In this document: positions 1 to 64,000 of the stretch, piece by piece
Layout: every line of letters starts with the position of its first letter
Numbering within the stretch: position 1 is the stretch's first letter
Virus record (IMG/VR): IMGVR_UViG_2848581113_000005
Coordinates: 18,406 to 82,405 of that record
Length of the DNA: 64,000 nucleotides
DNA from: a virus
Taxonomy: Duplodnaviria; Caudoviricetes
Reading direction: 5' to 3' (one strand)
Notes under the pieces: model-generated
Database searches by the model: none
What the model was told of the DNA's origin: nothing
Seen by the model: the letters and a program-made list of their open reading frames with translations, nothing else
Translations under genes and position numbers: made by a program

Positions 1-74
1 CCCGGGCTTAAAAACAGTGAAAGATGAGTGAAAAGTACCCGATTTAAATTTCATTTTTCGCGGGTATAAAAAAA

Positions 75-135
75 GACCCAAGGTGGCGGTCCCTTGGGTC
101 GAGAGTGGCAGGAATTTGACCCGCCCCTCCCCCTT
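75..135 (-). other. Putative cos site (HK97-like 3'-overhang class)
   Basis: Directly downstream of the HNH gene; the minus strand reads GGGGAGGGGCGGGTCAAA...GACCCAAGG-GACCGCCA-CCTTGGGTC, a CGCC-rich core between 9-bp inverted arms (75-100). Confidence 0.6.
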
Positions 136-188
136 GTAAACTATGGCATTCGAAATGATTACGCTGGAAATTAATATTCACTCAGCCT

Positions 189-539
189 TCAGCGTGATCG
201 CTCTGTGGCAGTCTTCTGTCGATGGCAGGCTTCACACAGTAGTTGTAGATTGCTTAACACATCGGTGCCGCCATGCGCTTTGAGTTGGATATGGTCAACC
301 GTCGTGCCTGTGACTGCTCGTCCCTGTCGTAAGCAGTGCTGGCACAAATGATTATCCCGTTGTTTTACTGCAATTTTTAACTTATCCCACTGACTGCCAT
401 AACCACGAGCATGTCGGCTTTTGCCCTGCTGGTGACGTTGCCAGCCTGTGTGAAGATGGTCAGTACAGTAGCCGCTGCGGTCGATGGTAGTCTTGGGGCA
501 GCCTTGCTTGCGACAGGCTCGGGGAATACGGGGTAGCAT
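189..539 (-). CDS. Terminase-associated HNH endonuclease (HK97 gp74-like)
   Basis: RGYGSQWDKL...RDNHLCQHC...VDHI...GGTD...NLQLLCEACHRQKT; lies between the lysis genes and the cos site; start moved to MLPRIPRAC. Confidence 0.9.
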   Translation of the reverse strand: MLPRIPRACRKQGCPKTTIDRSGYCTDHLHTGWQRHQQGKSRHARGYGSQWDKLKIAVKQRDNHLCQHCLRQGRAVTGTTVDHIQLKAHGGTDVLSNLQLLCEACHRQKTATERSR

Positions 540-957
540 GTTCAGCCCTCGATATAGCAAAAAACCACCCGAAAGTGGCAGATTATCAAGCTCTCAGTAA
601 GTCTTTATAGTTTTGCGGAAATGGAACTCCTGGCTCTTTTTTGAGTCTCCCTATTTTATTTACAATTTCCTCTTTTTCCTTTTCGGTGGCTGTCTTATAG
701 AAGTCTTTAGCTGTAACTGGCACAACTCTTTTAGCTTCATGCCATGGTCTGTGGTAAGGCTCCTCTAGACCCTATAGCATATAAAAATTGTGTAGCTCAG
801 TGCATAGCGCAAACTGGAAACATATCAATCTGTTTATAATAAATCGAAAGATAGGACGGTAGCATTCCCACCGTCCTTTCATCACTCACCTACACTGTGT
901 CCTAACATACTCCTGCAGCCTTGAAATGTTTGAATTGGTGAGGAGTGAGCGGTTTAT

Positions 958-2337
958 TTAGTCAAATTGAACATCAAAAGGTTTATTATCTCTAGCTAAC
1001 TCTAATAACCTTAATGCTTCTCTTGAATATTTACGAGTAAAGCTTGATTTGCCTGTTCTTACCTTTTGATGATATATGTTATCTGTTTCCTTTATATCTT
1101 TCCCTGTAGCTTCTTTGATTTTTTGTATTAATTGATTTACGTAATTCCAATTACGATATCCAAGGGACTCTGCTAAAGACGTCATTGTAAAACAATAATT
1201 AGCATTAAATAAATCTAACGAATCACCATCGGTAATTCCATAAACTCTTTCTAATTTACCATCATCTAAGGCTAACTCAGTCAACCTAGTATAATCAATA
1301 GAAACTGTATTCATGGGTATGTCAGAGTTAATCAGCTTATAGTTTCTTGCTAATAATGCTCTCAATACCTTAGGATTAACATTATCCATTGCTGGATGAG
1401 CAGCAAAGGCTTCAAACACCCATTTAAAATCATTAGATACTATTCTTTTTATTCTTACATGCTTATTATTATCAATATTAATCATCGCTTCTCTGGCAGG
1501 ATAAGAGTTTTCATCTATTTCTTTATCTCTATTTAGTATATAGATGTTAGGAATCAACTCCCCCTCTTCCGATAGGATTTCATCTATATCAGACAAAATT
1601 CCTTTTATATTTTCATCCTCAATACTATAACCAATAAATATTAAAGGATGTTCAGCAAAAAAAGTTAATAATTTAGCACTAAGGTATTTTTTCTTACTCA
1701 AAAAATCATCGTAATCATTTCTATTGATAACAATTGATGCTGGCTCATTACAAGAGCCATGTATTTTAAATATTTCTCCAGTGCTACTATTAACTAACCT
1801 TATGATTTTTTGTCCAACTATAATTTCATGGTCAGGAAAAATTCCATCAATTATATTGTCGTAATTAGTTGTTACAATGGAGTGTGGATGAATGGATTTT
1901 AATGATTTTATTTCATCAGCAAACTCATTTTCATCAATTATTTCCAGACGATTAAAAAAATCGGCTATTTTATACTTCAGGTATATATCTCCATCATAAC
2001 GTTCACTGAATAATTCTTCAGGAAAATTAGACTTCCCTTCCGCCCAAGCCCAATCCCTATAAGCATCTGACAAGATAGTTCCAATGTCTATTAGTGACTC
2101 ATTTTTTTGTGTGTAATACGCGAATGGACGCTTAATTTCTGGACATTGCTCCATTAAATTTTTAAGCAAACTCTCCCAATCTGGTCCGTTCGCGTACCTT
2201 CTTGTCAGGCCTGAACCAATAAATAGAATTGGCTGACACTCAAGACTTTCTAGGCATGCTTGAATATCATCCGTTACATCTAATTGATATTGCTTATAAT
2301 CTCTGTTCATAGGATTTATCATTGATAACGAATACAT
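958..2337 (-). CDS. SIR2-like (SIR2_2) domain protein with a small C-terminal domain; candidate anti-phage NADase moron
   Basis: Motifs PILFIGSGL, PDWESLL, IVTTNYD, IFKIHGS, PLIFIGYSIED; AT-rich compared with flanks; AGAGGA RBS before MYSL. Confidence 0.85.
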   Translation of the reverse strand: MYSLSMINPMNRDYKQYQLDVTDDIQACLESLECQPILFIGSGLTRRYANGPDWESLLKNLMEQCPEIKRPFAYYTQKNESLIDIGTILSDAYRDWAWAEGKSNFPEELFSERYDGDIYLKYKIADFFNRLEIIDENEFADEIKSLKSIHPHSIVTTNYDNIIDGIFPDHEIIVGQKIIRLVNSSTGEIFKIHGSCNEPASIVINRNDYDDFLSKKKYLSAKLLTFFAEHPLIFIGYSIEDENIKGILSDIDEILSEEGELIPNIYILNRDKEIDENSYPAREAMINIDNNKHVRIKRIVSNDFKWVFEAFAAHPAMDNVNPKVLRALLARNYKLINSDIPMNTVSIDYTRLTELALDDGKLERVYGITDGDSLDLFNANYCFTMTSLAESLGYRNWNYVNQLIQKIKEATGKDIKETDNIYHQKVRTGKSSFTRKYSREALRLLELARDNKPFDVQFD

Positions 2338-2435
2338 AAGATAATCCTCTCTATAAATATTTAGCCTGTCTATTAAGATTAGCAATTTTTGCTAGGTATC
2401 ACACAGAGTTATCCGCTCTTCTTAATCTCTATACC

Positions 2436-2888
2436 TCAAAATTGGCATTCGGCCATACTCCACTCCCTTAGTCCGAGGAATTGGGCTTCGAGGGTTTCTA
2501 GTTCTCCGAGGAGATGTACATAATCCTGTTCAGCGTCTTTCGCCAGTTTGGCGGGTCTTGAACCACCCACGCTGGAGGTGGTAGTGGTTTTAAGCACTGG
2601 ACAGTTGGCTTTGACGTACACGCGCTGAGTATTGGCACGAAGATCATTACTAAGCTGATTAATCTTAGATTTGGCATTGGCGAGTTCCTGAGTGTATTTG
2701 CTATCCAATTCATGCAGCATTTCAATATGTGTGTTCTGGTAGTTAATGGTATCGTTCAGTTGCTGGATTTCTGTTATCTGGCCGTTATTGATGCCAAGCT
2801 GTTTCTTATATCCAGAGCGGTATAAGAAGGCTGCTGCTGAGGCAATCATCAACGCAATAACCGTACCCTTGGTGAAATTGAGCTTCAT
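2436..2888 (-). CDS. Rz-like i-spanin
   Basis: N-terminal TM segment, coiled coil, RVYVKANCP motif; follows the endolysin. Confidence 0.9.
   Translation of the reverse strand: MKLNFTKGTVIALMIASAAAFLYRSGYKKQLGINNGQITEIQQLNDTINYQNTHIEMLHELDSKYTQELANAKSKINQLSNDLRANTQRVYVKANCPVLKTTTTSSVGGSRPAKLAKDAEQDYVHLLGELETLEAQFLGLREWSMAECQF
2498..2677 (-). CDS. Rz1-like o-spanin embedded in Rz
   Basis: Alternative frame within Rz; lipobox ILSAC followed by a Pro-rich region PLPPPAW...PPNW. Confidence 0.8.
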   Translation of the reverse strand: MPNLRLISLVMIFVPILSACTSKPTVQCLKPLPPPAWVVQDPPNWRKTLNRIMYISSEN

Positions 2889-3319
2889 GATAAAAACATC
2901 TGGCGTTCAGATGCCCTGCGATTATCCAGCCCACGCAATACCTTGCCTGCTGCTTTATTCCACCGAGGAAACTCTGCCGCTGCGCCTTTATAATCACCTT
3001 GATTAAGCTTCTTCAATAGCGTGGAGCCAGAAAAGTTACCACTGCCACAGTTGAATATAAACGAGCACAAAGCATCGAACTGGCCTTGACTCAAAGGGAC
3101 TTTAACCCTTTGTATTAATGTGGTGTAAATAGATTGGAGATCATCCCGTAAGAATGCTTCAGCCTGTGGTTCTGTAATCACATCACCTTTTTTAACCCCT
3201 TGGGTATGACCGTAACCAATTGTCCACGGGATACCATCGGTTGCCGGATCGGGGTAGGCTTGCAGCTTCAGACCTTCATACTGTTTGATGCACTCAAGAC
3301 CTTTATCGCTGATTTCCAT
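2885..3319 (-). CDS. Endolysin, GH24 lysozyme
   Basis: EGLKLQAYPD...WTIGYGHT, QFDALCSFIFNCG, GLDNRRASE. Confidence 0.95.
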   Translation of the reverse strand: MEISDKGLECIKQYEGLKLQAYPDPATDGIPWTIGYGHTQGVKKGDVITEPQAEAFLRDDLQSIYTTLIQRVKVPLSQGQFDALCSFIFNCGSGNFSGSTLLKKLNQGDYKGAAAEFPRWNKAAGKVLRGLDNRRASERQMFLS

Positions 3320-3641
3320 CAGAAGATGCTCCCGTTTTTTTCTCTGCCACTTTACGTAATAATTGACCGATAAAGTCCGTCCCCAAGTAACCCATCATCA
3401 CACTGCCGATATAGGCTAAGTCAGGATTCAGACCAAACAGATTTAAGACATCACGAATGAACCAAGCGAACATGGCACACATAAAGGCATCGATAGAGAT
3501 TTTTAGCCAACCTCCACCGTTATAGCGACCGCGAAGGAAAGCCATTGTCCCGGCGAGTACCGCCCCGATGCCTTGTTCTTTTATCGATATGAGCCAGTCA
3601 CCAAGGTGTGCCCAGATATCAGGATTTTCTTTCATCTTCAT
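3303..3641 (-). CDS. Lambda S-family holin with Met-Lys-Met dual start
   Basis: Three hydrophobic segments, GYLGTDFIG motif, basic C-terminus, MKM start; hairpin over the RBS (3646-3680). Confidence 0.9.
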   Translation of the reverse strand: MKMKENPDIWAHLGDWLISIKEQGIGAVLAGTMAFLRGRYNGGGWLKISIDAFMCAMFAWFIRDVLNLFGLNPDLAYIGSVMMGYLGTDFIGQLLRKVAEKKTGASSDGNQR

Positions 3642-3806
3642 ATTTCCACCCCATCAGAACAATGGGTGTCCATGGGGTGAGTGATATCAACTCCGGTGAA
3701 TTAACTAATAGGTAATTGCCTGATGTAGCTCAAGCAGGCTATTCTGTGCAACAAAAACATTTTTTTGAGGGAAAGGCTGTACCGAAGTACAGCCTTAAAC
3801 TAACGA

Positions 3807-4790
3807 CTAAGAATAAACTACACCAGGAACTTTATCTTCGAAGATAAATTCAATCTCTAACGTTTCGCCAATATGTTTTTTAAACAGAGCTCCAATTTCA
3901 TCGAGGGAGTAATTATTGCTTACCGGATAAGATAAGGTACCTTTTCTGCTTACGTGACCATTAAAAATTTTGATTTCTTTGCCTAAGCACCGAACTACCA
4001 GAATTTTGTTCCCAAATTCTTGTCTAACTGTCTCATTACTCTCTTTATCGACATCTAACTCAACAGACTGAATATTCCCCCAATGTCTACTTTCATGACT
4101 GGAATAAAAGCCTGCAAGATTCTTTATTGGTGTATTATTACTAATTTCTTCCCAAGCACCAAAATTAAGTCCATCAATAATCTGAGCATAGCCAAACAAG
4201 TTATCAGGATACAACCTCTCTTCAGCTACGCCTGTACCAATTGTTATTTTCCCTTTTAATCGAAATGTTGAATCTGACTTTACTTCTGGCTCCAGTTCTG
4301 GTTTCAAATCAGGTGTTGGCTCTGGTTTTACTTCTGGCTCAGATTCTGGTTTCGAATCAGGGGTTGGTTCTGGCTTTACTTCTGGTTCCGGGTCTGGTTT
4401 CGAATCAGGTGTTGGTTTCACCTTCTCTTCAAAAAACTGCCAATCACAAGCCATCATATCTTCCTGCGTTGGCTGCCACGGCACAAAGTTACCGTGTTCA
4501 TTGCGCATATCGATATGCGTCAAATAATCATATTTAGTCCCAACTGCAACACCACCAACTGCATAAGCACTATCTTTCTCCACAGTTAAATCATTTACAC
4601 GTGGAGTGATAACCAGATACATCTCATTATTCCCTTGGCAATTAACCCAAACAGAACGAGTAACACGCTTGCGTAGTTTTAATTGAATCAAAGCCCAAGA
4701 AAAAGAACCCATCGGTGCAATAAAACAATCACACTGATATTGTTTTGGATCAAATGGGCATTCATGTTCAGGCTTAATAAATTCAGACAT
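3807..4790 (-). CDS. DUF2829/Tad2-like domain fused through a Pro-rich linker to an unknown C-terminal domain
   Basis: GSFSWALIQLKLRKRVTRSVW ... HIDMRNEHGNFVPWQPTQEDMMACDW is the DUF2829 (Tad2) signature. Confidence 0.75.
   Translation of the reverse strand: MSEFIKPEHECPFDPKQYQCDCFIAPMGSFSWALIQLKLRKRVTRSVWVNCQGNNEMYLVITPRVNDLTVEKDSAYAVGGVAVGTKYDYLTHIDMRNEHGNFVPWQPTQEDMMACDWQFFEEKVKPTPDSKPDPEPEVKPEPTPDSKPESEPEVKPEPTPDLKPELEPEVKSDSTFRLKGKITIGTGVAEERLYPDNLFGYAQIIDGLNFGAWEEISNNTPIKNLAGFYSSHESRHWGNIQSVELDVDKESNETVRQEFGNKILVVRCLGKEIKIFNGHVSRKGTLSYPVSNNYSLDEIGALFKKHIGETLEIEFIFEDKVPGVVYS
4274..4417 (-). repeat. Three 48-bp coding tandem repeats (PTPDSKPxxEPEVKPE)
   Basis: Three 16-aa units visible in both protein and DNA. 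Confidence 0.9.
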
Positions 4791-4942
4791 ACTATTTCCT
4801 TATATTTATAAATAATAGGAAGACAAATTTAATATTTAACTTCCATTCTATGTTAAACATCCTGAATATATTAAACAATTATAATGATTTAATATATCGA
4901 TTCGCCTTGTGTGGTCATATCTACAATTCACTGAAATCAATT

Positions 4943-5980
4943 TCATTTATTTGTGAATATTTTGATTTCCTGCTCAGTCCGCTTAAACCGTTCCTCTTCC
5001 AGTTCAACACCCAGCACACGACGATTGAGTTTCAACGCGGCTTTCAGTGTTGCCCCGGAACCCATAAAGAAATCCGCCACCAGATCCCCTTCCCGGCTGC
5101 TGGACTGGATAATATGCGCCATCAGGTCTGCTGGTTTTTCGCACGGATGTTTGCCCGGATAATATTGCACGGGCGCAAAATGCCAGACATCAGTATAAGG
5201 CACGGCAGCTGTCACTGAGAACGAACGGCGCATCAAACCATATTCCTGCCGCAATTCATCATACTGACGCGACAGGGTTAAATGAGAATCCACCAGATCA
5301 GAATACGGGGTGCTCAGTTCACCACGCTGGTGCTTTTCTTTGGCGATACGGTCAAACAGCACCTGCAACTTTTGGTAATCAGTTTCATTGGGTAACTGCC
5401 ACTGGCTATCGCTGAACCAGTGACTGGCCATCTGCTTCCCAGTGGCGGCGTGAATGTCTTTTGCCGTGACACCTAACGTTTTTCGGGCATCACGAAAATA
5501 ATCGACCAATGGTTTAAATACTAACTGTTTCAGGTCCTGACATTGTTTGAAATAGCCATCACCTTTCGAGTGATAAGGTCCCTGGTAATGTTCGGCAAAA
5601 ATGATGCGTTCGGTGGCTGGAAAATACATTCGCAGGCTTTCTTTGTTTTGTCTGCGCCACGGGCCGGACGGTTTCGCCCAGATAATATGGTTCAGCACGT
5701 TAAACCGTTCCCGCACCAGCAGCTCCGTATCAGAGGCCAGACGTGAACCACAAAACATATACAGGCTGCCGTTCGGTTTCAGTACCCGCCAAAACTCGGC
5801 AAGCAGTTCATCCAGCCACGCAAGATATGCCGTGACGTCTGCCCACTGGTTATCCCAGCTGCAGTCTTTCACGCGAAAGTACGGCGGGTCAGTGGCAATT
5901 AAGTCGATACAGTTATCCGGCAGGGTTTTGATAAATTTCAGCGAGTCGTCGTTAATTAATGTGACAGGGCTTAAAGGCAC
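4943..5980 (-). CDS. N6/N4 DNA methyltransferase (beta class)
   Basis: DPPY motif near the N-terminus, HPCEKP, and C-terminal DFFMGSG SAM-binding motif. Confidence 0.92.
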   Translation of the reverse strand: MPLSPVTLINDDSLKFIKTLPDNCIDLIATDPPYFRVKDCSWDNQWADVTAYLAWLDELLAEFWRVLKPNGSLYMFCGSRLASDTELLVRERFNVLNHIIWAKPSGPWRRQNKESLRMYFPATERIIFAEHYQGPYHSKGDGYFKQCQDLKQLVFKPLVDYFRDARKTLGVTAKDIHAATGKQMASHWFSDSQWQLPNETDYQKLQVLFDRIAKEKHQRGELSTPYSDLVDSHLTLSRQYDELRQEYGLMRRSFSVTAAVPYTDVWHFAPVQYYPGKHPCEKPADLMAHIIQSSSREGDLVADFFMGSGATLKAALKLNRRVLGVELEEERFKRTEQEIKIFTNK

Positions 5981-6068
5981 AGTAGTTTTCCCTAAATCAA
6001 TGCTGGCGGATTTTCAGGAAAGCCACGGTGAAAAGCGTTAACCTTTCACCGTGTAAGACATCATCCTA

Positions 6069-6269
6069 TCAAGGGTTACGCTTGAAAAACATGTCATCGT
6101 CCCGGCTTTCCATCAAACCCGCCAGACGAAATTGTGTTAACAATAATTGGCAGCGGGGTTCAGGTAGCCCCGTCAGGGTAGAAACATCGGAAACCGAGAC
6201 CCAATCATGCGGGGGAATGGTCTCTAAAACGCAGGCGGCGGATGTTGTCATATCTTCATGTTTTAGCAT
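6069..6269 (-). CDS. Small phage hypothetical protein (HTH-like)
   Basis: GAGG RBS before MLKHED; first gene after the Q-dependent promoter region. Confidence 0.55.
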   Translation of the reverse strand: MLKHEDMTTSAACVLETIPPHDWVSVSDVSTLTGLPEPRCQLLLTQFRLAGLMESRDDDMFFKRNP

Positions 6270-6361
6270 GATAAATGTAACCTCTTGGTGAGTTTTCGTG
6301 CATAAACACACATGTAACTCTGACCCATGACAACAGCAAGTCTTATGTTTATTTCAGGCAT

Positions 6362-6386
6362 AAAAAAACCCCGCATTAGCGAGGTC
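6362..6386 (-). terminator. tR'-like intrinsic terminator downstream of Q
   Basis: Minus strand GACCTCGC-TAAT-GCGGGGTT followed by a T run. Confidence 0.6.
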
Positions 6387-6448
6387 TGATAAATCGGTAT
6401 ATTCAGTGACATTACAATCACGTTATCACAATATACCGACTTTTGTAA

Positions 6449-6847
6449 TTACGCAACCGCTCTAACCAATTCTTTTCGCACACCTTTATTTATTTCCAAC
6501 GTCACCCCAGAGACCGCCAGAACGCCTTCGATAAACCCTTCCGCTACCTGTACCCGTTTGGTCACTTCGTTATGGGAAATCCCTAACGGGTCACTCATCG
6601 ACCGCAATGCGATCCCTTTAATATAGTGCAGCACAATAAGCTGGAATAAATAAGGATCATGTTGTTTCAATCGCAACACAGCCGCATCTAGCGCCATGCC
6701 GTCATCATCACAACACGGGGAACGCATTCTCCGGTTACGGGGCAGCAATCTCTTAAATCCGGCAGCCACGGAGGGCCAGTCTACCGGGCTTTTGCCCTCA
6801 CAGACCCATGCGCCCCATTGGTTCAGGATCATTCGCATATCACGCAT
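6449..6847 (-). CDS. Late antitermination protein Q
   Basis: MRDMRMILNQWGAW...VAAGFKRLL...CCDDDG...AEGFIEGVL. Confidence 0.9.
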   Translation of the reverse strand: MRDMRMILNQWGAWVCEGKSPVDWPSVAAGFKRLLPRNRRMRSPCCDDDGMALDAAVLRLKQHDPYLFQLIVLHYIKGIALRSMSDPLGISHNEVTKRVQVAEGFIEGVLAVSGVTLEINKGVRKELVRAVA

Positions 6848-6859
6848 TGGTGTCCTCGC

Positions 6860-8755
6860 TTATCCACATTCATTTTCTGTAACATTCTGCCTCTTCCACA
6901 CTTCGTCATACTCAGACACCGGCATATTAGCGATATAGTGATAGGGTTCAGCCTGTTCCTGGTGTAAAAACTGATGGGATTTTTTGTCCAGATAAAGCCC
7001 AATACCGCCCTCCCAGCCATTGCCGTTCCGTTGTTTTTCAATCAGTATCATGGCGGCCGGACCGGCCAGTTTTTCCCGCTCCTTATCCGTTAACATTGCC
7101 CCGGTTTCCTGCTTTTGCAGTACACGTTCACGAGCTTTATTACGCCAGATAATCATCAGGTTGTCTGTCAAGTCGGTAATCGCCCCAGTGCCTTTGACAT
7201 CCATCTTCCCCGTCGGTCTCTCTTCACTGTCACCTTTCCGGCTGTGTGTCACCAAAATCACATGGCTGCGGGTTCTGTTTTTGAAGTCACACAAAGCATC
7301 CACAAAGGCTTTCTGTCCATTGTAATCATCTTCCCCGATACCACATTTCATCAGGCTGTCGATAACAAACAGCTGGATACCATAACGACGCTGCGCATAG
7401 TTAAAGATATCAATCACTCTCGCGGCTTTTGCCGTTCCCGTCAGGCCAAATACCCACAGCCGATCATCGTAAAATTGAAATGCCGAGTCGATTTCTATCA
7501 CAGGTGGTCTTTCTGAGCAGGCCGCCTGCTGGGTCAGGCGCTTAAGCAACTGCCCCGGTTTCAGCTCGAAAGAAGCCACACAAGCGCGTATTCCCTGCCC
7601 CATCGCTTCACACAGCAAATGCCCGACCATTTCACTTTTCCCATGTCCGTTCACACCATTAAGCACCGTGAGTTCTGACTCGCGAAAACTGAAATGAGGG
7701 TTCAACATGTCCCACGGTGTTTTAAACAGACAATGTTCCTGACCGTAGAAAGCATCAATCGTGTCCTGATAAAACTCTCTCGCACTGCACAACTCTTCCG
7801 GATCAAAAAAGATCGCCGTTTCAAGACAACGCACCACGTCATCCTGTGTCATACCCGCCTGTAAGCACGCGTTGATATCCTTGTACGGTAACCTGACTAG
7901 CCGACAGCGATATTCGCCCAATCGGTTGGCAATCTCTTTTGCGGCTTCCCGTCCCACGTCGTCGTTGTCCATTGAGATCCAAATTTCCTCAAAGCGATCA
8001 AGGTTGTGGTATTCAAACTCAATCCACTGCTGCTTGGCGCCCTTACCGCCCCCGAACGGCACAGAAAGGGCCGGCAAACCGTACTGGTGATAACTCATGC
8101 AGTCGATCTCCCCTTCACACAAAATAACTAGCCGGACGTGATTCGGTATCGCCTGCCAGCCAAACAGACAGGGTTCACACTGAGATTCAGCCATAATGAC
8201 TTTCTTGCCATTGGGACGCTCAGTGCTGATGCGCTTGACTTGCAACAACTCCCCGTTTCGTTTGTAAGGAAACGCAATAGCAGGTAATTCTCTGTTTTCA
8301 GCATGAAACCAGACACAGGCATCACCTATCTCAAACGCTTCCGCCGTCTGGCGGGTGATCCCCCGGCTTTCCAGATAGGCATAGCACACGTTGGGTTTAA
8401 AGACATGTTTCGTCAGCCTGTTGCGATCTGGCCGGACAAAGTTTTTTTTCTGCTTCGCGACGAAGTGGTGATCGTCATCCGCAATCCCCAGAAACTGTTT
8501 TGCCTCAGCCATGGCTTGATGCAGACTACAGTCACGCACCTGCACCCATAAATCCAGCAGATCACCACCGGTTCCTTCTGCAAAGTCAGACCAGACTTTC
8601 TTGCCGGACAGATTAATTTTCAGGCTTTTTCCCGCTTCGCCATTGACCGATCCCACTACCCACTCATGCCCTTCCCTACGCCCGTCGGGCAGCAGGTATT
8701 TTGTTACCCGCGCTACGCTACCCCAGAGTTTTTCCGATAGTTCTTTTGGTGTCAT
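6860..8755 (-). CDS. Primase-helicase (TOPRIM plus SF4 helicase, T7 gp4/Twinkle-like)
   Basis: CEGEIDCMS and DNDDVG TOPRIM motifs; GVNGHGKS Walker A; FVIDSL; LVTHSRK. Confidence 0.92.
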   Translation of the reverse strand: MTPKELSEKLWGSVARVTKYLLPDGRREGHEWVVGSVNGEAGKSLKINLSGKKVWSDFAEGTGGDLLDLWVQVRDCSLHQAMAEAKQFLGIADDDHHFVAKQKKNFVRPDRNRLTKHVFKPNVCYAYLESRGITRQTAEAFEIGDACVWFHAENRELPAIAFPYKRNGELLQVKRISTERPNGKKVIMAESQCEPCLFGWQAIPNHVRLVILCEGEIDCMSYHQYGLPALSVPFGGGKGAKQQWIEFEYHNLDRFEEIWISMDNDDVGREAAKEIANRLGEYRCRLVRLPYKDINACLQAGMTQDDVVRCLETAIFFDPEELCSAREFYQDTIDAFYGQEHCLFKTPWDMLNPHFSFRESELTVLNGVNGHGKSEMVGHLLCEAMGQGIRACVASFELKPGQLLKRLTQQAACSERPPVIEIDSAFQFYDDRLWVFGLTGTAKAARVIDIFNYAQRRYGIQLFVIDSLMKCGIGEDDYNGQKAFVDALCDFKNRTRSHVILVTHSRKGDSEERPTGKMDVKGTGAITDLTDNLMIIWRNKARERVLQKQETGAMLTDKEREKLAGPAAMILIEKQRNGNGWEGGIGLYLDKKSHQFLHQEQAEPYHYIANMPVSEYDEVWKRQNVTENECG

Positions 8756-8812
8756 GGTGCTTTTCCCTTTAACTTGCTAAATCCATAGCGAATCGCCAGC
8801 CTGTTATCAACA

Positions 8813-9541
8813 TCATCGTTCGATGTAGTAATAGTTCCCATATTTCTGAATGGGAGAATGATCCGGGCTCTGATTTTGTTGTGGCTCCCGCTGATACGTT
8901 TTCGCGTTACGCAACCAATTGTTCAATGCCCGTCCCCAATCCACAAACTGACTGCCTTTGCTGGCATGATGGTCAGCAAATTTTAAAAATTCTTCCCGCA
9001 GGTTCACGCCCAGTTCATTAGCCAGTGCCTGATGCTGTGCTGTTGGGAGAAAAATGTTTGGCAAGGAGTGTTTGTTTTCCGTTTTTTGTGACGATTTCTC
9101 GCAGACGTCTATAACAGGTTCCTTGACTGGTTCAAAAGAGTGACTGGTTCTGGTGCCATCTGGCGGCATAGGGGGTATATCACCTGACGGCACAGGGGTG
9201 CCAACAGGTGGCATAGGTATGTTTTCTGGCGGCACAGGGGGTATGCTTTTTGGTGGCACAGGGGCAGCCGATAAATTCAGGTAATAGACATTCGAGGCAT
9301 TTCCCTTACCGTTATGGTTACCCAGCCGGTTTTCCTTGATAAGCAGCCCCATCTCAATCAGGGCATCAATGTGACTTCTCACCGCACTCTTACTACATTC
9401 GCAATGATCTGCAATGTGTCGGTATGAAGGCCAGCACTCGCCTTTGTCGTTTGCATTATCCGCTAATTTTATAAGCACCAGTTTTCTCAGGGGGTTTCCT
9501 ACCCTGATACTCATTGCCTTCGCCATCAGACTCATACTCAT
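8813..9541 (-). CDS. Phage replication initiator (N-terminal HTH, C-terminal DnaT-like region)
   Basis: RKLVLIKLADNANDKGECWPSYRHIA HTH; DWGRALNNWLRNA C-terminus. Confidence 0.85.
   Translation of the reverse strand: MSMSLMAKAMSIRVGNPLRKLVLIKLADNANDKGECWPSYRHIADHCECSKSAVRSHIDALIEMGLLIKENRLGNHNGKGNASNVYYLNLSAAPVPPKSIPPVPPENIPMPPVGTPVPSGDIPPMPPDGTRTSHSFEPVKEPVIDVCEKSSQKTENKHSLPNIFLPTAQHQALANELGVNLREEFLKFADHHASKGSQFVDWGRALNNWLRNAKTYQREPQQNQSPDHSPIQKYGNYYYIER
9161..9264. repeat. Five iteron-like repeats (GRYGGCAYAGG) inside rep; probable origin
   Basis: Five copies spaced 21-24 bp apart, about two helical turns. Confidence 0.65.
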
Positions 9542-9633
9542 GCCGTTTCCCCCTTACAGTACGCTAAACAACATCCACATGTTCATATCGGACTCATCCA
9601 AAACGCCATGCATAATCCACCACCGACGGGAAC

Positions 9634-9870
9634 TTATTCATGGGCTTTGACTTCAGGCGTTGGAAAAACTTTAGGCAGATCAGGACGCAGTTCATGAGCC
9701 AAGACTTCCCCGTTCGAAAAAACTACGATATCAGGCACCAACGACACCGAAACCCGTTTTTTTCCGTATAACCATGCGCTGATGAGAGATTGTCTGCACC
9801 CAAGAACCTGAGCCAGCTTTGTTTGACTACCTGCAATTTTTATAACTTTTTGTATCACGCTGTTTTTCAT
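9634..9870 (-). CDS. Cro-like repressor (YdaS family)
   Basis: AGSQTKLAQVLGCRQSLISAW...HELRPDL; GGAGAAGG RBS; divergent from cI. Confidence 0.85.
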   Translation of the reverse strand: MKNSVIQKVIKIAGSQTKLAQVLGCRQSLISAWLYGKKRVSVSLVPDIVVFSNGEVLAHELRPDLPKVFPTPEVKAHE

Positions 9871-9902
9871 TAATGCCTTCTCCAACACTACAGCAATAAT
9901 CT

Positions 9903-9968
9903 TATCACTATAGATCAATGTAAATCACTATTGGTGTATTTGTAAAGGTATCACTTTAGAGATAGAAT
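9903..9968. promoter_or_regulatory. OR-like operators and PRM-like promoter of prophage A
   Basis: Three sites resembling TATCACTWWAGTGATA at 9903, 9923 and 9949; TTGTAA(9940-9945)-17bp-TAGAAT(9963-9968) points toward cI. Confidence 0.7.
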
Positions 9969-10011
9969 GAGAAACAGATGTTCCAAGACAGGAGTGCTTG
10001 GGCTATATCAT

Positions 10012-10225
10012 GTATTTCACGTAAATGCGGGAATAACAATCACGGTTCGCCGGTGTCTTTACCTAAGCTCACAGATTCCCCGTAAGTACGGGGATAACTG
10101 AAATCTGGATGCTGCCGTTGCGGGTATAAGCACAGGTTCCCCGTAAGTACGGGGATAACTCACAGACAGTTAGAAGCCAATAATCCTTTTTAAATAGTTT
10201 CCTCATCGGTACAGAGATTGAACTG
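10012..10225 (+). CRISPR. Cas-less type I-E-like mini-CRISPR array: two near-identical repeats, two degenerate flanking repeats, three spacers
   Basis: AGATTCCCCGTAAGTACGGGGATAACTG (10073-10100) and AGGTTCCCCGTAAGTACGGGGATAACTC (10134-10161); degenerate GTATTTCACGTAAATGCGGGAATAACAA (10012) and AGTTTCCTCATCGGTACAGAGATTGAACTG (10196); period 61/61/62 bp; the TCCCCGT-AAGT-ACGGGGA hairpin matches the I-E layout GTGTTCCCCG...CGGGGATAAACCG. Confidence 0.85.
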
Positions 10226-10283
10226 AAGAGATAAATTGATTTGTTCTCTGTAAATACGAAGGTAAACCACTCATGAGGCACTT

Positions 10284-10895
10284 ATGACTCTTGCTGATAG
10301 ATTGAAAGAAGCCATGGCAGATAAAGGGCTTACCCAATCCGCTCTTGCAGAAAAAGCCGGCATGGCTCAATCCATGATATGGAAATTACTCTCAGGAAAA
10401 GCAGCCAAAACAGGTAAGCTCGTTGATTTGGCAAAGGCGCTTGGCGTACGCCCGGAATGGCTCAGTGATGGCAGCGGTAGTAAATATCAAACGGGTGAGG
10501 CTGATTTTGCTGTCATGCATGACAACCGTTATGTACCTATAAAAATTTATGAGGAAGAACAAGAAACCCATGAATCATTCATGGTTCCTGCCCTTTCTGA
10601 ACTGCAAACCCATTTTGATTCATGCCGGGCTTATCGTATCACCCAGAATACAGGCTGCGCTGAAGCGCCGGAAGGGACTTTAATCATTGTTGATAAAGAT
10701 GAAGAAACTGCCAATGATGATTTAGTCTATGCGCGTATAGGCGATCATTATTCGGTTTATCGTTATAAGCAAGGTGGCTCAGTCAGCTTTTTGTCTGTTG
10801 ACGACACGCGCATACCCTTGATAACCCTTTCACCTGGCATTGACATAATTGGTGTTATTGTTTATTTATTTCGTGACATGAAACGGAGACGATAA
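10284..10895 (+). CDS. CI-like repressor (HTH plus degenerate S24-like domain)
   Basis: LADRLKEAM...LTQSALAEKAGMAQSMIWKL...LAKALGVRPEWL; the C-domain lacks obvious GDSM and xKR catalytic motifs. Confidence 0.88.
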   Translation: MTLADRLKEAMADKGLTQSALAEKAGMAQSMIWKLLSGKAAKTGKLVDLAKALGVRPEWLSDGSGSKYQTGEADFAVMHDNRYVPIKIYEEEQETHESFMVPALSELQTHFDSCRAYRITQNTGCAEAPEGTLIIVDKDEETANDDLVYARIGDHYSVYRYKQGGSVSFLSVDDTRIPLITLSPGIDIIGVIVYLFRDMKRRR

Positions 10896-10983
10896 TTCTC
10901 TCATTCCATATCAACCTTTCACGCATAACCTCCCGGTTTCACTCGAAATACGCCCAAATCTTTCCTCCCTTTACGCCAAGACA

Positions 10984-10999
10984 CTGTTTTTTAACACAG
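10984..10999. promoter_or_regulatory. Putative LexA box
   Basis: CTGTTTTTTAACACAG fits CTGT-N8-ACAG; it sits inside a longer inverted repeat. Confidence 0.5.
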
Positions 11000-11102
11000 C
11001 GTCTTGGGTGTTACTTGACTCATTGCAATTATCAATTCATGAAACAATTTCAATCCTATAAAATTATTTAATATCAATGAGATAATTAAATAAAACCAAT
11101 TT

Positions 11103-11187
11103 TTATCACTATAGGTATGGATTTAACAGAACTTAGGTGATAATGTTAGTCTCATCAAAGTGATAGGAATAATCACCAAAAGATTAA
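11103..11187. promoter_or_regulatory. OL-like operator cluster and PL region of prophage A
   Basis: ATCAC/GTGAT half-sites as at OR: TTATCACTATAGG, TTAGGTGATAA, AAAGTGATA, AATCACCAAAAGATT. Confidence 0.6.
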
Positions 11188-11199
11188 TAGCGAGGATTT

Positions 11200-11619
11200 A
11201 TGAGTACCTTTATTTCTGGCACTACCGAGAAACCGACTACAAAACAAAAAAACGCCATAAGCATTAAATATATTATTGCAAATATCGCACAAGCAGACGT
11301 TTTGCACTCAGGAACAACACAGATCCCCTTTTTGGCAGACCCGCGTTTGAATTCATATAATAAGTACAAACACCGGAATAACTGCATGGATACAAAAAAT
11401 AAAAAGGAATTCAAATATCATATACTGACGACCTATCTGGCCAGCCAAAAACAGACAAAGCCGGCTCCTTGCTATAAATTAGAAACTATCATCGATTACG
11501 GTTATGCGCTCTATAAGCGGAGAGGACGGTATATGTATTTAATTGATATCATCCCTATTATTAAAACAAAAAATAAAACACCATTGGCAATAAAAAACCG
11601 TTACACAACAAACCAATAA
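11200..11619 (+). CDS. Hypothetical protein, first gene of the PL operon
   Basis: GAGGA RBS; position after OL; no recognisable family. Confidence 0.4.
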   Translation: MSTFISGTTEKPTTKQKNAISIKYIIANIAQADVLHSGTTQIPFLADPRLNSYNKYKHRNNCMDTKNKKEFKYHILTTYLASQKQTKPAPCYKLETIIDYGYALYKRRGRYMYLIDIIPIIKTKNKTPLAIKNRYTTNQ

Positions 11620-11951
11620 AATAAAAAATATAATTTTTATAAGTATAGAAACTTAATTACAGTGACTGCACTGGGGAATATTTCGATATAAATTTAGACC
11701 GGTTACACATAAGAAGAGAATATGAAATATATATTATATGAGAACTACAAAGCTGGAATAATTTTTCATACTGATATGATGAACGAGAACCTGATGTGGT
11801 GATCTACAACTAAAGATTAAAAAAACTCAAATGGTATTCCTCAGCACTGGACCGGAATACATCATTTTTGTGTGACGGATGTGAAGGTAACCACTGAAAA
11901 AGTTGTCAGGGTGGCTTTGGCAAGCAATTATCAGAAAGGAAGTAGTAAGTC

Positions 11952-12134
11952 ATGGCAACGAGATACATTAGTCTTAAAGAAATGTGCAAATTGGTAGGGA
12001 AGAGCCATCCTACTTTGTGGCGGATGTGGGCAAAGAGAAACGAATTTCCAAAACCATCAAAGACAGAAAGCGGAATTTTTTTGGGCTGGCCTGAAGAAGT
12101 TTATGAAAAGTGGGTTAAAGAGAAAAATCCTTAA
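11952..12134 (+). CDS. AlpA-family regulator, probable excisionase of prophage A
   Basis: RYISLKEMCKLVGKSHPTLWRMW...FPKP...GWPEEVYEKW; next to the att site. Confidence 0.8.
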   Translation: MATRYISLKEMCKLVGKSHPTLWRMWAKRNEFPKPSKTESGIFLGWPEEVYEKWVKEKNP

Positions 12135-12185
12135 GACACCCATTAGAACACCTGCACTTCCTGCAGTATCTAGAAAAAATTGATA

Positions 12186-12198
12186 AGTTATTGATTTT
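12186..12198 (-). promoter_or_regulatory. IHF-like site next to the att core
   Basis: Minus strand AATCAATAACTTA fits WATCAANNNNTTR. Confidence 0.55.
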
Positions 12199-12200
12199 AA

Positions 12201-12245
12201 TGGTACGCCCTACAGGATTCGAACCTGTGACCTACGGCTTAGAAG
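12201..12245 (-). tRNA. 3' 45 nt of tRNA-Arg(UCU) (argU-like); att core duplication, not a complete tRNA
   Basis: Minus strand CTTCTAAGCCGTAGGTCACAGGTTCGAATCCTGTAGGGCGTACCA: anticodon loop with UCU, T-arm GTTCGAATC, CCA end; 5' half absent. Confidence 0.9.
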
Positions 12246-12306
12246 AAAGTAGGTTGTTAAATATCATATTGAAATATAAAGATTTACCTTTGCTCGCATC
12301 GTATTT

Positions 12307-12379
12307 TGTGTCGTTAATTGTCTAATAATGATTTTGGTTGTTGTTCATGTGTCGTTAGTAGAGACACAAAAACGACACA
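12307..12379. repeat. Integrase arm-type sites (ACGACACA and its inverse)
   Basis: TGTGTCGT at 12307 and 12348, AGACACAA at 12362, ACGACACA at 12372; the same motif occurs at 63948 and 63959. Confidence 0.75.
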
Positions 12380-12425
12380 GTACCTTGTGCATTAGATGTG
12401 TATGCTTTGCCCTTGTTCCACCAGC

Positions 12426-13688
12426 TTACTCCCCAATCTTCTCCCTCACATTCCACACCGAATCCTCCGGCATCTGCACACGGACATCCAGACGGCATCC
12501 TTCGGGAATGTCACAGGGTTCACCGTCGGCATAATAGACCCGCTCATCCCCCACGAAGGTTTTTATCTGCCAGTTCTGAAAACGTTCTGGTAAGTGGCTG
12601 TGCTGACGGTGGAAGACCTCTATCGTGATGCTGCCGTCTTTTTCCACCCGGTCATCAAGGTAAATCAGTTCGAGGCCGTTGTTGTTCTTCGGTGAGGAGA
12701 TACCGCCGTGTACACCCCATGCTTTATCTGAATTATAGCCGAGGATATTCTCTATCTGATAATGGCCCGGGCCCAGTTTGGTGACCGTGGCCCCTTCCGA
12801 TTCGTCGTTGGTGGTAAAGGTGCCGTCGGGGTGGATTTGGATGATGGGGGAGGAGGCTCTGAGAAAACCGTTGCTGTCTTTGGTGGTGTTGCCTGTATTA
12901 TAAAAAGATATCCACTTAGTCCACTGACCACCAGATCGAAAACGAGTTGCCATCCTATTACCTTCAATTTGCAGCTGAGCTATTCGCCCGGTGTTGTCAC
13001 TACCCCCGTTTCGCGTCATAACCATAATAGGGGCATAATCAGCCCAATAATTATCGGCACCATAGCCACCTGCACCATACCAGCCAGTTGTAACCAGATT
13101 ATTCGCATCGGCAACACTCTGTGCTTGTGGATATGCAATTGGATTTGTCCCTACACCATAATCACCCAGTTTTAGAGCATCCGCTAAACCAAGGTTTTTC
13201 ACAAACTCCTGTTTATTGGGAATATCTGCGCCGTTCTGGGATTTCGTTAATTTCCCCTCAACTGACTGATTTAAATCATTCATCGCGGCATACAGCGCCT
13301 TAATCGACTGCAACGCCACCGTCTGACCGTTCGGCAGTGTCACGTTGATCACGCCATTCTGCGACATCCATTTATCCATGTTCTGGAGGAACTGGACGAT
13401 ATAGCTGTTAATTGCCACCATATGCCGCGCCGCATCCGAGACGGTATCGGGAACGGTCGTTTGTATCTGGTAGGTCACATTATTCAGGGTGACGGGGACC
13501 TTATCGGCCAAAACCAATTCCGTATCAGAGTTCACCGCCTGAATCAGGTGCAACAAGTTATCCTTGCCGGACTGGATGACAATAAGTTGTCCCGGCGCCA
13601 CCCCGTTGATGTTGGCTTTAAACTGGGTGCCCGTGCCCCGGACAATCGCCGAGCCGGACACAGTGCTAAGAGTGCCTTGTGAATACAT
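12426..13688 (-). CDS. Tail fibre protein
   Basis: MYSQGTLSTVSGSAIVRGTGTQF N-terminus, KSQNGADIPNKQEFVKNLGL motif, C-terminal DSNGFLRASSP...DIPEGCRLDVRV domain. Confidence 0.88.
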   Translation of the reverse strand: MYSQGTLSTVSGSAIVRGTGTQFKANINGVAPGQLIVIQSGKDNLLHLIQAVNSDTELVLADKVPVTLNNVTYQIQTTVPDTVSDAARHMVAINSYIVQFLQNMDKWMSQNGVINVTLPNGQTVALQSIKALYAAMNDLNQSVEGKLTKSQNGADIPNKQEFVKNLGLADALKLGDYGVGTNPIAYPQAQSVADANNLVTTGWYGAGGYGADNYWADYAPIMVMTRNGGSDNTGRIAQLQIEGNRMATRFRSGGQWTKWISFYNTGNTTKDSNGFLRASSPIIQIHPDGTFTTNDESEGATVTKLGPGHYQIENILGYNSDKAWGVHGGISSPKNNNGLELIYLDDRVEKDGSITIEVFHRQHSHLPERFQNWQIKTFVGDERVYYADGEPCDIPEGCRLDVRVQMPEDSVWNVREKIGE

Positions 13689-13706
13689 AGGGTTATTCCT
13701 GATTAT

Positions 13707-14363
13707 TTATGCGAATGGATCGTGGGCGATGAAAATATAGTCAGAAAGGCGAGATTCCATTTCATCTCTATAAGGGTTATAGCCTGCAAAACTAGACCAG
13801 TACCAAGTTATTTCCAATGTCTTATTTTTGTAATTCATTATTGGATTATATAAATACCATTCAGTTCTTTCTGTTTGTATGGCAACTAACGAAGAAAGTA
13901 TTAGGCCTTTCCCTGAAAATGGATACACTGTATTGTAATAATTCTTGCCTGACCTGACATAATTATTGAAACTTCTTATATCTACTAACTCAGTAATTTG
14001 TAGTGGAAACAATGTTGACGAATAAAACAAATTACCACTTTCATTGTAAATATTTAAACCTGTTCCGTTGGCTTTATCGCTGGGCAATATTCTTCTGTAG
14101 GCGTACACAATACAAGACTCGCTACAGAAAAGCCTCCCTTGATCATAGTTGACCATAGGGTCACACGATACACCGTTTTTGGGTTTGCAGAAGAACAGAT
14201 AATCACTGGCGTTTGGAAGCAGGAGCTTAACATTGGTGACTTCCCTCATTCCATTCCAGAATTGAGCATTATCAGCAGCTTGGAATACCGCTTCTAAGAC
14301 CATACACTCCGTATTTGAAACAGCTATCTCTTCACCGTCAAATCTAATGATTCCTCTACTCAC
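13707..14363 (-). CDS. Tail-tip accessory protein
   Basis: Between J and the fibre; GLNIYNESGNLFYSS motif. Confidence 0.6.
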   Translation of the reverse strand: MSRGIIRFDGEEIAVSNTECMVLEAVFQAADNAQFWNGMREVTNVKLLLPNASDYLFFCKPKNGVSCDPMVNYDQGRLFCSESCIVYAYRRILPSDKANGTGLNIYNESGNLFYSSTLFPLQITELVDIRSFNNYVRSGKNYYNTVYPFSGKGLILSSLVAIQTERTEWYLYNPIMNYKNKTLEITWYWSSFAGYNPYRDEMESRLSDYIFIAHDPFA

Positions 14364-14670
14364 GGTTCACCTTCATAAGAGTGCAGTATGGTTTATTGGT
14401 CAGTGGAACACTTAGCCACCACTTCACAATTCCATTTTCGATCCTAATATTGGCGGGTGCTTGATATTTATAGCCGTTACCCAACCACCCTATCTCTAAA
14501 TTACTTGAACAAATTACCGTTAAATCATTACCATACTTAAGATATTGTTGGGGAATATTCCAACTGGTCATGCCGGATTCAACATAAAAAGATTCTAAAA
14601 CGATAGAAGTATTTTGGAGCAGATCGACTGACCTGCCGTAATTATCGTATATTTTAAATTTAACTGACAT
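14356..14670 (-). CDS. Small tail-tip protein
   Basis: Translationally coupled to J; FKIYDNYG motif. Confidence 0.6.
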   Translation of the reverse strand: MSVKFKIYDNYGRSVDLLQNTSIVLESFYVESGMTSWNIPQQYLKYGNDLTVICSSNLEIGWLGNGYKYQAPANIRIENGIVKWWLSVPLTNKPYCTLMKVNRE

Positions 14671-17600
14671 TATTCAACCACCATTTCTATACGTAATTTC
14701 CCATTAGTATCGTATAATTTGATTCCGTTTCTGTTTATGCGAATTCCGTTACCGTTTATATCAAACGTATTCCTCTTAGCATCAAGAGTGAATCCTTGTT
14801 GATTGGGAATATAATTACTTGATGTGATGCGCTCTGCGACCCGGGCTTCATTAAACAAAGCCTTATCGATAAACAGGTCCTGAATAAACACCTGCCCGTT
14901 TTTAATCACAAAAACAGGCTCAGATTTCCCATTGGTTGGATTGACCACGGTAAATTGGTTGGCCCTGACAGCAAAATGAGTCTCAATCTGTCCGTTCTTC
15001 ACCTCAGTACTAATTGCCAGTCCAGCTTTGTAAAATTGGTCTTTGTACCAAACCCCAGCCCCTATGTCATAAATGGCATACCCGTCACCCTTCGCATCAA
15101 AAACAGCGGTGGCCTTGGTCTGAACAGCCGCAGCATTCTCACCAACATCAGCCTGCACTTTTTCCATTTTCTCAGCAAGCGCTTTCTGGTCGGTTATCTG
15201 TGTTGTTTTTACTTCCAGTATTTCCGCCCGCATCTCGCCATTTTCTTTCAGTTGGCGCTGAACCACAGAGCCGATGAGGGAGGCATTTTCCATTATGGCC
15301 TCGTTGGTAAAATCGAACTGCCCTTCCAGCCGCTTTCCGGCTTCGGTGGTGAGGAACTGGTCCCCTGCCGCCTGCACTATCCAGCGGGTATCCGTTGACG
15401 ATTCGCCCCGGACAAAGTCTGTCCACGGGGATGGGTTGCCGGATTTATCCACCAGCCGCGCCCGGAAGTAGAAGGCCACCCCAGCGGCCAATCCCTGCAT
15501 TGTGTGCGTGCGCTGGGGATAGGGAATATCCGCCAGCAACATCAGCCCTTCGCCGTCATTGGTCTGGCTGTACTGAATTTCCGTTTTCAGGGTATCGTCG
15601 GTCTGGGGGGCAAATCCCCAGTCCAGCTGGATACCGAAGAAAATCGGTGTGGTCCTGAAACCCAGTGGAGCGGGCGGGTTGCCTTCCTTGCCCTTCAGGT
15701 GGGTTTCGGTCGCATTGGCCCAGATACTGGAAATTTCCGCTGCATTAATCGCCCGCACCCGTGCCTGATAACGACCGGCGTAGATATTGGGAATTTCAAA
15801 GCCCTGTGTTGAGGTTCGGGGTGCCGATATCCAGTTGCCGTTATCCCGCCGCCACTCTGCTTCATAGGCGATGGCATTTTCCACGGCCTCCCATGTCACG
15901 CGCAGTGTGGTCACCGCTATGCCCTGATGCACACGGCTATCACTGCTGATAGTCACGTTCTTCGGCGGTGACTGAACCCCCGGCGGGATCACCGAAATGG
16001 GGCGTTCATCAATCCGGGTGCCGGTGTCGATATGGGTATATTTGCCGGGGTTGTGCTCCACGGCGGTGATCTCAAATGACACCCCGTCTTCCCCTTCTTT
16101 GATGCCCGTGACCCTGAACTGCTGAAGCGCCAAATCGGACGCATCAATAGACCAGACACTTTCGGCCATCGGTGTTTCTGAATACAGGGCAGTGACTGTG
16201 ACCACGCTCCCGTTAACCGCCTGAATGGTCCGCCCCTGCGCCTTGCCGGACGGCAGGTTCAGAATTAACCGCTCCCCGATTTTCGCCGACGATACCCTGT
16301 CCAGCGTGATATTGCGTCCATCTACGGCACGGATGCGACCGCCCAATACCCGGCCTGAAAACATCTCATCCACGATACCCAGAATGTAACCGGGCAGGGG
16401 AATTTTTCCCTCCAGCCCCACGGTGAACGTCACCATGCGGTCATACTCGTTGGTCAGCAACACCCATTTACCGCGCCGGATGGCTTCACTCTGGCGGGTA
16501 CACCCAATCGCCGTGATATCGGCCTGCCTGACCTGAAAGCGTTTTATCAGCCGGTTATCGAAGACCGGTTCAACCGCATCCTGATAGCCATTTTGTGGAT
16601 CGGACCAGCTCACCATGGCCGTGGAATAATGGGTTTTCTCGCTGGCACTGGAATAGTTAAATTTCCCGTCCCGGACATTGGCACGGGTATAGAGATAATC
16701 CATGTCACGCGGCATATCCGCCAGCGCATTCATGTTATTGTTGGCCCAATAGGTCATGCCCCGGAAAATACCCGCAATATCCCGCAGTACCGTCCATGCA
16801 TCCTCCTGTGACTGGATATAGACATTGCAGGTATGGCGTGGCTCTTTCCCACCCTTGCCATCAGGCACAAGCTGGTCACAATACTGGGCAATGCGATACA
16901 GGTCCCATTTGGCCAGACTCAGGTTTTCTGCCTTCACACGGGTACCAATGCTGAACCGGTCATTGATCATCAGGTCATACAGTACCCACGCCGGATTGTC
17001 AGTCCATGCCCATTTAAACACTCCACTCCAGACACCGGCATAAGTGCGGCTATCTGGATTGTAGTTATCCGGTACACGAATGATGCGCATTTTGGGCTCA
17101 CAGGCTATCTGCGGGATGTTCCTAAACTGCTTGGCGTCAAACTGGACAAACAACAGGGCGGTTTCGGGGTAGCTCAGTTTGGCGTCGATAATTTCCGTGA
17201 TGGATTCAACGACCATCGTATCCTCAATACGGCCTGTGTTTTGTTTGGGGGTCAGACGGCGTACCCGCACCTGCCAGCCAGAATGCGCCTCAGGCAAATC
17301 AATCCGGTGTGAGCGCTCGTATTTGGTCATGGTTTTGCCATCGACTGCCGTTTTCAGGACTGCCTGATACGCGCCGCCATCCGTCGCCACCTCAAGGGTG
17401 TAATCAATGCGATACCCGACCGTGTCCATGTTATCTTGCTGCTTGAGTAATCGCGGCCATGACAGGCGAATGCGTACCGCCGATAGCTGGGTATTGGTGA
17501 CCGATTTCACCCACGATTCGATTAACTCCGTACCGACCGTCAAGTCGTTCTCGACCGCCGGCATGCCGGGGATATAATCCTGATGGGGCGTGCCGGGACG

Positions 17601-17825
17601 AAATGCCCATTTCACCCCGTCAAAATTAGCCTGACCATCAGGGCCCATGAGCGGCGTGTTATCGACAAAAATATTGGTGCCGTCCAGCCCGCCCGCGAAT
17701 TCGCCTTCTCCCAGCGCAAGCAGGATCTTGGCATAGGAGGTTGATTGCAACGAATCCGGCGATTCGACCGGCGTGCGCGGGTTTTCCTGACCCCCCTTAC
17801 TGCCCTGAATACGCTGTTTTTCCAT
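14670..17825 (-). CDS. Host specificity / central tail fibre protein J
   Basis: IQGSKGG...LALGEGEFAG, WAWTDNPAWVLYDL, GCTRQSEAIRRGKW, FN3 regions, C-terminal PVFVIKNGQVFI. Confidence 0.95.
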   Translation of the reverse strand: MEKQRIQGSKGGQENPRTPVESPDSLQSTSYAKILLALGEGEFAGGLDGTNIFVDNTPLMGPDGQANFDGVKWAFRPGTPHQDYIPGMPAVENDLTVGTELIESWVKSVTNTQLSAVRIRLSWPRLLKQQDNMDTVGYRIDYTLEVATDGGAYQAVLKTAVDGKTMTKYERSHRIDLPEAHSGWQVRVRRLTPKQNTGRIEDTMVVESITEIIDAKLSYPETALLFVQFDAKQFRNIPQIACEPKMRIIRVPDNYNPDSRTYAGVWSGVFKWAWTDNPAWVLYDLMINDRFSIGTRVKAENLSLAKWDLYRIAQYCDQLVPDGKGGKEPRHTCNVYIQSQEDAWTVLRDIAGIFRGMTYWANNNMNALADMPRDMDYLYTRANVRDGKFNYSSASEKTHYSTAMVSWSDPQNGYQDAVEPVFDNRLIKRFQVRQADITAIGCTRQSEAIRRGKWVLLTNEYDRMVTFTVGLEGKIPLPGYILGIVDEMFSGRVLGGRIRAVDGRNITLDRVSSAKIGERLILNLPSGKAQGRTIQAVNGSVVTVTALYSETPMAESVWSIDASDLALQQFRVTGIKEGEDGVSFEITAVEHNPGKYTHIDTGTRIDERPISVIPPGVQSPPKNVTISSDSRVHQGIAVTTLRVTWEAVENAIAYEAEWRRDNGNWISAPRTSTQGFEIPNIYAGRYQARVRAINAAEISSIWANATETHLKGKEGNPPAPLGFRTTPIFFGIQLDWGFAPQTDDTLKTEIQYSQTNDGEGLMLLADIPYPQRTHTMQGLAAGVAFYFRARLVDKSGNPSPWTDFVRGESSTDTRWIVQAAGDQFLTTEAGKRLEGQFDFTNEAIMENASLIGSVVQRQLKENGEMRAEILEVKTTQITDQKALAEKMEKVQADVGENAAAVQTKATAVFDAKGDGYAIYDIGAGVWYKDQFYKAGLAISTEVKNGQIETHFAVRANQFTVVNPTNGKSEPVFVIKNGQVFIQDLFIDKALFNEARVAERITSSNYIPNQQGFTLDAKRNTFDINGNGIRINRNGIKLYDTNGKLRIEMVVE

Positions 17826-17876
17826 ATTCCACCCACAAAAAAAGTCGCTGCAGCGACCTGATGAACACATTAAGAT

Positions 17877-18452
17877 TTATTGCTGATCTTCCGCATAGAT
17901 GCCGGCTGAGATAATCGCCCCGCCAATACGGCGCTTGCCATAGCCCACCGGCACGGGATTCCCCTGTGCGATGGAGTTGACCGGTCCCCCAAAGGCATAG
18001 GACGGTTTATTGTCCGGATCTTCCCGTCGGGCCAGTCCCCCCGGCATCGGCGACAGCATCTGCACCACGCCCCCCAGCATCATCGACACCCCTGACATCA
18101 CCAGCGGCACCCCGTATGGCGTGGCCCACATAAACGCCCCGGCCACCACCATCACCGCCCCGAGGATAGTCTGAAAAACACCCCCGCGTTTGCTGCCAAT
18201 CACCACCGGGGCAATGCGGATGTCGTCCTCACCGGAAAATGCCAGTTCATCCCGGCTGATATTGCGTTTTCCGCTGAACACCGCAAAGGTCAGTCCACGC
18301 TCTTTCGCGGTCAGCAGGAACTTTTCGAAGCCGTCAATTAAGACAGACAGCGCCCGGATGGCTTCCCGGGGAGATGATACGGCCAATTGATACTCCCGCC
18401 CGAAGCGCGCACCGAGTATTCCGTATAACCGTATTATTCGTACTGTTTCCAT
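17877..18452 (-). CDS. Tail assembly protein I
   Basis: IRLYGILGARFGR...PSYAFGGPVNSIAQGNPVPVGYG. Confidence 0.92.
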   Translation of the reverse strand: METVRIIRLYGILGARFGREYQLAVSSPREAIRALSVLIDGFEKFLLTAKERGLTFAVFSGKRNISRDELAFSGEDDIRIAPVVIGSKRGGVFQTILGAVMVVAGAFMWATPYGVPLVMSGVSMMLGGVVQMLSPMPGGLARREDPDNKPSYAFGGPVNSIAQGNPVPVGYGKRRIGGAIISAGIYAEDQQ

Positions 18453-18455
18453 GAT

Positions 18456-19196
18456 TCACTCCAATAAAAAACCTGCCGAAGCAGATTGATGTCGATAACG
18501 TAAGATTAATCTCGTTCGCTCCTGCCAGTACCCACTGTAAGACACGCGATTGCTAAGCTGCCCATACATATGGTGTAACATTAATCCCTCACCGAGATAG
18601 ATCCCGGCATGATTGGGTTCTTTGGCCTGTACCTGCATAATAATCACATCACCGACCTGTAATTCATCACTACACTCAATAAATCCAGCAGTAGCATAGT
18701 TCTGCATATACAGGTTTTCGCCCCGATTCCACCAGCCATCTGAACGCGCAAAGTCTGGGATATCAATATTGCGTTCCAGCCGATACCAGTCACGGACAAT
18801 GGCATAGCAGTCCCAGATGCCGTGCACGAACGGGCGACCGAGCAAAGGCTTGATGCCTTCGTTGGGCATTAAGGTACGGATATCCCCCTCCGGCCACGAC
18901 ACAATCACCCACGGGAGTTGTGACAGGTCGCACTGGGCGATATCCAACTGGCTGGGTTGCGTGGTGGCGTCAGGGTGGCTGTGAACAATGGCAACAATCG
19001 TTCCGGCATCTTCGGCTCTCGCGTAGTCTTCGGGGTGAAGGCTGAATTGTTCTGTGGGTGAAGGGGCGGTATTGCGGCAGGGAATATAGTGCTGTTTGCG
19101 GCTGTTTTGTATCACCAGACCACAGCATTCATTGGGGTATTCGGCCTGTGCGTGGTCGGTGATATCACTGACAACATTTTTACGTAATATTTTCAT
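18456..19196 (-). CDS. Tail tip protein K (JAB plus NlpC/P60)
   Basis: ECCGL, VHSHP, WDCY, NHAGIYLG. Confidence 0.92.
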   Translation of the reverse strand: MKILRKNVVSDITDHAQAEYPNECCGLVIQNSRKQHYIPCRNTAPSPTEQFSLHPEDYARAEDAGTIVAIVHSHPDATTQPSQLDIAQCDLSQLPWVIVSWPEGDIRTLMPNEGIKPLLGRPFVHGIWDCYAIVRDWYRLERNIDIPDFARSDGWWNRGENLYMQNYATAGFIECSDELQVGDVIIMQVQAKEPNHAGIYLGEGLMLHHMYGQLSNRVSYSGYWQERTRLILRYRHQSASAGFLLE

Positions 19197-19197
19197 A

Positions 19198-19938
19198 TCA
19201 CCGCCTTAGCAGTGCAGAGCCGGGGAAGCCACCAAACGGAAGCTGATTACCTTTTCCAAAACGCACTTCGCATCCCGTAGACAACAACCCAGAACATGCA
19301 TCTTTCGAAGGATCGTCAGTCGGGTTACCATCTTCATCAAAATACTTTGTTCCCGTGTAGTTGCAGGGAGACTTACGATACAGTCCCCGCATACACCATG
19401 TGCACAAACTATGAATTTGGCGTGTTGGAATTTTAATACCCTGTAAATCAGCAGGGGAAGACAAGGCAAAATGCACCTCGGTATTGTCTTCATGTGTCTT
19501 ACTGTCAATATAGAAAACATCGATTCTTTCCTGCGTGGGATCGGCTTCTGGATTCCCGTCTGGAAAATTACGGGCATCCAGATAATGCGAAAATGTCATA
19601 TGAATCGTGACGCGCGCCTGAACTAGGTTCTGATACGCCAGACACATTGCACTAATGGTGCCATCCAAATTGGCGACACTGAGCAGGGGTGAGACAGTTC
19701 CACCATCACTATTTACCTCCAAACCCTCAGTTCTGACAGGCCACGCTTTATACTCCTTGTCCTGCCACCAAATTGATTTAGCGGGTAAATTATCAACATA
19801 TCCCAGTTCCTTTTCTGTGTAAGGAATAGAGTGATTATGAAAGTACAGCTCTGGCCCACCAAATGCCGAACCATCGACAGCAAATAATAAGACTTTGTTT
19901 CCTGCTTCCAGTTTTTGTACGTCTGACGTTATGCTCAT
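19198..19938 (-). CDS. Minor tail protein L
   Basis: C-terminal Cys cluster and LPFGGFPG. Confidence 0.92.
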   Translation of the reverse strand: MSITSDVQKLEAGNKVLLFAVDGSAFGGPELYFHNHSIPYTEKELGYVDNLPAKSIWWQDKEYKAWPVRTEGLEVNSDGGTVSPLLSVANLDGTISAMCLAYQNLVQARVTIHMTFSHYLDARNFPDGNPEADPTQERIDVFYIDSKTHEDNTEVHFALSSPADLQGIKIPTRQIHSLCTWCMRGLYRKSPCNYTGTKYFDEDGNPTDDPSKDACSGLLSTGCEVRFGKGNQLPFGGFPGSALLRR

Positions 19939-20282
19939 GCGCTAAATGCCTGTTCAAATGTTGCTGATATTTTCATAACTCCACCCGCCATCGGAGTCAT
20001 GGTTATTGAGTCTGCTTTAATACGGTATAATCCTTTCTCACCGAATGGTGGCGTCCATATAAATGACTTCAGGGTGTGCCTTCGAATAAACTGAAAAATG
20101 GGCATCACTTCATCTTTCAGCCCCATGTAAGAGTAAGGCCATATCTGGGTTTCCGGATTAATGCCATCTCCTGAAACCTGCTTATAGCCATCACCAAATT
20201 CAACCACTCTGATTCGATGTTTAAATTCACCGCTGGGCGAGTCCTGAATTTGAGTTCGCCATTTAAATTCTTCAATAGCCAT
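19935..20282 (-). CDS. Minor tail protein M
   Basis: FGDGYKQ...GIN, SFIWTPP, ATFEQAF. Confidence 0.92.
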   Translation of the reverse strand: MAIEEFKWRTQIQDSPSGEFKHRIRVVEFGDGYKQVSGDGINPETQIWPYSYMGLKDEVMPIFQFIRRHTLKSFIWTPPFGEKGLYRIKADSITMTPMAGGVMKISATFEQAFSA

Positions 20283-20293
20283 ATAAGCACCTA

Positions 20294-20383
20294 TAAAAAA
20301 ACCTCACCGAAGTGAGGTTATTGAATGTAAAAAAACCGCAGTTAAGCGGCCTTAGAAATGAAAAACCCGCACGAGGCGGGTTT
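20294..20383 (-). terminator. Three stacked intrinsic terminators
   Basis: Hairpins AACCTCAC/GTGAGGTT, CCGC/GCGG and AACCCGC/GCGGGTT, each preceded by an A run on the + strand. Confidence 0.7.
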
Positions 20384-21110
20384 AGGGGTATAGTTTATCT
20401 TTACTAATGATATTGACCAAATGGTGGCAAGGTTCCATTGATAGCTTCATTTCCGACCCCCATAGAGCCATGTCGTGCTGATCTAACCCATCTGCACTCC
20501 ACGGAAGGATACCTTTAATCCCATGTCCATATGGTGTTAACACATCTATAAATTGTTTTTCCGTACAGTCATAGACTCTGACTTCACCAATTTTTATCAT
20601 TCCTTGCGCCCATAATCGACCACCTAGAATGGTTTGTATATGATCACAAATTAAATAATCATGTTTTGAAAGCAAGCATTTATATATTTGCTTGGCAATA
20701 CCAACACCTTGATAGTTAATGAGTACTTCAATACCTCTTATCTGTTTACCTGTTTTTAGAATACCATCGTCATAAAAGTTAAAATCATTAAATGCTACCC
20801 TGCCAATCAGCGAATCTTCATTAGGTTCATGCATATCTAATGACAATAATTCTTCAATTATCTGCCATTTTTTTAACCCTGCGCTTTTTAGTACGGCTGC
20901 ATGATGCGAATAGAAATCCTTTGTTCCGCATCCCATCTCGACTAACTCGCAATAGTAATCGAACTCACTACCAATTAATGCATATTCAATCACTCTAACT
21001 AAATCGCCATCAGAAGATAAGTAATGAAATGTGTCTATTATTGTCTCTGATGTACTGAAAGGCTTGCGCTTTAAATCCTTAGAATAGTTTTTAGTGAAAT
21101 TAGGAGCCAA
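20382..21110 (-). CDS. GNAT-like acetyltransferase moron protein
   Basis: IRGIEVLINYQGVGIAKQIY resembles the GNAT acetyl-CoA motif A; AT-rich. Confidence 0.55.
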   Translation of the reverse strand: MAPNFTKNYSKDLKRKPFSTSETIIDTFHYLSSDGDLVRVIEYALIGSEFDYYCELVEMGCGTKDFYSHHAAVLKSAGLKKWQIIEELLSLDMHEPNEDSLIGRVAFNDFNFYDDGILKTGKQIRGIEVLINYQGVGIAKQIYKCLLSKHDYLICDHIQTILGGRLWAQGMIKIGEVRVYDCTEKQFIDVLTPYGHGIKGILPWSADGLDQHDMALWGSEMKLSMEPCHHLVNIISKDKLYP

Positions 21111-21125
21111 TTCGCTATCTCCGGT

Positions 21126-21476
21126 TTAGTGAAGAGATAAACTATTATACTGTGACATAAAACCAATAATTGAAGATTTAATCAGCTTTATAGTCTTATC
21201 AGCATCTATGCACAATTCAGGGTATTGTGTTTTAGGGTCAACTATAACATTCACTTTGTTACGTCTGTATAAGAATTCCGCAAAGGGAACAACATAAAAG
21301 GCATCGCTTTTATTATCGTTGTTTATTGTAACGATAAATATTTGCCGATTAGGATCATTTCTAAAGCTCAACCGTCGAATAAAAAAATCTTTCTGCAAAC
21401 GGTCATCAAAGAACCTATCAACTATTTCCGTCGAGTGGCTAATAGTCTGTATAGATCTGGTATGTTCAGTTCTCAT
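21126..21476 (-). CDS. Hypothetical moron protein, co-transcribed with the GNAT-like gene
   Basis: 116-aa ORF 15 bp upstream of the GNAT-like ORF; AT-rich. Confidence 0.65.
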   Translation of the reverse strand: MRTEHTRSIQTISHSTEIVDRFFDDRLQKDFFIRRLSFRNDPNRQIFIVTINNDNKSDAFYVVPFAEFLYRRNKVNVIVDPKTQYPELCIDADKTIKLIKSSIIGFMSQYNSLSLH

Positions 21477-21662
21477 ATAGCCCCTAACGTTATGAAATTA
21501 AAGTAAATAAATGATTGGCATTTATCTCATTGGCAAATTACCTTAAGGTAATCATAGGGGCATCTTGATATCAAATCAATAACCGCGGTTATATTTCTTT
21601 TGTTTCGTTGACCATTAAAACGTATCAAAATGTTTCAGTTTTTAGCCATCCGTGGCTTGGGG

Positions 21663-22487
21663 TTAGTTTAGCAAACCAACTTTCCGTTCAAGCGCACGCT
21701 TCGTCGAGTAAGTCGCTCCGGATACATCCCATAAGTAAGTATGAAACCTAGAAGTAATCGGTGAATTCAGTAATACCATCGCTGGTGATATCGATTCTTC
21801 CCAAATGTCAGCCATCTTCTTAAGCTGTCTGTAAATTACACCAATGTTACTTAATTCAAGAGATAGGTCTATTTCCGTAGATTGAGGTACAAACAATTCT
21901 TCACGCCCCAGAAACTCACCTTCAATCGCTTTGGTTGCCAGATACTCTATTGCAGAGGGTAATTGTTCATCTGTAAGCTCATTTATATGACTTACTCCAA
22001 ACTCATGATGCACCATTTGGAATAGCTTCTTGCTATTTATTCCATATTTGCCCATCAACGTATTAACCAGACCACGTAATGGTGTACGATCTTCGACTGT
22101 GGTTTTTTTAGCTTTAACCTCGCCAGTTGTCCAGTATTCATAAAGAACGTCATCACACTCTTCCTGATAACGGATAACTTTATCCCTGATCGATGCTTTC
22201 ACTTTATTAGGGCTGATAGTGGCTAACCAGCCAGCAAGTTTGCGGAGGGCTAGACAAGCCATATTGCGTTTTTTGCCATCTGCGGCAACTATAACGATTT
22301 CCGTTACAGTTGATTTAAATCTTTGTTTTATCTTCTCTAATTGCGATTGCCAAGCTAAACCCATGCCATCAACAATAGGTCGCATAGGTACATATGGTTC
22401 ACCATTATAATTAACCAAATATAGATGATCGCCGTGAAATGGGACGTTGATTGTGTTACTTGATTCATTAAGTGGTATACTTAGCAT
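21663..22487 (-). CDS. Antirepressor (P22 Ant N-terminal domain)
   Basis: VPFHGDHLYLVNYNGEPYVPMRPIVDGMGLAWQSQ...LRKLAGWLATISPNKV...YQEECDDVLYEYW. Confidence 0.9.
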   Translation of the reverse strand: MLSIPLNESSNTINVPFHGDHLYLVNYNGEPYVPMRPIVDGMGLAWQSQLEKIKQRFKSTVTEIVIVAADGKKRNMACLALRKLAGWLATISPNKVKASIRDKVIRYQEECDDVLYEYWTTGEVKAKKTTVEDRTPLRGLVNTLMGKYGINSKKLFQMVHHEFGVSHINELTDEQLPSAIEYLATKAIEGEFLGREELFVPQSTEIDLSLELSNIGVIYRQLKKMADIWEESISPAMVLLNSPITSRFHTYLWDVSGATYSTKRALERKVGLLN

Positions 22488-22565
22488 GTCTATATTCCTT
22501 TGGTCGGTATTAGACGATTTAGAAGCCCCTCGCTATTACCAGTAGTTCGGGGCTTCGCTGTTTTA
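22488..22565 (+). ncRNA. Sar-like antisense RNA over the antirepressor RBS
   Basis: Extended -10 TGGTATACT (22473-22481) inside the ant 5' end; GAAGCCCC...GGGGCTTC hairpin followed by a U-rich tail; same layout as P22 sar. Confidence 0.55.
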
Positions 22566-22736
22566 AGTCAATAACATTTATTACGTGATTGTTACGTTTT
22601 GTAAAGATTTCTATAGTGAATTTGGGAAGCGCTTCTAAAATTAGACCAATCAATCTATTATTAACGGGTGATCGGTTGCATTAGTTATATAGTGTGATAA
22701 TTTAGCTAGCTTCCTACCGTCCGTAGCATTCAATCC

Positions 22737-23447
22737 TTAAGCTACTTCTACTTTCAAATCCGTAGCTGAAAATCTACCCATTTTGGCGTGATACCACTGT
22801 GAACCGCGCTGTTCTGCTTCTTTCATCATTTGACGCAGTGCTTTTTCGAATGACTCTTCATGCACTACTGACATTTGAGTAACTTGTCCGCCCGGTGCAA
22901 CATGAGGGACTTTTTTGTGAGGCACTGACCAAGCCATGACCAGCTGCCTGCTTTTGGCATCACTCAATCCATAAGTAGCTTTTAGGTAACTATAACCTTG
23001 GTAACCAACGGGAATAGTACCTTGCTCCATGTGTTCCATTTTCTGCTCAACAACAGCGATACGGCGATCGTGTTCAACATTTGCCAATGCCATAGCTGCA
23101 ATGATTTCATTTGGCGTTGTTAGCCTGCTGTTGTACATAGTTTCCAATTTATCGACTAGTGAACGGCGAACCGTCTTTGATTCGCGAGCAGCAACACGAA
23201 GAGCCTGTTTGATATTCATTGAGATTACCTCAATCGGCCTACCGCCAGCTTCGCCAGAAGGTTTTACGAAAGTTTCGTAAAACTCTCCATTGAGTTCATC
23301 CTTGATTCTATTTAAAAAGTCGTTATTTCTGATTGGCTTTTCATTGCATTCTTGACGTGTTTGGTTCACAAGAATCAACAACTGCTGGGTGTCAATGGTT
23401 TTTTCGGTGACAAAATTGAAGCTATTTGCTACATTGTGATTAGTCAT
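22737..23447 (-). CDS. Antirepressor-like / Rha-related DNA-binding protein
   Basis: IRNNDFLNRIKDEL, GGRP, QALRVAARESKTVRRSLVDKLE; GGAG RBS before MTNHN. Confidence 0.7.
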   Translation of the reverse strand: MTNHNVANSFNFVTEKTIDTQQLLILVNQTRQECNEKPIRNNDFLNRIKDELNGEFYETFVKPSGEAGGRPIEVISMNIKQALRVAARESKTVRRSLVDKLETMYNSRLTTPNEIIAAMALANVEHDRRIAVVEQKMEHMEQGTIPVGYQGYSYLKATYGLSDAKSRQLVMAWSVPHKKVPHVAPGGQVTQMSVVHEESFEKALRQMMKEAEQRGSQWYHAKMGRFSATDLKVEVA

Positions 23448-23640
23448 TAAAAACTCTCCGTAGAGTTGGTCTGTTTGAAACCAGTAGCCGTTAACTACTG
23501 GTTTTCTGTTTTTAGAACACCTGCAAGTGTTCTGGAAAATTGAATTGTCATTCGTTACAATGGCTAAGTTGTTTATCTCGCACGGTAAATGACACTCAGA
23601 AGCCCTAACTGTCCCCAAAACAGTTGGGGTTTCGTTGTTT

Positions 23641-23811
23641 CTATACTGCATTCTTTCGTTGCCCTGCTACTCTATTCATTCTGTCTTTCAATGTTTTCAC
23701 AATCTCAGCGTTTAGAGAGCGCTCGCTTTTGTCTGACTCCTCTTCGTACCACGCTCTAACTTCGGGTGGCATTCTTAAAGGATAAGGGGGGATTCTTTGC
23801 TTATGACTCAT
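23641..23811 (-). CDS. Arc-like ribbon-helix-helix repressor (56 aa, not in the ORF track)
   Basis: Hand translation MSHKQRIPPYPLRMPPEVRAWYEEESDKSERSLNAEIVKTLKDRMNRVAGQRKNAV; AAGGA RBS. Confidence 0.85.
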   Translation of the reverse strand: MSHKQRIPPYPLRMPPEVRAWYEEESDKSERSLNAEIVKTLKDRMNRVAGQRKNAV

Positions 23812-23936
23812 AATGATTCCTTTTTTCTCCTTGAAATCAACTTATCATGGTTAAATGATGGATCATAAGGACTCACTTGTCAAACATATATTTGCTATCT
23901 AAACTGCCGGATAGTGAGTCTAAAGGAGTCAACATA

Positions 23937-24347
23937 ATGTCACGTATAGCGCCATACCCTTTACGAATGCCGCCTGAGTTAAGGGAAGCGTTAGAAGAGA
24001 GAGCGAAAAAATCAAAGAGAAGCCTCCAGCAAGAGGTCATTTACCACATTGATATGTCGCTACAACTCGAAAAGCTTCTCGCATCTGCACCTCCATCATC
24101 AGATGATACTTATACGCGGATGGCAAAAGCATTGAGGCTGGAAAACGAAGTCAAAAAGAAGAATGAAGATATTGAAAGACTAAAAATGCAAGTCAGTTTG
24201 TTGGCTGAGTCAACTAAAGGGTCTGACATAAATAGATTTAATACCATTCGGCAAAATGTTGAGATCATGCGATCAGCTATAAACAAGATTGAAAACGCAA
24301 TGCCACCAGAACTAATAGCCACAAACCCCAACAAAAAAGCCCCGTGA
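23937..24347 (+). CDS. Mnt-like Arc-family repressor with a coiled-coil C-terminus
   Basis: PYPLRMPPELREALEERAKKSKRSLQQEV; divergent from arc as in P22 immI. Confidence 0.8.
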   Translation: MSRIAPYPLRMPPELREALEERAKKSKRSLQQEVIYHIDMSLQLEKLLASAPPSSDDTYTRMAKALRLENEVKKKNEDIERLKMQVSLLAESTKGSDINRFNTIRQNVEIMRSAINKIENAMPPELIATNPNKKAP

Positions 24348-24389
24348 TGGGGCTGATTGGCTTTTGGGTACTATTTACAAATAGGGCTA

Positions 24390-24554
24390 TTACTTCTCAT
24401 GACCACCTGACAATTCATTATCCCAGTACTTTATTTTCCTGATGAATGCTTCATGAATTTCACTAGGCAGAGTGCGCTTTATTGTGGATATTTCATCTTC
24501 AAAATCTTTATAGATGCTAGTTGAATCCCGCCCTGCCTGTAGGTGACTATTCTT
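24390..24554 (-). pseudogene. 3' remnant of a paralog of the 25177-25764 gene
   Basis: Start-less frame ...YKDFEDEISTIKRTLPSEIHEAFIRKIKYW... aligns by eye with ELHYQSEIEILNKGLPKAIRNQFQERYIYW. Confidence 0.5.
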
Positions 24555-24568
24555 AAATTGAATTGTTT

Positions 24569-24862
24569 CTATTTCTTTATTGTTTCAGACATGTTTTTAT
24601 CATACTGATCTTGAATGTAATTAAACATCTTTATAGCTTCAGAACATTCATCATTTTTTTTATTTTTCAACTTACAGCTATAATAAGTCAGCGTATTGAT
24701 GCTTGAAATGGCACTTAAATTCTCAATTTGCCATTTACAAAAGTCAGGGTCTTCATGCCCTGAGCAAGTGGCATTTACCATTTCTATAAAAAAATCTTTC
24801 TCAATTTCTTTTGCTTGCCCAAGTGCCGGAATGAGAAGCACTAACCATAAAAATTTTTTCAT
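24569..24862 (-). CDS. Small secreted protein with four Cys (moron)
   Basis: Signal peptide MKKFLWLVLLIPALGQA; GGAGG RBS. Confidence 0.7.
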   Translation of the reverse strand: MKKFLWLVLLIPALGQAKEIEKDFFIEMVNATCSGHEDPDFCKWQIENLSAISSINTLTYYSCKLKNKKNDECSEAIKMFNYIQDQYDKNMSETIKK

Positions 24863-25176
24863 CTATACCTCCAATAATTTTTAACTTATGCAATGGTAGC
24901 CTATAGATATTGCAATTTGAAGCAAACAAAAACCCACCGAAGCGGGTTATAAATTATGGTTTGTATGTAGTTTATCGGCTCGGAAGTCTTATAGTTATGC
25001 AGGTTTGCACAGTTTACCTTAATAAGTTATGCGCATATTTGCATAGTGCTTTTTCAATGAGTTAGATTTAATCCAACCATAACAAACTGATTTCACTTAA
25101 TTATAACGAATCGTTAGAACCAAAAAAAGCCCATAGGATTATTTGGCTCTTGGGGCAGATCATATGACTCTTCATA

Positions 25177-25764
25177 TCATTCGTTAAGCTTAATACTATG
25201 AAGCCAATATATATATCTTTCCTGAAATTGGTTACGTATTGCTTTTGGTAGCCCTTTATTAAGGATCTCTATTTCCGATTGATAATGAAGCTCTATCTCT
25301 TGAGTTTCCTTGTCTATGTTTGCTTTTATCAACGTTTCTGATAATTCCTTAACCCTATCATCTATTAATTCTATTCCATCCTTCCTTCTTTTATAGAAAA
25401 ACTCAGGTGGGACTTTGGATGGCTTAAACTTTTTAAGAGTTACTTCTTCTATTTTTTCTTGAACTTCGCTGCCACAATGCTTGCATTTAAGCGCTTCAAT
25501 GTTGATCAGCTCTGCACAAAATGGACATTTTATTTGATTGCTTTTACTATCACCATCAAGAGCTTTCCTTCCTCCAAAGATAGTCAACAGCAAGCCACAC
25601 AAAGCAACAAAACAGCTAATCAATAAGAAATTTTGTCTTTGTGCCACTAACCCGATATTGTTAACCCTTCCACCATATCCAGTTGCTACACTCACATCCA
25701 TATTAAGTGATGCAAAAATAGCAATAACACCGATTACCAGAAGGAAGATTCCAAAATTTTTCAT
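25177..25764 (-). CDS. Membrane protein with a zinc ribbon (moron)
   Basis: Two TM segments, then KCPFCAELINIEALKCKHCG. Confidence 0.8.
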   Translation of the reverse strand: MKNFGIFLLVIGVIAIFASLNMDVSVATGYGGRVNNIGLVAQRQNFLLISCFVALCGLLLTIFGGRKALDGDSKSNQIKCPFCAELINIEALKCKHCGSEVQEKIEEVTLKKFKPSKVPPEFFYKRRKDGIELIDDRVKELSETLIKANIDKETQEIELHYQSEIEILNKGLPKAIRNQFQERYIYWLHSIKLNE

Positions 25765-25833
25765 CCCAAGCCTCTATTTAATTAATGCATTGATTGATTA
25801 TTCCATGAACAAATTAAATTATTTAAACAAAAT

Positions 25834-26312
25834 CTACAATTTCCAGCCACAAGCTGTGGATATTTCTTTTGCGACTTCATTTATGTGGTCTATTTTAAAT
25901 TCGACGACTATTTGAGTCTTTCCATATGGTTTATACCCAAAGATTACATTTTGTTTACCATATATTTTTTTTATGAACCCCACTGGACTTGGAGCAAAAG
26001 CAGAATCATTACCTCCCCCATAACCCAACTTTCAGTTATTGCATTTTTTTTATCTATCCTGAATGTCACTTTAGTATAATCGTCAATTCCTAGATATTCA
26101 TCTGTCGCAAGGTAAGCTTCTGTTCTATTGTTCCCACATCGTAATACTAATGCTCCCTCTCCGCTTTCTGGTGACAAAACAGCGAAGTAGTCAACCTTAT
26201 CTGTGAGCTTATTTACTTCTTTTGTAATAAACCATTTACCAAGATCTTGATATTCACTTGCAGTTGAAATTAACGGCAACAAACAAGTGAAAACCAATAA
26301 TAACCTTTTCAT
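25834..26312 (-). pseudogene. Secreted VasI/TagO-like protein split by a 1-bp frameshift
   Basis: Signal peptide, LVLRCGNNRTE, C-terminal TACGW; adding one G at 26024-26026 joins the 113-aa and 64-aa ORFs. Confidence 0.6.
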
Positions 26313-26500
26313 CCTTCACCCTCATTCTAATCAGATACATGAATCTTAGTTAAAATGCGATGCAAAATGAAGCAAAATAGACAGTTGCAAGTCGTAATGT
26401 GATCTACGCATAAGCATATATTCCCATTTAATTTATGGTTACATCTCAGCCCAAAGCAACCAACCGGAGGGATGGCTGATTAACTCCGGGGAGATGTGAT

Positions 26501-27028
26501 ATGGATAGAAATAAATACAATGAGAAATTTACAAAATTTCCATATAAAACAAACATTCGCGAAGATGACATTAATAATGGGGGTATAGACCTAACAAAAG
26601 AACCGCATCGAATTGATGAAATTCATGAAATCCAAGACTATCCTTTTATGAAAAAAATCTTACTAAATATTAACGCAAAAAACCAAACATACATGACATT
26701 TGGTTGTGATTTTGGCATCTTAAATGATAACCATTGTGGGTATATCGATTTTTCATATAGACCAGACAAAATTCCTGCTGACTATACCGCCATACGAAAT
26801 TTAGATAATGATTTTTATAGGTATTTATCTAATCTTGATTTACCTTGGAGTGCTCCCGGTAGTCCAGTAGACTACGCCAAAAACGCGCTTCGTTGGGAAT
26901 ATTCAGGTCTAGTAGTTTATGATTCCCCCAAATATGAGAAAGTTTCTCTTTGGATGCGTGCGAAAGAGTATGAAGCTCTTGAGTGGTTGGCAACTTATGT
27001 TCATGACTTTTTGATTGATCATCACTAA
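26501..27028 (+). CDS. Hypothetical moron protein, opposite strand to the late operon
   Basis: 175-aa ORF with GGAG RBS and a terminator at 27046-27068. Confidence 0.75.
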   Translation: MDRNKYNEKFTKFPYKTNIREDDINNGGIDLTKEPHRIDEIHEIQDYPFMKKILLNINAKNQTYMTFGCDFGILNDNHCGYIDFSYRPDKIPADYTAIRNLDNDFYRYLSNLDLPWSAPGSPVDYAKNALRWEYSGLVVYDSPKYEKVSLWMRAKEYEALEWLATYVHDFLIDHH

Positions 27029-27083
27029 TCATAATTATTTCTCACAAAAAGCCACCGTATTGGTGGCTACTGGTTAATAATTT

Positions 27084-29924
27084 CTACCGCCCTTTGATAG
27101 TACGATACAGCGCAGATGCAGGATTGTTTAGCATTTGATTAACACCAACCTCAACCATCTGCTTGAATTCACGCCTAACTGCTGCATCATTGCCGCTAGT
27201 AGATGATTGCTGCTGCTGCAAAGGCGAACTGACATTAATATCACCCATGTTGAAATTTATACCACCAGCCGCTAGTGGCTGCATTCCGTACATCTTAGGA
27301 GTTGGCGCGCTGATCGTTAAAGGTTGGGAACCGCCAACATGACCGCCAGAGGCATAACCTTTCTTGGCGCTATCCATTAAGCGATATAAGTTAGCCACAC
27401 CAAGACGCTCCACCGCTTCTTTAGTGAATACAAACTCTCCACCGTGAACGACACCTTTAGGCTCGTATTTACCACCATTTCCAGTATAACCCCCTCCAGC
27501 AAATCCAAGAGCCGCCCCGAATGAAGTGCCACCAAATGCTGCTTTCATGGCTTGCAACATAGCCATTTGCATAAGCATCTTGGTGATCATACTAAGAATG
27601 GATTTGGTAAAGTCGGCAAAATCAGCCTTGCCTGTGAGGAGGAAATCAGCCATTGAGTTACTCATGCCAGCAAATGCAGCCTGTGAGATCTGAGCAACAT
27701 TAGCATAAGTATTTGTGGCTTGATCTTGGAAGTCAGCAAAGCCTTTCTGGATGCCTTTTTGCCAATTGCTCCGTAACGCCTCTTCTTCTTCGAAGTGTTT
27801 CTTTAGCGCATCTTTTTCTTCTGGTGACTTCGCTTTTTCCAAAGCAATATCTTGTTGATAGATTCGGTCAGATTTTCCAGCACTATCAGTTAATGCTCTT
27901 GTTCGTGCATTAATTTCCTCGATTCGCTTGAATTGCTTGTCCAGCTCAGCATTCTTTTGCTTCTGTAACTCAACTTCGTCACCCACAACAGCTAATGCGC
28001 GTTGAGAAGCTAGAATGGATTCTTTTTGCAGAAGTAGTGATTGTTCATCTTGAGTCAGCTTTCTCTTTCCTTGAGCTTCTTCCAAAATGGCAATTTTGGC
28101 TTCCGTATCCCACAACTTTTTACGCTCAGAACTGATAACATCATTGATGGTCTTATGTTCTTTAAGGACTTTTAGCTGAACTTGCAGTGATAACAGAGCT
28201 TGATTTGCTGCTTCATCAGCACGAGTGCCTGCATCAACCTTGAATTTAGGCTCTTTTGGAGGTTTTTTTCCAGTACCGGGCATTTTACGGTCCCGGTACT
28301 TATAGTTAATCATTTTCTTCGCTTCTTGATACTGCTCCTCAGTTAATGCGTATTTTTCGGCTTTTAGTTTCGCTAACTCTTCATTTCTTTTGGTTTCCCA
28401 ACTCGAATAATTATTATGCCATTTTTGGCGAATTCTAAATTTTTCAACCTCTATCTGCTCTGTATTCTTTTTAGATTGCTCACTAGCATTCTTAATATCA
28501 ATTTGAAATTTTTCTTCTTTGAGAGCTTCTATTTCTTTTTTCAGTCCATCAATTCTATATTGTGGCGTGATGAATAAATTACTCAGACTTCTCAGCAACT
28601 CTTCTTTTTCGCGTATTTGTTCCTCTAACGTGTTTTTCCGACCTTTATTAAGCATTGCATCCCAAGCGCTTTTAGCGGCATTTTGGATACCCACCCACGC
28701 AGATTCCAAATACCCTAAATTCTGGGTGATATCTCTTGCTCCATCGTTAATGGATTGAGCGTAGGCATCAATAGCGACTCTGGCTGCCTCTGTTTTATTG
28801 CCTTGCAATTCTAAGGTACGAATTTGCTCCAGCTGTGCAACGGTTAAATGGTGATTAGCTTTCTCCAATTCCAGCGACATTTTTAGCGGTTCATCCTGCA
28901 ACCGTTGAAACTGGCTGATTGTCGTCTCAACGGCCTGCCCGGTAATGTAATTCATCTGGGCTGCTGCCTTAGCAATACGGGATATTTCATTGTCTCTGAA
29001 TAACCCTGTACCAACGACACTTGAGATAGATGCGGCCATTTCAGACCGAGTTATCCCGCCACCCACCATCACTCGGGCCATTTCATTGAGCTGTCCGGCT
29101 GTTTTATTCGCGTAATTGCCCGTTAAAATGAGCTGTTTATTAAATTGAGTAAATTCCTTTTCTGCATCATAAGCAGCCTTGGCAATCCCTCCCACCGCAG
29201 TAACAACCAGACCAATACCTCCACCCCGCAATAACCCTCCCATACCAAGAGTATTTGCGATATTTTTTAGATTATTAATAGCGGACTTATTTTTTCCGTC
29301 TAAATCACCGGTGGCCTTGCTCGTTTCTTTTAGTTTATTGATATAAATCTCTGCCGCAGAACTGACGCCTAATTGCGCGGCTCGATGCCTCAGTAGCTCA
29401 TTACGGCTCAGGTTTTGAGTTGCCAACTGGTCTTTTAATCTGGCAAGAAACATCTGACCCGCAGCTGATTGTTTCGCATCAGCATCTGCCATCTGTTTCT
29501 TTTTGCCAATAATGTCAGACAGAATATTGCGGTAAGACTCAAGGTCTAACTTTTCGGATTGCCGGGCTTTTCTGGCCGCAGCCTGAATTTTGGTTAACTG
29601 TTCTGACGCAGTGGCATTACGTTTAATAGCATCGATTTGTTTAAAGAACGACTCCGCGACTTTATCCTGTTCCGCCGCAAGAGTCTTTGAGGCTGACGCT
29701 GCTTGCCGTTCCTTGGTGGCCAAATCCGCAATACTTTTGTGTATCCGGTCAATTTCTTTCGCCATTGCCGCAGAAGCTGCGGACTGCTTTTCCGATTGCC
29801 CTGTTAACTGGCCTGTGGCGTTACTGGCCTTTTCAGCCGCATCTTTGAATGAGTTTAACTTCTGCTCGCCTCTCTCCAGATCAGAGGTATTCACCTTTAA
29901 TGAAATAGTCGCTACATCAGTCAT
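27084..29924 (-). CDS. Tail tape measure protein
   Basis: Long helical Ala/Lys/Gln-rich protein; FNKQLILTGNYA; GGYTGNGGKYEPKGVVHGGEFVF. Confidence 0.95.
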   Translation of the reverse strand: MTDVATISLKVNTSDLERGEQKLNSFKDAAEKASNATGQLTGQSEKQSAASAAMAKEIDRIHKSIADLATKERQAASASKTLAAEQDKVAESFFKQIDAIKRNATASEQLTKIQAAARKARQSEKLDLESYRNILSDIIGKKKQMADADAKQSAAGQMFLARLKDQLATQNLSRNELLRHRAAQLGVSSAAEIYINKLKETSKATGDLDGKNKSAINNLKNIANTLGMGGLLRGGGIGLVVTAVGGIAKAAYDAEKEFTQFNKQLILTGNYANKTAGQLNEMARVMVGGGITRSEMAASISSVVGTGLFRDNEISRIAKAAAQMNYITGQAVETTISQFQRLQDEPLKMSLELEKANHHLTVAQLEQIRTLELQGNKTEAARVAIDAYAQSINDGARDITQNLGYLESAWVGIQNAAKSAWDAMLNKGRKNTLEEQIREKEELLRSLSNLFITPQYRIDGLKKEIEALKEEKFQIDIKNASEQSKKNTEQIEVEKFRIRQKWHNNYSSWETKRNEELAKLKAEKYALTEEQYQEAKKMINYKYRDRKMPGTGKKPPKEPKFKVDAGTRADEAANQALLSLQVQLKVLKEHKTINDVISSERKKLWDTEAKIAILEEAQGKRKLTQDEQSLLLQKESILASQRALAVVGDEVELQKQKNAELDKQFKRIEEINARTRALTDSAGKSDRIYQQDIALEKAKSPEEKDALKKHFEEEEALRSNWQKGIQKGFADFQDQATNTYANVAQISQAAFAGMSNSMADFLLTGKADFADFTKSILSMITKMLMQMAMLQAMKAAFGGTSFGAALGFAGGGYTGNGGKYEPKGVVHGGEFVFTKEAVERLGVANLYRLMDSAKKGYASGGHVGGSQPLTISAPTPKMYGMQPLAAGGINFNMGDINVSSPLQQQQSSTSGNDAAVRREFKQMVEVGVNQMLNNPASALYRTIKGR

Positions 29925-29962
29925 TTTGTTTCCTTCGGGTATAAAAAACCTCCCGAAGGAGG

Positions 29963-30721
29963 TTATGCAACGTTTGGATAAATGAGCTTCATCTGGCCTT
30001 TTATGTTGAATGCTGCCATGCACCTAGCTTCGAAGTCTTTATAATCAATACAACTTTTCGCAATGTTAGTGATCGCAGTCATTTGAGTACCAACAGAATG
30101 TAGCGCTTCATCTTTCAGGAATTGATGTATCTTTTCGCCACTGTCTTTTGCTGATTCTTTGGCTGCTTCATAGACATAATCAGGCAAAGCAACACCATAG
30201 ACCCATTTAGCCGTAATTTGCCCAAATAACGCAGGGCTGCCGCCAACATGACCAAAGTATGGAAGCCCAGTCATCTTTGATAGCGCTTGGTAATACGGTT
30301 CTTGGAATCGTTTTTCCCACGTTGTTGGTTCTTGGTAGGTTAATAGCCCGATAACCTGATCTTCTGTTAACGTCAGGTTCTGCGCCATCAGCATATTTTT
30401 GATGTGGCGGTCACATGCTCTGGCAAATTTAGGGGAGAGCCAGCGAGCGAATTCAATAACCAGTTCAGGATGAATCCAAGTACCGCCATAACGTCCTTTT
30501 TCAGTTCTAACTAAAAGACGGGAAATCCCGCCTTTAGAATTTATTGCTTCTATATCAAGTTCTTCACCAATTTCTTTTAAGTACTCTTTGGTTGAATCCA
30601 ATCTCAACCAATCAAATACCTTTTTCCCAAAATGCGTTGCAGCAGTAGTCGCATTAGCCCAACATTCGTTACTAAATGGAAATAGTTGTTCGTCGTACTT
30701 CATAGGGATTATTTTTGTCAT
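29963..30721 (-). CDS. KilA-N domain protein with a P63C-like C-terminus
   Basis: WANATTAATHFGK...WLRLDSTKEY...GGTWIHPELVIEFARWLSP; WEKRFQEPYY. Confidence 0.85.
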   Translation of the reverse strand: MTKIIPMKYDEQLFPFSNECWANATTAATHFGKKVFDWLRLDSTKEYLKEIGEELDIEAINSKGGISRLLVRTEKGRYGGTWIHPELVIEFARWLSPKFARACDRHIKNMLMAQNLTLTEDQVIGLLTYQEPTTWEKRFQEPYYQALSKMTGLPYFGHVGGSPALFGQITAKWVYGVALPDYVYEAAKESAKDSGEKIHQFLKDEALHSVGTQMTAITNIAKSCIDYKDFEARCMAAFNIKGQMKLIYPNVA

Positions 30722-30894
30722 CGTAAGTACCTTTAGGTGATAGAGTCTGTTCACGTAGGAATGAGCGACCCAAGACGGTACGATGACAACCATCGCCCAC
30801 CCTCAGACTCTATCCCTTAAGACTCTCGGTTTTGCGCCCGTGACAGCGCCAGAAATGAAAAAACCTCCACTAGGGAGGTCATTGAATGGATTGA

Positions 30895-31196
30895 TTATTT
30901 CTTATGCATGACTTCGAGTGACTTCATCTCCATTACCCGAATATCGTTAAATACGGTCGCCCTGTCTTTGATGTTGAGGTAATCCATGACCTGATTTAAT
31001 GGCGTGTAATCCAGCCCTGTCGCACCGTTCATACCTACGCGCCACTGTGTTCGCATGGCGCTGAACACGAGGTATGAATCCCAGATATCAGGCCACACCT
31101 CAACATCATATTCCTCGGGAATGAAGCCAAATGCCCGTTCAAAATCTGCGGCATCTTTTGCATTCATTCCTCCATACATGGATTCAGCGACCGCAA
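30895..31196 (-). CDS. Tail assembly chaperone, frameshift extension (gpT-like, DUF1799)
   Basis: TQWRVGMNGATGLDY; open in the -1 frame from the slippery site. Confidence 0.8.
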
Positions 31197-31499
31197 TCAG
31201 TTTTTTTCGCGATGACCCAATAATTCGTTGTAATACGTGGTCGTGATTGCCGTTGTAGCTGACGGGTAGTTGTCCAGCAGTAACTTGAGATTATCCACGT
31301 TATAGGGTTCTGCTATCGCCCAGTCAGCAATAATTTGCTCAAAAAAGGCCTGCGCGGGCATTTCACGCATGTTATCCAGCTCACTGATAGGTTTGTGATG
31401 AAAGGTGAAGGTGACAACCTCGGGGATTTCTTGCCCTGCGACGGGGATCTGAACATCTGCCTTGAATTTGGGGTTAGGAACGAGTGTAAACTTGGCCAT
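31197..31499 (-). CDS. Tail assembly chaperone (gpG-like)
   Basis: MAKFTLVPNPKFKADVQIP...REKN; ends GAA AAA AAC TGA. Confidence 0.85.
   Translation of the reverse strand: MAKFTLVPNPKFKADVQIPVAGQEIPEVVTFTFHHKPISELDNMREMPAQAFFEQIIADWAIAEPYNVDNLKLLLDNYPSATTAITTTYYNELLGHREKN
31200..31206 (-). other. Programmed -1 frameshift heptamer A AAA AAC
   Basis: XXXYYYZ just before the stop; the -1 frame reads LIAVAESMYGG into the next ORF. Confidence 0.8.
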
Positions 31500-31539
31500 C
31501 TAAAAAATCCTCAAAAGAAAAGCCCCAGAGGGGCTAACA

Positions 31540-32199
31540 TTATTCTGCATTGGTATAAATCTGCATTTCTGATTTAAGGGAAAAGCGGGCGGTGACGTTT
31601 TCTACTTCATTCATTGCCGTATTGGGTACACGCTGGAACGAAACGGAAGCAGTGTAATAGCGGTCTTCTGCGGCACGTTTGTTGTAGAATCGAATGGCCG
31701 TGATTTGCTTACTGTCATCCAGCCTCATCAGTAACTGACGAATGGGCAACTTAGCATCATGCGCAAAGGTATAGACCTGAACGACTCCATTTTTATAGGT
31801 GTCGATGGTTTCTGCCTGTTCGTCTTCCAAAAACTGAACTTCCTGCGTTTGCTGCTCGCCGCCCTCGGTTGAAAGCGTCATTACCTGTGGCATGACTTCC
31901 CAAGCCAGTACTTTCTTCAATGATCCCGCTCCACCTCCCGCAGGAAATACATTTTTATCTGAGGTGTCCAATCCCTCAAGCGTGATACTTTTTTCAGTCA
32001 CCGTTTTGACACGATATACGCCAGAGGCTTTCTTCCAGCCAGAACTGACATGAACGATATCTCCCTTAGTAATACCCGCAGCGGAGTCTGGTGTTAGCAC
32101 AACTTCTTCTGCGTTAGATGCTGCGGAGAATTTCACTTCATCCCCGTATTTGCTAGCAAGGTAAACACGGGAACCATTGGGAATGTTATAGGCCATCAT
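31540..32199 (-). CDS. Major tail tube protein
   Basis: YNIPNGS..., SNAEEVV, FPAGGGAGS, GGEQQ; position in the tail module. Confidence 0.88.
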   Translation of the reverse strand: MMAYNIPNGSRVYLASKYGDEVKFSAASNAEEVVLTPDSAAGITKGDIVHVSSGWKKASGVYRVKTVTEKSITLEGLDTSDKNVFPAGGGAGSLKKVLAWEVMPQVMTLSTEGGEQQTQEVQFLEDEQAETIDTYKNGVVQVYTFAHDAKLPIRQLLMRLDDSKQITAIRFYNKRAAEDRYYTASVSFQRVPNTAMNEVENVTARFSLKSEMQIYTNAE

Positions 32200-32242
32200 T
32201 AACCTCTTTTATGCATAAAAAAAGCCGCTATCGGCGGCGGTA

Positions 32243-32644
32243 TTATCGAACTGAATCACATCGGTATGATGTACGTATGGGAAGGGTGTAGTTAGTGCCA
32301 TCCTGAATAGACGGAAAAAGAGCTGGCTCATCGTTAAGGTATAAATCATCAGCTAATGACAGGCCGTTCTGTAAATAACCAGTCACCCGGTCAGCAATCT
32401 GCATTAAGACAGCATCACCTGAGCCAGATTTACCAACAACATTCATCTGAATCACGCCACGAAAGACAGGCATATCTAGCGACAGTCCGATATTTTGCGG
32501 TGTCGCAGGCATAATATGCAGTTGCAGATATGTCTCATTAATGTCATCAAACGGCATGTTGGGCCACGCCACCTTGAGGCTTTCCCGCTTGGCTATGTTT
32601 GCAACCAGCCTTCGAATAGCATTATTTATCGCTGACTGATTCAT
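32243..32644 (-). CDS. Tail terminator-like protein
   Basis: VAWPN, RGVIQMNVV; upstream of the tail tube gene. Confidence 0.75.
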   Translation of the reverse strand: MNQSAINNAIRRLVANIAKRESLKVAWPNMPFDDINETYLQLHIMPATPQNIGLSLDMPVFRGVIQMNVVGKSGSGDAVLMQIADRVTGYLQNGLSLADDLYLNDEPALFPSIQDGTNYTLPIRTSYRCDSVR

Positions 32645-33222
32645 GGTTTTGTCTCCGTCACTGCCTCGCTAAAGAATTTCTGGAATTCCTGTGCGGTGAC
32701 GGCGATCATGCCATTGGGCGCCTGTGTTGAGTGCCCCATTTCAAGACGATAAGCATAAGGAACAACATTGGAGAAATAGACAGCTTTGACACCAACCTTA
32801 AACTGCCCAATCACCAACTCCCCCACGGCTTTGGTCATAGTGCCACTTTTATCAATGCGTCCGGTTTCTTCCGTCGGGATATCATCAAAGGTGACCTGCC
32901 AGTTACCCCGGAATCGACCGCCGGTATAACCCGGAGGTGCTTTGATATCCATAGAATCCTGTGAGCGAGCGCGTTTCTTTAGCTGCCGTTTTTTGGGTGT
33001 CAGATTACTGGGGTCTGAACGCTGATGTTCATTCCAGTCATGAACCGCCTGATTGTATTCTCTCGCCGTTTGGTTGATTTTCCACAGTTCGGGATTCCCC
33101 ACCGGTGACATGATAACCAATCGCGACAGTATCTTGATAAATGCCCCTCTTGATGCCGCCTCAATATTACCTTTGGCTTTATTCACAAACGCATCAATGG
33201 ATGCCATAAACGGATCTGCCAT
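32641..33222 (-). CDS. Neck/tail completion protein (HK97 gp10-like)
   Basis: SPVGNP, GGRFRGNW, PYAYRLEMGHSTQAPNGM. Confidence 0.8.
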   Translation of the reverse strand: MADPFMASIDAFVNKAKGNIEAASRGAFIKILSRLVIMSPVGNPELWKINQTAREYNQAVHDWNEHQRSDPSNLTPKKRQLKKRARSQDSMDIKAPPGYTGGRFRGNWQVTFDDIPTEETGRIDKSGTMTKAVGELVIGQFKVGVKAVYFSNVVPYAYRLEMGHSTQAPNGMIAVTAQEFQKFFSEAVTETKP

Positions 33223-33223
33223 A

Positions 33224-33577
33224 TCACGCCCTTAACTGAGATTGATAACACAGCACGATATCAGCAGGCTTGATTGGGTTAGGCTCAATAATCCTCAGCC
33301 AGACTTCATCCACCAGCACCAAATCGCCTTTAGCTATCTGAGTGTCTGGAGAAAAGACCATCTTGATATCCGTAGACAACACTAAAGAGCCGTCAATTTC
33401 ATTAGGGCTATATCGAGTCTTTACACCGACAACATTAAATTGACTCTCCAGTTCGTGATGCTCTTTGCCCTCATCATCAACCCAATGTCGCCCGGCACGC
33501 TTCACCTGAAATTGAGCGCCATATTTTTTCAGTAATCGCTCAGTCGTTTTCTGCATTCTGGGATAGAAAGCTGCCAT
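33224..33577 (-). CDS. Head closure protein
   Basis: RLLKKYG, IDGSLVLSTD; synteny. Confidence 0.7.
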   Translation of the reverse strand: MAAFYPRMQKTTERLLKKYGAQFQVKRAGRHWVDDEGKEHHELESQFNVVGVKTRYSPNEIDGSLVLSTDIKMVFSPDTQIAKGDLVLVDEVWLRIIEPNPIKPADIVLCYQSQLRA

Positions 33578-33578
33578 A

Positions 33579-34061
33579 TCACCCCCTGAATACTTTAAAT
33601 GTCATCCCACCACCGGATAAGAAATCACGCAGCATTGAGTTAAACCAAGTGATGTTTGGCGAGCCCGAGTTAGTGCCCTCCGCATACGTGACCGACACAG
33701 CCCCACTCACGGATTCAGACAGTACCTCACCACCCACCGTAGGCGTTAAATCGTGTTCCAACGAATCGATCGCCAGCCGACACTGAGCATGAGTCAACGG
33801 CAGAGGAATAGCATCATCTGGCACTAATTCCCCATCAACATAAATTCCTTTACGCGGGAAAGCCAACGACTGATTTTTATTGGTTCGGTTTCCTTTCCAA
33901 CGCTTTGTTGCCAGATAATCCATCGCCTGAAACAGCAACGACGGCAGAACGCTATCATCCGGCAGGGTATAACCTCGCTGAACGGCAAACTGCTTTAAGT
34001 CCTCAACACTGGCGTAACTATTGAAGGTTGGCGAGTGTTTATCGGCATCAATCATGTTCAC
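33579..34061 (-). CDS. Head-tail adaptor protein
   Basis: NSYASVEDL, AMDYL, QSLAFPR, VSVTY. Confidence 0.75.
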   Translation of the reverse strand: MNMIDADKHSPTFNSYASVEDLKQFAVQRGYTLPDDSVLPSLLFQAMDYLATKRWKGNRTNKNQSLAFPRKGIYVDGELVPDDAIPLPLTHAQCRLAIDSLEHDLTPTVGGEVLSESVSGAVSVTYAEGTNSGSPNITWFNSMLRDFLSGGGMTFKVFRG

Positions 34062-34095
34062 CTCAAAAAAATAAAGGGGCAGATGCCCCTATTTG

Positions 34096-35106
34096 TTATT
34101 GACCGTCGGCCGTATTCTTCCCTTTACTACCAGAAACAGGTTTACCACTTAACACTGCCGCGAACGGGACGTTTTTACGGTCAAACTTACGCTCCCAATT
34201 AGTCGCTTTGGCAATATCAGTGATTGACGGGGTTTTGTTTGGGTCTTCCTCACCCAACCAACTGAAACCAGCGGGTTGCAGGATAAAGGTTTTGCGTTCC
34301 CACAATACCTCAGCCCCACCTCCATTACCGCCTGATGCCTTACGGTCTAATTCAACCGGGGTATGAGGATTACCGCTGCCGTAACCAAATGCACCACCGC
34401 CGAAGAAAACAGTCAGATAGCGCCCATCTTCATATTTCAGGCTGTCATCCATAAACAGCGGCTTGCCCAGATAGGTTTGCAAAATAATACGGCCTTCCGA
34501 ATCGCGAATGGTTTCAATCAGGTTCTTGGTCGCCATCTGTTTCATAACCACGGAGTGGACACCGATAGCGCTGAATGTGTCGGCGGCATCACCGGCTGTA
34601 AATGCCGCGTCAATCAGATTGTCGGCTGAAATTTCATCACCACCTTGGATCACCATGTCGCTACCATCCTTCGCAATGTTACTGCCGATAATCCCACGTG
34701 CAGTACCAATCAGATAGCGTTGCCATTGGCGAGTCCAGTAGGTCCCGAAGCGGTTACGGATATGCGCCATGGGTTCACTGTTTGCCAGTTCTGCGGCCAA
34801 GTCCGCCACACCGTAGCCTTTGTTCAAGAATAAAACGCGTGTTTTCAGACTGGATTGACTGGCTTTCCCTACCGCACCGATTTGGTCAGGGTTATCCGAG
34901 GTTGCATTAGGCGCTTCATTTGCGTCTAAATCATTCCAGTAGTTGATCGTTGCTGTTCCCTGACTATCAGAAGCAATAGCGTCTAATTGAGGCAGGCGAG
35001 TAATGATACCAGATTCAAATACAGCGGTTTTTTCCGGGCTGTTCACCGGTGCAATGGCTTGATAATAATCACCACGAAAAATATCGGATAAACGAGTTGT
35101 TGGCAT
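34096..35106 (-). CDS. Major capsid protein
   Basis: TTRLSDI, YWNDL, YWTRQWQ, NWERKFDRKNV; follows the scaffold gene. Confidence 0.88.
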   Translation of the reverse strand: MPTTRLSDIFRGDYYQAIAPVNSPEKTAVFESGIITRLPQLDAIASDSQGTATINYWNDLDANEAPNATSDNPDQIGAVGKASQSSLKTRVLFLNKGYGVADLAAELANSEPMAHIRNRFGTYWTRQWQRYLIGTARGIIGSNIAKDGSDMVIQGGDEISADNLIDAAFTAGDAADTFSAIGVHSVVMKQMATKNLIETIRDSEGRIILQTYLGKPLFMDDSLKYEDGRYLTVFFGGGAFGYGSGNPHTPVELDRKASGGNGGGAEVLWERKTFILQPAGFSWLGEEDPNKTPSITDIAKATNWERKFDRKNVPFAAVLSGKPVSGSKGKNTADGQ

Positions 35107-35123
35107 AAATTGATACTCCTAAT

Positions 35124-35828
35124 TTACTGAGTTTTTTGGAGGCGTTTAAATTCCTCGGGATCTTCATCAAATAAACGGATGCGTTCAGCTTCCGTATAGT
35201 CGTGCCAAGTTCTACCGCCGCCCCGAGCAACAGTCTGGCGCTGACCTTCACCTCCGGTTCCGGTCGCTTTACTGCCGATAACAACAGGCGCAAACAGCTT
35301 GTTGCCACGAAATTCTTTTTCTAAATCGTCAATAGTGAGTGCTGACGGCTTGCCTTCCGCATCAATCACACGCGTTTTTCCCTCTTCAACAATGAGACGT
35401 GATTTGATATGAGGAAGAAGTAACGCTGCACTGTCACCCGCCAGTTTCGCCGCCAGAGACTGCGCCACGTTATCCACCAGCAAGGTGCGCAAATTGCCGT
35501 CTTTTTCGTCGAGTTGGGCTAACAGTTCTTTTTCACGGGCAGAGAGTTTTTCGGCCCAGCTTTTTTCCAATGCTTCAATGTCACCGTTCTTGCGGGCTTG
35601 TTCCTCAGCGGCTTTCTTTGCGGCCTCTTCCGCCTGTCGGCGTTTCTCCTGCTCCGATTTCTTTTCAGAAAGCAGCTCATCCACTTTTTTTTGCAGACCG
35701 GAGACATCGGGAATGTCTGGCATCCCTTCAATATGCAACTGATATTGATCGCCCTGCGCTTTGTACATGGCTTTTTGCTCATCCGTTAGCGCCTCAAATT
35801 CTTCTTTCGTTAATAAAAATTTAAACAT
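35124..35828 (-). CDS. Scaffolding protein
   Basis: Coiled coil SGLQKKVDELLSEKK, GDIEALEKSW, SKATGTGG. Confidence 0.75.
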   Translation of the reverse strand: MFKFLLTKEEFEALTDEQKAMYKAQGDQYQLHIEGMPDIPDVSGLQKKVDELLSEKKSEQEKRRQAEEAAKKAAEEQARKNGDIEALEKSWAEKLSAREKELLAQLDEKDGNLRTLLVDNVAQSLAAKLAGDSAALLLPHIKSRLIVEEGKTRVIDAEGKPSALTIDDLEKEFRGNKLFAPVVIGSKATGTGGEGQRQTVARGGGRTWHDYTEAERIRLFDEDPEEFKRLQKTQ

Positions 35829-35914
35829 CGTCAACCTCAGGTTTTGATGATGCAGTCGCTGACTGCGGGTAATAAAAAAGGCCACCGAAGTGACCTTATG
35901 ACCATGTTAGCTGA

Positions 35915-37035
35915 TTAGTCATAACCAGCTTCCCTGAATGCTTGTCCGTCAATCTCTTTCAGTTTCGCCAGTGAGATAAACTCGCCCTTGTCTGTATAGA
36001 ATTGCGAAGGATGCATACCCCCTCTTGCATGAGTCGGTAGCGCACTTCACCAAAGACTTGCTTTTGTCTCCATGCAGGTTGCCGCTGTATCCATTCAAGA
36101 AATGTCGTTTCGGTGGGCACTTGACCATCCATTGATGCTCGAGTTCCTTCGTTCATTTCATCAACATCAATGCCAAGTTCGCGCCAGGATTTCACGACCA
36201 ATGTTTCGATTGAGCGACAATTAAAATGAAGTTTACCGGGGCCTTGCAGATACGGAACTTTGTGACCGATAGGCTTTCCATTCAGCGTATATTTAAGTCC
36301 GTCACGCACAATGCAATCATGGGAAGTTTTATTATCTAGCGTGGACACCCAGCACTTGCAATCCAGAATAGCTTTGTTGGCTTCAACAAACTGATTTCTT
36401 GCCGTGGCTTGTAAGTGATTGATGGCGGTCTTGGCGATACTAGTCGCATTGGCCCGGCTAATTTGCAATGCGCCATCTTTGTAACCCTGATTAGCATGAC
36501 CGCGTATTTTTCGCCCTATGTCTACCGCACTCTCCCCGTTAAGGTAACCCTTACGTACCGTGTTATTAATACGGGCCATCCGATCTTTTTCCAGCCCCTC
36601 CGCCCATTCAGACAGTAATTTGCCTTGGAAGGGGCGAGACATCACCGAAGAATACAGCATATCTTCTGTGATGCTCATGAGCGGGTACTGCCTGAGTACG
36701 GCATTAGGCAGCAGGGAATCAAATAAAGAAGGATAGAAACTAATCTCATAACGAACGTGTTCCAGCATTTCACGAGACAACACTGACAGTGCATTATCGA
36801 CAGCATTTTTATTAATTACCCTGACGCTGAATAGCAATGATTCTAATTTTCGCACCGTAAAACTGTTTGCATCCATGTTTGTGTCATCCAGTGCCACTAT
36901 TAACGAGGCAGTTAACTGTGCATCAAACTCATTCAATGCCTTAACCACCCGACGCGCAACACCTGTTGAATAACGCCCAGAAAACAGGGAATGTGCAATC
37001 AACTCATCCATGATGGTTTCGTTGATGGATTTCAT
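35915..37035 (-). CDS. Minor head protein (SPP1 gp7 / Mu F family) with a 1-bp frameshift near the 3' end
   Basis: WVSTLDNKTSHDC, HFNCRS; one extra G at 36018-36022 gives ...EGGMHPSQFYTDKGEFISLAKLKEIDGQAFREAGYD ending at 35915. Confidence 0.8.
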
Positions 37036-37039
37036 TTAT

Positions 37040-38416
37040 CTACCCCAGCATGTCAGGTTCTTTATTTCGGAGTTGATCTTCGATAGCCTCCGGCAATTCG
37101 TCCTGTGGAACAATGTTGATGCTTTGCAGGTATCGAATGAAATCGACCTTACGCATTTCGCCAGACTGGACAGCAGATAGCAGCGTGGAAATGGCCGCAG
37201 AATCAAGCTGGGCAATGTCATAGACTTTGTTCAACTCAATTGTGGCTCCCCCTGCACCAGCGAATTGAACGCAGAACTGGAGCGCCCGGCTAAATGCTTG
37301 TTCAACATTGCCGGCACATAGCGATAAAATGGAGTTATCCGTCTGCGCCTCGTTTTGTGCCTGTGTAGCTGTTCGTGCCGATGTGCCGCGCTCCACCAGT
37401 TTAGCCCCCAGCATGGCCATCTGCTTTTCCCGGCGCTCAGCTACGGTGATTTGGATATTGCGCTCTTCAGGTTGGGCGAATTTCATATCACCGTTTGGCG
37501 GCAGCAATATTCCATTACGTGACCCCACCGTAAAGCCATCAGAAAAATATTTATCCGCCCATACTTCGGTCAGTCCCGTCAAGGCCACCATCGGCTGCCC
37601 TACTGTATGGGCTGATTCTGCAATATCGGCTTCAGCCTGATAATGTTTGATATTCACATAGGCAATATCCGCCAGTGGTGGTGCATCCGGTGTGTGATCA
37701 TTGTTCATTGAGCCTATCCATGACCACGGCAATTCAAATAATGGCTGACCTGTTGCATCTTTCAGTTCCACCCAGTCATGCGCAATCAAATTGCCGTCCT
37801 GATACCAGTGTCGTGAATATGCCCGCCCCTCAATGAGCCTCAACTCAATCCAGTGATCAATCAGTTGCAAATCAAAGTTATCCGTGTCCTTCGGCTCTTT
37901 ATAATGCACCACCACCAGCGATGTTTTCCCGTTGGTCACCCGCCAGTTAATAATTTCCTTGGCGGTAAATAATCGGATATAGGGGCGTCCTTTTTCAGCC
38001 TCTGATTGAATGCCCGAACCAGAAAAATCACTCAATAAACCTGCTCGCCCGCGCTGTAATACTTGGGATAACGCATCGCGTATCATCTGTGTTAATGGCT
38101 GGCCTTCACCATCAATATCCGTTTCCAGATACTCAATGCCCCCGGAGATATCAATTTTGACGGGTTTATTGAATGCAATACCCAATAACCCACTCAGGGT
38201 GCGCCCCGTCGCGTTGATAAATGACGCCCGGAGCAAATAACGCTCATAGCGCTTATTACTTGCATCATCCTTCTCTTTCTTATCTGCCGGATGGGGCAAG
38301 TACCTTTCTTTCCGGCTCTTAATCACCCGTTCGCCATCAACACAATCGCCGATCATGTTCCATTCTGACAAAAACTCGGTGTAGGCCGGATGTCTGTAAT
38401 CAACGTTTGTGCTCAT
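37040..38416 (-). CDS. Portal protein (DUF4055-type)
   Basis: YERYLLRASFINATGRT, PPLADIAYVNIKHYQ; directly after TerL. Confidence 0.88.
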   Translation of the reverse strand: MSTNVDYRHPAYTEFLSEWNMIGDCVDGERVIKSRKERYLPHPADKKEKDDASNKRYERYLLRASFINATGRTLSGLLGIAFNKPVKIDISGGIEYLETDIDGEGQPLTQMIRDALSQVLQRGRAGLLSDFSGSGIQSEAEKGRPYIRLFTAKEIINWRVTNGKTSLVVVHYKEPKDTDNFDLQLIDHWIELRLIEGRAYSRHWYQDGNLIAHDWVELKDATGQPLFELPWSWIGSMNNDHTPDAPPLADIAYVNIKHYQAEADIAESAHTVGQPMVALTGLTEVWADKYFSDGFTVGSRNGILLPPNGDMKFAQPEERNIQITVAERREKQMAMLGAKLVERGTSARTATQAQNEAQTDNSILSLCAGNVEQAFSRALQFCVQFAGAGGATIELNKVYDIAQLDSAAISTLLSAVQSGEMRKVDFIRYLQSINIVPQDELPEAIEDQLRNKEPDMLG

Positions 38417-38417
38417 G

Positions 38418-39989
38418 TTAGTTCCAGTTGAAATTGAGTGTTTTTGTGAAGCGCAGAGGCTTATGCAAGACGCGATACCGTGTCGCATCCCAATCGTGAT
38501 CTTCCTGCTCGGTGTCAACATCATCAGAATTTTTAGTGTCACGAACTAAAACAGGAACGCGACTAATCCAACCCCGGCAATGGTCGAAGACATAGAACGC
38601 AGGTTTTTCTGGCATACCTGATTCTGATTGCTTACCTTCAATGACCGCCTCTAACATGTCAGCGAAGAGGGACGCACCATTGATACGAGAGCCGGGGTTT
38701 TTGTTTGCTTTCACCCATTCGACTTTTTGTGCCTCCATTTTTTGAGCTATGGAATCCTCATCGTCGTTCGGTGTATAAATTGAGTTATCAGCGGGTCCCT
38801 TTATCACCGTCTTACAAATGCCGGGCATAATATTAAGCTGGCCTTGTGTTTTGCCCTCTTTGACTATTTCATCGGGGATCGTTGTCTCTAACCCAACTAA
38901 GCGCTCATCAATCCACTTAATACCTTTCGCAACATTGGTTGATGACATGCTCAACCCTTTGTTTAACTCATCAGGTGGACAACCGTACCATTCTCCAATC
39001 AAAATTAATGATCCTGCTGGTGGACAAAATGTACGGCCATTAGACAAGGTTGCTTCTGTGCCGTCTGACTCAGCCCACCACAAATTAGAGAAAGGCTTTG
39101 ATTCTCCCCAGTCGTGAGAGCGATCAACCGTCCAGCTATCCGGAATTTTGAATGGCTTGATAACGTGGTAATTAGCATTCCACAGATGGTCAAAGCGTCC
39201 GCCACTGGTAACATCCCATGAACCCTCAACCCATGCCTTTCTTCGGTTTGGGTCTTTAATGCCCATCAACGTTGCGATGTACTGCGGGTCTAGGTAGGGG
39301 TTTTCTTTAAATGATCCGTGGATGGCTACGCGAGTTAGCGTGATATCTTCGTCTCGCTCAGTCTGTGGATTGAAGACCTTCTGAGTCTCACGAATAACCG
39401 TTCCACGCGGCGCAGGTTCGATAAACCGTTTCTTAACCCATGTGTGACCGATGCCAAACGGGTTTGTTGTGCTGAAAGTTTCCAATGGGATCGGTTTTAA
39501 CAAAGAGCCGTCTTCAAGTGGGTAATCCTCCGGCCTGAATGATGAGCGGCGACAAGAGAACATGGCTTCGTAAAAGTCGGCTGATTTCTGTTTGGTTAAT
39601 TCGTTAAAGCCGATAAAAGGGAATTCCTGCCCGTGATAATCCCAATAATCATCGGCTTCTTTGCCGAACCGAAATAACAACTCTTCACCTGTCGGCCATA
39701 CCCAACGTAATTCTGACGCCGAAGCCAGAAAGCGAGCACCATCTTTAAACAGGCGATACATACGCTTTGATTGGGTAATGATGTCAGCGAGGTTTTTATA
39801 TTCCGTATCGAATATCACCCCACGCCAGAATGAACCATAGCCAACACCGACATTGCGCCGGAAGCGTGCGAGCTGTGCCGCTGTTTTACCGGGTCCTCGT
39901 GTGCCTTCATACAGAATTTCGTTACACGGGCAACTTAATGATAACGACTGTGAGCCGGGCAGCGGTTTCCAAACCACATTGTAATTCAT
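38418..39989 (-). CDS. Terminase large subunit
   Basis: GTRGPGKT Walker A, IGFNELT Walker B, TTNP, DWGESKPFS, EDHDWDATRY. Confidence 0.93.
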   Translation of the reverse strand: MNYNVVWKPLPGSQSLSLSCPCNEILYEGTRGPGKTAAQLARFRRNVGVGYGSFWRGVIFDTEYKNLADIITQSKRMYRLFKDGARFLASASELRWVWPTGEELLFRFGKEADDYWDYHGQEFPFIGFNELTKQKSADFYEAMFSCRRSSFRPEDYPLEDGSLLKPIPLETFSTTNPFGIGHTWVKKRFIEPAPRGTVIRETQKVFNPQTERDEDITLTRVAIHGSFKENPYLDPQYIATLMGIKDPNRRKAWVEGSWDVTSGGRFDHLWNANYHVIKPFKIPDSWTVDRSHDWGESKPFSNLWWAESDGTEATLSNGRTFCPPAGSLILIGEWYGCPPDELNKGLSMSSTNVAKGIKWIDERLVGLETTIPDEIVKEGKTQGQLNIMPGICKTVIKGPADNSIYTPNDDEDSIAQKMEAQKVEWVKANKNPGSRINGASLFADMLEAVIEGKQSESGMPEKPAFYVFDHCRGWISRVPVLVRDTKNSDDVDTEQEDHDWDATRYRVLHKPLRFTKTLNFNWN

Positions 39990-40480
39990 TCACCTAATAC
40001 CCCGCCCTGTTGCTGTTGTGCGACTTTTTCCCAATCATCCACGCTGTCACATGCAGGAACGGGCATAATGTTGTGCGTCGCCTCAACTTTCTGCTCTACC
40101 TTGTGTCTGTTGGTATAAACATCCCCACACTCTTTTGCGGCTTGCTCAGCTAATTGTGCAGTTAGCGCAAAATTACGCATGCCCTCAGCTTTAACCGCCA
40201 TTCGGTCTAGCATTCTCAAACGGTAGGCTTTATTCGCTATGGGGATGTCTGTTATTTCGGTTTGGAATCGTTCACGGGTTTCATTAAAAAGCTCTACCCA
40301 CTTTTTCGCTAATTTACGCCCACTTGACTTTGTTGGGTCATGAGATTCGACTTGCTGGCGGCTCACTTTTAACCCAAATTCATTTTTGACGGACTCAACC
40401 ACTTGGGAGGGGGTATCATAGCAGGCAAGGGATTGAATAATATAAATTTTAACCTCTGACTTTAACGCTGCCATAATCAA
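39986..40480 (-). CDS. Terminase small subunit (DUF2280)
   Basis: IIQSLACYDTPSQV, HDPTK, IPIANKAYRL. Confidence 0.85.
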   Translation of the reverse strand: MIMAALKSEVKIYIIQSLACYDTPSQVVESVKNEFGLKVSRQQVESHDPTKSSGRKLAKKWVELFNETRERFQTEITDIPIANKAYRLRMLDRMAVKAEGMRNFALTAQLAEQAAKECGDVYTNRHKVEQKVEATHNIMPVPACDSVDDWEKVAQQQQGGVLGE

Positions 40481-40504
40481 TACCTGTCAAAACTAGTCAA
40501 AAAT

Positions 40505-41167
40505 TTAAGCCAGTTTCATTAAACAGGTTCCGCACGCTCTGGATATATTCAACCTAGCCACTTCTGGCTTTTCGCTTGCGGCATCAATGATTGCTTGAAC
40601 CTCTTCACTAGCGCCATATCGACGAACAACGCCGACAAACTCTTCTACATCATGCCCTCTTAATTTCAGCTTGGGCATACCTTCCTGTGTGAACTTGGGT
40701 GCGCCAAATTCATCCATATCTTGTGCTATATGGTAAAGCTCATGATCGACCAATGCGCAAAACTCAGCATCAGAACATTGAGCGCAGTAATCAGCCGCTA
40801 ATGTGATAACAAACTTAGGTATGCGACCAAACCATTCATACATTTGTTGTTCCATTCTGGCTTTCTGCCAACCACCAGCACGCATCATGACCTCTTCACA
40901 TTGACCTAGTACATACCGACCTTTCTTATTGAATGAGTTTGAGGCCCACATAAAACAAATATCAGCATCAATTAAGTGCATATGATCAGGATTATGAATA
41001 TCGCCATCATCGTCGAGTAGATGCTGCTGTACCCACTCATTAACCTCTGGGGCGGGGGCTATTTTTATGTGCGGAGAAAATGCTTCGATAAACTCATGTG
41101 GTGGATATGGCCTAGCTAATGCTTCATCACTCATAACTTCCTCAATCAGAACATTTAACTGGCTCAA
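40505..41167 (-). CDS. Putative phage metallopeptidase
   Basis: LVDHELYH (HExxH) and HDVEEF. Confidence 0.8.
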   Translation of the reverse strand: MSQLNVLIEEVMSDEALARPYPPHEFIEAFSPHIKIAPAPEVNEWVQQHLLDDDGDIHNPDHMHLIDADICFMWASNSFNKKGRYVLGQCEEVMMRAGGWQKARMEQQMYEWFGRIPKFVITLAADYCAQCSDAEFCALVDHELYHIAQDMDEFGAPKFTQEGMPKLKLRGHDVEEFVGVVRRYGASEEVQAIIDAASEKPEVARLNISRACGTCLMKLA

Positions 41168-41499
41168 TTTATATTTTGATAAACACTTCCGCTGAAACTA
41201 CCAGAATCAAGATCAGAGATAGATTCAATTACAGCATTGACAGCATCCGAAAAAGGAACGGAGAAAAATTCATTGTGTAACCAATAACTCTCCAGTTTTT
41301 TATGTGCCATTTTTTCAATAAGCCTGTAATCAAATCGCCTCTCTGTTACAAAGCTTTCGATAACGGAAAATCCAAATTTTCTTTTTAATTCAGCAAATCT
41401 TCCCAAGCATTTTCCACGAGCAGACATGCCGACTTTTACCTTAACGCCATCAGTGGCAACGTAAATTCGACCACCTCTATCGGCCTTCTTCTTTCTCAT
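41164..41499 (-). CDS. GIY-YIG / T5orf172-like protein
   Basis: GRIYVA...VKVGMS...IEKMAHKKL...NEFF. Confidence 0.7.
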   Translation of the reverse strand: MRKKKADRGGRIYVATDGVKVKVGMSARGKCLGRFAELKRKFGFSVIESFVTERRFDYRLIEKMAHKKLESYWLHNEFFSVPFSDAVNAVIESISDLDSGSFSGSVYQNIN

Positions 41500-41742
41500 A
41501 ATGCTTTCCTTTAGGTGGTAAGCCTAAGTTCACGCGGATATAGCAGTCCACAGAGTTAAAGCAATGCTGCTTACCCTATAGACTCATCTCGTGAGGCTCT
41601 GTGTTTGAATAGCCCGTGACGGGCAGATTGAGAAATAACTAATTGGATTAAATAAAGACCTAAACGAGACCACTACCACCAAAAACCTACACAAAACTCT
41701 ATCAAGCAGCCTCAAGGAAGCCGCTTTGTAGCATTTTGTAAA

Positions 41743-42285
41743 TCAGCGATTGCTTATTGATATCCAGTCCATTTGGCCTCTTTCTTCTATCTGAGCAATC
41801 TGATTCAATAACTGCGGCTTCTTCTCTCTTCCCCAGCGACGAAGTAGACGACCTGACATACTGGCCACATCTTTTTCTTTCATGTATTCCAGCATGACAG
41901 CATTGCGCTCTTGTTCCATTGAGTGGATATTCTTCTTAATAACACCAGCCATCCAGTTAAAGGCTGCAATGAAAGCCTCTTTGAATCTAATAGCCTCCGC
42001 GCCAGTAAATCCCATGACTAACATCATCCACCCATCTTTAGTCATCCGATAGAATGGTTGTGGTTTGCCGTTCTGTAACTCGTTGTTTTCATGGCAAAGC
42101 GTAAAATTGCGCTCTGCAAATTCAGATGAACAAGACTTGATAACAGAACGCGTTTTTCGCAAAACATCCTTATGCTCTCGCTTAAAAACTTTCGCCACTT
42201 TAAATGTATCCGTCTCTGTTTCCTGTCCAGACATAAAAACCAAATCACGAAAATCAATTCCGTTTACTATTGTTGGGTAATTCAC
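41743..42285 (-). CDS. Rha-family regulatory protein
   Basis: VAKVFKREHKDVLRK, YRMTKDGWMMLVMGFTGAEAIRFKEAFIAAFN. Confidence 0.9.
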   Translation of the reverse strand: MNYPTIVNGIDFRDLVFMSGQETETDTFKVAKVFKREHKDVLRKTRSVIKSCSSEFAERNFTLCHENNELQNGKPQPFYRMTKDGWMMLVMGFTGAEAIRFKEAFIAAFNWMAGVIKKNIHSMEQERNAVMLEYMKEKDVASMSGRLLRRWGREKKPQLLNQIAQIEERGQMDWISISNR

Positions 42286-42715
42286 GATGCTTATCCTTAA
42301 CTTAGGTAATGAACCTTTGCCGCATAGGAGATCAGCCCATCGAGTAGCATCAGTTTTAGCTGATTTCTCAAAGGCTCATTCCTAAATAAAGGCTCGATGT
42401 TTAGATTAGCGCTGCGGTGCGCGATGAAATGCAGATATAAAAATGCCACCAGCCCGTGTGCGTTGGGTACGCGATAGGTACGGGGTGATGACATGGGTTA
42501 TTGCTTTAACCACTCAAGGGAATGGGTAAAGGAATAATTACCTATTTTTAATTAAAGTGTCACCAATCACTCTTATTCGTCTTTGAGCGTTGGCTTCTTA
42601 TGTATCATTATTTTTCCCTAAAAAAATTTCTGTATTTTGTGAATTAGGAAATTCCAAATTTGTTCCCATTACATACAATTTAATCTCTTTTTCTTTTATA
42701 TTTAAGGAGATAAAT

Positions 42716-42895
42716 ATGAGCTATACTTTCCAAAAAGGTGATGTGGTTATTCTCAAAAGTGGTGGACCCGAAATGACAATAGATTCACGCGACACGTACT
42801 CACAAGACGTTGAAAAATATAAATGTTTCTGGTTCGTTGAAGGCAACTTACAGAAAGACTCATTTGACGTGGCTACTTTAGAAAAAGCAGAATAA
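42716..42895 (+). CDS. YodC/DUF2158 small protein (moron)
   Basis: FQKGDVVILKSGGPEMTI...CFWF...SF; AAGGAG RBS. Confidence 0.85.
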   Translation: MSYTFQKGDVVILKSGGPEMTIDSRDTYSQDVEKYKCFWFVEGNLQKDSFDVATLEKAE

Positions 42896-42948
42896 TTATA
42901 TAGGCGCTTACCCTAAGTAAGCACCAAATTGCTTCAACCACCCCAGAA

Positions 42949-43149
42949 TCATTTGCTCTGGGGTGATGTATTCTCTACTCTCTGATTCCATGATTGAATA
43001 GCAGAATCATGATCACAGTCTTCTGGCCCATTAGCATTACAGTCAATACATTGCACAAAAAACCATGGGCCATCTGAATGCACGTTCATTTCTGTGCGCT
43101 CACTATTACAAAATGGACACGGTTTAATTTCATCTATTTCAGCCATCAT
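42949..43149 (-). CDS. Lar-family (restriction alleviation-like) zinc-finger protein
   Basis: KPCPFC...VQCIDCNANGP...AIQSWNQRV. Confidence 0.75.
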   Translation of the reverse strand: MMAEIDEIKPCPFCNSERTEMNVHSDGPWFFVQCIDCNANGPEDCDHDSAIQSWNQRVENTSPQSK

Positions 43150-43612
43150 TACCTCTACATTCAGTCTTCACATAATCCCTCAGTCCAAGGTACTGGGCTT
43201 CGAGGGTTTCCAGTTCTCCGAGGAGACGTACATAATCCTGTTCAGCGTCTTTCTCCAGTCGGGCGGATCCTGAACCATCCATGCCGGGGGAGGAAGCGGT
43301 TTCAGACACTGGACATTCTGCCCTGACATACACGCGCTTAACGTGAGTGCGCAAATCATCGCTAAGCTGAGTGATTTTAGATTTGGCATTCGTTAGTTCC
43401 TGTAAGCGGGTGGTGTCTATTTCTGCAAGGTGTTTGATGCGTTCTTCCTTGCTGGTGATGAGGGCGTTTTTTTGTGATAACTGGGTGTTCAGTGATTGAT
43501 TATCTTTAGTGAGCTGTCCATTCTCTGCATACACCGAGTAGATGAAATGGACCGCTGAACCCATCAGAGCCACAAAAACCATCACCGCGATAGCCTTAAC
43601 TTTCCACTTCAT
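43139..43612 (-). CDS. Rz-like i-spanin
   Basis: TM segment plus coiled coil; homologous to 2436-2888. Confidence 0.9.
   Translation of the reverse strand: MKWKVKAIAVMVFVALMGSAVHFIYSVYAENGQLTKDNQSLNTQLSQKNALITSKEERIKHLAEIDTTRLQELTNAKSKITQLSDDLRTHVKRVYVRAECPVSETASSPGMDGSGSARLEKDAEQDYVRLLGELETLEAQYLGLRDYVKTECRGNDG
43180..43389 (-). CDS. Rz1-like o-spanin
   Basis: Lipobox TLSAC, Pro-rich, nested in Rz. Confidence 0.8.
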   Translation of the reverse strand: MPNLKSLSLAMICALTLSACMSGQNVQCLKPLPPPAWMVQDPPDWRKTLNRIMYVSSENWKPSKPSTLD

Positions 43613-43739
43613 CGCCGTAACACCAATTTAATAAAAGACAGCAGCCCGCCAATGATCAAGAAAAACTCCCACCCCTTCACACCTAACAGAGACAGAATGA
43701 AAGCAAACAGGAACAGCAGCCCAGACAGATAATGATCTT

Positions 43740-44141
43740 TCATAGGAGTTCATATGCCTTTGTAAACACATCATCAGAATAGGGTTGCTGGCCGTTCTCA
43801 TGCTGGATAATGGACTTAGCCAATGCAATCAGGGTTTGCTTGTTAACTTCAATCTTATCGAACGGGTCAACATTGAGCGCCCTGGCAACCCCGTTAATGT
43901 AAGCCGTGGTGTTATTTTCATTGCTGGGCGCATATCGATTGATGATTTTAGAGATACTGTTATGCCCGCCTTTATGGTAATTCAGAAGCAACTTCATCAA
44001 TGCCCGGATACCATATTCAGCAGATTCAAACCGACAGAACCGCTTTTCGATATTCCAGTCATGAGGCAATTGACCCTGCCACTTATTAGCAGGATTGTGA
44101 TCAATGTTGCCGGGATTGTTATTGCGTATGCCTCTGGTCAT
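43740..44141 (-). CDS. Putative endolysin (RGIRNNNPGNI lysozyme-like family)
   Basis: Between holin and Rz; motifs RNNNPGNI, RYAPSNENNT, IIQHENG. Confidence 0.75.
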   Translation of the reverse strand: MTRGIRNNNPGNIDHNPANKWQGQLPHDWNIEKRFCRFESAEYGIRALMKLLLNYHKGGHNSISKIINRYAPSNENNTTAYINGVARALNVDPFDKIEVNKQTLIALAKSIIQHENGQQPYSDDVFTKAYELL

Positions 44142-44461
44142 TGCTTATCTCCCAAACGCTTATTGATAGCCCGAACAGCAAAGCCGCGGATTTTCTCAAC
44201 ACCAATAAAACCGATGGCGCCACCAATAGCCGGTGCGAAACTGCCCGGAATGCCAAACATCTCCAAGCCACTGGATACACACCATGACAGAGCGCCGCAC
44301 AGTAAGGCTTCGACCCAGCGGTTTTTGCGTTCCACGCCGTCATAAATCAGACGACCGTAACAAATCAGGATGGCCAGGATAGAGCCGGATATCTGCGGCC
44401 ATGAATGCTTTAGGCCGTTTAACAAATCGGCCCACAAATCAGGATTTTCTTTCATTTTCAT
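44138..44461 (-). CDS. Lambda-family holin with MKM dual start
   Basis: Three TM segments, GGAIGFIGVEKIR; leader shared with the prophage A holin. Confidence 0.88.
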   Translation of the reverse strand: MKMKENPDLWADLLNGLKHSWPQISGSILAILICYGRLIYDGVERKNRWVEALLCGALSWCVSSGLEMFGIPGSFAPAIGGAIGFIGVEKIRGFAVRAINKRLGDKQ

Positions 44462-44712
44462 ATTCCACCCCATCAGATAATGGGCGTCCGTGGGGTGAGA
44501 GAGTCGCCCCTGTGAGTTGAGTTAATAGGTTGCCAGCCGCAATGCATGTATACGGATGTGATGAGAGTGATTGCGGTGGCAAATACAGAAAAGGCCACGC
44601 CAGAGCGCAGCCTTGATATTTTGAACTAGCCGGAATTACCGGAGGGTTGGGTGTTATCCGTGATCAAATAACCACTATCCGTTATCAAATAGCGTTATCC
44701 GTGATCAAAGGG

Positions 44713-45027
44713 TTATTTCCCGTTCGGCTTCTCTCTTGTCGCCCAATAGCGATCGTGTTCTTCCGGCGTGGCTTTCTGGTCTTCAAATAAGTCCGCAATT
44801 TTAAAACCATCAGGAAGCAACGCCCATGCAACATAAAAGTATCGAGGTTTAAATTCTTCTCCTATCCATGGATAAATACCGACACATTCTCCGTCGTCAA
44901 ATCGGACATAGCCAATATGCCAACCGTCACAAGGGTTATAAACCAGTACTTCTTGATCATCCATATCAAATGTAGGCAGTTCAGAGGCAGGACGAAAAAC
45001 CAAGGATTCTGTTACGGGTGTAGACAT
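44713..45027 (-). CDS. Hypothetical phage protein
   Basis: 104-aa ORF after Q; YNPCDGWH and AWALLP motifs. Confidence 0.65.
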   Translation of the reverse strand: MSTPVTESLVFRPASELPTFDMDDQEVLVYNPCDGWHIGYVRFDDGECVGIYPWIGEEFKPRYFYVAWALLPDGFKIADLFEDQKATPEEHDRYWATREKPNGK

Positions 45028-45145
45028 TTGTTCCCCCAGAAAGCAAAAATCCCCGCGAATGCGAGGCCTGACAGTTCGATAAGCTATGTGACATTGCTAT
45101 CACTCTTATCACGATAGCAGTATTTTTACGATCGTAAAGTTATTT

Positions 45146-45565
45146 TCAGAAATTGCTGCATAATTGGTGTAAGTTAGTATCATCTGACTCCATCTGAACG
45201 TATTTATCCATTTCCAATGGCACATCCAGCATCATTAACATGCCATCAATGACCCCCTCAGCTTTTTGTAATCGCTTCCCAATGTAGGTATCAGAACAAT
45301 GATAATCATTTGCCAGCTGCATAAAGGTTTTGCCGAAAACGTAATAGTCGAACAGCAAATCATGCGCCTCACTGTTTTTCTTGTTCAGCCTCGCCATGCA
45401 ACCGGAGATAATTAATGCATCATCGTCACAACATTGCGACCTAGATTTGACCTTATTAGGGATCAACCCTTTAAATCCCGCCGCAATAGACGACCAAGAA
45501 ACCTCTTCCCGATTATCAGCTGCCCACGCTCCCCAGCGCTCCATTACCCATTGAATATTACGCAT
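45146..45565 (-). CDS. Late antitermination protein Q
   Basis: [14 protein letters not shown]...IAAGFKGL...CCDDDAL...AEGVIDGML. Confidence 0.9.
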
Positions 45566-45860
45566 TGGCTTCTCCTGCATTTATCTTTTGCGAGCTTTTG
45601 CGCAGGCAATCTTGTTTAATAATCACATTCCCAGTGGTATCACCTGATTCTTTGGCGAGAGCGGTGATGCCCCTTTGATTCCCCTTGAGTTTTGATTTTG
45701 TCATCAGAACTCCATTGCAGATAACGTGATACTGGCACTTAAAATCACGGGCGAATTTGCCAACTGTTATCCTGTTTATACCCAGCTCTCGGGCTAGTTG
45801 GGTCTGGTTGCCTCGATGCTTTATCAGTAAGTCGGGGATTGATGTTGTTTCTACTGTCAT
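45558..45860 (-). CDS. ninH: NinH-like protein
   Basis: [28 protein letters not shown]...HVICNGVLM. Confidence 0.8.
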
Positions 45861-46402
45861 GCCGCCTCCCGCCTCAGTTCCCTGAGTCTCTCTTTGTAGT
45901 GATCACGGATCTGCTCGTAATCTTCCCGTTTCCATTTCGGTAGTGCATGGTGAGACATCAGCCGGTCAAAACGTGCCTGACCAATTTTCTCAATCAGCCT
46001 GGGCATGTAATTATCGATATTCCCCGACAGGTAGTTATTGCAGGCTGAACACTGCTTATGGCAATTGTCCTCATCAAACCGGAGTTCTGGATAAGCACCC
46101 TGTGTTCGGTAATGTCCTGCGTGCCATTGCCCCTCATGGAAGCGCCCACAACTGATACACGGGTCGTATTTATCCCGTTCACGAATGAAGGCGTTAAAGG
46201 CTGTCTGGGCTTGTCTGGCGAAATGTGAGAGGGGTTTTACGGCTAACTTGCGGGCTTTGAGTTTGTCGCGGGCTTCTGTTTCTTTTCGTCGTCGTAGTGC
46301 TAATTCTGCGCCGTGTTCTGGGCTACACCACTCGGTATTGTCATATTGGGGATAAAACCATTCATGACAGATTTTACACTTTCTCCGCCTTAGTTTTTTC
46401 AT
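45857..46402 (-). CDS. ninG: NinG/Rap recombination endonuclease
   Basis: WCSPEHG, FIRERD..PCISCG, AGHYR, LRFDEDNCHKQC..CN. Confidence 0.9.
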   Translation of the reverse strand: MKKLRRRKCKICHEWFYPQYDNTEWCSPEHGAELALRRRKETEARDKLKARKLAVKPLSHFARQAQTAFNAFIRERDKYDPCISCGRFHEGQWHAGHYRTQGAYPELRFDEDNCHKQCSACNNYLSGNIDNYMPRLIEKIGQARFDRLMSHHALPKWKREDYEQIRDHYKERLRELRREAA

Positions 46403-46874
46403 TCCTTATTTTCCCGTATGTTTCAAACCAGAACACAACTGGAGATAAATCAAACGATAGTTTCCCGAATCGCTGAGCTGCTCTCAGTGACTGAGTTCTA
46501 TGAATTGAGTTCTGTAATTGTCTAGTGATTATTTGTCTAAATGACTCGATATCTGCACAATTTTTATAAATATTGCAGCTACGGCATGAGGGCATAATAT
46601 TTTCAATAGTGTCATTCTCTGGATAATGACAGTGACCATCTCCGTATCTCATAACTGGCTCCGCGTGGTCAGCATGCCAGCCTTTTTCGGGTAGATCGCA
46701 ACCACAGTATGAGCACCGCCCTCCAAACTTCTCTCTGATGATTGCTCGTTGCTTTTGGGTTAGTTTTAGTTTGATTTTATTAGGTTTATCAACCTGTGAA
46801 TCACTAGATCTCAGTAACTTATGAGAGTGTTCTAACCATTGTCCCATTCCTTTACGCACAGTTATCTTTGCCAC
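46374..46874 (-). CDS. HNH endonuclease
   Basis: GGRCSYCG, WHADH, NIMPSCRSCNIYK. Confidence 0.85.
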   Translation of the reverse strand: MAKITVRKGMGQWLEHSHKLLRSSDSQVDKPNKIKLKLTQKQRAIIREKFGGRCSYCGCDLPEKGWHADHAEPVMRYGDGHCHYPENDTIENIMPSCRSCNIYKNCADIESFRQIITRQLQNSIHRTQSLRAAQRFGKLSFDLSPVVFWFETYGKIRNEKTKAEKV

Positions 46875-46966
46875 TTATCCCCCTAATATCAGTCCCATAA
46901 TTAACGTGAATGCTATCCAAAAGCCAATGAAGATGAGGTATCTCACAGTTCCTGCTCCTTCTTGAG

Positions 46967-47410
46967 TTATATTCTATGGCCGTAATAATTCATCGCGTAA
47001 CGGCTCTCAGTGAGTTTTACACCCTGATATACAGCCCATGCCTGTGAATATTCAATTAAGCTACCCATACGCTTGATACTCATTTTGGCGGTACTCTCTC
47101 TTGCCAGTGGCACCAGTTCACCTTCCAAGCCCTCGATTACCTGCCCCTCTTTTCCGGTCGCTTTGGCATGACCGGAGACAAAAATACATTTCCAGTCCTG
47201 CAATCCCCATTTGTTCCCAGCCCAAACAATGCCCTGCTTAGAGACGTCACCACATAACGCATGGAACTTATCGTTCTGCGGTAGTGTTCGACTTGAGTCT
47301 GCAATGGTGATTTGGATGGGAAATTCGTCGTTGAGAGGGAGTGTGTCGAGTGTGGCTTTCAGGTTATCAAGTATTCGCGCATTTCGTAGCAGAAAGATCT
47401 GCTTATCCAT
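46967..47410 (-). CDS. ninB: NinB/Orf recombination mediator
   Basis: RTLPQNDKFHALCGDVSKQ, DWKCIF, GLEGE, STAKMS. Confidence 0.88.
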   Translation of the reverse strand: MDKQIFLLRNARILDNLKATLDTLPLNDEFPIQITIADSSRTLPQNDKFHALCGDVSKQGIVWAGNKWGLQDWKCIFVSGHAKATGKEGQVIEGLEGELVPLARESTAKMSIKRMGSLIEYSQAWAVYQGVKLTESRYAMNYYGHRI

Positions 47411-47420
47411 CTAATCTCCG

Positions 47421-47657
47421 CTATAGACTTTCATAAGTTGCGTTTTCTGCACACCAGTTCCTCATTTCTGCACTATTAATTTGCGGATTGTATGCACATG
47501 GCGGCTCAGATTTAGATTTATACCCAGCCCAGTAATACCAGCCGCTACGATGCTCTGCCGTTCCACATTTAGTGCAGATGTGAACCTTGCATGATTCTGA
47601 CCATGAGTAATTGTGGTTCGCAACATTGTTTGCCCGATCAATCGCTGTTCTTGCCAT
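47421..47657 (-). CDS. Small Cys-rich hypothetical protein
   Basis: In-line ORF in the nin region. Confidence 0.55.
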   Translation of the reverse strand: MARTAIDRANNVANHNYSWSESCKVHICTKCGTAEHRSGWYYWAGYKSKSEPPCAYNPQINSAEMRNWCAENATYESL

Positions 47658-47659
47658 TG

Positions 47660-48079
47660 TTATTTACCCTCTGGTTCCAATAGTTCATCGGGAATATCAA
47701 TCTCGTTACCTAATTGGGAAGCAACTACAGCACGGCAGATGGCGATTTGTGGGGTTTTTCCTTCTTGTGTTTGGAAGATAGAAAAATCATCTTCTAATCT
47801 CACTATCCTTGAATTAGCTATCCAGTAAGGGCCTCTAAATGCCACGTAAGCTAAGTCATCAAGGTACTTATCAATCAACTGACCACACAGCGCCCAATCG
47901 GTTGAGGGGGAGTATGGATAATATTCTGGCATCAAATTGCCATTAAAATCCCTACATATTAAATTTGGAATTCCTACAATGCATTTCCCGCTCTCGCTAA
48001 TTACTGTTGGACTATGTTCAATCATTGCCACCGCATAATCCAACGCCCGGCCTGTCAGTTCACTCGTTTTTAGTTTCAT
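47660..48079 (-). CDS. NinX/DUF2591-like protein
   Basis: ELTGRALDYAVA, YSPSTDW..CGQLI, TPQIAICRAVV. Confidence 0.75.
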   Translation of the reverse strand: MKLKTSELTGRALDYAVAMIEHSPTVISESGKCIVGIPNLICRDFNGNLMPEYYPYSPSTDWALCGQLIDKYLDDLAYVAFRGPYWIANSRIVRLEDDFSIFQTQEGKTPQIAICRAVVASQLGNEIDIPDELLEPEGK

Positions 48080-48258
48080 TTCAAATTCTCCTCTGGCGGC
48101 AGGTACTTATGAGCCTTTCTTAACTTTACAATCAGCTCTATATTCTCTTCGGTTAGTTTTTCAATGTACTTGCATAATTCAATAACATTCTGCTTCGATA
48201 CACTGCCAGGAGATACCGATCCACTGATAATATCTTTGGCTAAAATTGGTGCGTGCAT
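48076..48258 (-). CDS. Hypothetical protein
   Basis: Coupled ORF after the DnaC-like gene. Confidence 0.5.
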   Translation of the reverse strand: MHAPILAKDIISGSVSPGSVSKQNVIELCKYIEKLTEENIELIVKLRKAHKYLPPEENLK

Positions 48259-48279
48259 CTCAAAAGTCCTTAGTGTGGG

Positions 48280-49005
48280 TTATTTGACTTGGCGGCGGTA
48301 ACTCTGCCAATTGAAATTAACCACAGTGGGTGAGCCCATTCTTAAGCGGTCAATGACTCGCTCACCTAAAACGTCGGTCAGTTGGTCAATATCTAAATTC
48401 GTCAGTACGCCAACCGGTTTTTTGTTTGCCAGACGCCGATCCACCACCTGAAAGATAATCAGGTCTTCATTCAGGTTATTGCGCTGCACACCAACGTCAT
48501 CAAGCACCAATAAATCCACCGAACACAAATCATCAATCAATGCAGACTCATTGATTTTTGCGTCTTTCTGGTAGGTTTCCCGAACGCGCATCATCAAATC
48601 AGGCAGTGTGGCAATCAGAATGCTCTTTCCGTTTTGGATGATGTGATTACCAATAGCGGCGGCAAGATGATTTTTCCCTGTGCCAGGATTGCCACAAAAA
48701 ATAAATCCTCCAAATGAACGACCGAAGTTCTCAGCAAAGCATTTAGCCTTTGCCAGTGCCTTGCGCTGCTCAGGTGAAGTTGTGATGTAATTATCAAACG
48801 AGCAATTCTGGTGCAGCGGACTAATCCCAGAGCGCCCCATGATCCTATTCAATCGGTTAACACGGTTTTCTTCGACAATGCGCCTTGAATCAATCTCAGC
48901 CTGTTCACGATGCCACGCCATTAATTCTGCGGCATGAGTGAATTTGGGCTTGATGTGGTCAGGCATCATCCGGCGAAAACGGGCCAGTGTCTCTGCCATG
49001 CTCAT
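48280..49005 (-). CDS. DnaC-like helicase loader
   Basis: GNPGTGKNHLA Walker A, LLVLDDVG Walker B, LGERVIDRL. Confidence 0.92.
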   Translation of the reverse strand: MSMAETLARFRRMMPDHIKPKFTHAAELMAWHREQAEIDSRRIVEENRVNRLNRIMGRSGISPLHQNCSFDNYITTSPEQRKALAKAKCFAENFGRSFGGFIFCGNPGTGKNHLAAAIGNHIIQNGKSILIATLPDLMMRVRETYQKDAKINESALIDDLCSVDLLVLDDVGVQRNNLNEDLIIFQVVDRRLANKKPVGVLTNLDIDQLTDVLGERVIDRLRMGSPTVVNFNWQSYRRQVK

Positions 49006-49796
49006 TAGAAATTCTCCGAAATGAATTGCTCAGTACGTACTGGTTGCGTAATGCGAGAGCCAACACGGTGCTTGTAGCGGTTGGCCTGCTGGTTGTTCTG
49101 GTAATTCAGCTTCTGGCTGGCTGTGATAAACCACTTCTTCGGTCTTTCAGTCTGAAATTCAATATCCAGTCTCTGTAATTCATGCCGCAGGTTGATATTC
49201 ATGTACAGGTCTTCCCACGCTGAATAGTCTTTGTGGTTTAAGCGGATCACTTGTCCTTCAAACGCGTACTTGCTCGACATCGGATGAACACTGGCAGACG
49301 GATTTTGATTTTCATCAGCGCAAGCCGGCTCATCGGCTTGGGTGTTTATAGGGTTAAAGGAATCAGGAATCAGGTTAAAGGAATCAGCAGGGATAGTTGT
49401 ATGCTCTTCTGATTCTTGTACTGTACTTGTATGGTGCTTTTCTGGTGCTTCTTTATTATCAATAGGTTGCGTTATTTGTTCCGGTATCTCACTGACCGCT
49501 TCTTTAACGTGAGGGTTCTGATGTTTCTTCCAGTTATTAATCTGGATAAAATTATTCCCGTCTACTACATATCGGGTGATGAAATTCTTTTTATGCAGTT
49601 GCTGCAATAAATCATCGCAATCTGTATTATCATAAGGGAGAATCATTGCCTTAATTTTACGTGGTTTATCTTCTAACCGACCTTCACGATCAGCAATCGT
49701 CCATAAACCAGCGAATAATAATCTTGCCAAGGGTTCACATTCGGCCAAATCATCATTAGTGAAAAAGCCCGGTTTAATATTTCGAGACCTAGCCAT
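49005..49796 (-). CDS. Replication initiator (O-analogue) with internal iteron-like repeats (~49351-49393)
   Basis: MARSRNIKPGFF...ADREGRL; repeats GGTTAAAGGAATCAG. Confidence 0.85.
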   Translation of the reverse strand: MARSRNIKPGFFTNDDLAECEPLARLLFAGLWTIADREGRLEDKPRKIKAMILPYDNTDCDDLLQQLHKKNFITRYVVDGNNFIQINNWKKHQNPHVKEAVSEIPEQITQPIDNKEAPEKHHTSTVQESEEHTTIPADSFNLIPDSFNPINTQADEPACADENQNPSASVHPMSSKYAFEGQVIRLNHKDYSAWEDLYMNINLRHELQRLDIEFQTERPKKWFITASQKLNYQNNQQANRYKHRVGSRITQPVRTEQFISENF

Positions 49797-49805
49797 GACA
49801 GCTCC

Positions 49806-50552
49806 TTAAAACGGTATATCTGTTGTGTCTATTGGGGGCGCGGGGAGACGAGGACCAATGAATGCCGCCTGCTCTTTCAAATAGGCCTCGTACATTTGGT
49901 CTGTTTCACTCTGGATTAAATAAGCCGTTCCGTTTTGGAAGAAAAGTGAAAACGGTTTTTCTCTGTTTTTCTTGATGAGATTGTTAACAGCGAATCGTAT
50001 TAGCCTATCAGCGGCAGATAATTTACAGCCGAAAACTGCCACTCCCAGACTCTCAAAGAGTGCAGCGAGATTCAGCGATTTTAATTTTTCAGTACAAATA
50101 ACATCGTAAGCATCCGCTAATTCCTCGACAGTCACCCCGACTCTAATTAGTCCATGCTCTTCGCATAAAAATATAATTTCCTCCAGAGGGGCATTAAAAA
50201 ATTCTCTGGATTCATTAATGCGAAATTCAGATAGCATTTCATGCACAGCCGCCTCATCATAAGAAGGGTCTTCTGAATAAAAAGAAGCAGCTATTTCAAA
50301 CTTGAAAGGAACGCCAGTCGCAGATGCTAATTCCTTTGCCCTGATTTCTGGCGAAGTGGTCGTCATACCCACTTTAAATATTCCCGGCATGTATTTATTG
50401 CTGAGCACATAAACCCAGCCTTCAACGCGGAAATTTTCCGATAATTCCGCATGTGTTATTATTCCTTTATGGACTTCCATTTCTTCTAAGTGCATAATTA
50501 CCTCTGTGAAATGTTGTTTTTGAGAGGGGCTTGCATACCGTTCTCTCATCAC
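49806..50552 (-). CDS. GIY-YIG / T5orf172 (MUG113-like) protein
   Basis: GWVYVLSN..MPGIFKVGMT...RAKEL..TGVP...REFF. Confidence 0.85.
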   Translation of the reverse strand: MMRERYASPSQKQHFTEVIMHLEEMEVHKGIITHAELSENFRVEGWVYVLSNKYMPGIFKVGMTTTSPEIRAKELASATGVPFKFEIAASFYSEDPSYDEAAVHEMLSEFRINESREFFNAPLEEIIFLCEEHGLIRVGVTVEELADAYDVICTEKLKSLNLAALFESLGVAVFGCKLSAADRLIRFAVNNLIKKNREKPFSLFFQNGTAYLIQSETDQMYEAYLKEQAAFIGPRLPAPPIDTTDIPF

Positions 50553-50914
50553 TCAATCAGCAGTTCTAATTGCTTTTCGGAAGCCTCAGTTGCGTCAACA
50601 ACTGGGGTTTTTCTTTTTGGGTATCTGAGTTCATCCAGAATGGAAAGTAACTTGCTGGCCTCAACGCCTGTCAGCACAATATTGGCTTCACATCCCGGCG
50701 CCGCGACACTGCCTTCAGGTAATCCCAAGTTCACAATCATTAAACTGGCTAATTTTGCTATCCGGTTTTTGTCTCTACTCAATGAAGACGGATGAATTCC
50801 CATTTCACGTGATAAGTCATTGTTTCCATACTCCAAAACAGATTTAAGAAAATACGATTCCAGATATTGAGCACTACACGTAACGCGAGTATTGCGAGTT
50901 TTTGCAACTTCCAT
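50549..50914 (-). CDS. CII-like protein
   Basis: MGIHPSSLSRDK HTH; first gene after cro and nutR. Confidence 0.7.
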   Translation of the reverse strand: MEVAKTRNTRVTCSAQYLESYFLKSVLEYGNNDLSREMGIHPSSLSRDKNRIAKLASLMIVNLGLPEGSVAAPGCEANIVLTGVEASKLLSILDELRYPKRKTPVVDATEASEKQLELLIE

Positions 50915-51002
50915 TTGATATATTTCCTAACGTTAAATTAGTTAATGTTTGTTTAATAAAAATACAAAATCGTCAGCTATCCTGAGATAGATGAGGATTA
51001 AT

Positions 51003-51131
51003 CACGAACACGGCGTCATGGTGTCAGCCTTTACGGGTTGTCCCCGATTGCCTGAGATCAAATCTCGGCGCTATTTCGGTTTGCTAGGGTTCACCTATTG
51101 GCCTGTCGTGAGGGCAGATTGTTAAAGAGCG
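51003..51131 (-). ncRNA. nutR: boxA plus an extended conserved structured RNA
   Basis: CGCTCTTTAACAA (51131-51119) followed by a 108-nt element homologous to 52361-52483. Confidence 0.8.
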
Positions 51132-51138
51132 TGAATAA

Positions 51139-51345
51139 TTACATGAATCTTTGTGGGTACAAGATCTGCATCTCGTTAATCATCCCTTTGTAAAATTGAG
51201 ATAGTTTTTCAGCCATCTCCAGAGATGCCGCTTGATTCCCACGCTCTAATCGGCTCAAGTTACCAACATCACAATTAACAGCTTCTGCAACCTCAGCAAT
51301 TGTTAAATTGTTTTTGAGCCTAATTTTTCGCAATGGCGTTTGCAT
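51139..51345 (-). CDS. Cro-like repressor
   Basis: MQTPLRKIR...LTIAEVAEAVNCDVGNLSRLERG...EMQILYP; AAGGAG RBS. Confidence 0.88.
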   Translation of the reverse strand: MQTPLRKIRLKNNLTIAEVAEAVNCDVGNLSRLERGNQAASLEMAEKLSQFYKGMINEMQILYPQRFM

Positions 51346-51360
51346 ATTTATCTCCTTTAA

Positions 51361-51423
51361 ATGCGTTATACGCATATTATTACACAAAATGAATATGCGC
51401 AAGACGCTTTGAGTGAAACGCAA
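51361..51423. promoter_or_regulatory. OR operators of prophage B
   Basis: ATGCGTTATACGCAT, ATGCGCAAGACGCTT and TTGAGTGAAACGCAA 15-bp palindromes. Confidence 0.75.
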
Positions 51424-51443
51424 AAAATGAGTCCAATGGCAAA

Positions 51444-52118
51444 ATGAAAATCGGTTCACAAATAAGAAAGCTTCGCAAAGCGAAGGGCATGACAATCCTT
51501 GAACTAGCCAATGCTATAAATAGCGATGTGGGTAACATCTCTCGTCTTGAAAGAAACAAACAAGGCTATACAAATTCAACAATCTCGAAAATAGCCGAAG
51601 CGTTGGAGGTTAAAGTGGCTGATTTATTTACTGAGAGTAATGAAAATGAATTATTAGTTAAAACCAACCTAACCCGTAAAAAAAAATACTTCAAAATTGG
51701 GGCATTGGATGTAGAAGCCAGTGCTGGCCCTGGTATTTCAACGGGAGAATTCATAGAAACAATAGGGTCTATAGAATACACAACTGATGAAGCTAAGCTA
51801 ATTTTTGGCAATAGGCGCGAGGACATAGTAAAGGTTATCGCTGTTAAAGGGGATAGCATGAGTGGTACGATCGAATCCGGAGACCAAATATTTGTTGATG
51901 TTACAGTCAATCACTTTGATGGCGATGGCATCTATGTTTTTTCTTTCGGACGTGCATTGTATGTAAAACGACTTCAACTTCAAAAGAATAAGCTGGCTGT
52001 TTTGTCTGATAATCGAAATTATCAGACATGGTATATTGAGGAAAATGAGGAACCTCAATTATTCATACAAGGGAAAGTAATTGTTAGCCATTCCCATGTT
52101 TATCGGAAGCATGGATAA
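51444..52118 (+). CDS. CI repressor (HTH plus S24 peptidase, RecA-cleavable)
   Basis: ASAGPG cleavage site, VKGDSM Ser, YVKRL Lys. Confidence 0.93.
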   Translation: MKIGSQIRKLRKAKGMTILELANAINSDVGNISRLERNKQGYTNSTISKIAEALEVKVADLFTESNENELLVKTNLTRKKKYFKIGALDVEASAGPGISTGEFIETIGSIEYTTDEAKLIFGNRREDIVKVIAVKGDSMSGTIESGDQIFVDVTVNHFDGDGIYVFSFGRALYVKRLQLQKNKLAVLSDNRNYQTWYIEENEEPQLFIQGKVIVSHSHVYRKHG

Positions 52119-52265
52119 CCCAATCAAATTATTAATTAAAGCCTCCTATTGGGGGCTTTAATTTTGCCAATTTAATGATTTGCGTCACAAATAAAATATT
52201 CCACATAAAAATTATTCTCTTTTAATTCAAATGATTATGTATTTTTTACATCATAACTCAAAATA

Positions 52266-52294
52266 TGCGTTTGACGCATATGCTTAAAGCGCAT
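52266..52294. promoter_or_regulatory. OL operators and PL of prophage B
   Basis: ATGCGTTTGACGCAT and ATGCTTAAAGCGCAT overlapping TTGACG -35 and TATATT -10. Confidence 0.75.
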
Positions 52295-52337
52295 ATATTG
52301 TATTCATCCAAGGCACACAGCCAAAGATAATCTCCAC

Positions 52338-52483
52338 CGCTCTTTAACAACTCAAACTCCCACGACAGGCAACTGACGAGCCCTAGCACATTGAAATTGC
52401 GCCAAGAATGACTCTTAGGCAATCGGGAAATGCAGGAGCAGATCAACCCCGTAAAGGCGCACTCGTTAAGAAGCTGGGTCGTG
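52338..52483 (+). ncRNA. nutL: boxA plus an extended conserved structured RNA
   Basis: CGCTCTTTAACAA (52338-52350), then a CACGAC...GTCGTG-enclosed element homologous to nutR. Confidence 0.8.
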
Positions 52484-52806
52484 TATTAACCAAAAGGAAA
52501 ACTAATCATGGTTTAACAAAGCGGACAGACCGCAAGCGCAATGCGTTAATTCTGCGGTAGTGACGCAGACCTGAGTCACCAAGGAATGGTGAGCCTGTGT
52601 AGCGACGGGTCAAGGTTCATAATTACAAATAGCTCCGGCACTCCAAGTTGACTGCCAATCAACTACCGGTTAGAGATGAGGGATTCTCGGGAATACCCTT
52701 TTCTACGCACTCAAGGGCATGAGCGCGACCACTGCGAGAGTGTGGTTGGCTAACTGTAGGCCATTCAATGAGTGGTCTATGGTGAGTTAATTAACGGAGA
52801 AATTCC

Positions 52807-53058
52807 ATGAACGACAAAGATTATTGGCTGGAAAATATGCTGGATGGTTTTTTCGCTCAAGAACGTCAAAAAGAACGCAGTAATTTCTGGAGCAATCGCG
52901 AACCTAAACAGCGTATTACCAAACAGGAACGCGACACCATCAATGTACTCAACAGCTTTATTCCGGCAATCAATAAAGCTCCAGCAAAAGAATGTGCTTC
53001 AACCAACAATAAACCTCCCCGTCGTAGACTGGGATCGGGGAATGTGACAGCTCAATAA
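52807..53058 (+). CDS. Candidate N-like antiterminator (by position)
   Basis: First ORF of the PL operon; basic C-terminus RRRLGSGNVTAQ reminiscent of P22-type N ends; no N-terminal Arg-rich motif. Confidence 0.4.
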   Translation: MNDKDYWLENMLDGFFAQERQKERSNFWSNREPKQRITKQERDTINVLNSFIPAINKAPAKECASTNNKPPRRRLGSGNVTAQ

Positions 53059-53071
53059 GAGAGGTTATTAA

Positions 53072-53566
53072 ATGGAGTTAACGCAACGAAAACTAAAAGA
53101 CATACTTAGTTATGATCCAGAAAGTGGTCTTTTTCATTGGAGAAAGGTGGTTAGTGGGCCAGTAAAAATCGGACAAATTGCAGGAACTAAGAATAGTAAT
53201 GGTCACATAATGATATCTATTTCAAGAAAGCGTTATGTGGCACATAGATTAGCTTGGTTGTACATGACCGGTAAATGGCCTACCGGTGAAATAGATCATG
53301 TAAATGTTATTGGTTCTGATAATAGATGGAATAATTTACGACTATGTACAAGATCTGAGAATGAATGCAATAAAGGGTTGAGAAAAGACAATACATCTGG
53401 CTTTAAGGGTGTTTGCTGGAATAAAACAAATAAAAAATGGATAGTGAAGATTAAATTAAACAACAAAACTAGAAATCTAGGTGGTTTTAATGATATTGAG
53501 CTCGCCGATTTAGTCGCTAGAGAAGCCAGAGAAAAATATCATGGTTTATTTGCTAGACATAACTAA
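53072..53566 (+). CDS. HNH homing endonuclease with an AP2-like domain
   Basis: YDPESG, AHRLAW, IDHVN..DNRWNNLR, NTSGFKGV. Confidence 0.9.
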   Translation: MELTQRKLKDILSYDPESGLFHWRKVVSGPVKIGQIAGTKNSNGHIMISISRKRYVAHRLAWLYMTGKWPTGEIDHVNVIGSDNRWNNLRLCTRSENECNKGLRKDNTSGFKGVCWNKTNKKWIVKIKLNNKTRNLGGFNDIELADLVAREAREKYHGLFARHN

Positions 53567-53955
53567 TTCCGAGTGGGCTGTGGTGAGTTAATCATTACAG
53601 TGAGGTGCAATGTGAGTAGAAGTAATAAAGCGCTGGATTCGTTAAGTATCTGCGTATCACTATTAACAAATAGAGCTTTTCTGGGAAGAATAACAAAGAA
53701 AAAGGGAATTCCTGATTTTGTATGTATGATTGGTGCGCGTCGTGATATCACCCATGAAGTATTAGACACCGCGTCACAGATTATTACCAATAACAATAAA
53801 GTTGACAGACCAACAATTATTGAGGTTGGTGATATTAAATATAAATTAGAACTCATTGAGTTAAAATAATAGCGGCCTCGCAAATGCGGGGTTTTTTATT
53901 ACCTGAATTAACAAACCATATTGTTGATGTCAACGAAATGGTAATAGGAGAGATT

Positions 53956-54192
53956 ATGGAGTGGATTAAGCTTAGTGAAAAGAAGCCTCCATATGGTGAT
54001 TATTTGGTACTATTTCGAGATATATTGAATGGATACAATTATTCAGTAGTAACATTTTGCGAAGTTTCTAGATGTATTGATTGCGATGAACTTATAGACA
54101 CATGGTATGTCTCTCCGGGAGGAGGACATAAGTTATATGAATCCGAAATCATTTATTGGATGCCACTACCACAACCGCCAACAGGAGAATAA
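53956..54192 (+). CDS. DUF551-like protein
   Basis: MEWIKLSEKKP...YWMPLPQPP. Confidence 0.75.
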   Translation: MEWIKLSEKKPPYGDYLVLFRDILNGYNYSVVTFCEVSRCIDCDELIDTWYVSPGGGHKLYESEIIYWMPLPQPPTGE

Positions 54193-54194
54193 CA

Positions 54195-54887
54195 ATGGCT
54201 ATTTGTCCTGAATGCTGTGGAGATGGGAAAGAAACCTGTAATAATCCTGACCACGGATTTATCAGTGCACTATCTTTTCATGATACTGGTCGATTAGGTT
54301 GTCCGGGATGCGGACATGATGAGTTTCATAAAGTAAAAAACGGGGGTGATTGTGAAGTATGTCAAGGGAGCGGCGAAGTAACAGAAAGATTATTTCAAGC
54401 TTACTGTAAGAGATATGATTTCGATTACCACGAACACATAGAAAACGTTATTGAAATAAATAATAGCATGAAAGAATGCGGGAGAATAACAATGGCTAAA
54501 CATATTCACGCTGATTTAATGATGGAATATGCGAAATTAGCGCAGGAGACAGATAGGCCTCATGAATATTTTCAGGAACTATATTGTGATGAATGGCATG
54601 ATATGGATTCACAATATTCATTTCGTCCAAATATACATTATAGACGTAAACCCCGCACTATCAAAATCGGAAACTTCGAGGTTCCTGAGCCAGTGAGGGT
54701 ACCATTGGAACTTAATGTAGCTTATTGGTTTGTCGATTTCTCTCAGGAAGGGTTGGTAAGAGGAAGTTCATGGGATGACTGTGATTTTGAACACAATGCT
54801 CTCAACAAGGGGCTAATCCACCTCACCCGCGAATCCGCCGAACTGCACGCCAAAGCCCTTATTTCTCTGACTAAGAAAAAGGAATAA
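54195..54887 (+). CDS. Cys-rich zinc-finger ORF read in frame into a conserved phage hypothetical; probably two genes, second start 54492
   Basis: CPECCGDG...CEVCQGSG, then MAKHIHADLM...YRRKPRTI; duplicated RBS-start sequence. Confidence 0.6.
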   Translation: MAICPECCGDGKETCNNPDHGFISALSFHDTGRLGCPGCGHDEFHKVKNGGDCEVCQGSGEVTERLFQAYCKRYDFDYHEHIENVIEINNSMKECGRITMAKHIHADLMMEYAKLAQETDRPHEYFQELYCDEWHDMDSQYSFRPNIHYRRKPRTIKIGNFEVPEPVRVPLELNVAYWFVDFSQEGLVRGSSWDDCDFEHNALNKGLIHLTRESAELHAKALISLTKKKE

Positions 54888-54889
54888 CT

Positions 54890-55153
54890 ATGGGTGACGT
54901 AGGCGATGATTACAGGATGTGGAGAGAAGAATTAAAAAGACGCAAGGAAGAGCGCCGTTCAATCAACAAAGATAAATTACACCAGATTGATATTCCATAC
55001 TCCATAGGTAATAACGGAACTATTCATTTCAAAACCCCACAGGGAAAAGTGCTGTTCTACCCCTCTGTAAATAAGTACCAGTATAAACAAACAGTCAAAC
55101 TTGGCCCTTTAGAGGCAGCGGTTAATCTCGCCAAGAAACTCGGCGCTAAATAA
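54890..55153 (+). CDS. Hypothetical phage protein
   Basis: MGDVGDDYR...; AAGGA RBS. Confidence 0.65.
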   Translation: MGDVGDDYRMWREELKRRKEERRSINKDKLHQIDIPYSIGNNGTIHFKTPQGKVLFYPSVNKYQYKQTVKLGPLEAAVNLAKKLGAK

Positions 55154-55341
55154 TCCAACCCAGAAAATCATTAATCGTTTTCACTAACGAGGGATTTCTA
55201 TATGCGTAATAACATGCTCGATGGCTGCGCAATCGTACCCCAAAAACCACAGGCCATCAGGAACCGGCGCGCATGGAAGCGCCGTCTCGCACTCTTTATC
55301 ACCTTATCAATCGCATTTATTCCAGTCTAACGGAGGTCAAT

Positions 55342-55614
55342 ATGTTGCCATCAATAAATTACCAATATGTCTTGAAAGATGAGCGGATATCTAACGGGCG
55401 AATTCATATCAATTATCACGATATGGGTGACATGCAGTTCAATATCCCATTCAAAGAAGTTGCTAGCCGTTCTGACTTCGATATCAGCGATATATTTTCT
55501 TATGCCAGAGCGCATTGCGATAAAAAACGTCTTGCTGAGGAAATGCAAAAAGCTGGCTTCACTTATCGAGAGGTTATGGCTATAGCCCAGTATATGGAGA
55601 AGGAGGCAGCATGA
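55342..55614 (+). CDS. Hypothetical phage protein
   Basis: GGAGG RBS before MLPSINY; coupled to the next gene. Confidence 0.6.
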   Translation: MLPSINYQYVLKDERISNGRIHINYHDMGDMQFNIPFKEVASRSDFDISDIFSYARAHCDKKRLAEEMQKAGFTYREVMAIAQYMEKEAA

Positions 55615-55889
55615 AACCCTTCAATTGCGATCCCTGCTGGATGCAGGACGAAGCCGAAGAGCGCCGCAGGGAAGAAGCGGCGCATCAGGAGGCAATAGAA
55701 GCAGAGCTTAGGGAAGAAGCCGAAGAAATTGTCCTAACATTTATCGATAATCCTCTTTCGGAAGAGGCTGACAAAATTCTAGATCCCATCTTTAAGAATA
55801 ATTCGGCTGCATGGGACGTCTTCGTCGCGGCACTAGATACCATTGTAATAATGGATTTGAAAGAGAAATCAATGGGGAGGATAGCATGA
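55611..55889 (+). CDS. Acidic hypothetical protein upstream of RecT
   Basis: ATGA overlaps on both sides. Confidence 0.65.
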   Translation: MKPFNCDPCWMQDEAEERRREEAAHQEAIEAELREEAEEIVLTFIDNPLSEEADKILDPIFKNNSAAWDVFVAALDTIVIMDLKEKSMGRIA

Positions 55890-56818
55890 GTACAGTAGTG
55901 CAAAAAGTTTTTGAAATTATCAATCCGCTCAAAACGGACTTTGAGCAGATTTGCAGTGAGCCCAACATAGCATTTAAAAGGGAGTCCGAATTTGCTATGC
56001 AGATATTTGCTAATAACGATTATTTAGCAGGCGTAGCAATTAATAATGTTATTTCCGTTCGCAGTGCTGTGATGAATATCGCAGCGATAGGTATCAGCTT
56101 AAACCCAGCGCAAAAGCTTGCTTACTTAGTACCAAGAGATAAAAAAGTCTGTCTTGATATTAGCTATATGGGATTGATGCACATCGCCCAGCAATCAGGT
56201 GCGATTAAGTGGTGTCAGTCCAGCACTGTAAGACAGAACGACAATTTTCATCTGACCTCTATCGATACCGCTCCCAAACATGAATATAACGCTTTTGCCA
56301 CCCAACAACAGCGAGGTGAGATTGTTGGTGCTTACACGGTTGTCAAAACTGAGGATGGCGACTACCTGACTCATACCATGACCATTGCTGATATCTACGC
56401 CATTCGTGACAGGTCAAGCGCATGGCGGGCGTGGATTTCAAAACAAAAAACCTGCCCGTGGGTGACTGACGAAGAGCAGATGATATTAAAAACAGTGGTT
56501 AAGCAGGCCGCGAAATACTGGCCTCGTCGAGAACGATTGGATAAGGCCATTGATTACGTCAACACCGAAGCGGAAGAAGGTATCGATTTCAGTAGTGAAC
56601 AATCACAGCCTCGTGATATTACGCCAGCCAGCGAACAGCAGTTAAAAGATATCTCAGACCTGATGATCGAGGTGGATGGCGAGTGGAGCGATAAATTCCT
56701 TGCTTACATCAGTCAAAAGTTTAAGCGACAAATCAACCACCCTGAACAGCTTACTGTTTTTGAAGCTAATACCATCATTGATATGTTAAAAGCAAAGGCA
56801 GGGAAAAATGATAAGTAA
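55886..56818 (+). CDS. recT: RecT-family ssDNA annealing protein
   Basis: [46 protein letters not shown]. Confidence 0.9.
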
Positions 56819-57515
56819 CGACATCGTTCTAAACAGAACCGGCATTAACTTATCCGCAATAGAGCAAGGAAGTGAAGAATGGATGTCGCTTCGTCTGGGG
56901 GTTATCACTGCCTCAGATGTCTGGAAAGTGCTCACGAAAACTAAATCAGGGACATCATGGACAGATACAAAGAAAACTTACCTGAACACTTTGATCGGGG
57001 AAGTTTGTACAGGCGTATTCAAAGAGGTCAACGCAAGAACGTTAGCCTGGGGAAAAGACTACGAACTGGAAGCACGCATGACATTTGAGTTCTACAGCGG
57101 GTTAACCGTCAAGGAAGAGCCGATAATTTTCAAAGATGACAGTCTCAGGTCTGCCTGTTCGCCGGATGGTATTTGCAATGATGGTGCTGGGCTTGAGTTG
57201 AAATGCCCTAACACAACGGAAGTGTTTATTGATTTGGCTTTGAACGGCATTAACGCCATGAAAAAGGAATATATCGCTCAGGTGCAATATTCAATGTGGA
57301 TAACCGGAAAAAGTGTCTGGCACTTTGCCAACTACGACCCCCGAATGCCGGGAGGAAAAGAAATTGTTCACATGCCAATCTATCGCAATGAAGACATGAT
57401 GAAAGAATTTGATGAACAGATCCCTGAATTTATAGAAAAGATAGATGAGGGATTAAATAAGTTAGGAGTTGAGTTCGGCAATCAATGGAGGGGGAATGAC
57501 CAAAGATCCGAGTAA
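56808..57515 (+). CDS. Lambda exonuclease / YqaJ-family exonuclease
   Basis: QGSEEWMSLRLGVITAS, CSPDG, GLELKCP, QVQYSMW. Confidence 0.92.
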   Translation: MISNDIVLNRTGINLSAIEQGSEEWMSLRLGVITASDVWKVLTKTKSGTSWTDTKKTYLNTLIGEVCTGVFKEVNARTLAWGKDYELEARMTFEFYSGLTVKEEPIIFKDDSLRSACSPDGICNDGAGLELKCPNTTEVFIDLALNGINAMKKEYIAQVQYSMWITGKSVWHFANYDPRMPGGKEIVHMPIYRNEDMMKEFDEQIPEFIEKIDEGLNKLGVEFGNQWRGNDQRSE

Positions 57516-57723
57516 ATATTTTGAAGGGAAGCCCTGCCCACATGGACATACTGAACGCTATATATCAACAGGGGATTGTGTGATTTGTGCCTGCGAAAGA
57601 AATCGACTGGCAAAGGCGAAGAAGAGGTGTAACAAGGAGAAAAAGCCTCACGAAACACCACCTCCCCTTATTGATTTCCAACACCGAGTTACTGTACTCG
57701 GCAATATAAATAGAAACCTCTAA
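57496..57723 (+). CDS. Small zinc-binding hypothetical protein
   Basis: YFEGKPCPHGHTERY...CVIC. Confidence 0.6.
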   Translation: MTKDPSKYFEGKPCPHGHTERYISTGDCVICACERNRLAKAKKRCNKEKKPHETPPPLIDFQHRVTVLGNINRNL

Positions 57724-57746
57724 CCCTATCCCCAAGGTAAAACACC

Positions 57747-58598
57747 ATGATTCATGTTGTCAGTTTCTCTGGCGGCAGGACATCGGCTTATCTCGTTTAT
57801 CTGATGGAACAGCGCCGCAAACAGGGTGAGGATATTCGCTATGTATTTATGGATACGGGGGCGGAACATCCTAAAACCTACAGATTTGTTAGGGAGGTTG
57901 TGAAATTCTGGGATATCCCGTTGATAGTATTACAAGCTGATATTAATCCGCAGCTGGGTGCATCTAATGGCTATACCGTCTGGGAACCGAAAGATATTCA
58001 GACACGGATGCCTGTCTTAAAACCTTTTAAAGATATGGTAAAAAAGTACGGTACACCCTATATCGGAGGTGCATTCTGCACTGACCGCCTAAAATTGAGG
58101 CCATTCAGGGACTATTGCAATGATCATTTCGGGAAAGGAAATTACCAAACATGGATAGGTATTCGTGCAGATGAGCCACGGAGATTAACCCGCAAGGACG
58201 GAGTGAGTTATTTAGCCGATATTTCAGATTTCGATAAGCAAGATGTTTTGGATTGGTGGGAAGAACAACCGTTTAACCTGTCTATTCCGGAGCATCTTGG
58301 CAACTGCGTGTTCTGCATTAAAAAGAGCAGTAAGAAGCTAGGTCTGGCCTGCCAAGATGAGCCGGGAATGAAACTAGCATTTGAACATACATGCATATCT
58401 CCCTCTTATGTAAGAGACGGACACAGAAAGACCTCTCGCGAAATCATGTATCGCGGGAGCATGTCACTGAATGGAATTGCTACGATGTATTCAAATGCCG
58501 ATTATCAAAACCTGTATCAAGAAATGATTGCCGCTAAACGGTTTGATACCGGTTCCTGCTCTGAATCCTGCGAAATATTCCAGCTAGACCTATTTTAA
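57747..58598 (+). CDS. PAPS-reductase-like (PP-loop) phage protein
   Basis: VSFSGGRTS, DTGAEHP, CTDRLK, IGIRADE, GNCVFC, SCSESCE. Confidence 0.85.
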   Translation: MIHVVSFSGGRTSAYLVYLMEQRRKQGEDIRYVFMDTGAEHPKTYRFVREVVKFWDIPLIVLQADINPQLGASNGYTVWEPKDIQTRMPVLKPFKDMVKKYGTPYIGGAFCTDRLKLRPFRDYCNDHFGKGNYQTWIGIRADEPRRLTRKDGVSYLADISDFDKQDVLDWWEEQPFNLSIPEHLGNCVFCIKKSSKKLGLACQDEPGMKLAFEHTCISPSYVRDGHRKTSREIMYRGSMSLNGIATMYSNADYQNLYQEMIAAKRFDTGSCSESCEIFQLDLF

Positions 58599-58640
58599 CC
58601 CTACCCTAACACTACGCTGTTTAATCACCGGAGGCTCCAA

Positions 58641-58811
58641 ATGGCTAGGTGCGATAGCCCATATAAAGACCGAGTATTAACCGAAGAACAAAAAGAGGAT
58701 TGTTATTACTGTTCTCATTGTGATGTTGAGATGCTAAATGATGACAAAGCATTCATTGGAGCAGACCAAACAGCATATTGCTGTGAGCAGTGCTATATCG
58801 ACTCTCAATAA
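58641..58811 (+). CDS. 56-aa Cys-rich zinc-finger protein (not in the ORF track)
   Basis: GGAGG RBS; MARCDSP...CYYCSHC...YCCEQCYIDSQ. Confidence 0.6.
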   Translation: MARCDSPYKDRVLTEEQKEDCYYCSHCDVEMLNDDKAFIGADQTAYCCEQCYIDSQ

Positions 58812-58853
58812 CTAACCCTATCACTACGCTGCTCTGCGGCGGGAGGATTTATT

Positions 58854-59183
58854 TTGCACATCGAAACATCAAATGTAGTGAAAATACTAATCACTGACGA
58901 ACCTAAACACGATCCTATCCATGTTTATCTGGAAGATTACGGAAATAATCAGGGAAGAATAACTATCTCTGAATATGGCGAGTCGTGGACAGCGTTCTGG
59001 GGAGCGATGGGCGGCTCATTATCCGATTTCATTATTAGAGTTAATAACAGCTATCTCATTGGATATTTAGCACCTAAATTTGGTGCCCGCAGCATCAAAT
59101 ACAGACGGATGGACTCTCGTTTAAATGCCGTGAAAGCAGCATTAAGGAGATTACATGCACACCCCGTGGAATCCCGATCCTAG
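58854..59183 (+). CDS. Hypothetical phage protein
   Basis: DPIHVYLEDYG..GRITI..YGESWTAFWGAMG; GGAGG RBS with TTG start. Confidence 0.7.
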   Translation: MHIETSNVVKILITDEPKHDPIHVYLEDYGNNQGRITISEYGESWTAFWGAMGGSLSDFIIRVNNSYLIGYLAPKFGARSIKYRRMDSRLNAVKAALRRLHAHPVESRS

Positions 59184-59580
59184 AGCAATCCAACGCGTTA
59201 ACGACCCTTACCCCATCCCGACACACTGCCGTTATTGCAACCGACACGTCACGATAGCCCATCATCTGGATGTGTTTAAGCAAATCCATGATAACAGCCG
59301 CTGGCCTTGGCTCTATTACTGCTGGTCATGCGGTGCACGTGTCAGCATTCATCCGGGAACGGATATTCCCATGGGGTCATTGGCCGATAAACCAACACGG
59401 ATCGCCAGACTGTCCGCTCATCAATATTTCGATGACGTCAGAGTGCGATGGAATTTGGAACGCATGGAAGCGTACCAATGGTTAGCAAGCCAACTGGAAA
59501 TCAGCCTCAACGAATGCCACTTCGGTTGGTTTGATGTTGATATGTGTGAAAAAGCTAAATATGTGATGAGGTTTAAATGA
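59155..59580 (+). CDS. DUF3268-like zinc-finger protein
   Basis: CRYC, CWSCGARVSIHPGTDIPMGSLAD, CHFGWFD. Confidence 0.8.
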   Translation: MHTPWNPDPRAIQRVNDPYPIPTHCRYCNRHVTIAHHLDVFKQIHDNSRWPWLYYCWSCGARVSIHPGTDIPMGSLADKPTRIARLSAHQYFDDVRVRWNLERMEAYQWLASQLEISLNECHFGWFDVDMCEKAKYVMRFK

Positions 59581-59783
59581 GAAAATTAACAACAGCCAGT
59601 GAGTTATTGAAACGCGATTTTAATTCTCACTACGCGCGGTATAGAAAATATTGGAGAAATACTAGAAATAAACCCTATATGCAACGTTCATTTAAAATGA
59701 CTCAATCTCGGAGAGATAGGGTATTGAGACAAATAATTAAACGTGATTTGGCGGCGGGGAATGCGTATTTTGAGTGGAAGTAA
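59577..59783 (+). CDS. Small basic hypothetical protein
   Basis: ATGA-coupled ORF. Confidence 0.5.
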   Translation: MRKLTTASELLKRDFNSHYARYRKYWRNTRNKPYMQRSFKMTQSRRDRVLRQIIKRDLAAGNAYFEWK

Positions 59784-59786
59784 ATA

Positions 59787-60356
59787 ATGACTGATTTTAT
59801 ATCGCTGGCAGATGGCGGAGAATTAACCGCCGAGAACTGGAATGATTTTGTTAAACGCCTCGAATATCAACATAAAGGCGCTGGTGTTGATCGGCATTTC
59901 ACTGCATATCCCTCATTCACGGTGAGAGAGCGAGTGCGAGTCATTGGCAATGACGATGATGAGGTAGGAATATATTTTAATGGAGAGGAATATCATTGCA
60001 TAGATTCATTTCTGGAAACACTGGATGAAGAGCAAGAAAGGGAAATAGTAGATTACGCGCAAGATGCATATTTCTCTGATTGGGATGATTGCAGTGATAA
60101 AGAAAAAGCAGAGAGCATAATATATATACTGGAAGAGGAATACTCGTATATTTTCTACTGGAAATACGATTATAAAACTGTAAATACTCATTTAACCAGA
60201 GAGGCAGCAGAACGTTTCATTGCACGTAAAAAACATGACCACGGGCAATTATCTGTTTATGTCGAGTCATTTTATTGGTGCCGGGAAATGCGAGCATTAA
60301 TAGATGGAATATTGACAGGAAAAATAAAGTATATAGGTGATGATAATGAACAATGA
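59787..60356 (+). CDS. Ead/Ea22-associated hypothetical protein
   Basis: VNTHLTREAAERFIARKKHDH..LSVYVES. Confidence 0.65.
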   Translation: MTDFISLADGGELTAENWNDFVKRLEYQHKGAGVDRHFTAYPSFTVRERVRVIGNDDDEVGIYFNGEEYHCIDSFLETLDEEQEREIVDYAQDAYFSDWDDCSDKEKAESIIYILEEEYSYIFYWKYDYKTVNTHLTREAAERFIARKKHDHGQLSVYVESFYWCREMRALIDGILTGKIKYIGDDNEQ

Positions 60357-60765
60357 ATTTAAAAATAATACCCTCGATGATATTTCTAGCAGACTGAAAT
60401 CAGCATCGAAAGTATCAAAAAACTATAACATCAATGAAATAACAGTTGATTGCGATGAGTTAATCAAGCTTTGTGACGCTGCAAAGAAACTCTCTGAGTA
60501 TGAGTGTATTATCGGAGCGTATGAACAAGATAATGCAGATTGGCATAAATTGGTTGACAGGGATGGTTCAGCCATATGTAGATTAGTTGATATTGTTTTA
60601 AATTTACAATCGAAAATCGCTGAATATGAAAGTATGGAGCCTGTGGGATTTACTAATGGCATCGAATTGAAGTACGTTAAAAATGGGCAGCATGGATTTA
60701 TTCAAGTCGAAAATACAGAAAAAGATTTTTTGCCTATCCCTCTCTATCGCCACCCCAACAAATAA
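60346..60765 (+). CDS. Hypothetical phage protein
   Basis: EPVGF...PIPLYRHP C-terminus. Confidence 0.6.
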   Translation: MNNEFKNNTLDDISSRLKSASKVSKNYNINEITVDCDELIKLCDAAKKLSEYECIIGAYEQDNADWHKLVDRDGSAICRLVDIVLNLQSKIAEYESMEPVGFTNGIELKYVKNGQHGFIQVENTEKDFLPIPLYRHPNK

Positions 60766-60776
60766 CGAGAACCCTC

Positions 60777-60973
60777 ATGGATATTATCGACGCAGCAAAT
60801 GATTTAACAGAGCTGAATATATCCATGCTCTCCAGAACCGGAAACCACCACTAACCAGCATCAACAGTATGTGTAGATGGTGTGAAACAGAACCAGCAGC
60901 AGAAAACAGTGCATTCTGTAGTCGAGAGTGCGGGGAGGATTATGAGCGGGATCGGAGGAAAGATGGGAAATGA
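60777..60973 (+). pseudogene. TraR/DksA-like C4 zinc-finger gene with a 1-bp frameshift
   Basis: MDIIDAANDLTELNIS; adding one C at 60823-60824 continues HALQNRKPP...CRWCE...FCSRECGEDYE. Confidence 0.6.
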
Positions 60974-61184
60974 TGCAATGACCGACCGTGAAGTAGTTGA
61001 TGCCGCAATTAAACTAGCAGGTAAGTTTTATAGCATGATGGGGTTTCGCCATAGAGAAGGCTTTGAATATTGGAAGTCCCCTCATCCCCAAGAGCAATTA
61101 GTTTTTGAATACGCCGTTCAGGCATTTGAGGATTTAAGGGGTACTGATGTCTATAGTGCTATAGATAGCTTAGAAGCGGAGTAA
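60963..61184 (+). CDS. Hypothetical phage protein
   Basis: MTDREVVDAAIKLAGKFY..MG..; GGAGG RBS. Confidence 0.6.
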   Translation: MGNDAMTDREVVDAAIKLAGKFYSMMGFRHREGFEYWKSPHPQEQLVFEYAVQAFEDLRGTDVYSAIDSLEAE

Positions 61185-61396
61185 TTAATGATAACTAAAT
61201 CAATAAGTGAATTAATACCGAATAATGTAATTAATATACTAAATGGTTGGTATAGGGTCAGGTATTTACAATATAACGACCGTGTTACGGTAATTGATTT
61301 ACAGCATGAGAATGACCAATTATCACCTTTTTGTGACATGACCTGTATTCATATATCAATTAATAAAGACTTGGATATTCATTTTGAGGTGAAAAA

Positions 61397-61639
61397 ATGA
61401 AACAGGTTCAAGCAATGGTGACGCTGGTATTAATTGATGGCGTGACTTACCAAATAGCGCTACCGAAACATATTATTGCGATTCAAACCAAGCAAGCATT
61501 AGCTATAGCACAAGAGTTTGGAGGTACAATAGTGAAATGTGATTTTGCACGTATTAAGCCAATGGAAGTTGAGGGCTTGCCTTTTAATATCAGAAATAAG
61601 AGTGACGCGGAGTATGAAATACGACCTGATATTAGCTGA
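61397..61639 (+). CDS. Hypothetical protein
   Basis: GAGGTG RBS; in-line ORF. Confidence 0.55.
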   Translation: MKQVQAMVTLVLIDGVTYQIALPKHIIAIQTKQALAIAQEFGGTIVKCDFARIKPMEVEGLPFNIRNKSDAEYEIRPDIS

Positions 61640-62321
61640 TCCCCCTTGGCAATATAATAACGCTGCCAGCAACGGAGCAGCCAATAACCACTACACCACC
61701 ACCGATTTCTACGCTCTCACCCGTCTCTCCATCGAAAAAATAGCCGCTGATAACTCTGTCCTTGCCATGTGGTACACAGGGAATTTTGCAGCTGAAGCTA
61801 TGGAACTGGCTAAAGCATGGGGATTCAAGGTTAAGACCATGAAGCTATTCACATGGGTCAAGCTCAACAAGCTGGCAATGGATCGCATAGACAAGGCCAT
61901 TCAGGAAGAAAGGTTGCTTGATAGCTGGGATTTCTTAGAACTGCTTAATACTGAAACACGGATGAACGGCGGCAACTACACCCGCAGCAATACCGAGGAT
62001 GTATTAATCGCTATTAAAGGCAATGGACTGCCAAGACAGAACGCCAGTGTGAAACAAGTTATCTATTCATGCCTGGGTGAGCATAGCCAGAAGCCGAGAG
62101 AGGTTCATTATCGACTCGAACAACTGTACGGCGATGTCCCACGCATTGAATTATTCGCCCGTGAATCCGTGTATGGCTGGGATTTATACGGCAATGAATC
62201 ACCTGTAAACAATATTACATTTATTAACGAGGTTAGATATGAACACACCCAAAATAACCATCGAAATGACCAAACAGGAAATCAAAGAGTATTTAAACAC
62301 CGATCTCCCAATGTCAGATGA
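61614..62321 (+). CDS. MT-A70 family adenine methyltransferase
   Basis: YDLILADPPW, AWGF, FTWVK, YTRSNTE, HSQKP, RIELFAR. Confidence 0.9.
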   Translation: MKYDLILADPPWQYNNAASNGAANNHYTTTDFYALTRLSIEKIAADNSVLAMWYTGNFAAEAMELAKAWGFKVKTMKLFTWVKLNKLAMDRIDKAIQEERLLDSWDFLELLNTETRMNGGNYTRSNTEDVLIAIKGNGLPRQNASVKQVIYSCLGEHSQKPREVHYRLEQLYGDVPRIELFARESVYGWDLYGNESPVNNITFINEVRYEHTQNNHRNDQTGNQRVFKHRSPNVR

Positions 62322-62416
62322 AGATTGTATTGAAGTAATCCAAGGTGACATTGCGTTTATTTTGGAACGAGGCGGATTTCAGGGAATAAAAGAAGAAGAC
62401 GTTACTGTCAAAATTT

Positions 62417-62629
62417 ATGCCTAACACATTCGAGAACGGACGCCGACAGGTGGCAAGGGAGTGCCTGAAGGAACTGAATGCCCTACCCAAATATGATGAC
62501 CAAGCAGTCACCGCAATACTCGATAAATACACCCTCAAATTTAAACCACTCAATCACATGAGGTTCAGTGCTAAATCAGTACTGGGCCATTATGTGCGGA
62601 TGATTCAGAAGGAGATGAAAGATGGATAA
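62417..62629 (+). CDS. Hypothetical phage protein
   Basis: In-line ORF coupled to xis. Confidence 0.55.
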   Translation: MPNTFENGRRQVARECLKELNALPKYDDQAVTAILDKYTLKFKPLNHMRFSAKSVLGHYVRMIQKEMKDG

Positions 62630-62960
62630 TGAAGATGATATTTGGGATACAAAAGAAGCAGCAAAAAAATTAAAAACCACTCCAAGAACCATAGCTAATC
62701 TGATATCTACAGGAATTCTAGAGGGTAAACGGGTTGGCAAGGGATATAAAACAACTAAATCTGCGGTTCTTGCATATATTAAAAGCCCGATGCAAACTCA
62801 TGGAGCGAGCAAGGGTGATCGTAATGGAGAAAAATCATGTCAATCACCCAAAGAAACGGAGTATGGCACTGTCATTTCTTTACACCGTCAGGAAAGAGAA
62901 TTAGGAAATCTCTTGGCACGAGGGATAAAAAGCAGGCGCAGGAGCTTCATGACAAATTAA
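62622..62960 (+). CDS. Excisionase-like HTH protein overlapping int
   Basis: [31 protein letters not shown]. Confidence 0.75.
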
Positions 62961-64000
62961 AGGCCGAAGCTTGGCGAGTAGACCGGCTAGATGATCTGCC
63001 AACTCGTACATTTGAAGAATGCTGCATTCGTTGGCTCAGAGAAAAAGAGCATAAACGATCACTGGATGATGATAAAACGAAAATTGAATTTTTCTTGCGG
63101 CATTTTTCAGGTCGGGATGTTTCAACAATAACAGCAGATGAAATTTACGATGCTGTATCAAAAATGAAAAATCGTAAACATTATCAAGTCTGGGAAAGTA
63201 AAAGAGATGCCGCTCTAAGAAAAGGGGAAAAGCCTCCTATATATGAGGCTATTCCAGTTAGCCAAGCAACAAAAAGCCAGCACTTATCATTCATTAGATC
63301 GCTGTTAAGGGCAGCGGTCAATGAATGGAGCTGGATTAAGTCAGCTCCTGTTATAAAAACCAAAAAACCAGCAAGTAAGCGTATAAGATGGCTAACAAAA
63401 GATGAAGCAGCGAGACTCATCGAATGTATGCCTGAAAGTATAAAGCCCGTCGTCATCTTTGCATTAGCAACAGGGCTTAGACGTTCCAATATCATAGATA
63501 TGGAATGGCAACAGGTCGATGTACAAAGAAAAGTAGCATGGATAAACCCAGAAAATGCAAAGGCTGGAAAAGCTATAGGTATAGCTCTGAACGATACTGC
63601 TTGTCGAGTATTAAGAAATCAGATAGGAAAGCACGCACGGTGGGTATTTGTCCATACCAAGGCTAAGCATCGACCAGATGGAACATTGACCCCGGCAGTG
63701 AGAAAGATGAGGGTTGATGATAATAGCGCATGGAATACTGGTCTAAAAAAAGCAGGAATCGAAGATTTCCGTTTTCACGACCTCCGGCACACATGGGCAA
63801 GCTGGCTCATACAATCGGGAGTTCCGCTTTCCGCACTACAAGAAATGGGCGGTTGGGAATCAATTGAGATGGTAAGGCGATATGCACATTTAGCGCCTAA
63901 TCATTTAAGCGAACACGCCTGTAAAATTGATGAGCTTTTTAGAGATAACGACACAAATACGACACAAGGGAAAAATCAAGCAGGTCTTAGAATAGCATAA
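62837..64000 (+). CDS. intD: Tyrosine integrase, DLP12 IntD / P22 Int family
   Basis: [35 protein letters not shown]; 387 aa and close throughout to the argU-targeting IntD as recalled. Confidence 0.95.
63948..63966 (+). repeat. Integrase arm-type direct repeat ACGACACA x2
   Basis: Same motif as 12307-12379. Confidence 0.75.

Follow-up and report, generated by a model that had tools for sequence, protein, structure and literature searches.

The locus considered here is the immunity region of a prophage (prophage A) of Xenorhabdus szentirmaii DSM 16338, whose genome is available as a draft assembly (G001); it lies in a 64-kb stretch of viral DNA, the whole of which is referred to below as the window. 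The features of the region are collected in Table 1. Its layout is that of a lambdoid immunity region, with a cI gene (HTH and S24 domains) and a cro-like gene running divergently and repeated operators overlapping both promoters; as in lambda, one of the three operators overlaps the cI promoter, and beyond the 3' end of cI lies a second operator site. The Pfam match of the cro-like gene was obtained with the translation taken from the TTG at 9918, and its ATG is preceded by the ribosome-binding site GGAGAAGG. In a motif search of the window, perfect matches to the operator ATCACTNTNGNT were found at 9904, 9924 and 11105 only; the copy at 9950, which has one mismatch, lies within the spacer of the cI promoter. 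No tRNA was found by a search of 11500-13000.

Table 1. Features of the immunity region and of the cI leader (positions in the window)
Feature	Position	Strand	Basis and remarks
cro-like repressor gene	9634-9870	-	78 aa from ATG 9870; Pfam YdaS_toxin/Cro; PHROG 35 transcriptional repressor
PR-like promoter for cro, TTTACA-17-GATTAT	9896-9924	-	Promoter scan
Three operator-like sites, at 9904, 9924 and 9950	9904-9965	.	Motif search; conserved in relatives
cI promoter (PRM analogue), TTGTAA-17-TAGAAT	9940-9968	+	Promoter scan; block conserved in relatives
Leader hairpin 1, CCAAG...CTTGG	9982-10002	+	MFE fold; present with and without array
R1, degenerate repeat	10012-10040	+	18/29 to genus repeat; stem lost; remains as hybrid solo repeat in array-less relatives
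Spacer 1, without target match	10041-10072	+	Genus, phage-record and IMG/VR searches
R2, intact hairpin CCCCG 10078-10082 / CGGGG 10089-10093, 3' end ATAACTGA	10073-10101	+	Repeat scoring (21/29)
Spacer 2, 33-nt flgF-derived segment	10099-10131	+	Match to host flgF; AAG PAM on opposite strand
R3, intact hairpin CCCCG 10139-10143 / CGGGG 10150-10154, 3' end ATAACTCA	10134-10162	+	Repeat scoring (23/29), fold
Spacer 3, without target match	10163-10195	+	Genus, phage-record and IMG/VR searches
R4, degenerate repeat	10196-10224	+	17/29 to genus repeat
R5, degenerate repeat; 3' end TAAACCA near canonical handle	10241-10269	+	20/29 to genus repeat
Hairpin TCATGAG-GCA-CTTATGA over SD and cI AUG	10271-10287	+	MFE fold; sequence conserved in all long-leader relatives
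cI repressor, 203 aa	10284-10895	+	HTH_3 and Peptidase_S24; PHROG transcriptional repressor
OL-like operator, 3' of cI	11105-11116	+	Motif search

By score alone the cI promoter (boxes at 9940-9945 and 9963-9968, 9/12 matches) is about what chance would provide, 6 promoter-like sites being found in the 1.8 kb scanned against 4.6 expected. Its 30-nt block TTTGTAAAGGTATCACTTTAGAGATAGAAT is kept in 16/16 aligned loci (15 from genomes of the genus, L034-L048, together with L003) and in 16 of 17 cI relatives from IMG/VR, the one without it being L079; in relatives with leaders of 25-26 nt the same promoter stands directly before cI. The leader that follows it in the window runs from 9969 to 10283 (315 nt), holds an array of type I-E-like CRISPR repeats and ends in the hairpin over the cI start, which contains the Shine-Dalgarno sequence GAGG (10275-10278) and a 4-codon uORF (ATG at 10273, TGA at 10285-10287). 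The predicted accessibility of the cI ribosome-binding site is 0.26-0.30, alike with and without the array, and this hairpin is unchanged in sister lineages that have collapsed or lost the array. The array thus sits between a conserved cI promoter and a conserved cI ribosome-binding hairpin. The PRM transcript of lambda is leaderless; in contrast, leaders in this Xenorhabdus prophage family range from 18 nt to roughly 310 nt and carry the hairpin over the SD and AUG. An earlier, sequence-only reading of this DNA had described the promoter overlapping the operators, a leader of about 310 nt followed by the cI ribosome-binding site and ATG, and a cro-cI gap of less than 100 bp in prophage B, and on each of these points it proved accurate (for prophage B, cro starts at 51345 on the minus strand and cI at 51444 on the plus strand, leaving 98 bp).

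The same reading had proposed that the array is transcribed together with cI, and had named a separate cI promoter downstream of 10225 as a finding that would count against it. No such promoter is predicted: the scan gave no site reaching 8/12 after 10184, and the conserved promoter at 9940-9968 is the only candidate for cI. No plus-strand terminator is predicted either. As to RNA, X5 yields a single contig (9986-10955, depth 15.5) spanning the array and cI, while X1 and X3 have 8600-12200 (3.6 kb) in one contig, for which DNA or read-through is a possible source. In X5 a contig over cro stops at 9887, and cover is lacking over, among others, 9888-9985 and 10956-11165, as it is over 10931-11245 in X2; these gaps are weak hints at most. 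Contigs give neither the ends nor the strand of a transcript. Taken with the conserved sole promoter and the short-leader relatives, the X5 contig weakly suggests that the array is indeed transcribed together with cI.

Repeats and spacers of the array

When the whole window was scored on both strands against the 29-nt repeat of the genus, only 18 positions reached at least 17/29, and all three at 20/29 or better lay inside the array. Five repeat-derived units (R1-R5 in Table 1) can be recognised there on the plus strand, with copies beginning at 10009, 10070 and 10131 (periods of 61 and 61). Only R2 and R3 of the five keep the hairpin; with the period of about 61 nt, the complete CCCCG-N6-CGGGG stem of these two units marks them as type I-E repeats, and in the predicted fold of the leader the unpaired probability of the R2 stem is close to zero. 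Their stem sequence is that of the genus repeat, despite handles that are not canonical: the canonical 8-nt 5' handle ATAAACCG, as found in the chromosomal arrays of four genomes of the genus (G007, G011, G034 and G006; now and then a single repeat departs from it by one base, and G006 has one isolated copy that is degenerate), is replaced by ATAACTGA in R2 and ATAACTCA in R3. A search of Rfam found no family at gathering score anywhere in the window, and over 9960-10300 gave only chance snoRNA or sRNA matches (E 0.9-3).

When six distinct leaders with an array are compared, a single change, a wobble-compatible C to T, is seen in the 10 columns of the stem, against 7-8 in the loop and flanks; this hints that there may be selection on the hairpin, the difference not being significant with so few sequences. 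Both hairpins are perfect in the cas-less host and in G024, where the locus has 96% identity over 966 aligned nt. These points tell against the reading of the array as a decaying remnant that is favoured below.

Spacer 2 is the only spacer of known origin. It matches host flgF, with hits in about 25 of 36 genomes of the genus; there is one mismatch to flgF of G010, G029 and G012, and three to that of its own host (29/32 positions match). The protospacer-adjacent motif is AAG on the opposite strand and GGT on the RNA-sense side, while six hits of chromosomal spacers give the genus motif as AAG (three times), ATG, GAG and GTG. With the AAG on the opposite strand, the leader RNA is therefore antisense to the flgF mRNA. 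The claim that the array lies in the crRNA-sense orientation can thus be upheld in part: by homology the repeats do read in that sense on the plus strand, but the spacer is reversed and the handles are non-canonical.

One suggestion is that the segment acts on flgF, a flagellar rod gene of the host: whether as an antisense RNA working without Cas or, in cas-positive hosts, as a guide that is defective, it would lower motility or flagellum-dependent superinfection in lysogens. The 33-nt segment is complementary to nt 289-321 (of 753) of the host's own flgF mRNA, with a predicted duplex energy of -57.2 kcal/mol (-62.9 kcal/mol with flgF of G010), and in the predicted fold of the leader some 46% of it is unpaired; a precedent is the repression of host pilN by a type IV-A spacer carried on a plasmid (reviewed in PMC11656645). 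We nevertheless consider such a role very unlikely, as the complementary site is deep within the coding region and the segment is absent from relatives that have only one repeat. As a guide for Cascade, moreover, it would have GGT as its RNA-sense motif and a non-canonical handle of 6 nt, and in the Cas6e-positive G024 seed positions 1 and 3 of the spacer do not match the flgF of that genome, which looks like tolerated self-DNA and not like a tuned guide.

For spacers 1 and 3 no match was found in the 36 genus genomes, and exact searches of IMG/VR with four 20-mers gave no hit other than the homologous locus L003; the leader from 10030 to 10275 gave only fragments at E of at least 0.8 against 50,697 phage records, and 9600-10900 had no match among the phage records. 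The sole metagenome match of a conserved 20-mer (L080) was set aside as due to chance, as it sits in an unrelated coding sequence, tentatively identified as an NRPS-like gene's 3' end. Viral mini-arrays engaged in interviral conflict have reportedly been described by Medvedeva and co-workers (2019), and the present array resembles them in that a viral genome without cas genes of its own carries a spacer or two. It is phage-borne, its spacers are 32-33 nt long and its period is 61, so that it might be supposed to exploit host Cascade against competing phages, a use known in other viruses (PMC11656645). Such arrays, however, have repeats identical to those of the host and spacers matching related viruses, and both features are missing here: the repeats differ from host repeats and have the wrong handles, spacers 1 and 3 lack targets in the collections searched and spacer 2 is host flgF. 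This explanation is accordingly regarded as extremely improbable.

Leaders of related prophages and the Cas status of their hosts

A survey of cI-cro regions in related prophages, which the sequence-only reading had recommended, shows the promoter block to be conserved, leaders to range from 25 to 315 nt, and the array to be present, collapsed or absent. In 17 viral loci the length after the -10 box is 25-26 nt (n=6), 46-55 nt (n=3), 82-83 nt (n=4, with one hybrid degenerate repeat), 253-254 nt (n=2) or 315 nt (n=1). Among the 16 aligned loci there are two repeats in L034, L035 and L003, one in L036 and L037, a solo repeat in seven and none in four; one good repeat accompanied by degenerate ones is seen in L036, L037, L063 and L065. 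In a tree of cI, the array-bearing and solo forms fall in one clade (support 100/100) with the short-leader forms outside it, three of the forms without a repeat (L044, L045 and L047) are nested within the solo clade, and the one-repeat L063 adjoins the window; as prophages are mosaic, the leader may have had a history that this tree does not reflect well. The two-repeat and one-repeat forms differ by exactly 61 columns, which would fit either one integration or one deletion between repeats. In the sister clade the array has collapsed or been lost, including in Cas6e-positive hosts (G007, G012, G027 and G028).

The host itself appears to be without any means of processing such an array. Searches of G001 gave no hits for Cas6e (PF08798), Cas7e (PF09344), TIGR01907 or Cas1 (PF01867, for which an E. 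coli control was positive), so that no cognate cas genes were found in the same genome as the array, and no other CRISPR array is present, the only repeats genome-wide being the two in the prophage. In single-genome controls PF08798, PF09344 and TIGR01907 were positive only in Thermus, but the sensitivity of PF08798 is evident genus-wide, where 21 of 36 Xenorhabdus genomes are positive (E 1e-44 to 1e-48). Given that the assembly is a draft, the case for the absence of cas genes from G001 is strong but not absolute. Arrays with intact hairpins occur in two Cas6e-positive genomes (G024 and G010, both with large arrays) and in two Cas6e-negative ones (G001 and G026).

These observations bear directly on the central proposal of the sequence-only reading, namely that Cas6e, by cutting the leader, determines both the 5' end of the cI mRNA and how stable it is, such that CI level and induction report on Cas6e/Cascade or on anti-CRISPRs. 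Something can be said for it: apart from the apparent co-transcription, a cut after G10154 would shorten the leader to 129 nt and leave it a 5'-OH, and the product of Cas6f processing, which has a 5'-OH, is reported to exceed the 5'-PPP product in stability (PMC10651486). With no Cas6e, Cas1, Cas7e or other array in G001, however, it follows that Cas6e cannot act in the X. szentirmaii DSM 16338 lysogen. More generally, the ribosome-binding hairpin and uORF lie downstream of the array and are the same in relatives without it, the array has been lost repeatedly while cI was retained, and its presence is not associated with cas status. Coupling of this kind is hence highly doubtful; what survives of the earlier interpretation is an array lying in the cI leader and apparently co-transcribed, while the link to host Cas6e is not supported for the X. 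szentirmaii lysogen.

Known elements compared and the likely nature of the array

Closest in appearance are the Racr elements (Camara-Wilpert et al. 2023, PMC10651486), RNA anti-CRISPRs found in phage and prophage genomes as solitary repeat units. The present element shares with them a host-type repeat hairpin that mimics the host repeat, an intergenic position in a mobile element, a promoter close upstream (here 105-165 nt, the limit given there being 250 bp) and a 5' handle that is defective or absent, and its one-repeat relatives resemble solitary units. It differs in lying inside the cI mRNA leader, where a Racr has its own small transcription unit, in being not solitary (it has spacers and, besides two good repeats, three degenerate ones), and in that its present host has no cognate system.

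The corresponding explanation is that in lysogens of cas-positive Xenorhabdus the two hairpins presented by each cI transcript, whose 5' handle is faulty, tie up Cas6e and Cas7e in unproductive complexes and so shield the prophage from host type I-E immunity. The exact match of the stem to the genus repeat suits this idea, as does the presence of the element in the Cas6e-positive G024 and G010, and PMC10651486 reports that RacrIF1 acts through a product upstream of the Cas6 cut without a 5' handle and that two I-E Racrs are active. Xenorhabdus arrays do target prophage DNA in the window: from 219 distinct chromosomal spacers (a subset of those in the genus arrays), four match it at 29/32, 28/29, 29/31 and 22/23 positions, and the good hits lie within the other prophage (22-61 kb). 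Against prophage A, though, none of the 219 gave anything convincing, the best being a 17/18 fragment at 9463-9480 (E 0.006), and no spacer of G010 or G024 hit the prophage region of the same genome (L055 and L054, respectively). Cas6e is missing from two of the four hosts whose hairpin is intact or has the wobble change, which is no enrichment over the 21/36 of the genus; loss of the array extends to Cas6e-positive hosts of the sister clade; and no neighbouring acr or aca gene was recognised in Pfam and PHROG searches. A protective role of this sort is a possibility that we take seriously but think rather unlikely. A composite view, in which the leader would serve in cas-positive hosts as an RNA anti-CRISPR with hairpins of faulty handle, would make CI output sensitive to CRISPR, because Cas6e must cut the same RNA, and would carry the 33-nt flgF segment as an antisense arm, is likewise unlikely.

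Cracr elements (Liu et al., bioRxiv 10.1101/2024.10.29.618823) are prophage-borne type I-E arrays whose spacers, 21-24 nt long, match CreR or the promoter of casA. They too are multi-unit arrays of degenerate I-E repeats on enterobacterial prophages, but their spacers are shorter than the 32-33 nt seen here, and an assignment to them calls for at least 9 PAM-proximal bp that match a cas promoter or CreR. In three Xenorhabdus cas loci (18 kb each, from 3 of the 21 Cas6e-positive genomes) no 10-mer seed was found in a promoter region, that upstream of cas3 included, the only matches being 10 scattered 10-11-mers, about the number expected by chance, and for these loci a Cracr assignment was rejected.

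A further element for comparison is the NilD CRISPR RNA of Xenorhabdus nematophila, reported by Veesenmeyer and colleagues (2014): it is a free-standing element with a single spacer, and its RNA reportedly depends on Cas6e and has been proposed to act on endogenous genes. NilD has its genus and its family of I-E repeats in common with the present array, and its layout is reproduced in R2-spacer 2-R3, a single spacer between two I-E repeats away from cas genes; that work is not known to describe either placement in a cI leader or a flgF-derived spacer.

On balance, the account we favour is that the array is a decaying type I-E CRISPR remnant, co-transcribed in the cI leader, and unprocessed and dispensable in this host. 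Since the X. szentirmaii host is without Cas proteins for processing, the array can probably be regarded as a passenger, or as an RNA decoy left over, and not as a lysogeny switch; in cas-positive hosts the remnant possibly acts as a Racr-like decoy. Its history would begin with a single insertion into the PRM-type leader of cI in an ancestor of the Xenorhabdus lambdoid prophage group, in a lineage that presumably once lived in cas-positive cells. The spacer 2 unit, with 33 bp of AAG-flanked host flgF and a repeat duplication of 28-30 bp, would carry the signature of Cas1-Cas2 integration, and integration in reverse may have left it harmless. In the present lysogen the leader RNA would go unprocessed for want of Cas6e and Cascade, both hairpins being passive structure, and CI translation would be set by the downstream SD/AUG hairpin and mini-uORF, which are identical in relatives without the array; the array would therefore be dispensable for immunity and on its way to being lost, probably by collapse between repeats.

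Phage-borne repeat units and mini-arrays are of course already known, and none was found to be reported within the mRNA leader of a lysogeny repressor. Literature searches found nothing in which a CRISPR mini-array is combined with a cI repressor, in agreement with the earlier statement that the arrangement was not known to have been described (supplementary locus lists of SRU and Cracr elements, which possibly include Xenorhabdus prophages, fell outside the search), and nothing on flgF in connection with a spacer, CRISPR or self-targeting.

The relatives constitute a natural leader series (25 nt, solo repeat, one repeat, two repeats) distributed over cas-positive and cas-negative hosts of one genus, and the questions of an RNA decoy and of a link between Cas6e and the repressor can therefore be tested in existing strains. 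The reversed, AAG-flanked flgF unit would represent a clean footprint of Cas1-Cas2, host DNA having been integrated at a phage-borne repeat; and even if the array is a relic only, it would show the capture, and then the erosion, of CRISPR fragments in phage regulatory regions.

The immunity region and probable transcription into cI

The window forms part of an 82.4-kb provirus record and, over the stretch compared, is identical at every base to a contig of Xenorhabdus szentirmaii DSM 16338, the host genome (G001). The immunity region of the window is lambdoid, and its layout matches that of a lambda-type region, with OR1-OR3, PR and PRM and an OL site past cI. In a motif search of the 64-kb window, exact matches to ATCACTNTNGNT were found only at 9904, 9924 and 11105, and a one-mismatch, operator-like copy at 9950 lies inside the plus-strand promoter; the PRM-like promoter overlapping the operators that was proposed in the sequence-only reading is thus present. 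The 139-aa ORF beyond the OL-like cluster lies where a first leftward early gene would be expected and has no Pfam or PHROG match. Within the O-like replication gene two 40-nt direct repeats (9150-9260; L004 2424-2529), 66 nt apart and 78% alike, are possibly iterons of the phage origin. In prophage B, the second prophage in the window, the cro-cI gap is 98 bp (cro start 51345, cI start 51444), in agreement with the earlier figure of under 100 bp.

Features of the immunity region and cI leader (repeat units are given by start and by identity to the genus repeat)
Feature	Position	Strand	Remarks
Primase/helicase gene	6860-8755	minus	
O-like replication initiator	8813-9541	minus	
cro-like gene	9634-9870	minus	ATG with good RBS
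Predicted promoter TTTACA-17-GATTAT	9924 to 9896	minus	promoter scan, between cro and cI
Predicted promoter TTGTAA-17-TAGAAT	9940-9968	plus	promoter scan, between cro and cI
Repeat unit R1	10012	plus	18/29
Repeat unit R2	10073	plus	21/29
Repeat unit R3	10134	plus	23/29
Repeat unit R4	10196	plus	17/29
Repeat unit R5	10241	plus	20/29
cI	10284-10895	plus	HTH_3 + Peptidase_S24; PHROG 4 repressor
OL-like operator cluster	11105-11180		between cI and 139-aa ORF
139-aa ORF	11200-11619		

A 30-nt promoter/operator block is kept in every one of 16 aligned loci (the IMG/VR locus L003 and 15 loci of genus genomes), and a search with the cI protein gave 17 IMG/VR loci, 16 of which have it. Because in the most distant relatives this block ends only 25-26 nt upstream of the cI ATG, it is the cI promoter; in closer relatives the leader lengths rise to 46-55, 82-83, 253-254 and 315 nt. 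No promoter was found between the array and cI, where the best -10-like hexamers are paired with -35 elements scoring 3/6 and no site reaches at least 8/12 beyond 10184, so that a separate cI promoter downstream of 10225, which would speak against co-transcription, is not predicted; nor is any plus-strand terminator. The array stretch is present in twelve RNA-library runs. In the low-depth run X5 a single contig spans 9986-10955 at a depth of 15.5, the cro contig ends at 9887 (depth 5.5) and no contig covers 9888-9985; a contig of X2, a run belonging to a different study, ends at 10930, and in X1 and X3 the whole stretch falls in one contig. Since contigs prove neither ends nor strand, and X1 and X3 cover everything, the RNA data are supportive but weak; the conserved block, its place directly before cI in distant relatives, the lack of a later promoter or terminator and the X5 contig together support, if weakly, the earlier proposal that the array is transcribed together with cI.

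A CRISPR remnant in the leader

Three repeat copies at a period of 61 emerged from a repeat search, and comparison with the genus repeat GTGTTCCCCGTAGGTACGGGGATAAACCG, taken from a chromosomal array of the Xenorhabdus genome G007, yields five units (R1-R5). Identities of at least 17/29 occur at 18 positions in the whole window on both strands, seven of them inside the 270-nt array stretch (two of these being the minus-strand palindromic echo of R2 and R3), and identities of at least 20/29 at three positions window-wide, all within the array stretch. These five units and the clustering of high scores indicate that about 10012-10269 is CRISPR-derived throughout, stopping 1-2 nt short of the hairpin over the cI SD and AUG. 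Homology agrees with the sequence-only reading in placing the array in crRNA sense on the plus strand. The CCCCG/CGGGG stem is kept only in R2 and R3, both fully paired in the folded leader; their 3' flanks are ATAACTGA and ATAACTCA, and the handle of chromosomal arrays is ATAAACCG in four genomes, departures being limited to a degenerate stand-alone copy and occasional single-base variants, in a comparison that took in arrays next to a second, 208-aa Cas6e type. That a CRISPR remnant lies within the cI leader is secure. The shorter Cas6e itself occurs in five Xenorhabdus genomes, G011 (C4), G012, G020, G034 and G036 (in the last as a truncated 147-position match); beside it, in the loci inspected in G011 and G034, lie arrays with the repeat CTGTTCCCCGTGAGTACGGGGATAAACCG.

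Kept in all long-leader forms, TCATGAGGCACTTATGA is predicted to form a 7-bp hairpin (10271-10287; TCATGAG / CTTATGA) over the cI SD and AUG, and it contains a 4-codon uORF (ATG 10273) whose TGA overlaps the cI ATG; the hairpin/uORF sequence is duplicated in two homologous loci (L038, L039). As this hairpin is kept and the predicted accessibility of the SD/AUG site is alike (0.26-0.30) with the array present or absent, the array looks, on these predictions, dispensable for CI production. A further leader hairpin, CCAAG...CTTGG at 9982-10002, lies just past the predicted cI transcription start and is shared, with a variable loop, by array-bearing and array-less relatives.

Origin of spacer 2 and cas status of the host

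The 33 nt at 10099-10131, made up of spacer 2 and one adjoining base, match one chromosomal site in roughly 25 of the 36 genus genomes. The site falls within flgF, whose neighbours are flgE and flgG, where the AYTRNGSIQIS motif is encoded. There is one mismatch in G010, G029 and G012 and there are three in the phage's own host, X. szentirmaii DSM 16338 (G001); in the Cas6e-positive G024 the resident spacer and resident flgF differ at positions 1 and 3. A unit of this size, 33 bp inserted and 28-30 bp of repeat duplicated, is the product of type I-E Cas1-Cas2, as established for E. coli adaptation. The spacer 2 junctions lie 5 and 8 nt from the stem on the minus strand (8 and 5 nt on the plus strand), implying that the unit was inserted reversed. 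Its protospacer is flanked by GGT on the RNA-sense side and by AAG on the other strand, an AAG-type PAM being the genus rule by virtue of six chromosomal spacer-protospacer pairs in the window (AAG three times, ATG, GAG and GTG). We infer that spacer 2 is a real integration of host DNA into a phage-borne repeat, in a cas-positive cell; the flgF unit would have been tolerated since, as plus-strand RNA, it carries a poor handle and has its PAM on the wrong side. Chromosomal I-E spacers of G024, G004 and G010 match the second prophage, with PAMs ATG or AAG, at 60780-60811, 37193-37224, 44740-44771 and 22300-22331 (spacer identity 28/29, 29/31, 29/32 and 22/23).

Reversed insertion makes the leader RNA antisense to flgF mRNA, with a predicted duplex of -57.2 kcal/mol in the own host; an action on flgF could be imagined from this, and we regard it as improbable. 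Spacers 1 and 3 match nothing in the genus genomes, phage records or IMG/VR, and in the three cas loci that were inspected no spacer-like part finds a seed match. A classical anti-phage mini-array is the least credible reading of all.

Matches to PF08798 (Cas6e) were obtained in 21 of the 36 genomes (E 1e-44 to 1e-48) and none in G001, from which Cas1 is also absent by a search whose positive control matched in E. coli; Cas7e and TIGR01907 are absent too, their controls matching only in Thermus, so that this adds little weight. I-E-type repeats occur in 27 of the 36 genomes, the only ones in G001 being the two in the prophage. The layout observed in the sequence-only reading is therefore confirmed and its interpretation partly supported: co-transcription has weak support, whereas coupling to host Cas6e is not supported in this lysogen, where no cas gene was detected. 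Cas6e-coupled control of CI is unlikely.

History and possible function

The survey of cI-cro intergenic regions proposed earlier, run as a DNA search of the 36 genus genomes with alignments, gave four leader states. Two good repeats, with three spacers in common, are found in G001 and G024 (the IMG/VR locus L003/L064 being like G024 over the aligned stretch); one good repeat, minus exactly 61 columns (one repeat and spacer 2), in G010, G026 and the viral loci L063 and L065; one hybrid degenerate repeat, the R1 front joined near the R5 end, in seven genomes and four viral loci; and no repeat-like sequence in the remainder. In the cI tree the array-bearing and solo forms make up one 100/100 clade, with short-leader forms outside and three repeat-less forms nested within the solo clade. 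The simplest history is a single insertion of the array into the leader followed by erosion, and the evidence favours such decay over a tuned switch. Both L003 and G024 have lost cro together with part of the replication gene; the deletion (L003 about 1740-1810; also L035) fuses the replication gene directly to the cI promoter at its -35 region and takes out two operators, leaving the array and an intact cI.

With no processing possible in the present host, the array RNA would be a passive, structured piece of the leader, and an unprocessed CRISPR remnant of this kind is the reading we somewhat favour. The main rival, which we hold to be possible though rather doubtful, is a Racr-like RNA decoy (Racr, RNA anti-CRISPR) acting in cas-positive hosts: good stems with bad handles, the nearby promoter and the existence of one-repeat relatives all suit it, as does the mechanism shown for RacrIF1 (PMC10651486), whereas strong selection is made less likely by repeated loss and by the lack of association with cas status (among array-bearing genomes G024 and G010 are Cas6e-positive, G001 and G026 negative).

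By genus, the array's nearest relative is NilD of X. nematophila, reportedly a free-standing single-spacer I-E CRISPR RNA that needs Cas6e. Solitary repeat units (SRUs) and Racrs (PMC10651486), viral mini-arrays (PMC11656645) and prophage-borne I-E Cracr arrays from Salmonella (bioRxiv 10.1101/2024.10.29.618823) are already described. The literature search returned no report of an flgF-derived spacer or of a cI leader that contains a CRISPR repeat or array, although these prophages may figure in the supplements to the SRU and Cracr surveys. It is this location in the cI leader that stands out as unusual, and the leaders form a natural series suited to clean experiments.

What the first reader, a model, noticed from the sequence alone, without database searches (positions are those of the whole stretch)
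10012..10225. Prophage-borne, Cas-less type I-E-like mini-CRISPR array inside the cro-cI immunity region
Seen: four repeats at 10012, 10073, 10134 and 10196 (period 61, 61, 62 bp). The two central copies differ at 2 of 28 positions and have a perfect 7-bp stem, TCCCCGT-AAGT-ACGGGGA. Spacers are TCACGGTTCGCCGGTGTCTTTACCTAAGCTCAC, AAATCTGGATGCTGCCGTTGCGGGTATAAGCAC and ACAGACAGTTAGAAGCCAATAATCCTTTTTAAAT. No cas gene is present in the window. Known: a 61-bp period and a TTCCCCG..CGGGGATAA layout mark type I-E arrays cut by Cas6e, and phages can carry mini-arrays that borrow host Cascade. Inference: the prophage programs host Cascade against competing elements, or silences host genes by partial pairing. 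I found no protospacer in this window by eye.
Basis: partly seen in the sequence, partly recalled or inferred. Interest (0 to 1): 0.9.

Follow-up and report, generated by a model that had tools for sequence, protein, structure and literature searches.

The report
Prophage mini-CRISPR carrying a flagellar-gene spacer
A Xenorhabdus prophage carries a small, partly decayed type I-E CRISPR array between its repressor promoter and repressor gene, and its one intact spacer is a piece of the host flagellar gene flgF, so it is a real but probably non-cutting guide unit of a kind already known from X. nematophila.

Summary
Two near-identical repeats (10073-10101, 10134-10162) match the native Xenorhabdus I-E repeat at 22/29 and 24/29.

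The array is a roughly 231-bp insert between a conserved promoter-like site (9940-9968) and the cI start. Seven related species have the same immunity region without it, and two have a one-repeat form.

The central spacer is exactly 33 nt of flgF, taken beside an AAG PAM and inserted with canonical I-E geometry on the opposite strand. The resulting crRNA would be antisense to flgF, with TGA in the PAM slot and an off-consensus 5' handle.

Spacers 1 and 3 have no source in phage, plasmid or Xenorhabdus data.

The only named genome with an identical copy (X. szentirmaii DSM 16338) has no Cas6e, Cas7e or Cas1. The window's own host genome is not held.

A 99%-identical copy sits in G025, which has I-E cas genes. 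It is probably the published nilD locus, but I could not read that paper.

The anti-competitor reading is not supported. Decoy (Racr-like) and flgF-silencing readings remain open. The scan's other notes cover only this same stretch.

The parts
9634..9918 (-). cro-like HTH gene (94 aa), divergent from cI
   Evidence: PHROG 35 'transcriptional repressor' E 3e-19. Pfam YdaS_toxin 53.9 bits; Cro 22.7 bits, below its cut-off.
9900..9966 (.). Three ATCACT-containing operator-like sites between the divergent promoters
   Evidence: Read directly. Conserved in the aligned immunity regions. Their function as operators is inferred only.
9940..9968 (+). Promoter-like site TTGTAA-17-TAGAAT pointing through the array into cI (PRM-like)
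   Evidence: Promoter scan. The stretch is nearly invariant in the 11 aligned loci. RNA-library contigs of two studies begin at 9986 and 10009, with none at 9932-9985. This is a weak hint only.
10012..10040 (+). R0, a degenerate repeat-like hairpin (19/29 to the native repeat)
   Evidence: Bases 10012-10033 are also present in the 7 array-less relatives.
10041..10072 (+). Spacer 1 (32 nt), source unknown
   Evidence: No match other than in copies of the array.
10073..10101 (+). R1, an intact repeat (22/29 to native). The 16-nt hairpin core is identical; the handle part reads ATAACTGA.
10099..10131 (+). 33-nt block derived from flgF. It is antisense to flgF on the + strand. In the crRNA register the spacer is 10102-10133.
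   Evidence: 32/33 to flgF of G011, G013 and G030; 31/33 to G025; 30/33 to G001. The ORF carrying it has Pfam Flg_bb_rod, D1 and Flg_bbr_C and is annotated FlgF in a Klebsiella record. AAG precedes the block on the flgF sense strand.
10134..10162 (+). R2, an intact repeat (24/29 to native). The handle part reads ATAACTCA.
10163..10195 (+). Spacer 3 (33 nt), source unknown
   Evidence: No match other than in copies of the array.
10196..10224 (+). R3, a very degenerate repeat (16/29), supported mainly by its 62-nt spacing
   Evidence: 44 positions of the window score exactly 16/29 and 63 score 16/29 or more, so the match is weak.
10241..10269 (+). R4, the terminal degenerate repeat (21/29). It keeps the native TAAACC end.
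   Evidence: It is the right-hand edge of the insert relative to array-less relatives.
10284..10895 (+). cI-like repressor (203 aa), downstream of the array on the same strand
   Evidence: PHROG 4 E 4e-32. Pfam HTH_3 40.6 bits and Peptidase_S24 26.7 bits. RNA-library contigs bridge the array and cI.

Best explanation
This is a genuine, partly decayed type I-E CRISPR mini-array that rides in the 5' leader of the cI repressor gene of a lambdoid Xenorhabdus prophage.

How it arose (inferred):
- A phage-borne repeat unit flanked by older, decayed units sat between the cI promoter and the cI start.
- In some Cas-positive Xenorhabdus host, the I-E adaptation machinery inserted one new spacer at that repeat and duplicated it.
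- The spacer is 33 nt of the chromosomal flagellar rod gene flgF, taken next to an AAG PAM.
- The insertion has exact I-E geometry, but on the strand opposite to the repeat's own direction.

How it works (inferred):
- The array is transcribed with cI from the PRM-like promoter in lysogens.
- Where the host supplies Cas6e, the two intact hairpins should be cut.
- This would release one crRNA-like RNA with a non-native 5' handle (AUAACUGA). Its guide is antisense to flgF and its target has TGA, not AAG, in the PAM slot.
- It should therefore not trigger cleavage. That would explain why a self-matching spacer is tolerated.

In carriers without cas genes, such as X. szentirmaii DSM 16338, it is an inert passenger in the cI leader. 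It is most likely the same locus as nilD of X. nematophila.
For: SHOWN

Repeat identity and period:
- R1 and R2 share the 22-23-nt core with 44 native repeats of G025, and the period is 61 nt.

Insertion polymorphism (alignment A1 of 11 loci):
- 2 loci have the full array: the window and G025.
- 2 loci have R0-S1-one repeat-S3 without the flgF unit: G011 and G027. IMG/VR locus L044 has the same form.
- 7 loci have the promoter joined directly to cI.

The flgF block:
- It is exactly 33 nt. The bases on both sides mismatch flgF.
- The window copy and the G025 copy each differ from flgF at a different single base. The ancestral spacer was therefore 33/33 to the flgF allele of G011, G013 and G030.

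Insertion geometry:
- On the flgF sense strand the block is G plus 32 nt preceded by AA.
- 5 nt lie between the R1 core and the block, and 7 nt between the block and the R2 core.
- That is the mirror image of the native layout, where 7 nt precede a PAM-derived G plus 32 nt, followed by 5 nt.

Local PAM:
- Four protospacers of native Xenorhabdus spacers found in this window are preceded by AAG, AAG, TAG and CAG.

Transcription:
- A promoter-like site lies at 9940-9968.
- RNA-library contigs of two studies run 9986-10675 and 10009-10982.

Cas content (36 Xenorhabdus species genomes searched per family):
- G001 and G027 lack Cas6e and Cas7e, both of which are found in 21 of 36 genomes.
- Cas1 and a Cas6e protein query were searched in 4 genomes and found in 2, G011 and G025.
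- G001 has no native repeat cluster.

INFERRED
- Cas1-Cas2 authorship of the insertion, processing by Cas6e, and lack of interference.
Against: - The window's own host genome is not held. G001 shares only 5,510 identical bases (window 6736-12245) and lacks the second prophage to the right of 12245. The cas status of the true host is therefore untested.
- The array and the cI 5' part are 97-100% identical between the window and G025, whereas the flanks are 80-95% identical. This could mean selection rather than recent exchange.
- Both hairpin cores are intact, which a purely neutral relic need not keep.
- From memory, NilD RNA has a colonisation phenotype in X. nematophila. That argues for some function in Cas-positive hosts.
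- RNA contigs cannot show starts, strand or processing.
- Spacers 1 and 3 are unexplained.
- The direction of the insertion polymorphism (gain or loss) is not settled. The array-less sites keep a repeat-like hairpin, joined at an AA microhomology.
Confidence: 0.6

Rival explanations
1. RNA anti-CRISPR decoy (Racr-like). The phage-borne repeats keep the Cas6e hairpin but carry a wrong 5' handle. In lysogens they would soak up Cas6e and Cas7 into dead-end complexes. This would protect the prophage, or incoming kin, from host I-E immunity. The flgF spacer would be an accidental later acquisition.
For: - The one-repeat forms in G011, G027 and L044 are solitary repeat units downstream of a promoter, without cas genes. 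That is the published description of SRUs (PMC10651486, passages read).
- The handle part differs from the native ATAAACCG at 3-4 of 8 positions in every copy, while the core is intact.
- Native Xenorhabdus spacers do target prophages in this window, so there is pressure to counter I-E. Three of 61 native spacers sampled from G025, G011 and G022 hit the window. One hits the spanin gene of this prophage at 31/32.
Against: - 2 of the 4 species genomes that carry the element have no cas genes.
- The repeat in G011's prophage does not follow G011's own native repeat: the loop is TAAGGG against TGAGTA, and the G027 copy has a stem mismatch. It looks like drift, not maintained mimicry.
- The window form is not solitary.
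- No acr or aca gene was looked for.
Confidence: 0.2
2. A lysogeny-expressed guide that silences flgF. The processed crRNA would load Cascade, which binds flgF without cleavage (a CRISPRi-like road-block), or it would pair with flgF mRNA. Either route lowers flagellar rod synthesis. This could underlie the recalled NilD colonisation phenotype.
For: - In the crRNA register, 29-30 consecutive guide positions match flgF.
- The guide pairs with the coding (non-template) strand and is antisense to the mRNA.
- The non-AAG PAM slot fits binding without licensed cleavage.
- The element is expressed from the repressor promoter.
- From memory, the NilD paper's abstract proposes regulation of an endogenous gene.
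Against: - In both full-array carriers, the host's own flgF mismatches guide position 1: T against A in G025 and G001. G001 has further mismatches, 30/33 overall.
- The three PAM-slot bases equal the handle's last three bases, so the target looks like 'self'.
- The handle is non-native.
- G001 has no Cascade at all.
- The spacer has picked up a different substitution in each copy, which is no sign of constraint.
Confidence: 0.15
3. A mini-array that arms host Cascade against competing phages or plasmids.
For: Virus-borne mini-arrays used in inter-virus conflict are a known kind (cited in PMC10651486, passage read). The array sits in a lysogeny-expressed position.
Against: - Spacers 1 and 3 have no protospacer in the phage, plasmid, IMG/VR or Xenorhabdus searches.
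- Spacer 2 is chromosomal.
- Spacers 1 and 3 are flanked by decayed repeats that cannot both be cut.
- There is no spacer turnover among the four carriers.
Confidence: 0.04
4. Not CRISPR-related in function. The hairpins would be protein-binding operators or a structural or attenuator element of the cI leader.
For: A repeat-like imperfect hairpin (R0) is conserved in all 11 aligned cI leaders, including those without the array.
Against: - The intact repeats are absent from 7 of the 11 related immunity regions, which keep the promoter, the operator-like sites and cI.
- The core is identical to native CRISPR repeats.
- The spacer shows an I-E acquisition signature.
Confidence: 0.01

Closest known systems
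nilD / NilD CRISPR RNA of Xenorhabdus nematophila (Veesenmeyer et al. 2014, Mol Microbiol 93:1026). I saw only the title, in reference lists; the content is recalled.
   Same: - G025 holds a 99%-identical copy of window 9930-10290. Its chromosome length of 4,432,590 bp equals the length printed for X. nematophila ATCC 19061 in PMC3220699.
- That copy is the only locus in G025 with two intact repeats around one spacer.
- G025 has an I-E cas operon.
- This fits my recollection of a free-standing, single-spacer, Cas6e-dependent crRNA.
   Different: - The identity is not proven. The paper is not held.
[quoted passage not shown]
- I cannot tell whether the paper reports the prophage cI-leader position, the flgF origin of the spacer, or the reverse-polarity geometry.
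- The window copy sits in a prophage that still has cro. The G025 copy has lost cro.
Racr / solitary repeat units on phages (Camara-Wilpert et al. 2023, PMC10651486; abstract and passages read)
   Same: A phage-borne repeat mimic, downstream of a promoter, without cas genes, of the same subtype as systems in the host genus. The hairpin is kept and the flank differs.
   Different: - Here there are two repeats with a real acquired spacer.
- Half of the carrier genomes lack cas genes.
- There is no evidence of inhibition.
- The paper's Supplementary Data 1 (its SRU list) could not be opened and may already list this element.
Viral Cracr arrays / crRNA-like regulators (bioRxiv 10.1101/2024.10.29.618823; abstract and sections 7 and 8 read)
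   Same: Prophage-borne I-E array-like units with degenerate repeats, matured by host Cas proteins. That paper describes multi-spacer arrays.
   Different: - Cracr spacers match cas promoters or CreR targets over at least 9 PAM-proximal bases.
- Spacers 1-3 show no such match to the G025 array and cas regions (L039 plus L045) above shuffled controls.
- Only that one cas locus was tested.
- The paper's Table S2 could not be opened.
Ectopic (off-target) spacer integration that creates new arrays, and flipped spacers in E. coli I-E adaptation (recalled; no paper read)
   Same: A 33-nt insert next to an AAG PAM, with a 28-nt repeat duplication, at a site outside a normal leader-repeat junction.
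   Different: The site here is a true repeat copy on a prophage rather than a pseudo-repeat. The polarity is reversed with exact ruler distances.

Membership tests
Type I-E CRISPR array | Repeat of about 29 nt with the lineage's I-E hairpin | tested here: met
   R1 scores 22/29 and R2 24/29 to the native G025 repeat, and the 16-nt hairpin core is identical. The hairpins form in the fold.
Type I-E CRISPR array | 61-nt period (repeat plus 32-33-nt spacer) | tested here: met
   Spacing is 61, 61 and 62 nt. The last interval is 45 nt, so the distal end is decayed.
Type I-E CRISPR array | Spacers acquired from other DNA next to the subtype's PAM | tested here: inconclusive
   Spacer 2: yes. It is 33 nt of flgF beside AAG, but in reverse polarity. 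Spacers 1 and 3: no source found.
Type I-E CRISPR array | Native 5'-handle sequence at the 3' end of the repeat (ATAAACCG in this genus) | tested here: not met
   The handle reads ATAACTGA in R1 and ATAACTCA in R2, against ATAAACCG in the consensus of the 45 array repeats read.
Type I-E CRISPR array | Native AT-rich leader upstream | tested here: not met
   Local alignment to the two G025 leaders scores within the range of shuffled controls. The upstream element is the cI promoter.
Type I-E CRISPR array | Cognate cas genes in the same genome | tested here: inconclusive
   None in G001, which holds an identical copy. Present in G025 and G011. The window's own host genome is not held.
Type I-E CRISPR array | Cas6e-dependent processing into crRNA | not testable with these tools
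   Only assembled contigs of RNA libraries were available.
nilD locus (NilD crRNA) | Sequence identity with the published nilD region of X. nematophila | not testable with these tools
   The paper is not held. Elimination leaves two candidate loci in G025. This is the only one with two intact repeats.
Racr (RNA anti-CRISPR, solitary repeat unit) | Solitary repeat on a mobile element, behind a promoter, not next to cas genes or other repeats | tested here: inconclusive
   Met by the one-repeat forms in G011, G027 and L044. The window form has two intact repeats plus decayed ones.
Racr (RNA anti-CRISPR, solitary repeat unit) | Inhibits the cognate CRISPR-Cas system | not testable with these tools
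   This needs interference assays.
Cracr array (viral crRNA-like regulator) | Spacer-like part matches a cas promoter or CreR target over at least 9 PAM-proximal bases | tested here: not met
   The best seed matches to the G025 array and cas regions (L039 plus L045) are no better than shuffled spacers: 9-10 of 12 scored positions against 10-11. Only one cas locus was tested.
Lambdoid operator sites | Present in all phages of the same immunity type, next to the divergent promoters | tested here: not met
   R1 and R2 are absent from 7 of 11 aligned immunity regions that keep the promoter and the ATCACT sites.

The most novel reading that the evidence does not exclude
The prophage expresses, from its repressor promoter, a guide RNA that recruits host Cascade to the flagellar rod gene flgF without cutting, or that pairs with flgF mRNA. 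Lysogeny would then turn down flagellum assembly. This would be a phage-encoded, nuclease-free CRISPR interference on a host motility gene. It would give the long-sought target of the NilD crRNA that affects nematode colonisation.
Probability: 0.12. Interest if true: 0.85.

Novelty: new member of a known kind. Interest (0 to 1): 0.5.

Why it matters
Phage-borne repeat units and mini-arrays are a known kind, and the X. nematophila copy of this locus is probably the published nilD.

Three things may be new:
- The locus now has an anatomy. It is an insert in the cI leader of a lambdoid prophage, so its expression is tied to lysogeny.
- Its only intact spacer is a piece of flgF. The molecular signature (33 nt, AAG, 28-nt duplication, mirror-image ruler distances) shows a host adaptation complex acting on a phage-borne repeat in reverse polarity.
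- The element persists in hosts that have no cas genes.

If the NilD paper did not report the flgF match, this gives a directly testable target for a crRNA whose mode of action was left open. It is also a natural example of how a self-derived spacer can be tolerated: a wrong PAM side and a wrong handle.

Tried and rejected
Searches that found nothing:
- Rfam scan of 9000-11500 at E up to 10 gave only three chance snoRNA-type hits.
- The phage collection with 9600-10900 gave no match.
- The phage and plasmid collections with 10034-10200 at E up to 10 gave only chance hits, plus flgF hits for spacer 2.
- Exact 20-mers of spacers 1 and 3 in IMG/VR hit only the array copy L003.
- A family-level sample of 401 genomes, queried with 10163-10264, matched only G001 plus two 22-nt chance hits. 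The element was not found in those searched.

Cracr reading: no seed match of any spacer to the G025 array and cas regions (L039 plus L045) above shuffles.

Native-leader similarity: none above shuffles.

Covariation of the phage repeat with the host's native repeat: not seen in G011.

ARAGORN found no tRNA in the window, although a tRNA 3' fragment is readable at about 12200-12245.

My first native-repeat pattern had one N too many and found nothing for that reason. One search replaced it.

RNA data:
- The long contigs of runs X1 and X2 cover everything at flat depth, so they say nothing about transcription.
- The parts without cover in X5 and X9 (9932-9985) are only a weak hint.

Rows dropped:
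- L030 (G015) was left out of alignment A1 because only parts matched.
- G010, G014 and G017 had short promoter-side hits and were not fetched.
- One search listed about 150 rows; 662 rows were not shown. The flgF site count (28 of 36 genomes) is from the listed rows only.

Literature:
- Searches for NilD details found the title only in reference lists, plus one sentence in PMC12045306.
- No held paper links flgF, CRISPR and Xenorhabdus. The NilD paper itself is outside the library.
- Supplementary files were not opened.
Full report
**1. What is there**

The stretch 10009-10270 lies between a cro-like gene (9634-9918, minus strand) and a cI-like repressor gene (10284-10895, plus strand). Both belong to a lambdoid prophage. 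Its neighbours to the left are an O-like initiator, a primase/helicase, a Q-like antiterminator, a DNA methyltransferase, an endolysin and an Rz-like spanin.

The repeat finder reports three copies at 10009, 10070 and 10131, spaced 61 nt. The two central ones are 97% alike. The 23-nt core with up to 3 mismatches occurs twice in the window, against 0 in 100 shuffles.

Measured against the native 29-nt repeat of a Xenorhabdus I-E array, the units score as follows:

| Unit | Start | Score |
|---|---|---|
| R0 | 10012 | 19/29 |
| R1 | 10073 | 22/29 |
| R2 | 10134 | 24/29 |
| R3 | 10196 | 16/29 |
| R4 | 10241 | 21/29 |

- The four best plus-strand scores in the whole window are all here.
- R3 alone is at chance level: 44 positions of the window score exactly 16/29 and 63 score 16/29 or more.
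It keeps the native TAAACC end.
- Both intact hairpins form in the minimum-energy fold of the leader.

**2. Whose repeat is it**

- The exact repeat with its own 3' flank occurs only in two other places. One is X. szentirmaii DSM 16338 (L004, named by the tool). The other is an IMG/VR provirus (L003).
- In 36 Xenorhabdus species genomes, 21 have Cas7e and the same 21 have Cas6e.
- G025 has two arrays, of 24 and 20 repeats, with consensus GTGTTCCCCGTAAGTACGGGGATAAACCG. G022 has the same repeat. G011 has a one-base variant.
- The mini-array repeats share the central 22-23 nt with this native repeat. They differ in the first two bases and in the last four to five: ATAACTGA or ATAACTCA against ATAAACCG.
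- So the Cas6e hairpin is native, but what would become the crRNA's 5' handle is not.

**3. It is an insert in the cI leader**

I aligned the window with ten related immunity regions (alignment A1).

- All eleven share the ATCACT sites and a nearly invariant TTGTAA-17-TAGAAT promoter-like site (9940-9968) that points toward cI.
- Seven genomes (G009, G013, G029, G028, G016, G006, G008) join ...GCGGGAA directly to CCACTCATGAGG..., the ribosome-site region of cI. The window has about 231 extra bases there (about 10034-10264; the edge is ambiguous by an AA microhomology).
- Two genomes (G011, G027), and IMG/VR locus L044, have R0-S1-one repeat-S3-R3-R4 without the middle unit.
- The window and G025 have the full form.

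Whether the array-less form is ancestral or a deletion is not settled. The array-less sites still hold an R0-like imperfect hairpin.

RNA-library contigs from two studies run 9986-10675 (run X5, no differences) and 10009-10982 (run X9, 57 differences). They bridge the array and cI, and nothing lies on 9932-9985. This fits a start just downstream of the -10 element, but contigs cannot prove a start, a strand or a single transcript.

**4. The central spacer is a piece of flgF**

A genus-wide search with 9930-10290 hit one chromosomal site per genome with the spacer-2 part. Among the listed rows this was 28 of 36 genomes, at 83-97% identity; 662 rows were unlisted.

I fetched five of these sites:

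| Genome | Match to spacer block |
|---|---|
| G011, G013, G030 | 32/33 |
| G025 | 31/33 |
| G001 | 30/33 |

- The site lies in a 251-aa ORF with Pfam Flg_bb_rod, FlgE/F/G D1 and Flg_bbr_C.
- The same 32 nt hit genes annotated FlgF in Klebsiella and E. coli records.
- The homology is exactly 33 nt (10099-10131), and the bases on both sides mismatch.
- The window copy and the G025 copy each carry one different substitution. The original spacer therefore equalled the flgF allele of G011, G013 and G030.
- On the plus strand the block is antisense to flgF.

**5. Signature of the acquisition**

- On the flgF sense strand the block reads G plus 32 nt and is preceded by AA, which makes an AAG PAM whose G is kept.
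- In the native arrays, 7 nt follow the hairpin core, then comes a mostly-G base plus 32 nt, then 5 nt precede the next core.
- In the mini-array, 5 nt (ATAAC) lie between the R1 core and the block, and 7 nt (ACAGGTT) lie between the block and the R2 core. This is the exact mirror image.
- The duplicated unit is 28 nt.

I read this as one I-E adaptation event at a solitary phage-borne repeat, carried out in the polarity opposite to the repeat's own direction.

That AAG is the local PAM is shown independently. Of 61 native spacers sampled from G025, G011 and G022, three hit the window at four sites. These sites are flanked by AAG, AAG, TAG and CAG.

**6. Consequences for function**

Transcribed from the cI promoter, the repeats are in the native sense. 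Cas6e, where present, should cut after each hairpin.

- The product would carry the handle AUAACUGA and a 32-nt guide (10102-10133).
- Guide positions 1-30 derive from flgF.
- The three bases in the PAM slot of the flgF target are TGA, the same as the handle's last three bases.
- In both full-array carriers, the host's own flgF also mismatches guide position 1.

I therefore expect no licensed interference. This would explain tolerance of a self-derived spacer. It is inference: handle tolerance and PAM range of the Xenorhabdus Cascade were not tested.

**7. Cas content of carriers**

- G001 (X. szentirmaii DSM 16338) is 100% identical to window 6736-12245.
- G001 has no Cas6e (family and protein queries), no Cas7e, no Cas1 and no native repeat cluster.
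- G027 also lacks these proteins. G011 and G025 have them.
- G001 is not the window's genome. At 12245 G001 continues into a complete tRNA and host DNA, whereas the window continues into a second prophage that G001 lacks (best match 73%).
- The window's own host is not held, so its cas status is unknown.

**8. Link to nilD**

- G025 holds a 99%-identical copy.
- Its chromosome length of 4,432,590 bp is the figure printed for X. nematophila ATCC 19061 (PMC3220699).
- There the prophage has lost window 9225-9929, which covers cro and the start of the O-like gene.
- It is the only locus in G025 with two intact repeats around one spacer.
- From memory, NilD is a free-standing, single-spacer, Cas6e-dependent crRNA that conditionally affects nematode colonisation.
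- I could not read that paper. [quoted passage not shown]
- I put the identity at roughly two in three.

**9. Rivals**

- Decoy (Racr-like). It fits the one-repeat forms, the intact hairpin with a wrong handle, and the fact that native spacers target these prophages. Half of the carriers have no cas genes, and the G011 and G027 copies look drifted rather than matched to their hosts.
- Cas-promoter targeting (Cracr). It is not supported for the one cas locus tested.
- Anti-competitor use. It has no protospacer support.
- Operator function. It is contradicted by the array-less relatives.
- flgF silencing. It stays open as the boldest reading.

**10. Verdict**

It is best filed as a new member of the known kind 'mobile-element-borne I-E mini-array or solitary repeat', probably orthologous to nilD. 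It carries an informative acquisition scar and a concrete candidate target.

The scan's other notes (e1-6204025, e1-6204032, e1-6204033) concern this same stretch, not other DNA.

Noticed in passing
window 9152-9262: Five direct repeats of 21 nt, spaced 21-24 nt, lie inside the O-like replication initiator gene (8813-9541). They look like origin iterons (family D1).
   Followed up: no
window 12200-12245; L004 5465-5560: A tRNA 3' fragment marks the right end of this prophage. In X. szentirmaii DSM 16338 the sequence runs on into the complete tRNA and host DNA. In the window a second prophage (tail genes from 12426) follows in tandem and is absent from that genome. ARAGORN called no tRNA in the window.
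   Followed up: partly
window 2502-2533, 43214-43245, 44011-44042, 37194-37224: Native I-E spacers of other Xenorhabdus genomes match both prophages in the window. A G011 spacer hits at 32/32 and 31/32 (the second in the spanin gene). Another G011 spacer hits at 30/32, and a G025 spacer at 29/31. The flanks are CAG, TAG, AAG and AAG.
   Followed up: partly
G025:C1:3579479, 3590311 and 881906 (L045, L046): G025 has extra lone repeat units. One lies between an array and cas3. One degenerate unit lies after the cas1-cas2 end. One repeat-spacer-degenerate-repeat remnant sits beside IS66-type genes. These may be regulator-type mini-arrays or remnants.
   Followed up: partly
L003 about 1740-1760; L040 about 10345-10356 (G025 copy): The G025 copy of the prophage lacks window 9225-9929 (cro, its promoter side and the start of the O-like gene). 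It is a cro-less remnant that keeps the cI promoter, the array and cI.
   Followed up: yes
window 10284-10895: The cI-like protein matches Peptidase_S24 only weakly (26.7 bits, profile 30-116 of 116). I did not check the residues.
   Followed up: no
alignment A1 columns 165-185 (G013, G029): Two array-less relatives carry a tandem duplication of about 11 nt (…TTATGAGGCA…) just upstream of the cI start.
   Followed up: no
window 10089 in RNA run X9: The RNA-library contig of run X9 carries the G025-type substitutions. It also has a C-to-T change at the base of the R1 hairpin, which turns a G-C pair into G-U. This is a variant of the array in another strain.
   Followed up: no

Follow-up and report, generated by a model that had tools for sequence, protein, structure and literature searches.

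Three genes of a tailed phage, encoding KilA-N, T5orf172 and Rha proteins, are each preceded by a similar structured element that ends at the start codon. The question raised by this locus is what the element does, and why a single type of element stands before different genes. The window is a 64,000-nucleotide stretch of DNA, positions 18,406 to 82,405 of IMG/VR virus record IMGVR_UViG_2848581113_000005. The positions given for the three elements in an earlier note, made from the sequence alone, are right within a few bases. The leaders are closed on the minus strand by the start codons ATG 30721 (E1), ATG 41499 (E2) and GTG 42285 (E3).

30722..30853, minus strand: leader E1 (whole), 5' of the KilA-N/P63C gene; match of model R2 at 30719-30853, 43.5 bits, E 5.9e-8
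29963..30721, minus strand: KilA-N and P63C gene, 252 aa; Pfam PF04383 6.5e-20, PF10546 2.3e-11
41500..41628, minus strand: leader E2 (whole), 5' of the T5orf172 gene; match of model R2 at 41497-41628, 46.1 bits, E 1.4e-8
41164..41499, minus strand: T5orf172 (GIY-YIG-like) gene, 111 aa; Pfam PF10544 1.9e-8
42286..42426, minus strand: leader E3 (whole), 5' of the Rha/ORF11CD3 gene; 123.2 bits with model R1, 88.9 bits with R2
41743..42285, minus strand: Rha and ORF11CD3 gene, 180 aa, GTG start; Pfam PF09669 3.5e-24, PF10549 1.3e-20

The three elements belong to one leader family

The covariance model R2 rests on 40 leaders taken from Rha, P22_AR_N and ANT genes, with E3 among them but neither E1 nor E2; E3 is also part of the training set of R1. 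A 220-kb search with R2 recovered both E1 and E2 with E-values of about 1e-8, and R2 has no further match in the window at E <= 1. Both are full-length matches that end at a start codon, to a model that excludes the query; family membership was assigned on these properties. E3 is homologous to the leader of the rha gene of phage P22.

The whole window has no match at the gathering threshold among the 4227 models of Rfam 15, which include twister, pistol, hatchet, HDV-like, Alpha_RBS, isrK, and the preQ1 and SAM classes. At E <= 10, the three regions give only chance-level matches to snoRNA and lncRNA models, none of them on the elements. The Rfam search proposed in the earlier note thus returns no known family. 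The leader family is new to Rfam; its core has already been reported in P22, as the RNA P22F, in 2026 (Naaz et al., Noncoding RNA 2026, PMC13397905).

Architecture of the leader

The common layout of E1, E2 and E3 consists of a hairpin P0, an A-rich linker, and a long helix, formed by the anti-SD:SD duplex and P1, that runs into P2. Two pseudoknots cross the long helix: PK1 connects the loop of P0 with the bulge between P2 and P1, and PK2 connects the linker with the loop of P2. All the pairings named in the earlier note were found. PK1 is UCACG/CGUGA in E1 and E2 and CCGCA/UGCGG in E3, and PK2 is CACAGAG/CUCUGUG in E2, CAUCGAG/CUCGAUG in E3, and CCGAGA/UCUUGG, with one G.U pair, in E1. The proposed outer stem holds for E1 (GAUAGAGUCUG/CAGACUCUAUC) and E3 (AAUGAGCCUUUG/CAAAGGUUCAUU), but that of E2 had to be corrected by homology to UGAGUCUA/UAGGCUUA. 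The pairing GGUAAGC/GCUUACC of E2 competes with P1 and is not P1 of the family according to the E2 row of alignment A7. The shared motif TTAGGT (sense ACCUAA) is present in all three copies but is not conserved family-wide in A7. In some family members, for example those of P22 and genome L016, the outer helix comprises 18-21 continuous base pairs.

30834..30850, minus strand: E1 P0 hairpin (GGCGC...GCGC), loop with PK1 5' strand UCACG at 30839-30843
30824..30829, minus strand: E1 PK2 5' strand CCGAGA, in the linker
30804..30822, minus strand: E1 anti-SD (UCUUAAGGGA), then P1 5' strand (UAGAGUCUG)
30793..30802, minus strand: E1 P2 5' strand
30770..30775, minus strand: E1 PK2 3' strand UCUUGG, in the P2 loop
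30758..30768, minus strand: E1 P2 3' strand
30751..30755, minus strand: E1 PK1 3' strand CGUGA, in the bulge between P2 and P1
30730..30749, minus strand: E1 P1 3' strand (CAGACUCUA), then SD region (UCACCUAAAGG)
41612..41624, minus strand: E2 P0 hairpin GCCCG-UCA-CGGGC, PK1 5' strand UCACG at 41615-41619
41597..41603, minus strand: E2 PK2 5' strand CACAGAG
41567..41596, minus strand: E2 anti-SD region, P1 5' strand (UGAGUCUA, 41579-41586) and P2 5' strand (GGGUAAGCAG, 41567-41576), from the A7 row
41549..41555, minus strand: E2 PK2 3' strand CUCUGUG
41530..41534, minus strand: E2 PK1 3' strand CGUGA
41507..41546, minus strand: E2 P2 3' strand (41536-41546), P1 3' strand (UAGGCUUA, 41519-41526) and SD region (41507-41518)
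42409..42422, minus strand: E3 P0 hairpin GCGC-ACCGCA-GCGC, PK1 5' strand CCGCA at 42413-42417
42393..42399, minus strand: E3 PK2 5' strand CAUCGAG
42359..42392, minus strand: E3 anti-SD (CCUUUAUUUAGG), P1 5' strand (AAUGAGCCUUUG) and P2 5' strand (AGAAAUCAGC)
42338..42344, minus strand: E3 PK2 3' strand CUCGAUG
42320..42324, minus strand: E3 PK1 3' strand UGCGG
42295..42336, minus strand: E3 P2 3' strand (42326-42336), P1 3' strand (42308-42319) and SD region CCUAAGUUAAGG (42295-42306)

Covariation identifies a sense-strand RNA

The structure is conserved and covaries. Among 60 distinct leader sequences, whose alignments were fitted to the model and lean towards the structure, 93.7% of the pair cells are paired, compared with 72.3% in shuffles, and 34 of the 37 pairs show compensatory changes. 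The observed pairing values are reached in 0 of 500 shuffles, and slid registers yield 31-46%. Pairing in the fixed columns of A7 is 99.1% for P0, 92.7% for PK1, and 90.2% for PK2. Between cognate partners, PK1, PK2 and the anti-SD:SD duplex are each stronger than between non-cognate ones (matched in 0 of 5000 permutations; 27 representatives, all less than 80% identical), and the 5-8 base-pair pairings of both pseudoknots occur in the same places in all 27. These results support the compact RNA with two covarying long-range pairings that was proposed earlier.

The strand, which the earlier note considered ambiguous, is the sense strand. The paired columns contain 120 G.U cells against 26 A.C cells; therefore, the sense-strand RNA is the folded molecule. 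Moreover, a start codon ends every family match, and the P22 copy is reported as a sense-strand RNA (PMC13397905). The fold z-scores of the three elements are -2.88, -2.81 and -3.30 on the minus strand and -3.35, -0.93 and -1.28 on the plus strand.

Few unpaired nucleotides are strongly conserved; conservation lies mostly at the helix ends, and there is no invariant unpaired core. An alternative hairpin between the 5' strand of P2 and the proximal P2 loop, mutually exclusive with the main fold, is also conserved and covarying (0 of 5000 permutations).

The leader accompanies antirepressor-type genes and moves with them

The leader family is found in phages of enteric bacteria. Of 151 genomes sampled from the Enterobacter family, 40 carry a match, and so do P22, HK639, Bas106 and one Stx phage. 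It is present at 79 of 80 Rha loci with model R1, at 41 of 43 KilA-N loci with R2, and at 19 of 21 genomic Rha loci. The gene that follows is almost always Rha, KilA-N, Bro-N, ANT or P22_AR_N: the best 30 loci found by searching for the RNA first precede 14 Rha, five KilA-N, four Bro-N, one ANT and one P22_AR_N gene, and the rest are one weak Rha, two TerB, one unknown and one locus without a start codon. The three genes of the window are thus not unrelated, as had been assumed, but belong to one guild of antirepressor-type DNA-binding proteins with which the leader goes. Leaders of ANT and P22_AR_N genes are 97% identical, and those of KilA-N and Rha genes 85%. Judging from such near-identical leaders before different gene classes, the leader appears to be a module independent of the downstream reading frame.

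The stretch containing E1 and the KilA-N gene is absent from the related genomes L168-L170, and a native hairpin is duplicated, with one copy at each end of the insert.

30862..30880, minus strand: terminator-like hairpin, left copy of the duplicate, just 5' of E1
29943..29962, minus strand: right copy of the same hairpin with a T-run, directly after the KilA-N stop codon

The right copy is identical to the single copy in the relatives that lack the insert. Leader and gene move together as a cassette, as the earlier note had supposed.

The leader exists as RNA in P22

P22F is a small non-coding RNA of phage P22 with 'no known function', 89 nt long and transcribed from the sense strand of AF217253 21301-21389; its abundance in infected cells is 2054 RPM, compared with 2724 for sar and 1513 for oop (PMC13397905, Table 2). 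By coordinate offset, it maps to L002:2550-2638, inside the R2 match L002:2504-2646 before rha, and this segment reads the same as the sequence in Table 2. The leader RNA therefore exists in P22. The available sections of that account mention no pseudoknots, SD pairing, wider family or gene association, and the supplement gives identical copies only, in P22-like phages. P22F starts with the first base of P1 and stops shortly after the SD; P0 and the linker are missing, and therefore the 3' strands of its PK1 and PK2 would be free. An RNase-protected leader, as considered in the earlier note, would fit this fragment. The 3' end of P22F falls between the SD and the AUG. Should this end reflect genuine cleavage, P22F might be left over from decay or might act in trans, and it would then not be evidence for translational control.

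The leader as a putative translational gate

The element sits on the ribosome-binding site, as first suggested, with the SD paired in the outer helix. The anti-SD/SD duplex can form in 27 of 27 representatives. In the thermodynamic model, which considers nested folding only, the SD is predicted to be paired: its mean unpaired probability is 0.14 in native sequences and 0.46 with a shuffled leader, and in 25 of 28 representatives it is less exposed than with a shuffled leader. For the other 3 of 28, nested folding does not predict that the SD is hidden.

We consider it probable, at roughly 60%, that the leader hides the ribosome-binding site and serves as a translational lock or gate of antirepressor-type genes. 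The leader of about 130 nt would act in cis, transcribed within the late read-through mRNA of the phage. Its outer helix would pair the SD with an upstream CCUUU-type anti-SD, giving a closed, doubly pseudoknotted fold. PK1 would join the loop of the 5' hairpin to the bulge between P2 and P1, and PK2, the linker strand of which directly adjoins the anti-SD, would tie the P2 loop back to the linker, so that both pseudoknots together clamp the long helix shut. The gate would keep the translation of Rha, KilA-N, Bro-N, ANT, P22_AR_N and T5orf172 genes low or conditional, although these cassette genes lie in late operons that are heavily transcribed. The P1-P2 core would resist nucleases well enough to build up as a discrete small RNA such as P22F. 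The leader probably represses translation, and processing, a protein, an RNA or a ligand presumably opens it. Few unpaired nucleotides are strongly conserved; therefore, no particular opener is indicated. The covarying alternative hairpin is not explained by a simple static lock.

Alternative functions

It is possible, but rather unlikely, that the leader works as a genuine switch, either as an aptamer of the riboswitch kind or as an operator to which one shared trans factor binds. A small molecule, phage or host protein, or sRNA would recognize the common three-dimensional shape and co-regulate all copies in a phage as a regulon. The architecture is kept while helix sequences diverge, even among the three copies in one phage, which is consistent with such recognition, as is the covarying alternative hairpin; one leader type serving different proteins points to a shared factor rather than autoregulation. 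The statement that IHF 'regulates the rha gene' (PMC4936722) is in line with this explanation. However, the scarcity of conserved unpaired nucleotides away from helix ends and the non-metabolic nature of the downstream genes argue against it, no ligand or factor can be named, and the gene context yields no ligand. Furthermore, the alternative hairpin alone should leave the SD paired, because the helix of P1 and the SD is independent of P2. Tentatively, the leader could be a shape-specific sensor for the antirepressor guild, with one late-infection signal opening all copies in a phage at once; the signal may come from a metabolite, from a protein of the host or the phage, or from the leader's own processed core, whose two exposed pseudoknot strands would let it act in trans. 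Such a sensor would constitute a post-transcriptional regulon for genes that manipulate co-resident prophage repressors or host defences.

In the IsrK/anrP system, a structured RNA and the translation of an antirepressor-type gene at the same locus are coupled. There is a small chance that the main product here is likewise a trans-acting sRNA, the P1-P2 core of the P22F type, whose exposed loop and bulge pseudoknot strands would pair with targets such as the 5' region of newly made leader transcripts, much as has been proposed for IsrK. The abundance of P22F, similar to that of sar and oop, its free PK1 and PK2 3' strands, and the IsrK-like role suggested for it by comparison with IsrK/anrP of the Gifsy-1 prophage (PMC13397905, section 2.4) favor this possibility. 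By contrast, a free-standing sRNA would not need to adjoin a start codon and pair its SD, as the element always does, and no terminator follows the element. The fragment ends were set by an '80% of reads' rule, applied to a library selected for size (PMC13397905). They may stem from an intermediate of decay. The leader resembles IsrK/anrP as a structured RNA at the locus of an antirepressor-type gene but differs in architecture and has no Rfam match.

A self-cleaving ribozyme, or a processing signal for RNase III or RNase E, for example, that cuts the cassette mRNA from the late transcript, is very improbable. Double-pseudoknot folds are typical of several ribozyme classes, a helix of 18-21 base pairs, as in P22 and L016, is within the range that RNase III can cut, and P22F has two defined ends. 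However, the ribozyme models of Rfam give no match at E <= 10, an invariant unpaired core is lacking, and the P22F ends are not staggered as they would be after an RNase III cut in one helix: the partner of the 5' end is L002:2623, whereas the 3' end is at 2638.

Integron attC sites, used by the integron integrase, lie 3' of the cassette ORF and have conserved R''/R' core sites (GTTRRRY), which TTAGGT faintly resembles. The leader does not qualify as such a site: the hexamer is not conserved across A7, the element is 5' of the ORF and includes the SD, and Pfam finds no integrase among 23 ORFs in the 27-45 kb region. A single-stranded DNA structure that moves cassettes in an attC-like manner, suggested by that likeness and by the insertion of leader and gene as a unit, is hardly credible in view of the G.U excess, the start codon and SD within the fold, the duplication of a terminator hairpin rather than the leader at the junction, and the RNA observed in P22 (PMC13397905).

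Comparison with known leaders

The proposed gate has partial counterparts among characterized leaders. As in preQ1-II and SAM-II riboswitches, which are SD-sequestering pseudoknots, the SD is buried in a pseudoknotted fold; by contrast, the leader has no Rfam match and no conserved core resembling a ligand pocket, and it precedes phage regulators instead of metabolic genes. The alternative structures of lambda cIII mRNA and the RNase III-sensitive N leader, in which folds or processing set the accessibility of the ribosome-binding site, are also phage leaders but unrelated in sequence and fold.

The leaders of T4 gene e, soc and I-TevI are simple hairpins that occlude the ribosome-binding site and are opened by a late transcript starting inside the hairpin; the embedded promoter gives the gene its own transcript without the 5' arm. 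The present leader likewise places the SD of an embedded accessory or selfish gene in a structure within read-through transcripts, but it is a 130-nt double pseudoknot with no promoter-like site inside. The T4 type was rejected on this ground, as no sigma-70-like site lies within the three leaders. One such site, 42563-42534, is located upstream of E3, and this number is below chance expectation.

The Escherichia coli alpha-operon leader (Rfam Alpha_RBS) is a nested double pseudoknot around the rpsM ribosome-binding site and the operator for S4. The family described here differs in having no Rfam match and in that near-identical leaders precede different proteins, which makes autogenous control unlikely. 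Like the alpha-operon leader, it encloses the ribosome-binding site in a double pseudoknot and, as proposed here, may control translation initiation.

Architecture of the leaders in the provirus

The leaders that precede three accessory genes of the provirus are copies of a real, widespread and structurally elaborate cis-regulatory element. The window comes from an 82-kb IMG/VR provirus, a lambdoid siphovirus with its late genes on the minus strand in the order holin, Rz, Lar, Rha, T5orf172, metallopeptidase, terminase, portal, capsid, tail genes, and tape measure. The Rha protein of the window is 95% identical to its closest counterpart from a bacterial genome, that of Xenorhabdus bovienii. 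The three leaders, E1, E2, and E3, end at the start codons of their genes.

Leaders and associated features in the window
30722-30853, minus strand: leader E1; its 3′ end adjoins the start codon ATG 30721 of the KilA-N/P63C gene
41500-41628, minus strand: leader E2; its 3′ end adjoins the start codon ATG 41499 of the T5orf172 gene
42286-42426, minus strand: leader E3; its 3′ end adjoins the start codon GTG 42285 of the Rha/ORF11CD3 gene
30880-30862, minus strand: terminator-like hairpin upstream of E1
30780-30802, 41559-41576, and 42349-42368: alternative pairing of the inner part of helix P2 in E1, E2, and E3 (columns 73-101 of the covariation test alignment A7); both pairings covary

On the sense strand, each leader starts with a small hairpin, P0. 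An A-rich linker leads from P0 to the 5′ strand of pseudoknot PK2, which directly adjoins a CCUUU-type anti-Shine-Dalgarno (anti-SD) sequence. The middle of the leader is formed by helices P1 and P2 and a P2 loop, roughly 25 nt long, that closes with the 3′ strand of PK2 and then GG. The 3′ part comprises the P2 3′ strand, a bulge of 5-8 nt, the P1 3′ strand, the Shine-Dalgarno (SD) sequence, and the start codon. The bulge is the 3′ strand of pseudoknot PK1 and pairs with the loop of P0, and the SD is paired to the anti-SD. Each of the pairings listed in an earlier note on this DNA was found.

An upstream ORF starting from the AUG that is frequent in the P1 5′ strand was considered and rejected, as in E3 this AUG is followed by a stop three codons later, and other subgroups do not have it. 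A 65-residue ORF that extends across E3 (42297-42494, minus strand) has no Pfam match and is most likely spurious.

Identification of a new RNA family

Rfam 15 contains no model relevant to the three elements, either at the gathering thresholds or at E <= 10. When used as BLAST queries against the phage collection, E1 and E2 had zero matches. A blastn search with E3 identified relatives in 75 phage records, including that of phage P22, in which the match is located immediately 5′ of rha. The helices were not aligned in two MAFFT alignments (A1 and A2), and RNAalifold recovered only P0 and P2 from A2; therefore, a covariance model, R1, was seeded from six close relatives and iterated. The search with R1 showed that the leader is present at 79 of 80 Rha loci from IMG/VR. 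The successive model, R2, was rebuilt from 40 collected leaders including E3, with E1, E2, and all leaders of KilA-N and T5orf172 genes left out. R2 recognized E2 (46.1 bits, E 1.4e-8) and E1 (43.5 bits, E 5.9e-8), and had no match in the window at E <= 1 beyond the three elements. It also identified the leader before 41 of 43 KilA-N loci, the two exceptions having less than 60 nt of available upstream sequence, and before 19 of 21 Rha loci of bacterial genomes, which were reached via loci of the Rha protein.

The leader resembles in mechanism several regulatory RNAs: the leaders of T4 late and homing-endonuclease genes, in which the ribosome-binding site is occluded, the double-pseudoknot operator of S4, and SD-sequestering riboswitches. 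It is not a member of any of these groups. The leaders constitute a new RNA family, the functional kind of which is familiar.

Covariation and coding strand

Alignment A7 contains 62 rows, of which 60 are distinct. Standard pairs occupy 93.7% of its 2098 pair cells, compared to 72.3% in shuffles, and both-sided changes occur at 34 of 37 pairs in this alignment, which was fitted to the model and is biased towards nested helices. None of 500 shuffles was as high as the observed alignment on any measure. When the pairing partners were slid by 1-3 columns, the paired share dropped to 31-46%.

The strands of the pseudoknots occupy unpaired columns of the model and are partly out of register, which affects counts made from fixed anchors. 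Therefore, an alignment-free test was used, in which the duplex energy between regions of the same molecule (cognate) was compared to that between regions of different molecules (non-cognate) for 27 representatives with less than 80% identity.

Cognate and non-cognate duplex energies of 27 representatives
PK2: cognate -10.7, non-cognate -7.3 kcal/mol; 0 of 5000 permutations as low
PK1: cognate -8.6, non-cognate -4.7 kcal/mol; 0 of 5000 permutations as low
anti-SD:SD: cognate -7.4, non-cognate -4.7 kcal/mol; 0 of 5000 permutations as low

Both pseudoknots are present at the same places in all 27 representatives, PK1 with 5-8 base pairs and PK2 with 5-10, and their sequences are diverse. The variants of the PK1 strand include CCGCA, UCACAC, UCUCAC, CGCCC, UUCCGC, CUCACC, and UCGUAC. 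A compact double pseudoknot with such rich covariation is a good target for structure determination.

The earlier note had regarded the strand as ambiguous and had allowed for a structure of single-stranded DNA. The paired columns contain 120 G.U cells and 26 A.C cells, a start codon adjoins the 3′ end of every copy, and the RNA detected in P22 is from the sense strand. These observations settle the strand in favor of a sense-strand mRNA leader and are evidence against a single-stranded DNA structure.

P0 is missing or degenerate in the natural variants L014:714-841, L102:1368-1497, and L022:2867-3003 (L-numbers designate collected loci). In L014 the hairpin was lost by a deletion between direct repeats, and in L022 the Rha ORF is also truncated (27 residues). 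Because of these variants, P0 and PK1 may be dispensable, or they may be lost early in decay.

Predicted sequestration of the ribosome-binding site and an alternative fold

The mean unpaired probability of the SD, calculated with nested folding only, is 0.14 in native leaders and rises to 0.46 on shuffling of the leader sequence that precedes the SD; by the same calculation, the SD is less accessible in the native than in the shuffled leader in 25 of 28 representatives. In some members, such as those of P22 and L016, the anti-SD:SD duplex runs on into P1 without a break, for a total of 18-21 pairs. The 5′ strand of PK2 runs into the anti-SD and PK1 fills the sole bulge between P1 and P2, an arrangement which suggests that the two pseudoknots may clamp the SD-holding helix shut.

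The inner 5′ strand of P2 is complementary to its distal partner and also to a stretch of the proximal P2 loop, and each of these pairings covaries (0 of 5000 permutations in either case). The two pairings are mutually exclusive, and therefore point to a switch or to an intermediate of folding.

The family has few conserved unpaired nucleotides; therefore, no ligand or protein is proposed to bind the leader. No promoter-like site was found inside E1, E2, or E3. PMC4936722 states that rha is regulated by IHF, and inspection of the leader DNA by eye identified no conserved match to an IHF site.

Genes downstream of the leaders

The Pfam families encoded downstream of the collected leaders are Phage_pRha with ORF11CD3 or ANT, KilA-N with or without P63C, P22_AR_N, Bro-N, ANT, and T5orf172, and in one case an HNH endonuclease. 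Iyer, Koonin and Aravind reportedly described these domains in 2002 as a single network, made up of the shuffled DNA-binding modules found in phage 'antirepressor-like' proteins. The three genes of the window, previously taken to be unrelated, thus belong to one guild. Leaders L234 and L235 precede the gene of a 142-residue TerB-domain protein, which is outside the antirepressor guild.

The leader of an ANT gene is 97% identical to that of a P22_AR_N gene, and one KilA-N leader shares 85% identity with a Rha leader and only 70% with the nearest other KilA-N leader. Leaders are therefore not bound to one gene family, and the near-identity of leaders before different genes is evidence against control by the encoded protein. 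Shared post-transcriptional control probably links the poorly understood Rha, KilA-N, Bro-N, ANT, P22_AR_N, and T5orf172 genes, the regulation and timing of which become directly testable.

An RNA-first search (cut-off E <= 1e-4) of 151 species-representative genomes from the family of Enterobacter genome G003 identified 68 matches in 40 of the 151 genomes, 12 of them in one genome. The genes downstream were tallied for the best 30 of the 68 loci.

Genes downstream of the best 30 of 68 RNA-first loci; R2 was trained mostly on Rha leaders, which may skew the proportions
Rha: 14
KilA-N: 5
Bro-N: 4
TerB: 2
ANT: 1
P22_AR_N: 1
weak Rha match: 1
60-residue protein without a family: 1
no start codon: 1

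Five of the 12 leader copies in the genome with the most matches (G173) have an identical score of 97 bits, which points to multiple related prophages or to recent amplification of a cassette.

Insertion and exchange of leader-gene cassettes

A terminator-like hairpin followed by a U-run is located 7-38 nt upstream of the leader in 24 of 28 representatives. It precedes E1 in the window, and the scan detected none before E2 or E3. The relatives L168-L170 lack the KilA-N gene, and their homology to the window extends up to 30858 and resumes at 29963. A hairpin of the form ACCTCC-loop-GGAGGTTTTTT occurs once in L168-L170 and twice in the window, at either end of the insert. Therefore, E1, the KilA-N gene, and a copy of the hairpin constitute an insertion cassette between the tail-chaperone and tape-measure genes. 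At the same junction, that of gpT and the tape-measure gene, the relative L166 contains an insert of about 800 bp without a leader (L166:2083-2880), and L167 has about 690 bp of extra sequence (L167:2085-2774) before the hairpin-leader-KilA-N unit; the junction is an insertion hot spot.

In the close relative L128, a KilA-N cassette with its own leader precedes the T5orf172 cassette (L128:561-696 and 1372-1503) and occupies the place of the Rha cassette of the window. Shuffling of cassettes takes place at one site. The leader can serve as a searchable marker of accessory-gene cassettes in prophages.

Distribution of the leader

Roughly one in four of the genomes sampled from one enterobacterial family carries the leader, which is in no RNA library. 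Matches were found in 7 of 151 genomes of an order-level sample and in 0 of 150 other genomes of a class-level sample; the genome samples were searched with strict filters, and the negatives apply to the genomes searched. With filters off, R2 had no match at E <= 1 upstream of the Rha genes of one Acinetobacter and one Pseudomonas phage, outside Enterobacterales. At the Rha locus of a Vibrio phage, the sole R2 match is at chance level (9.7 bits, E 0.7) and lies some 590 nt upstream of the gene. In Acinetobacter phage Ab105-2phi (KT588075, L203), Bro-N and Rha genes directly precede the tape-measure gene, a position similar in kind to that of KilA-N in the window, and the leader model has no match there. 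These genes may have a different leader.

Leader matches are also present in phages HK639, Bas106, and the Stx-type phage P13803, which has two copies, before ant and Rha. The leaders add a large, well-supported structured-RNA family to the model phages P22, Stx phages, and HK639.

The leader RNA of phage P22

A search of the literature found no description of the leader family; PMC13397905 reports P22F, an 89-nt small RNA of P22 (AF217253 21301-21389, plus strand). The P22F entry gives a level of 2054 RPM for infected cells and of 926 RPM for vesicles, reads 'no known function', and has its ends defined by an '80% of reads' rule (PMC13397905). P22F corresponds to L002:2550-2638 of the P22 locus; it begins with the first base of P1 and stops five bases short of the ATG at L002:2644. 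Its 5′ end is inside the outer helix and its 3′ end is between the SD and the AUG, and the two ends lack the stagger of one RNase III cut. Because P22F maps onto the P22 leader, the entry shows that the leader RNA exists in P22 and that its P1-P2 core accumulates. The small RNA thereby gains a structural and evolutionary context.

The annotated start of P22 rha (ORF201) is at L002:2575 and the family start at L002:2644 (39575 and 39644 in NC_002371); in HK639 the annotated start is at L205:1465 and the family start at 1501. Both annotated starts fall within the conserved leader, in the 5′ strand of P1. The start common to all homologues, at which the RNA model also ends, lies 23 codons further downstream in P22 and 12 codons in HK639. 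The N-terminal extensions annotated for the Rha proteins of P22 and HK639 are probably wrong.
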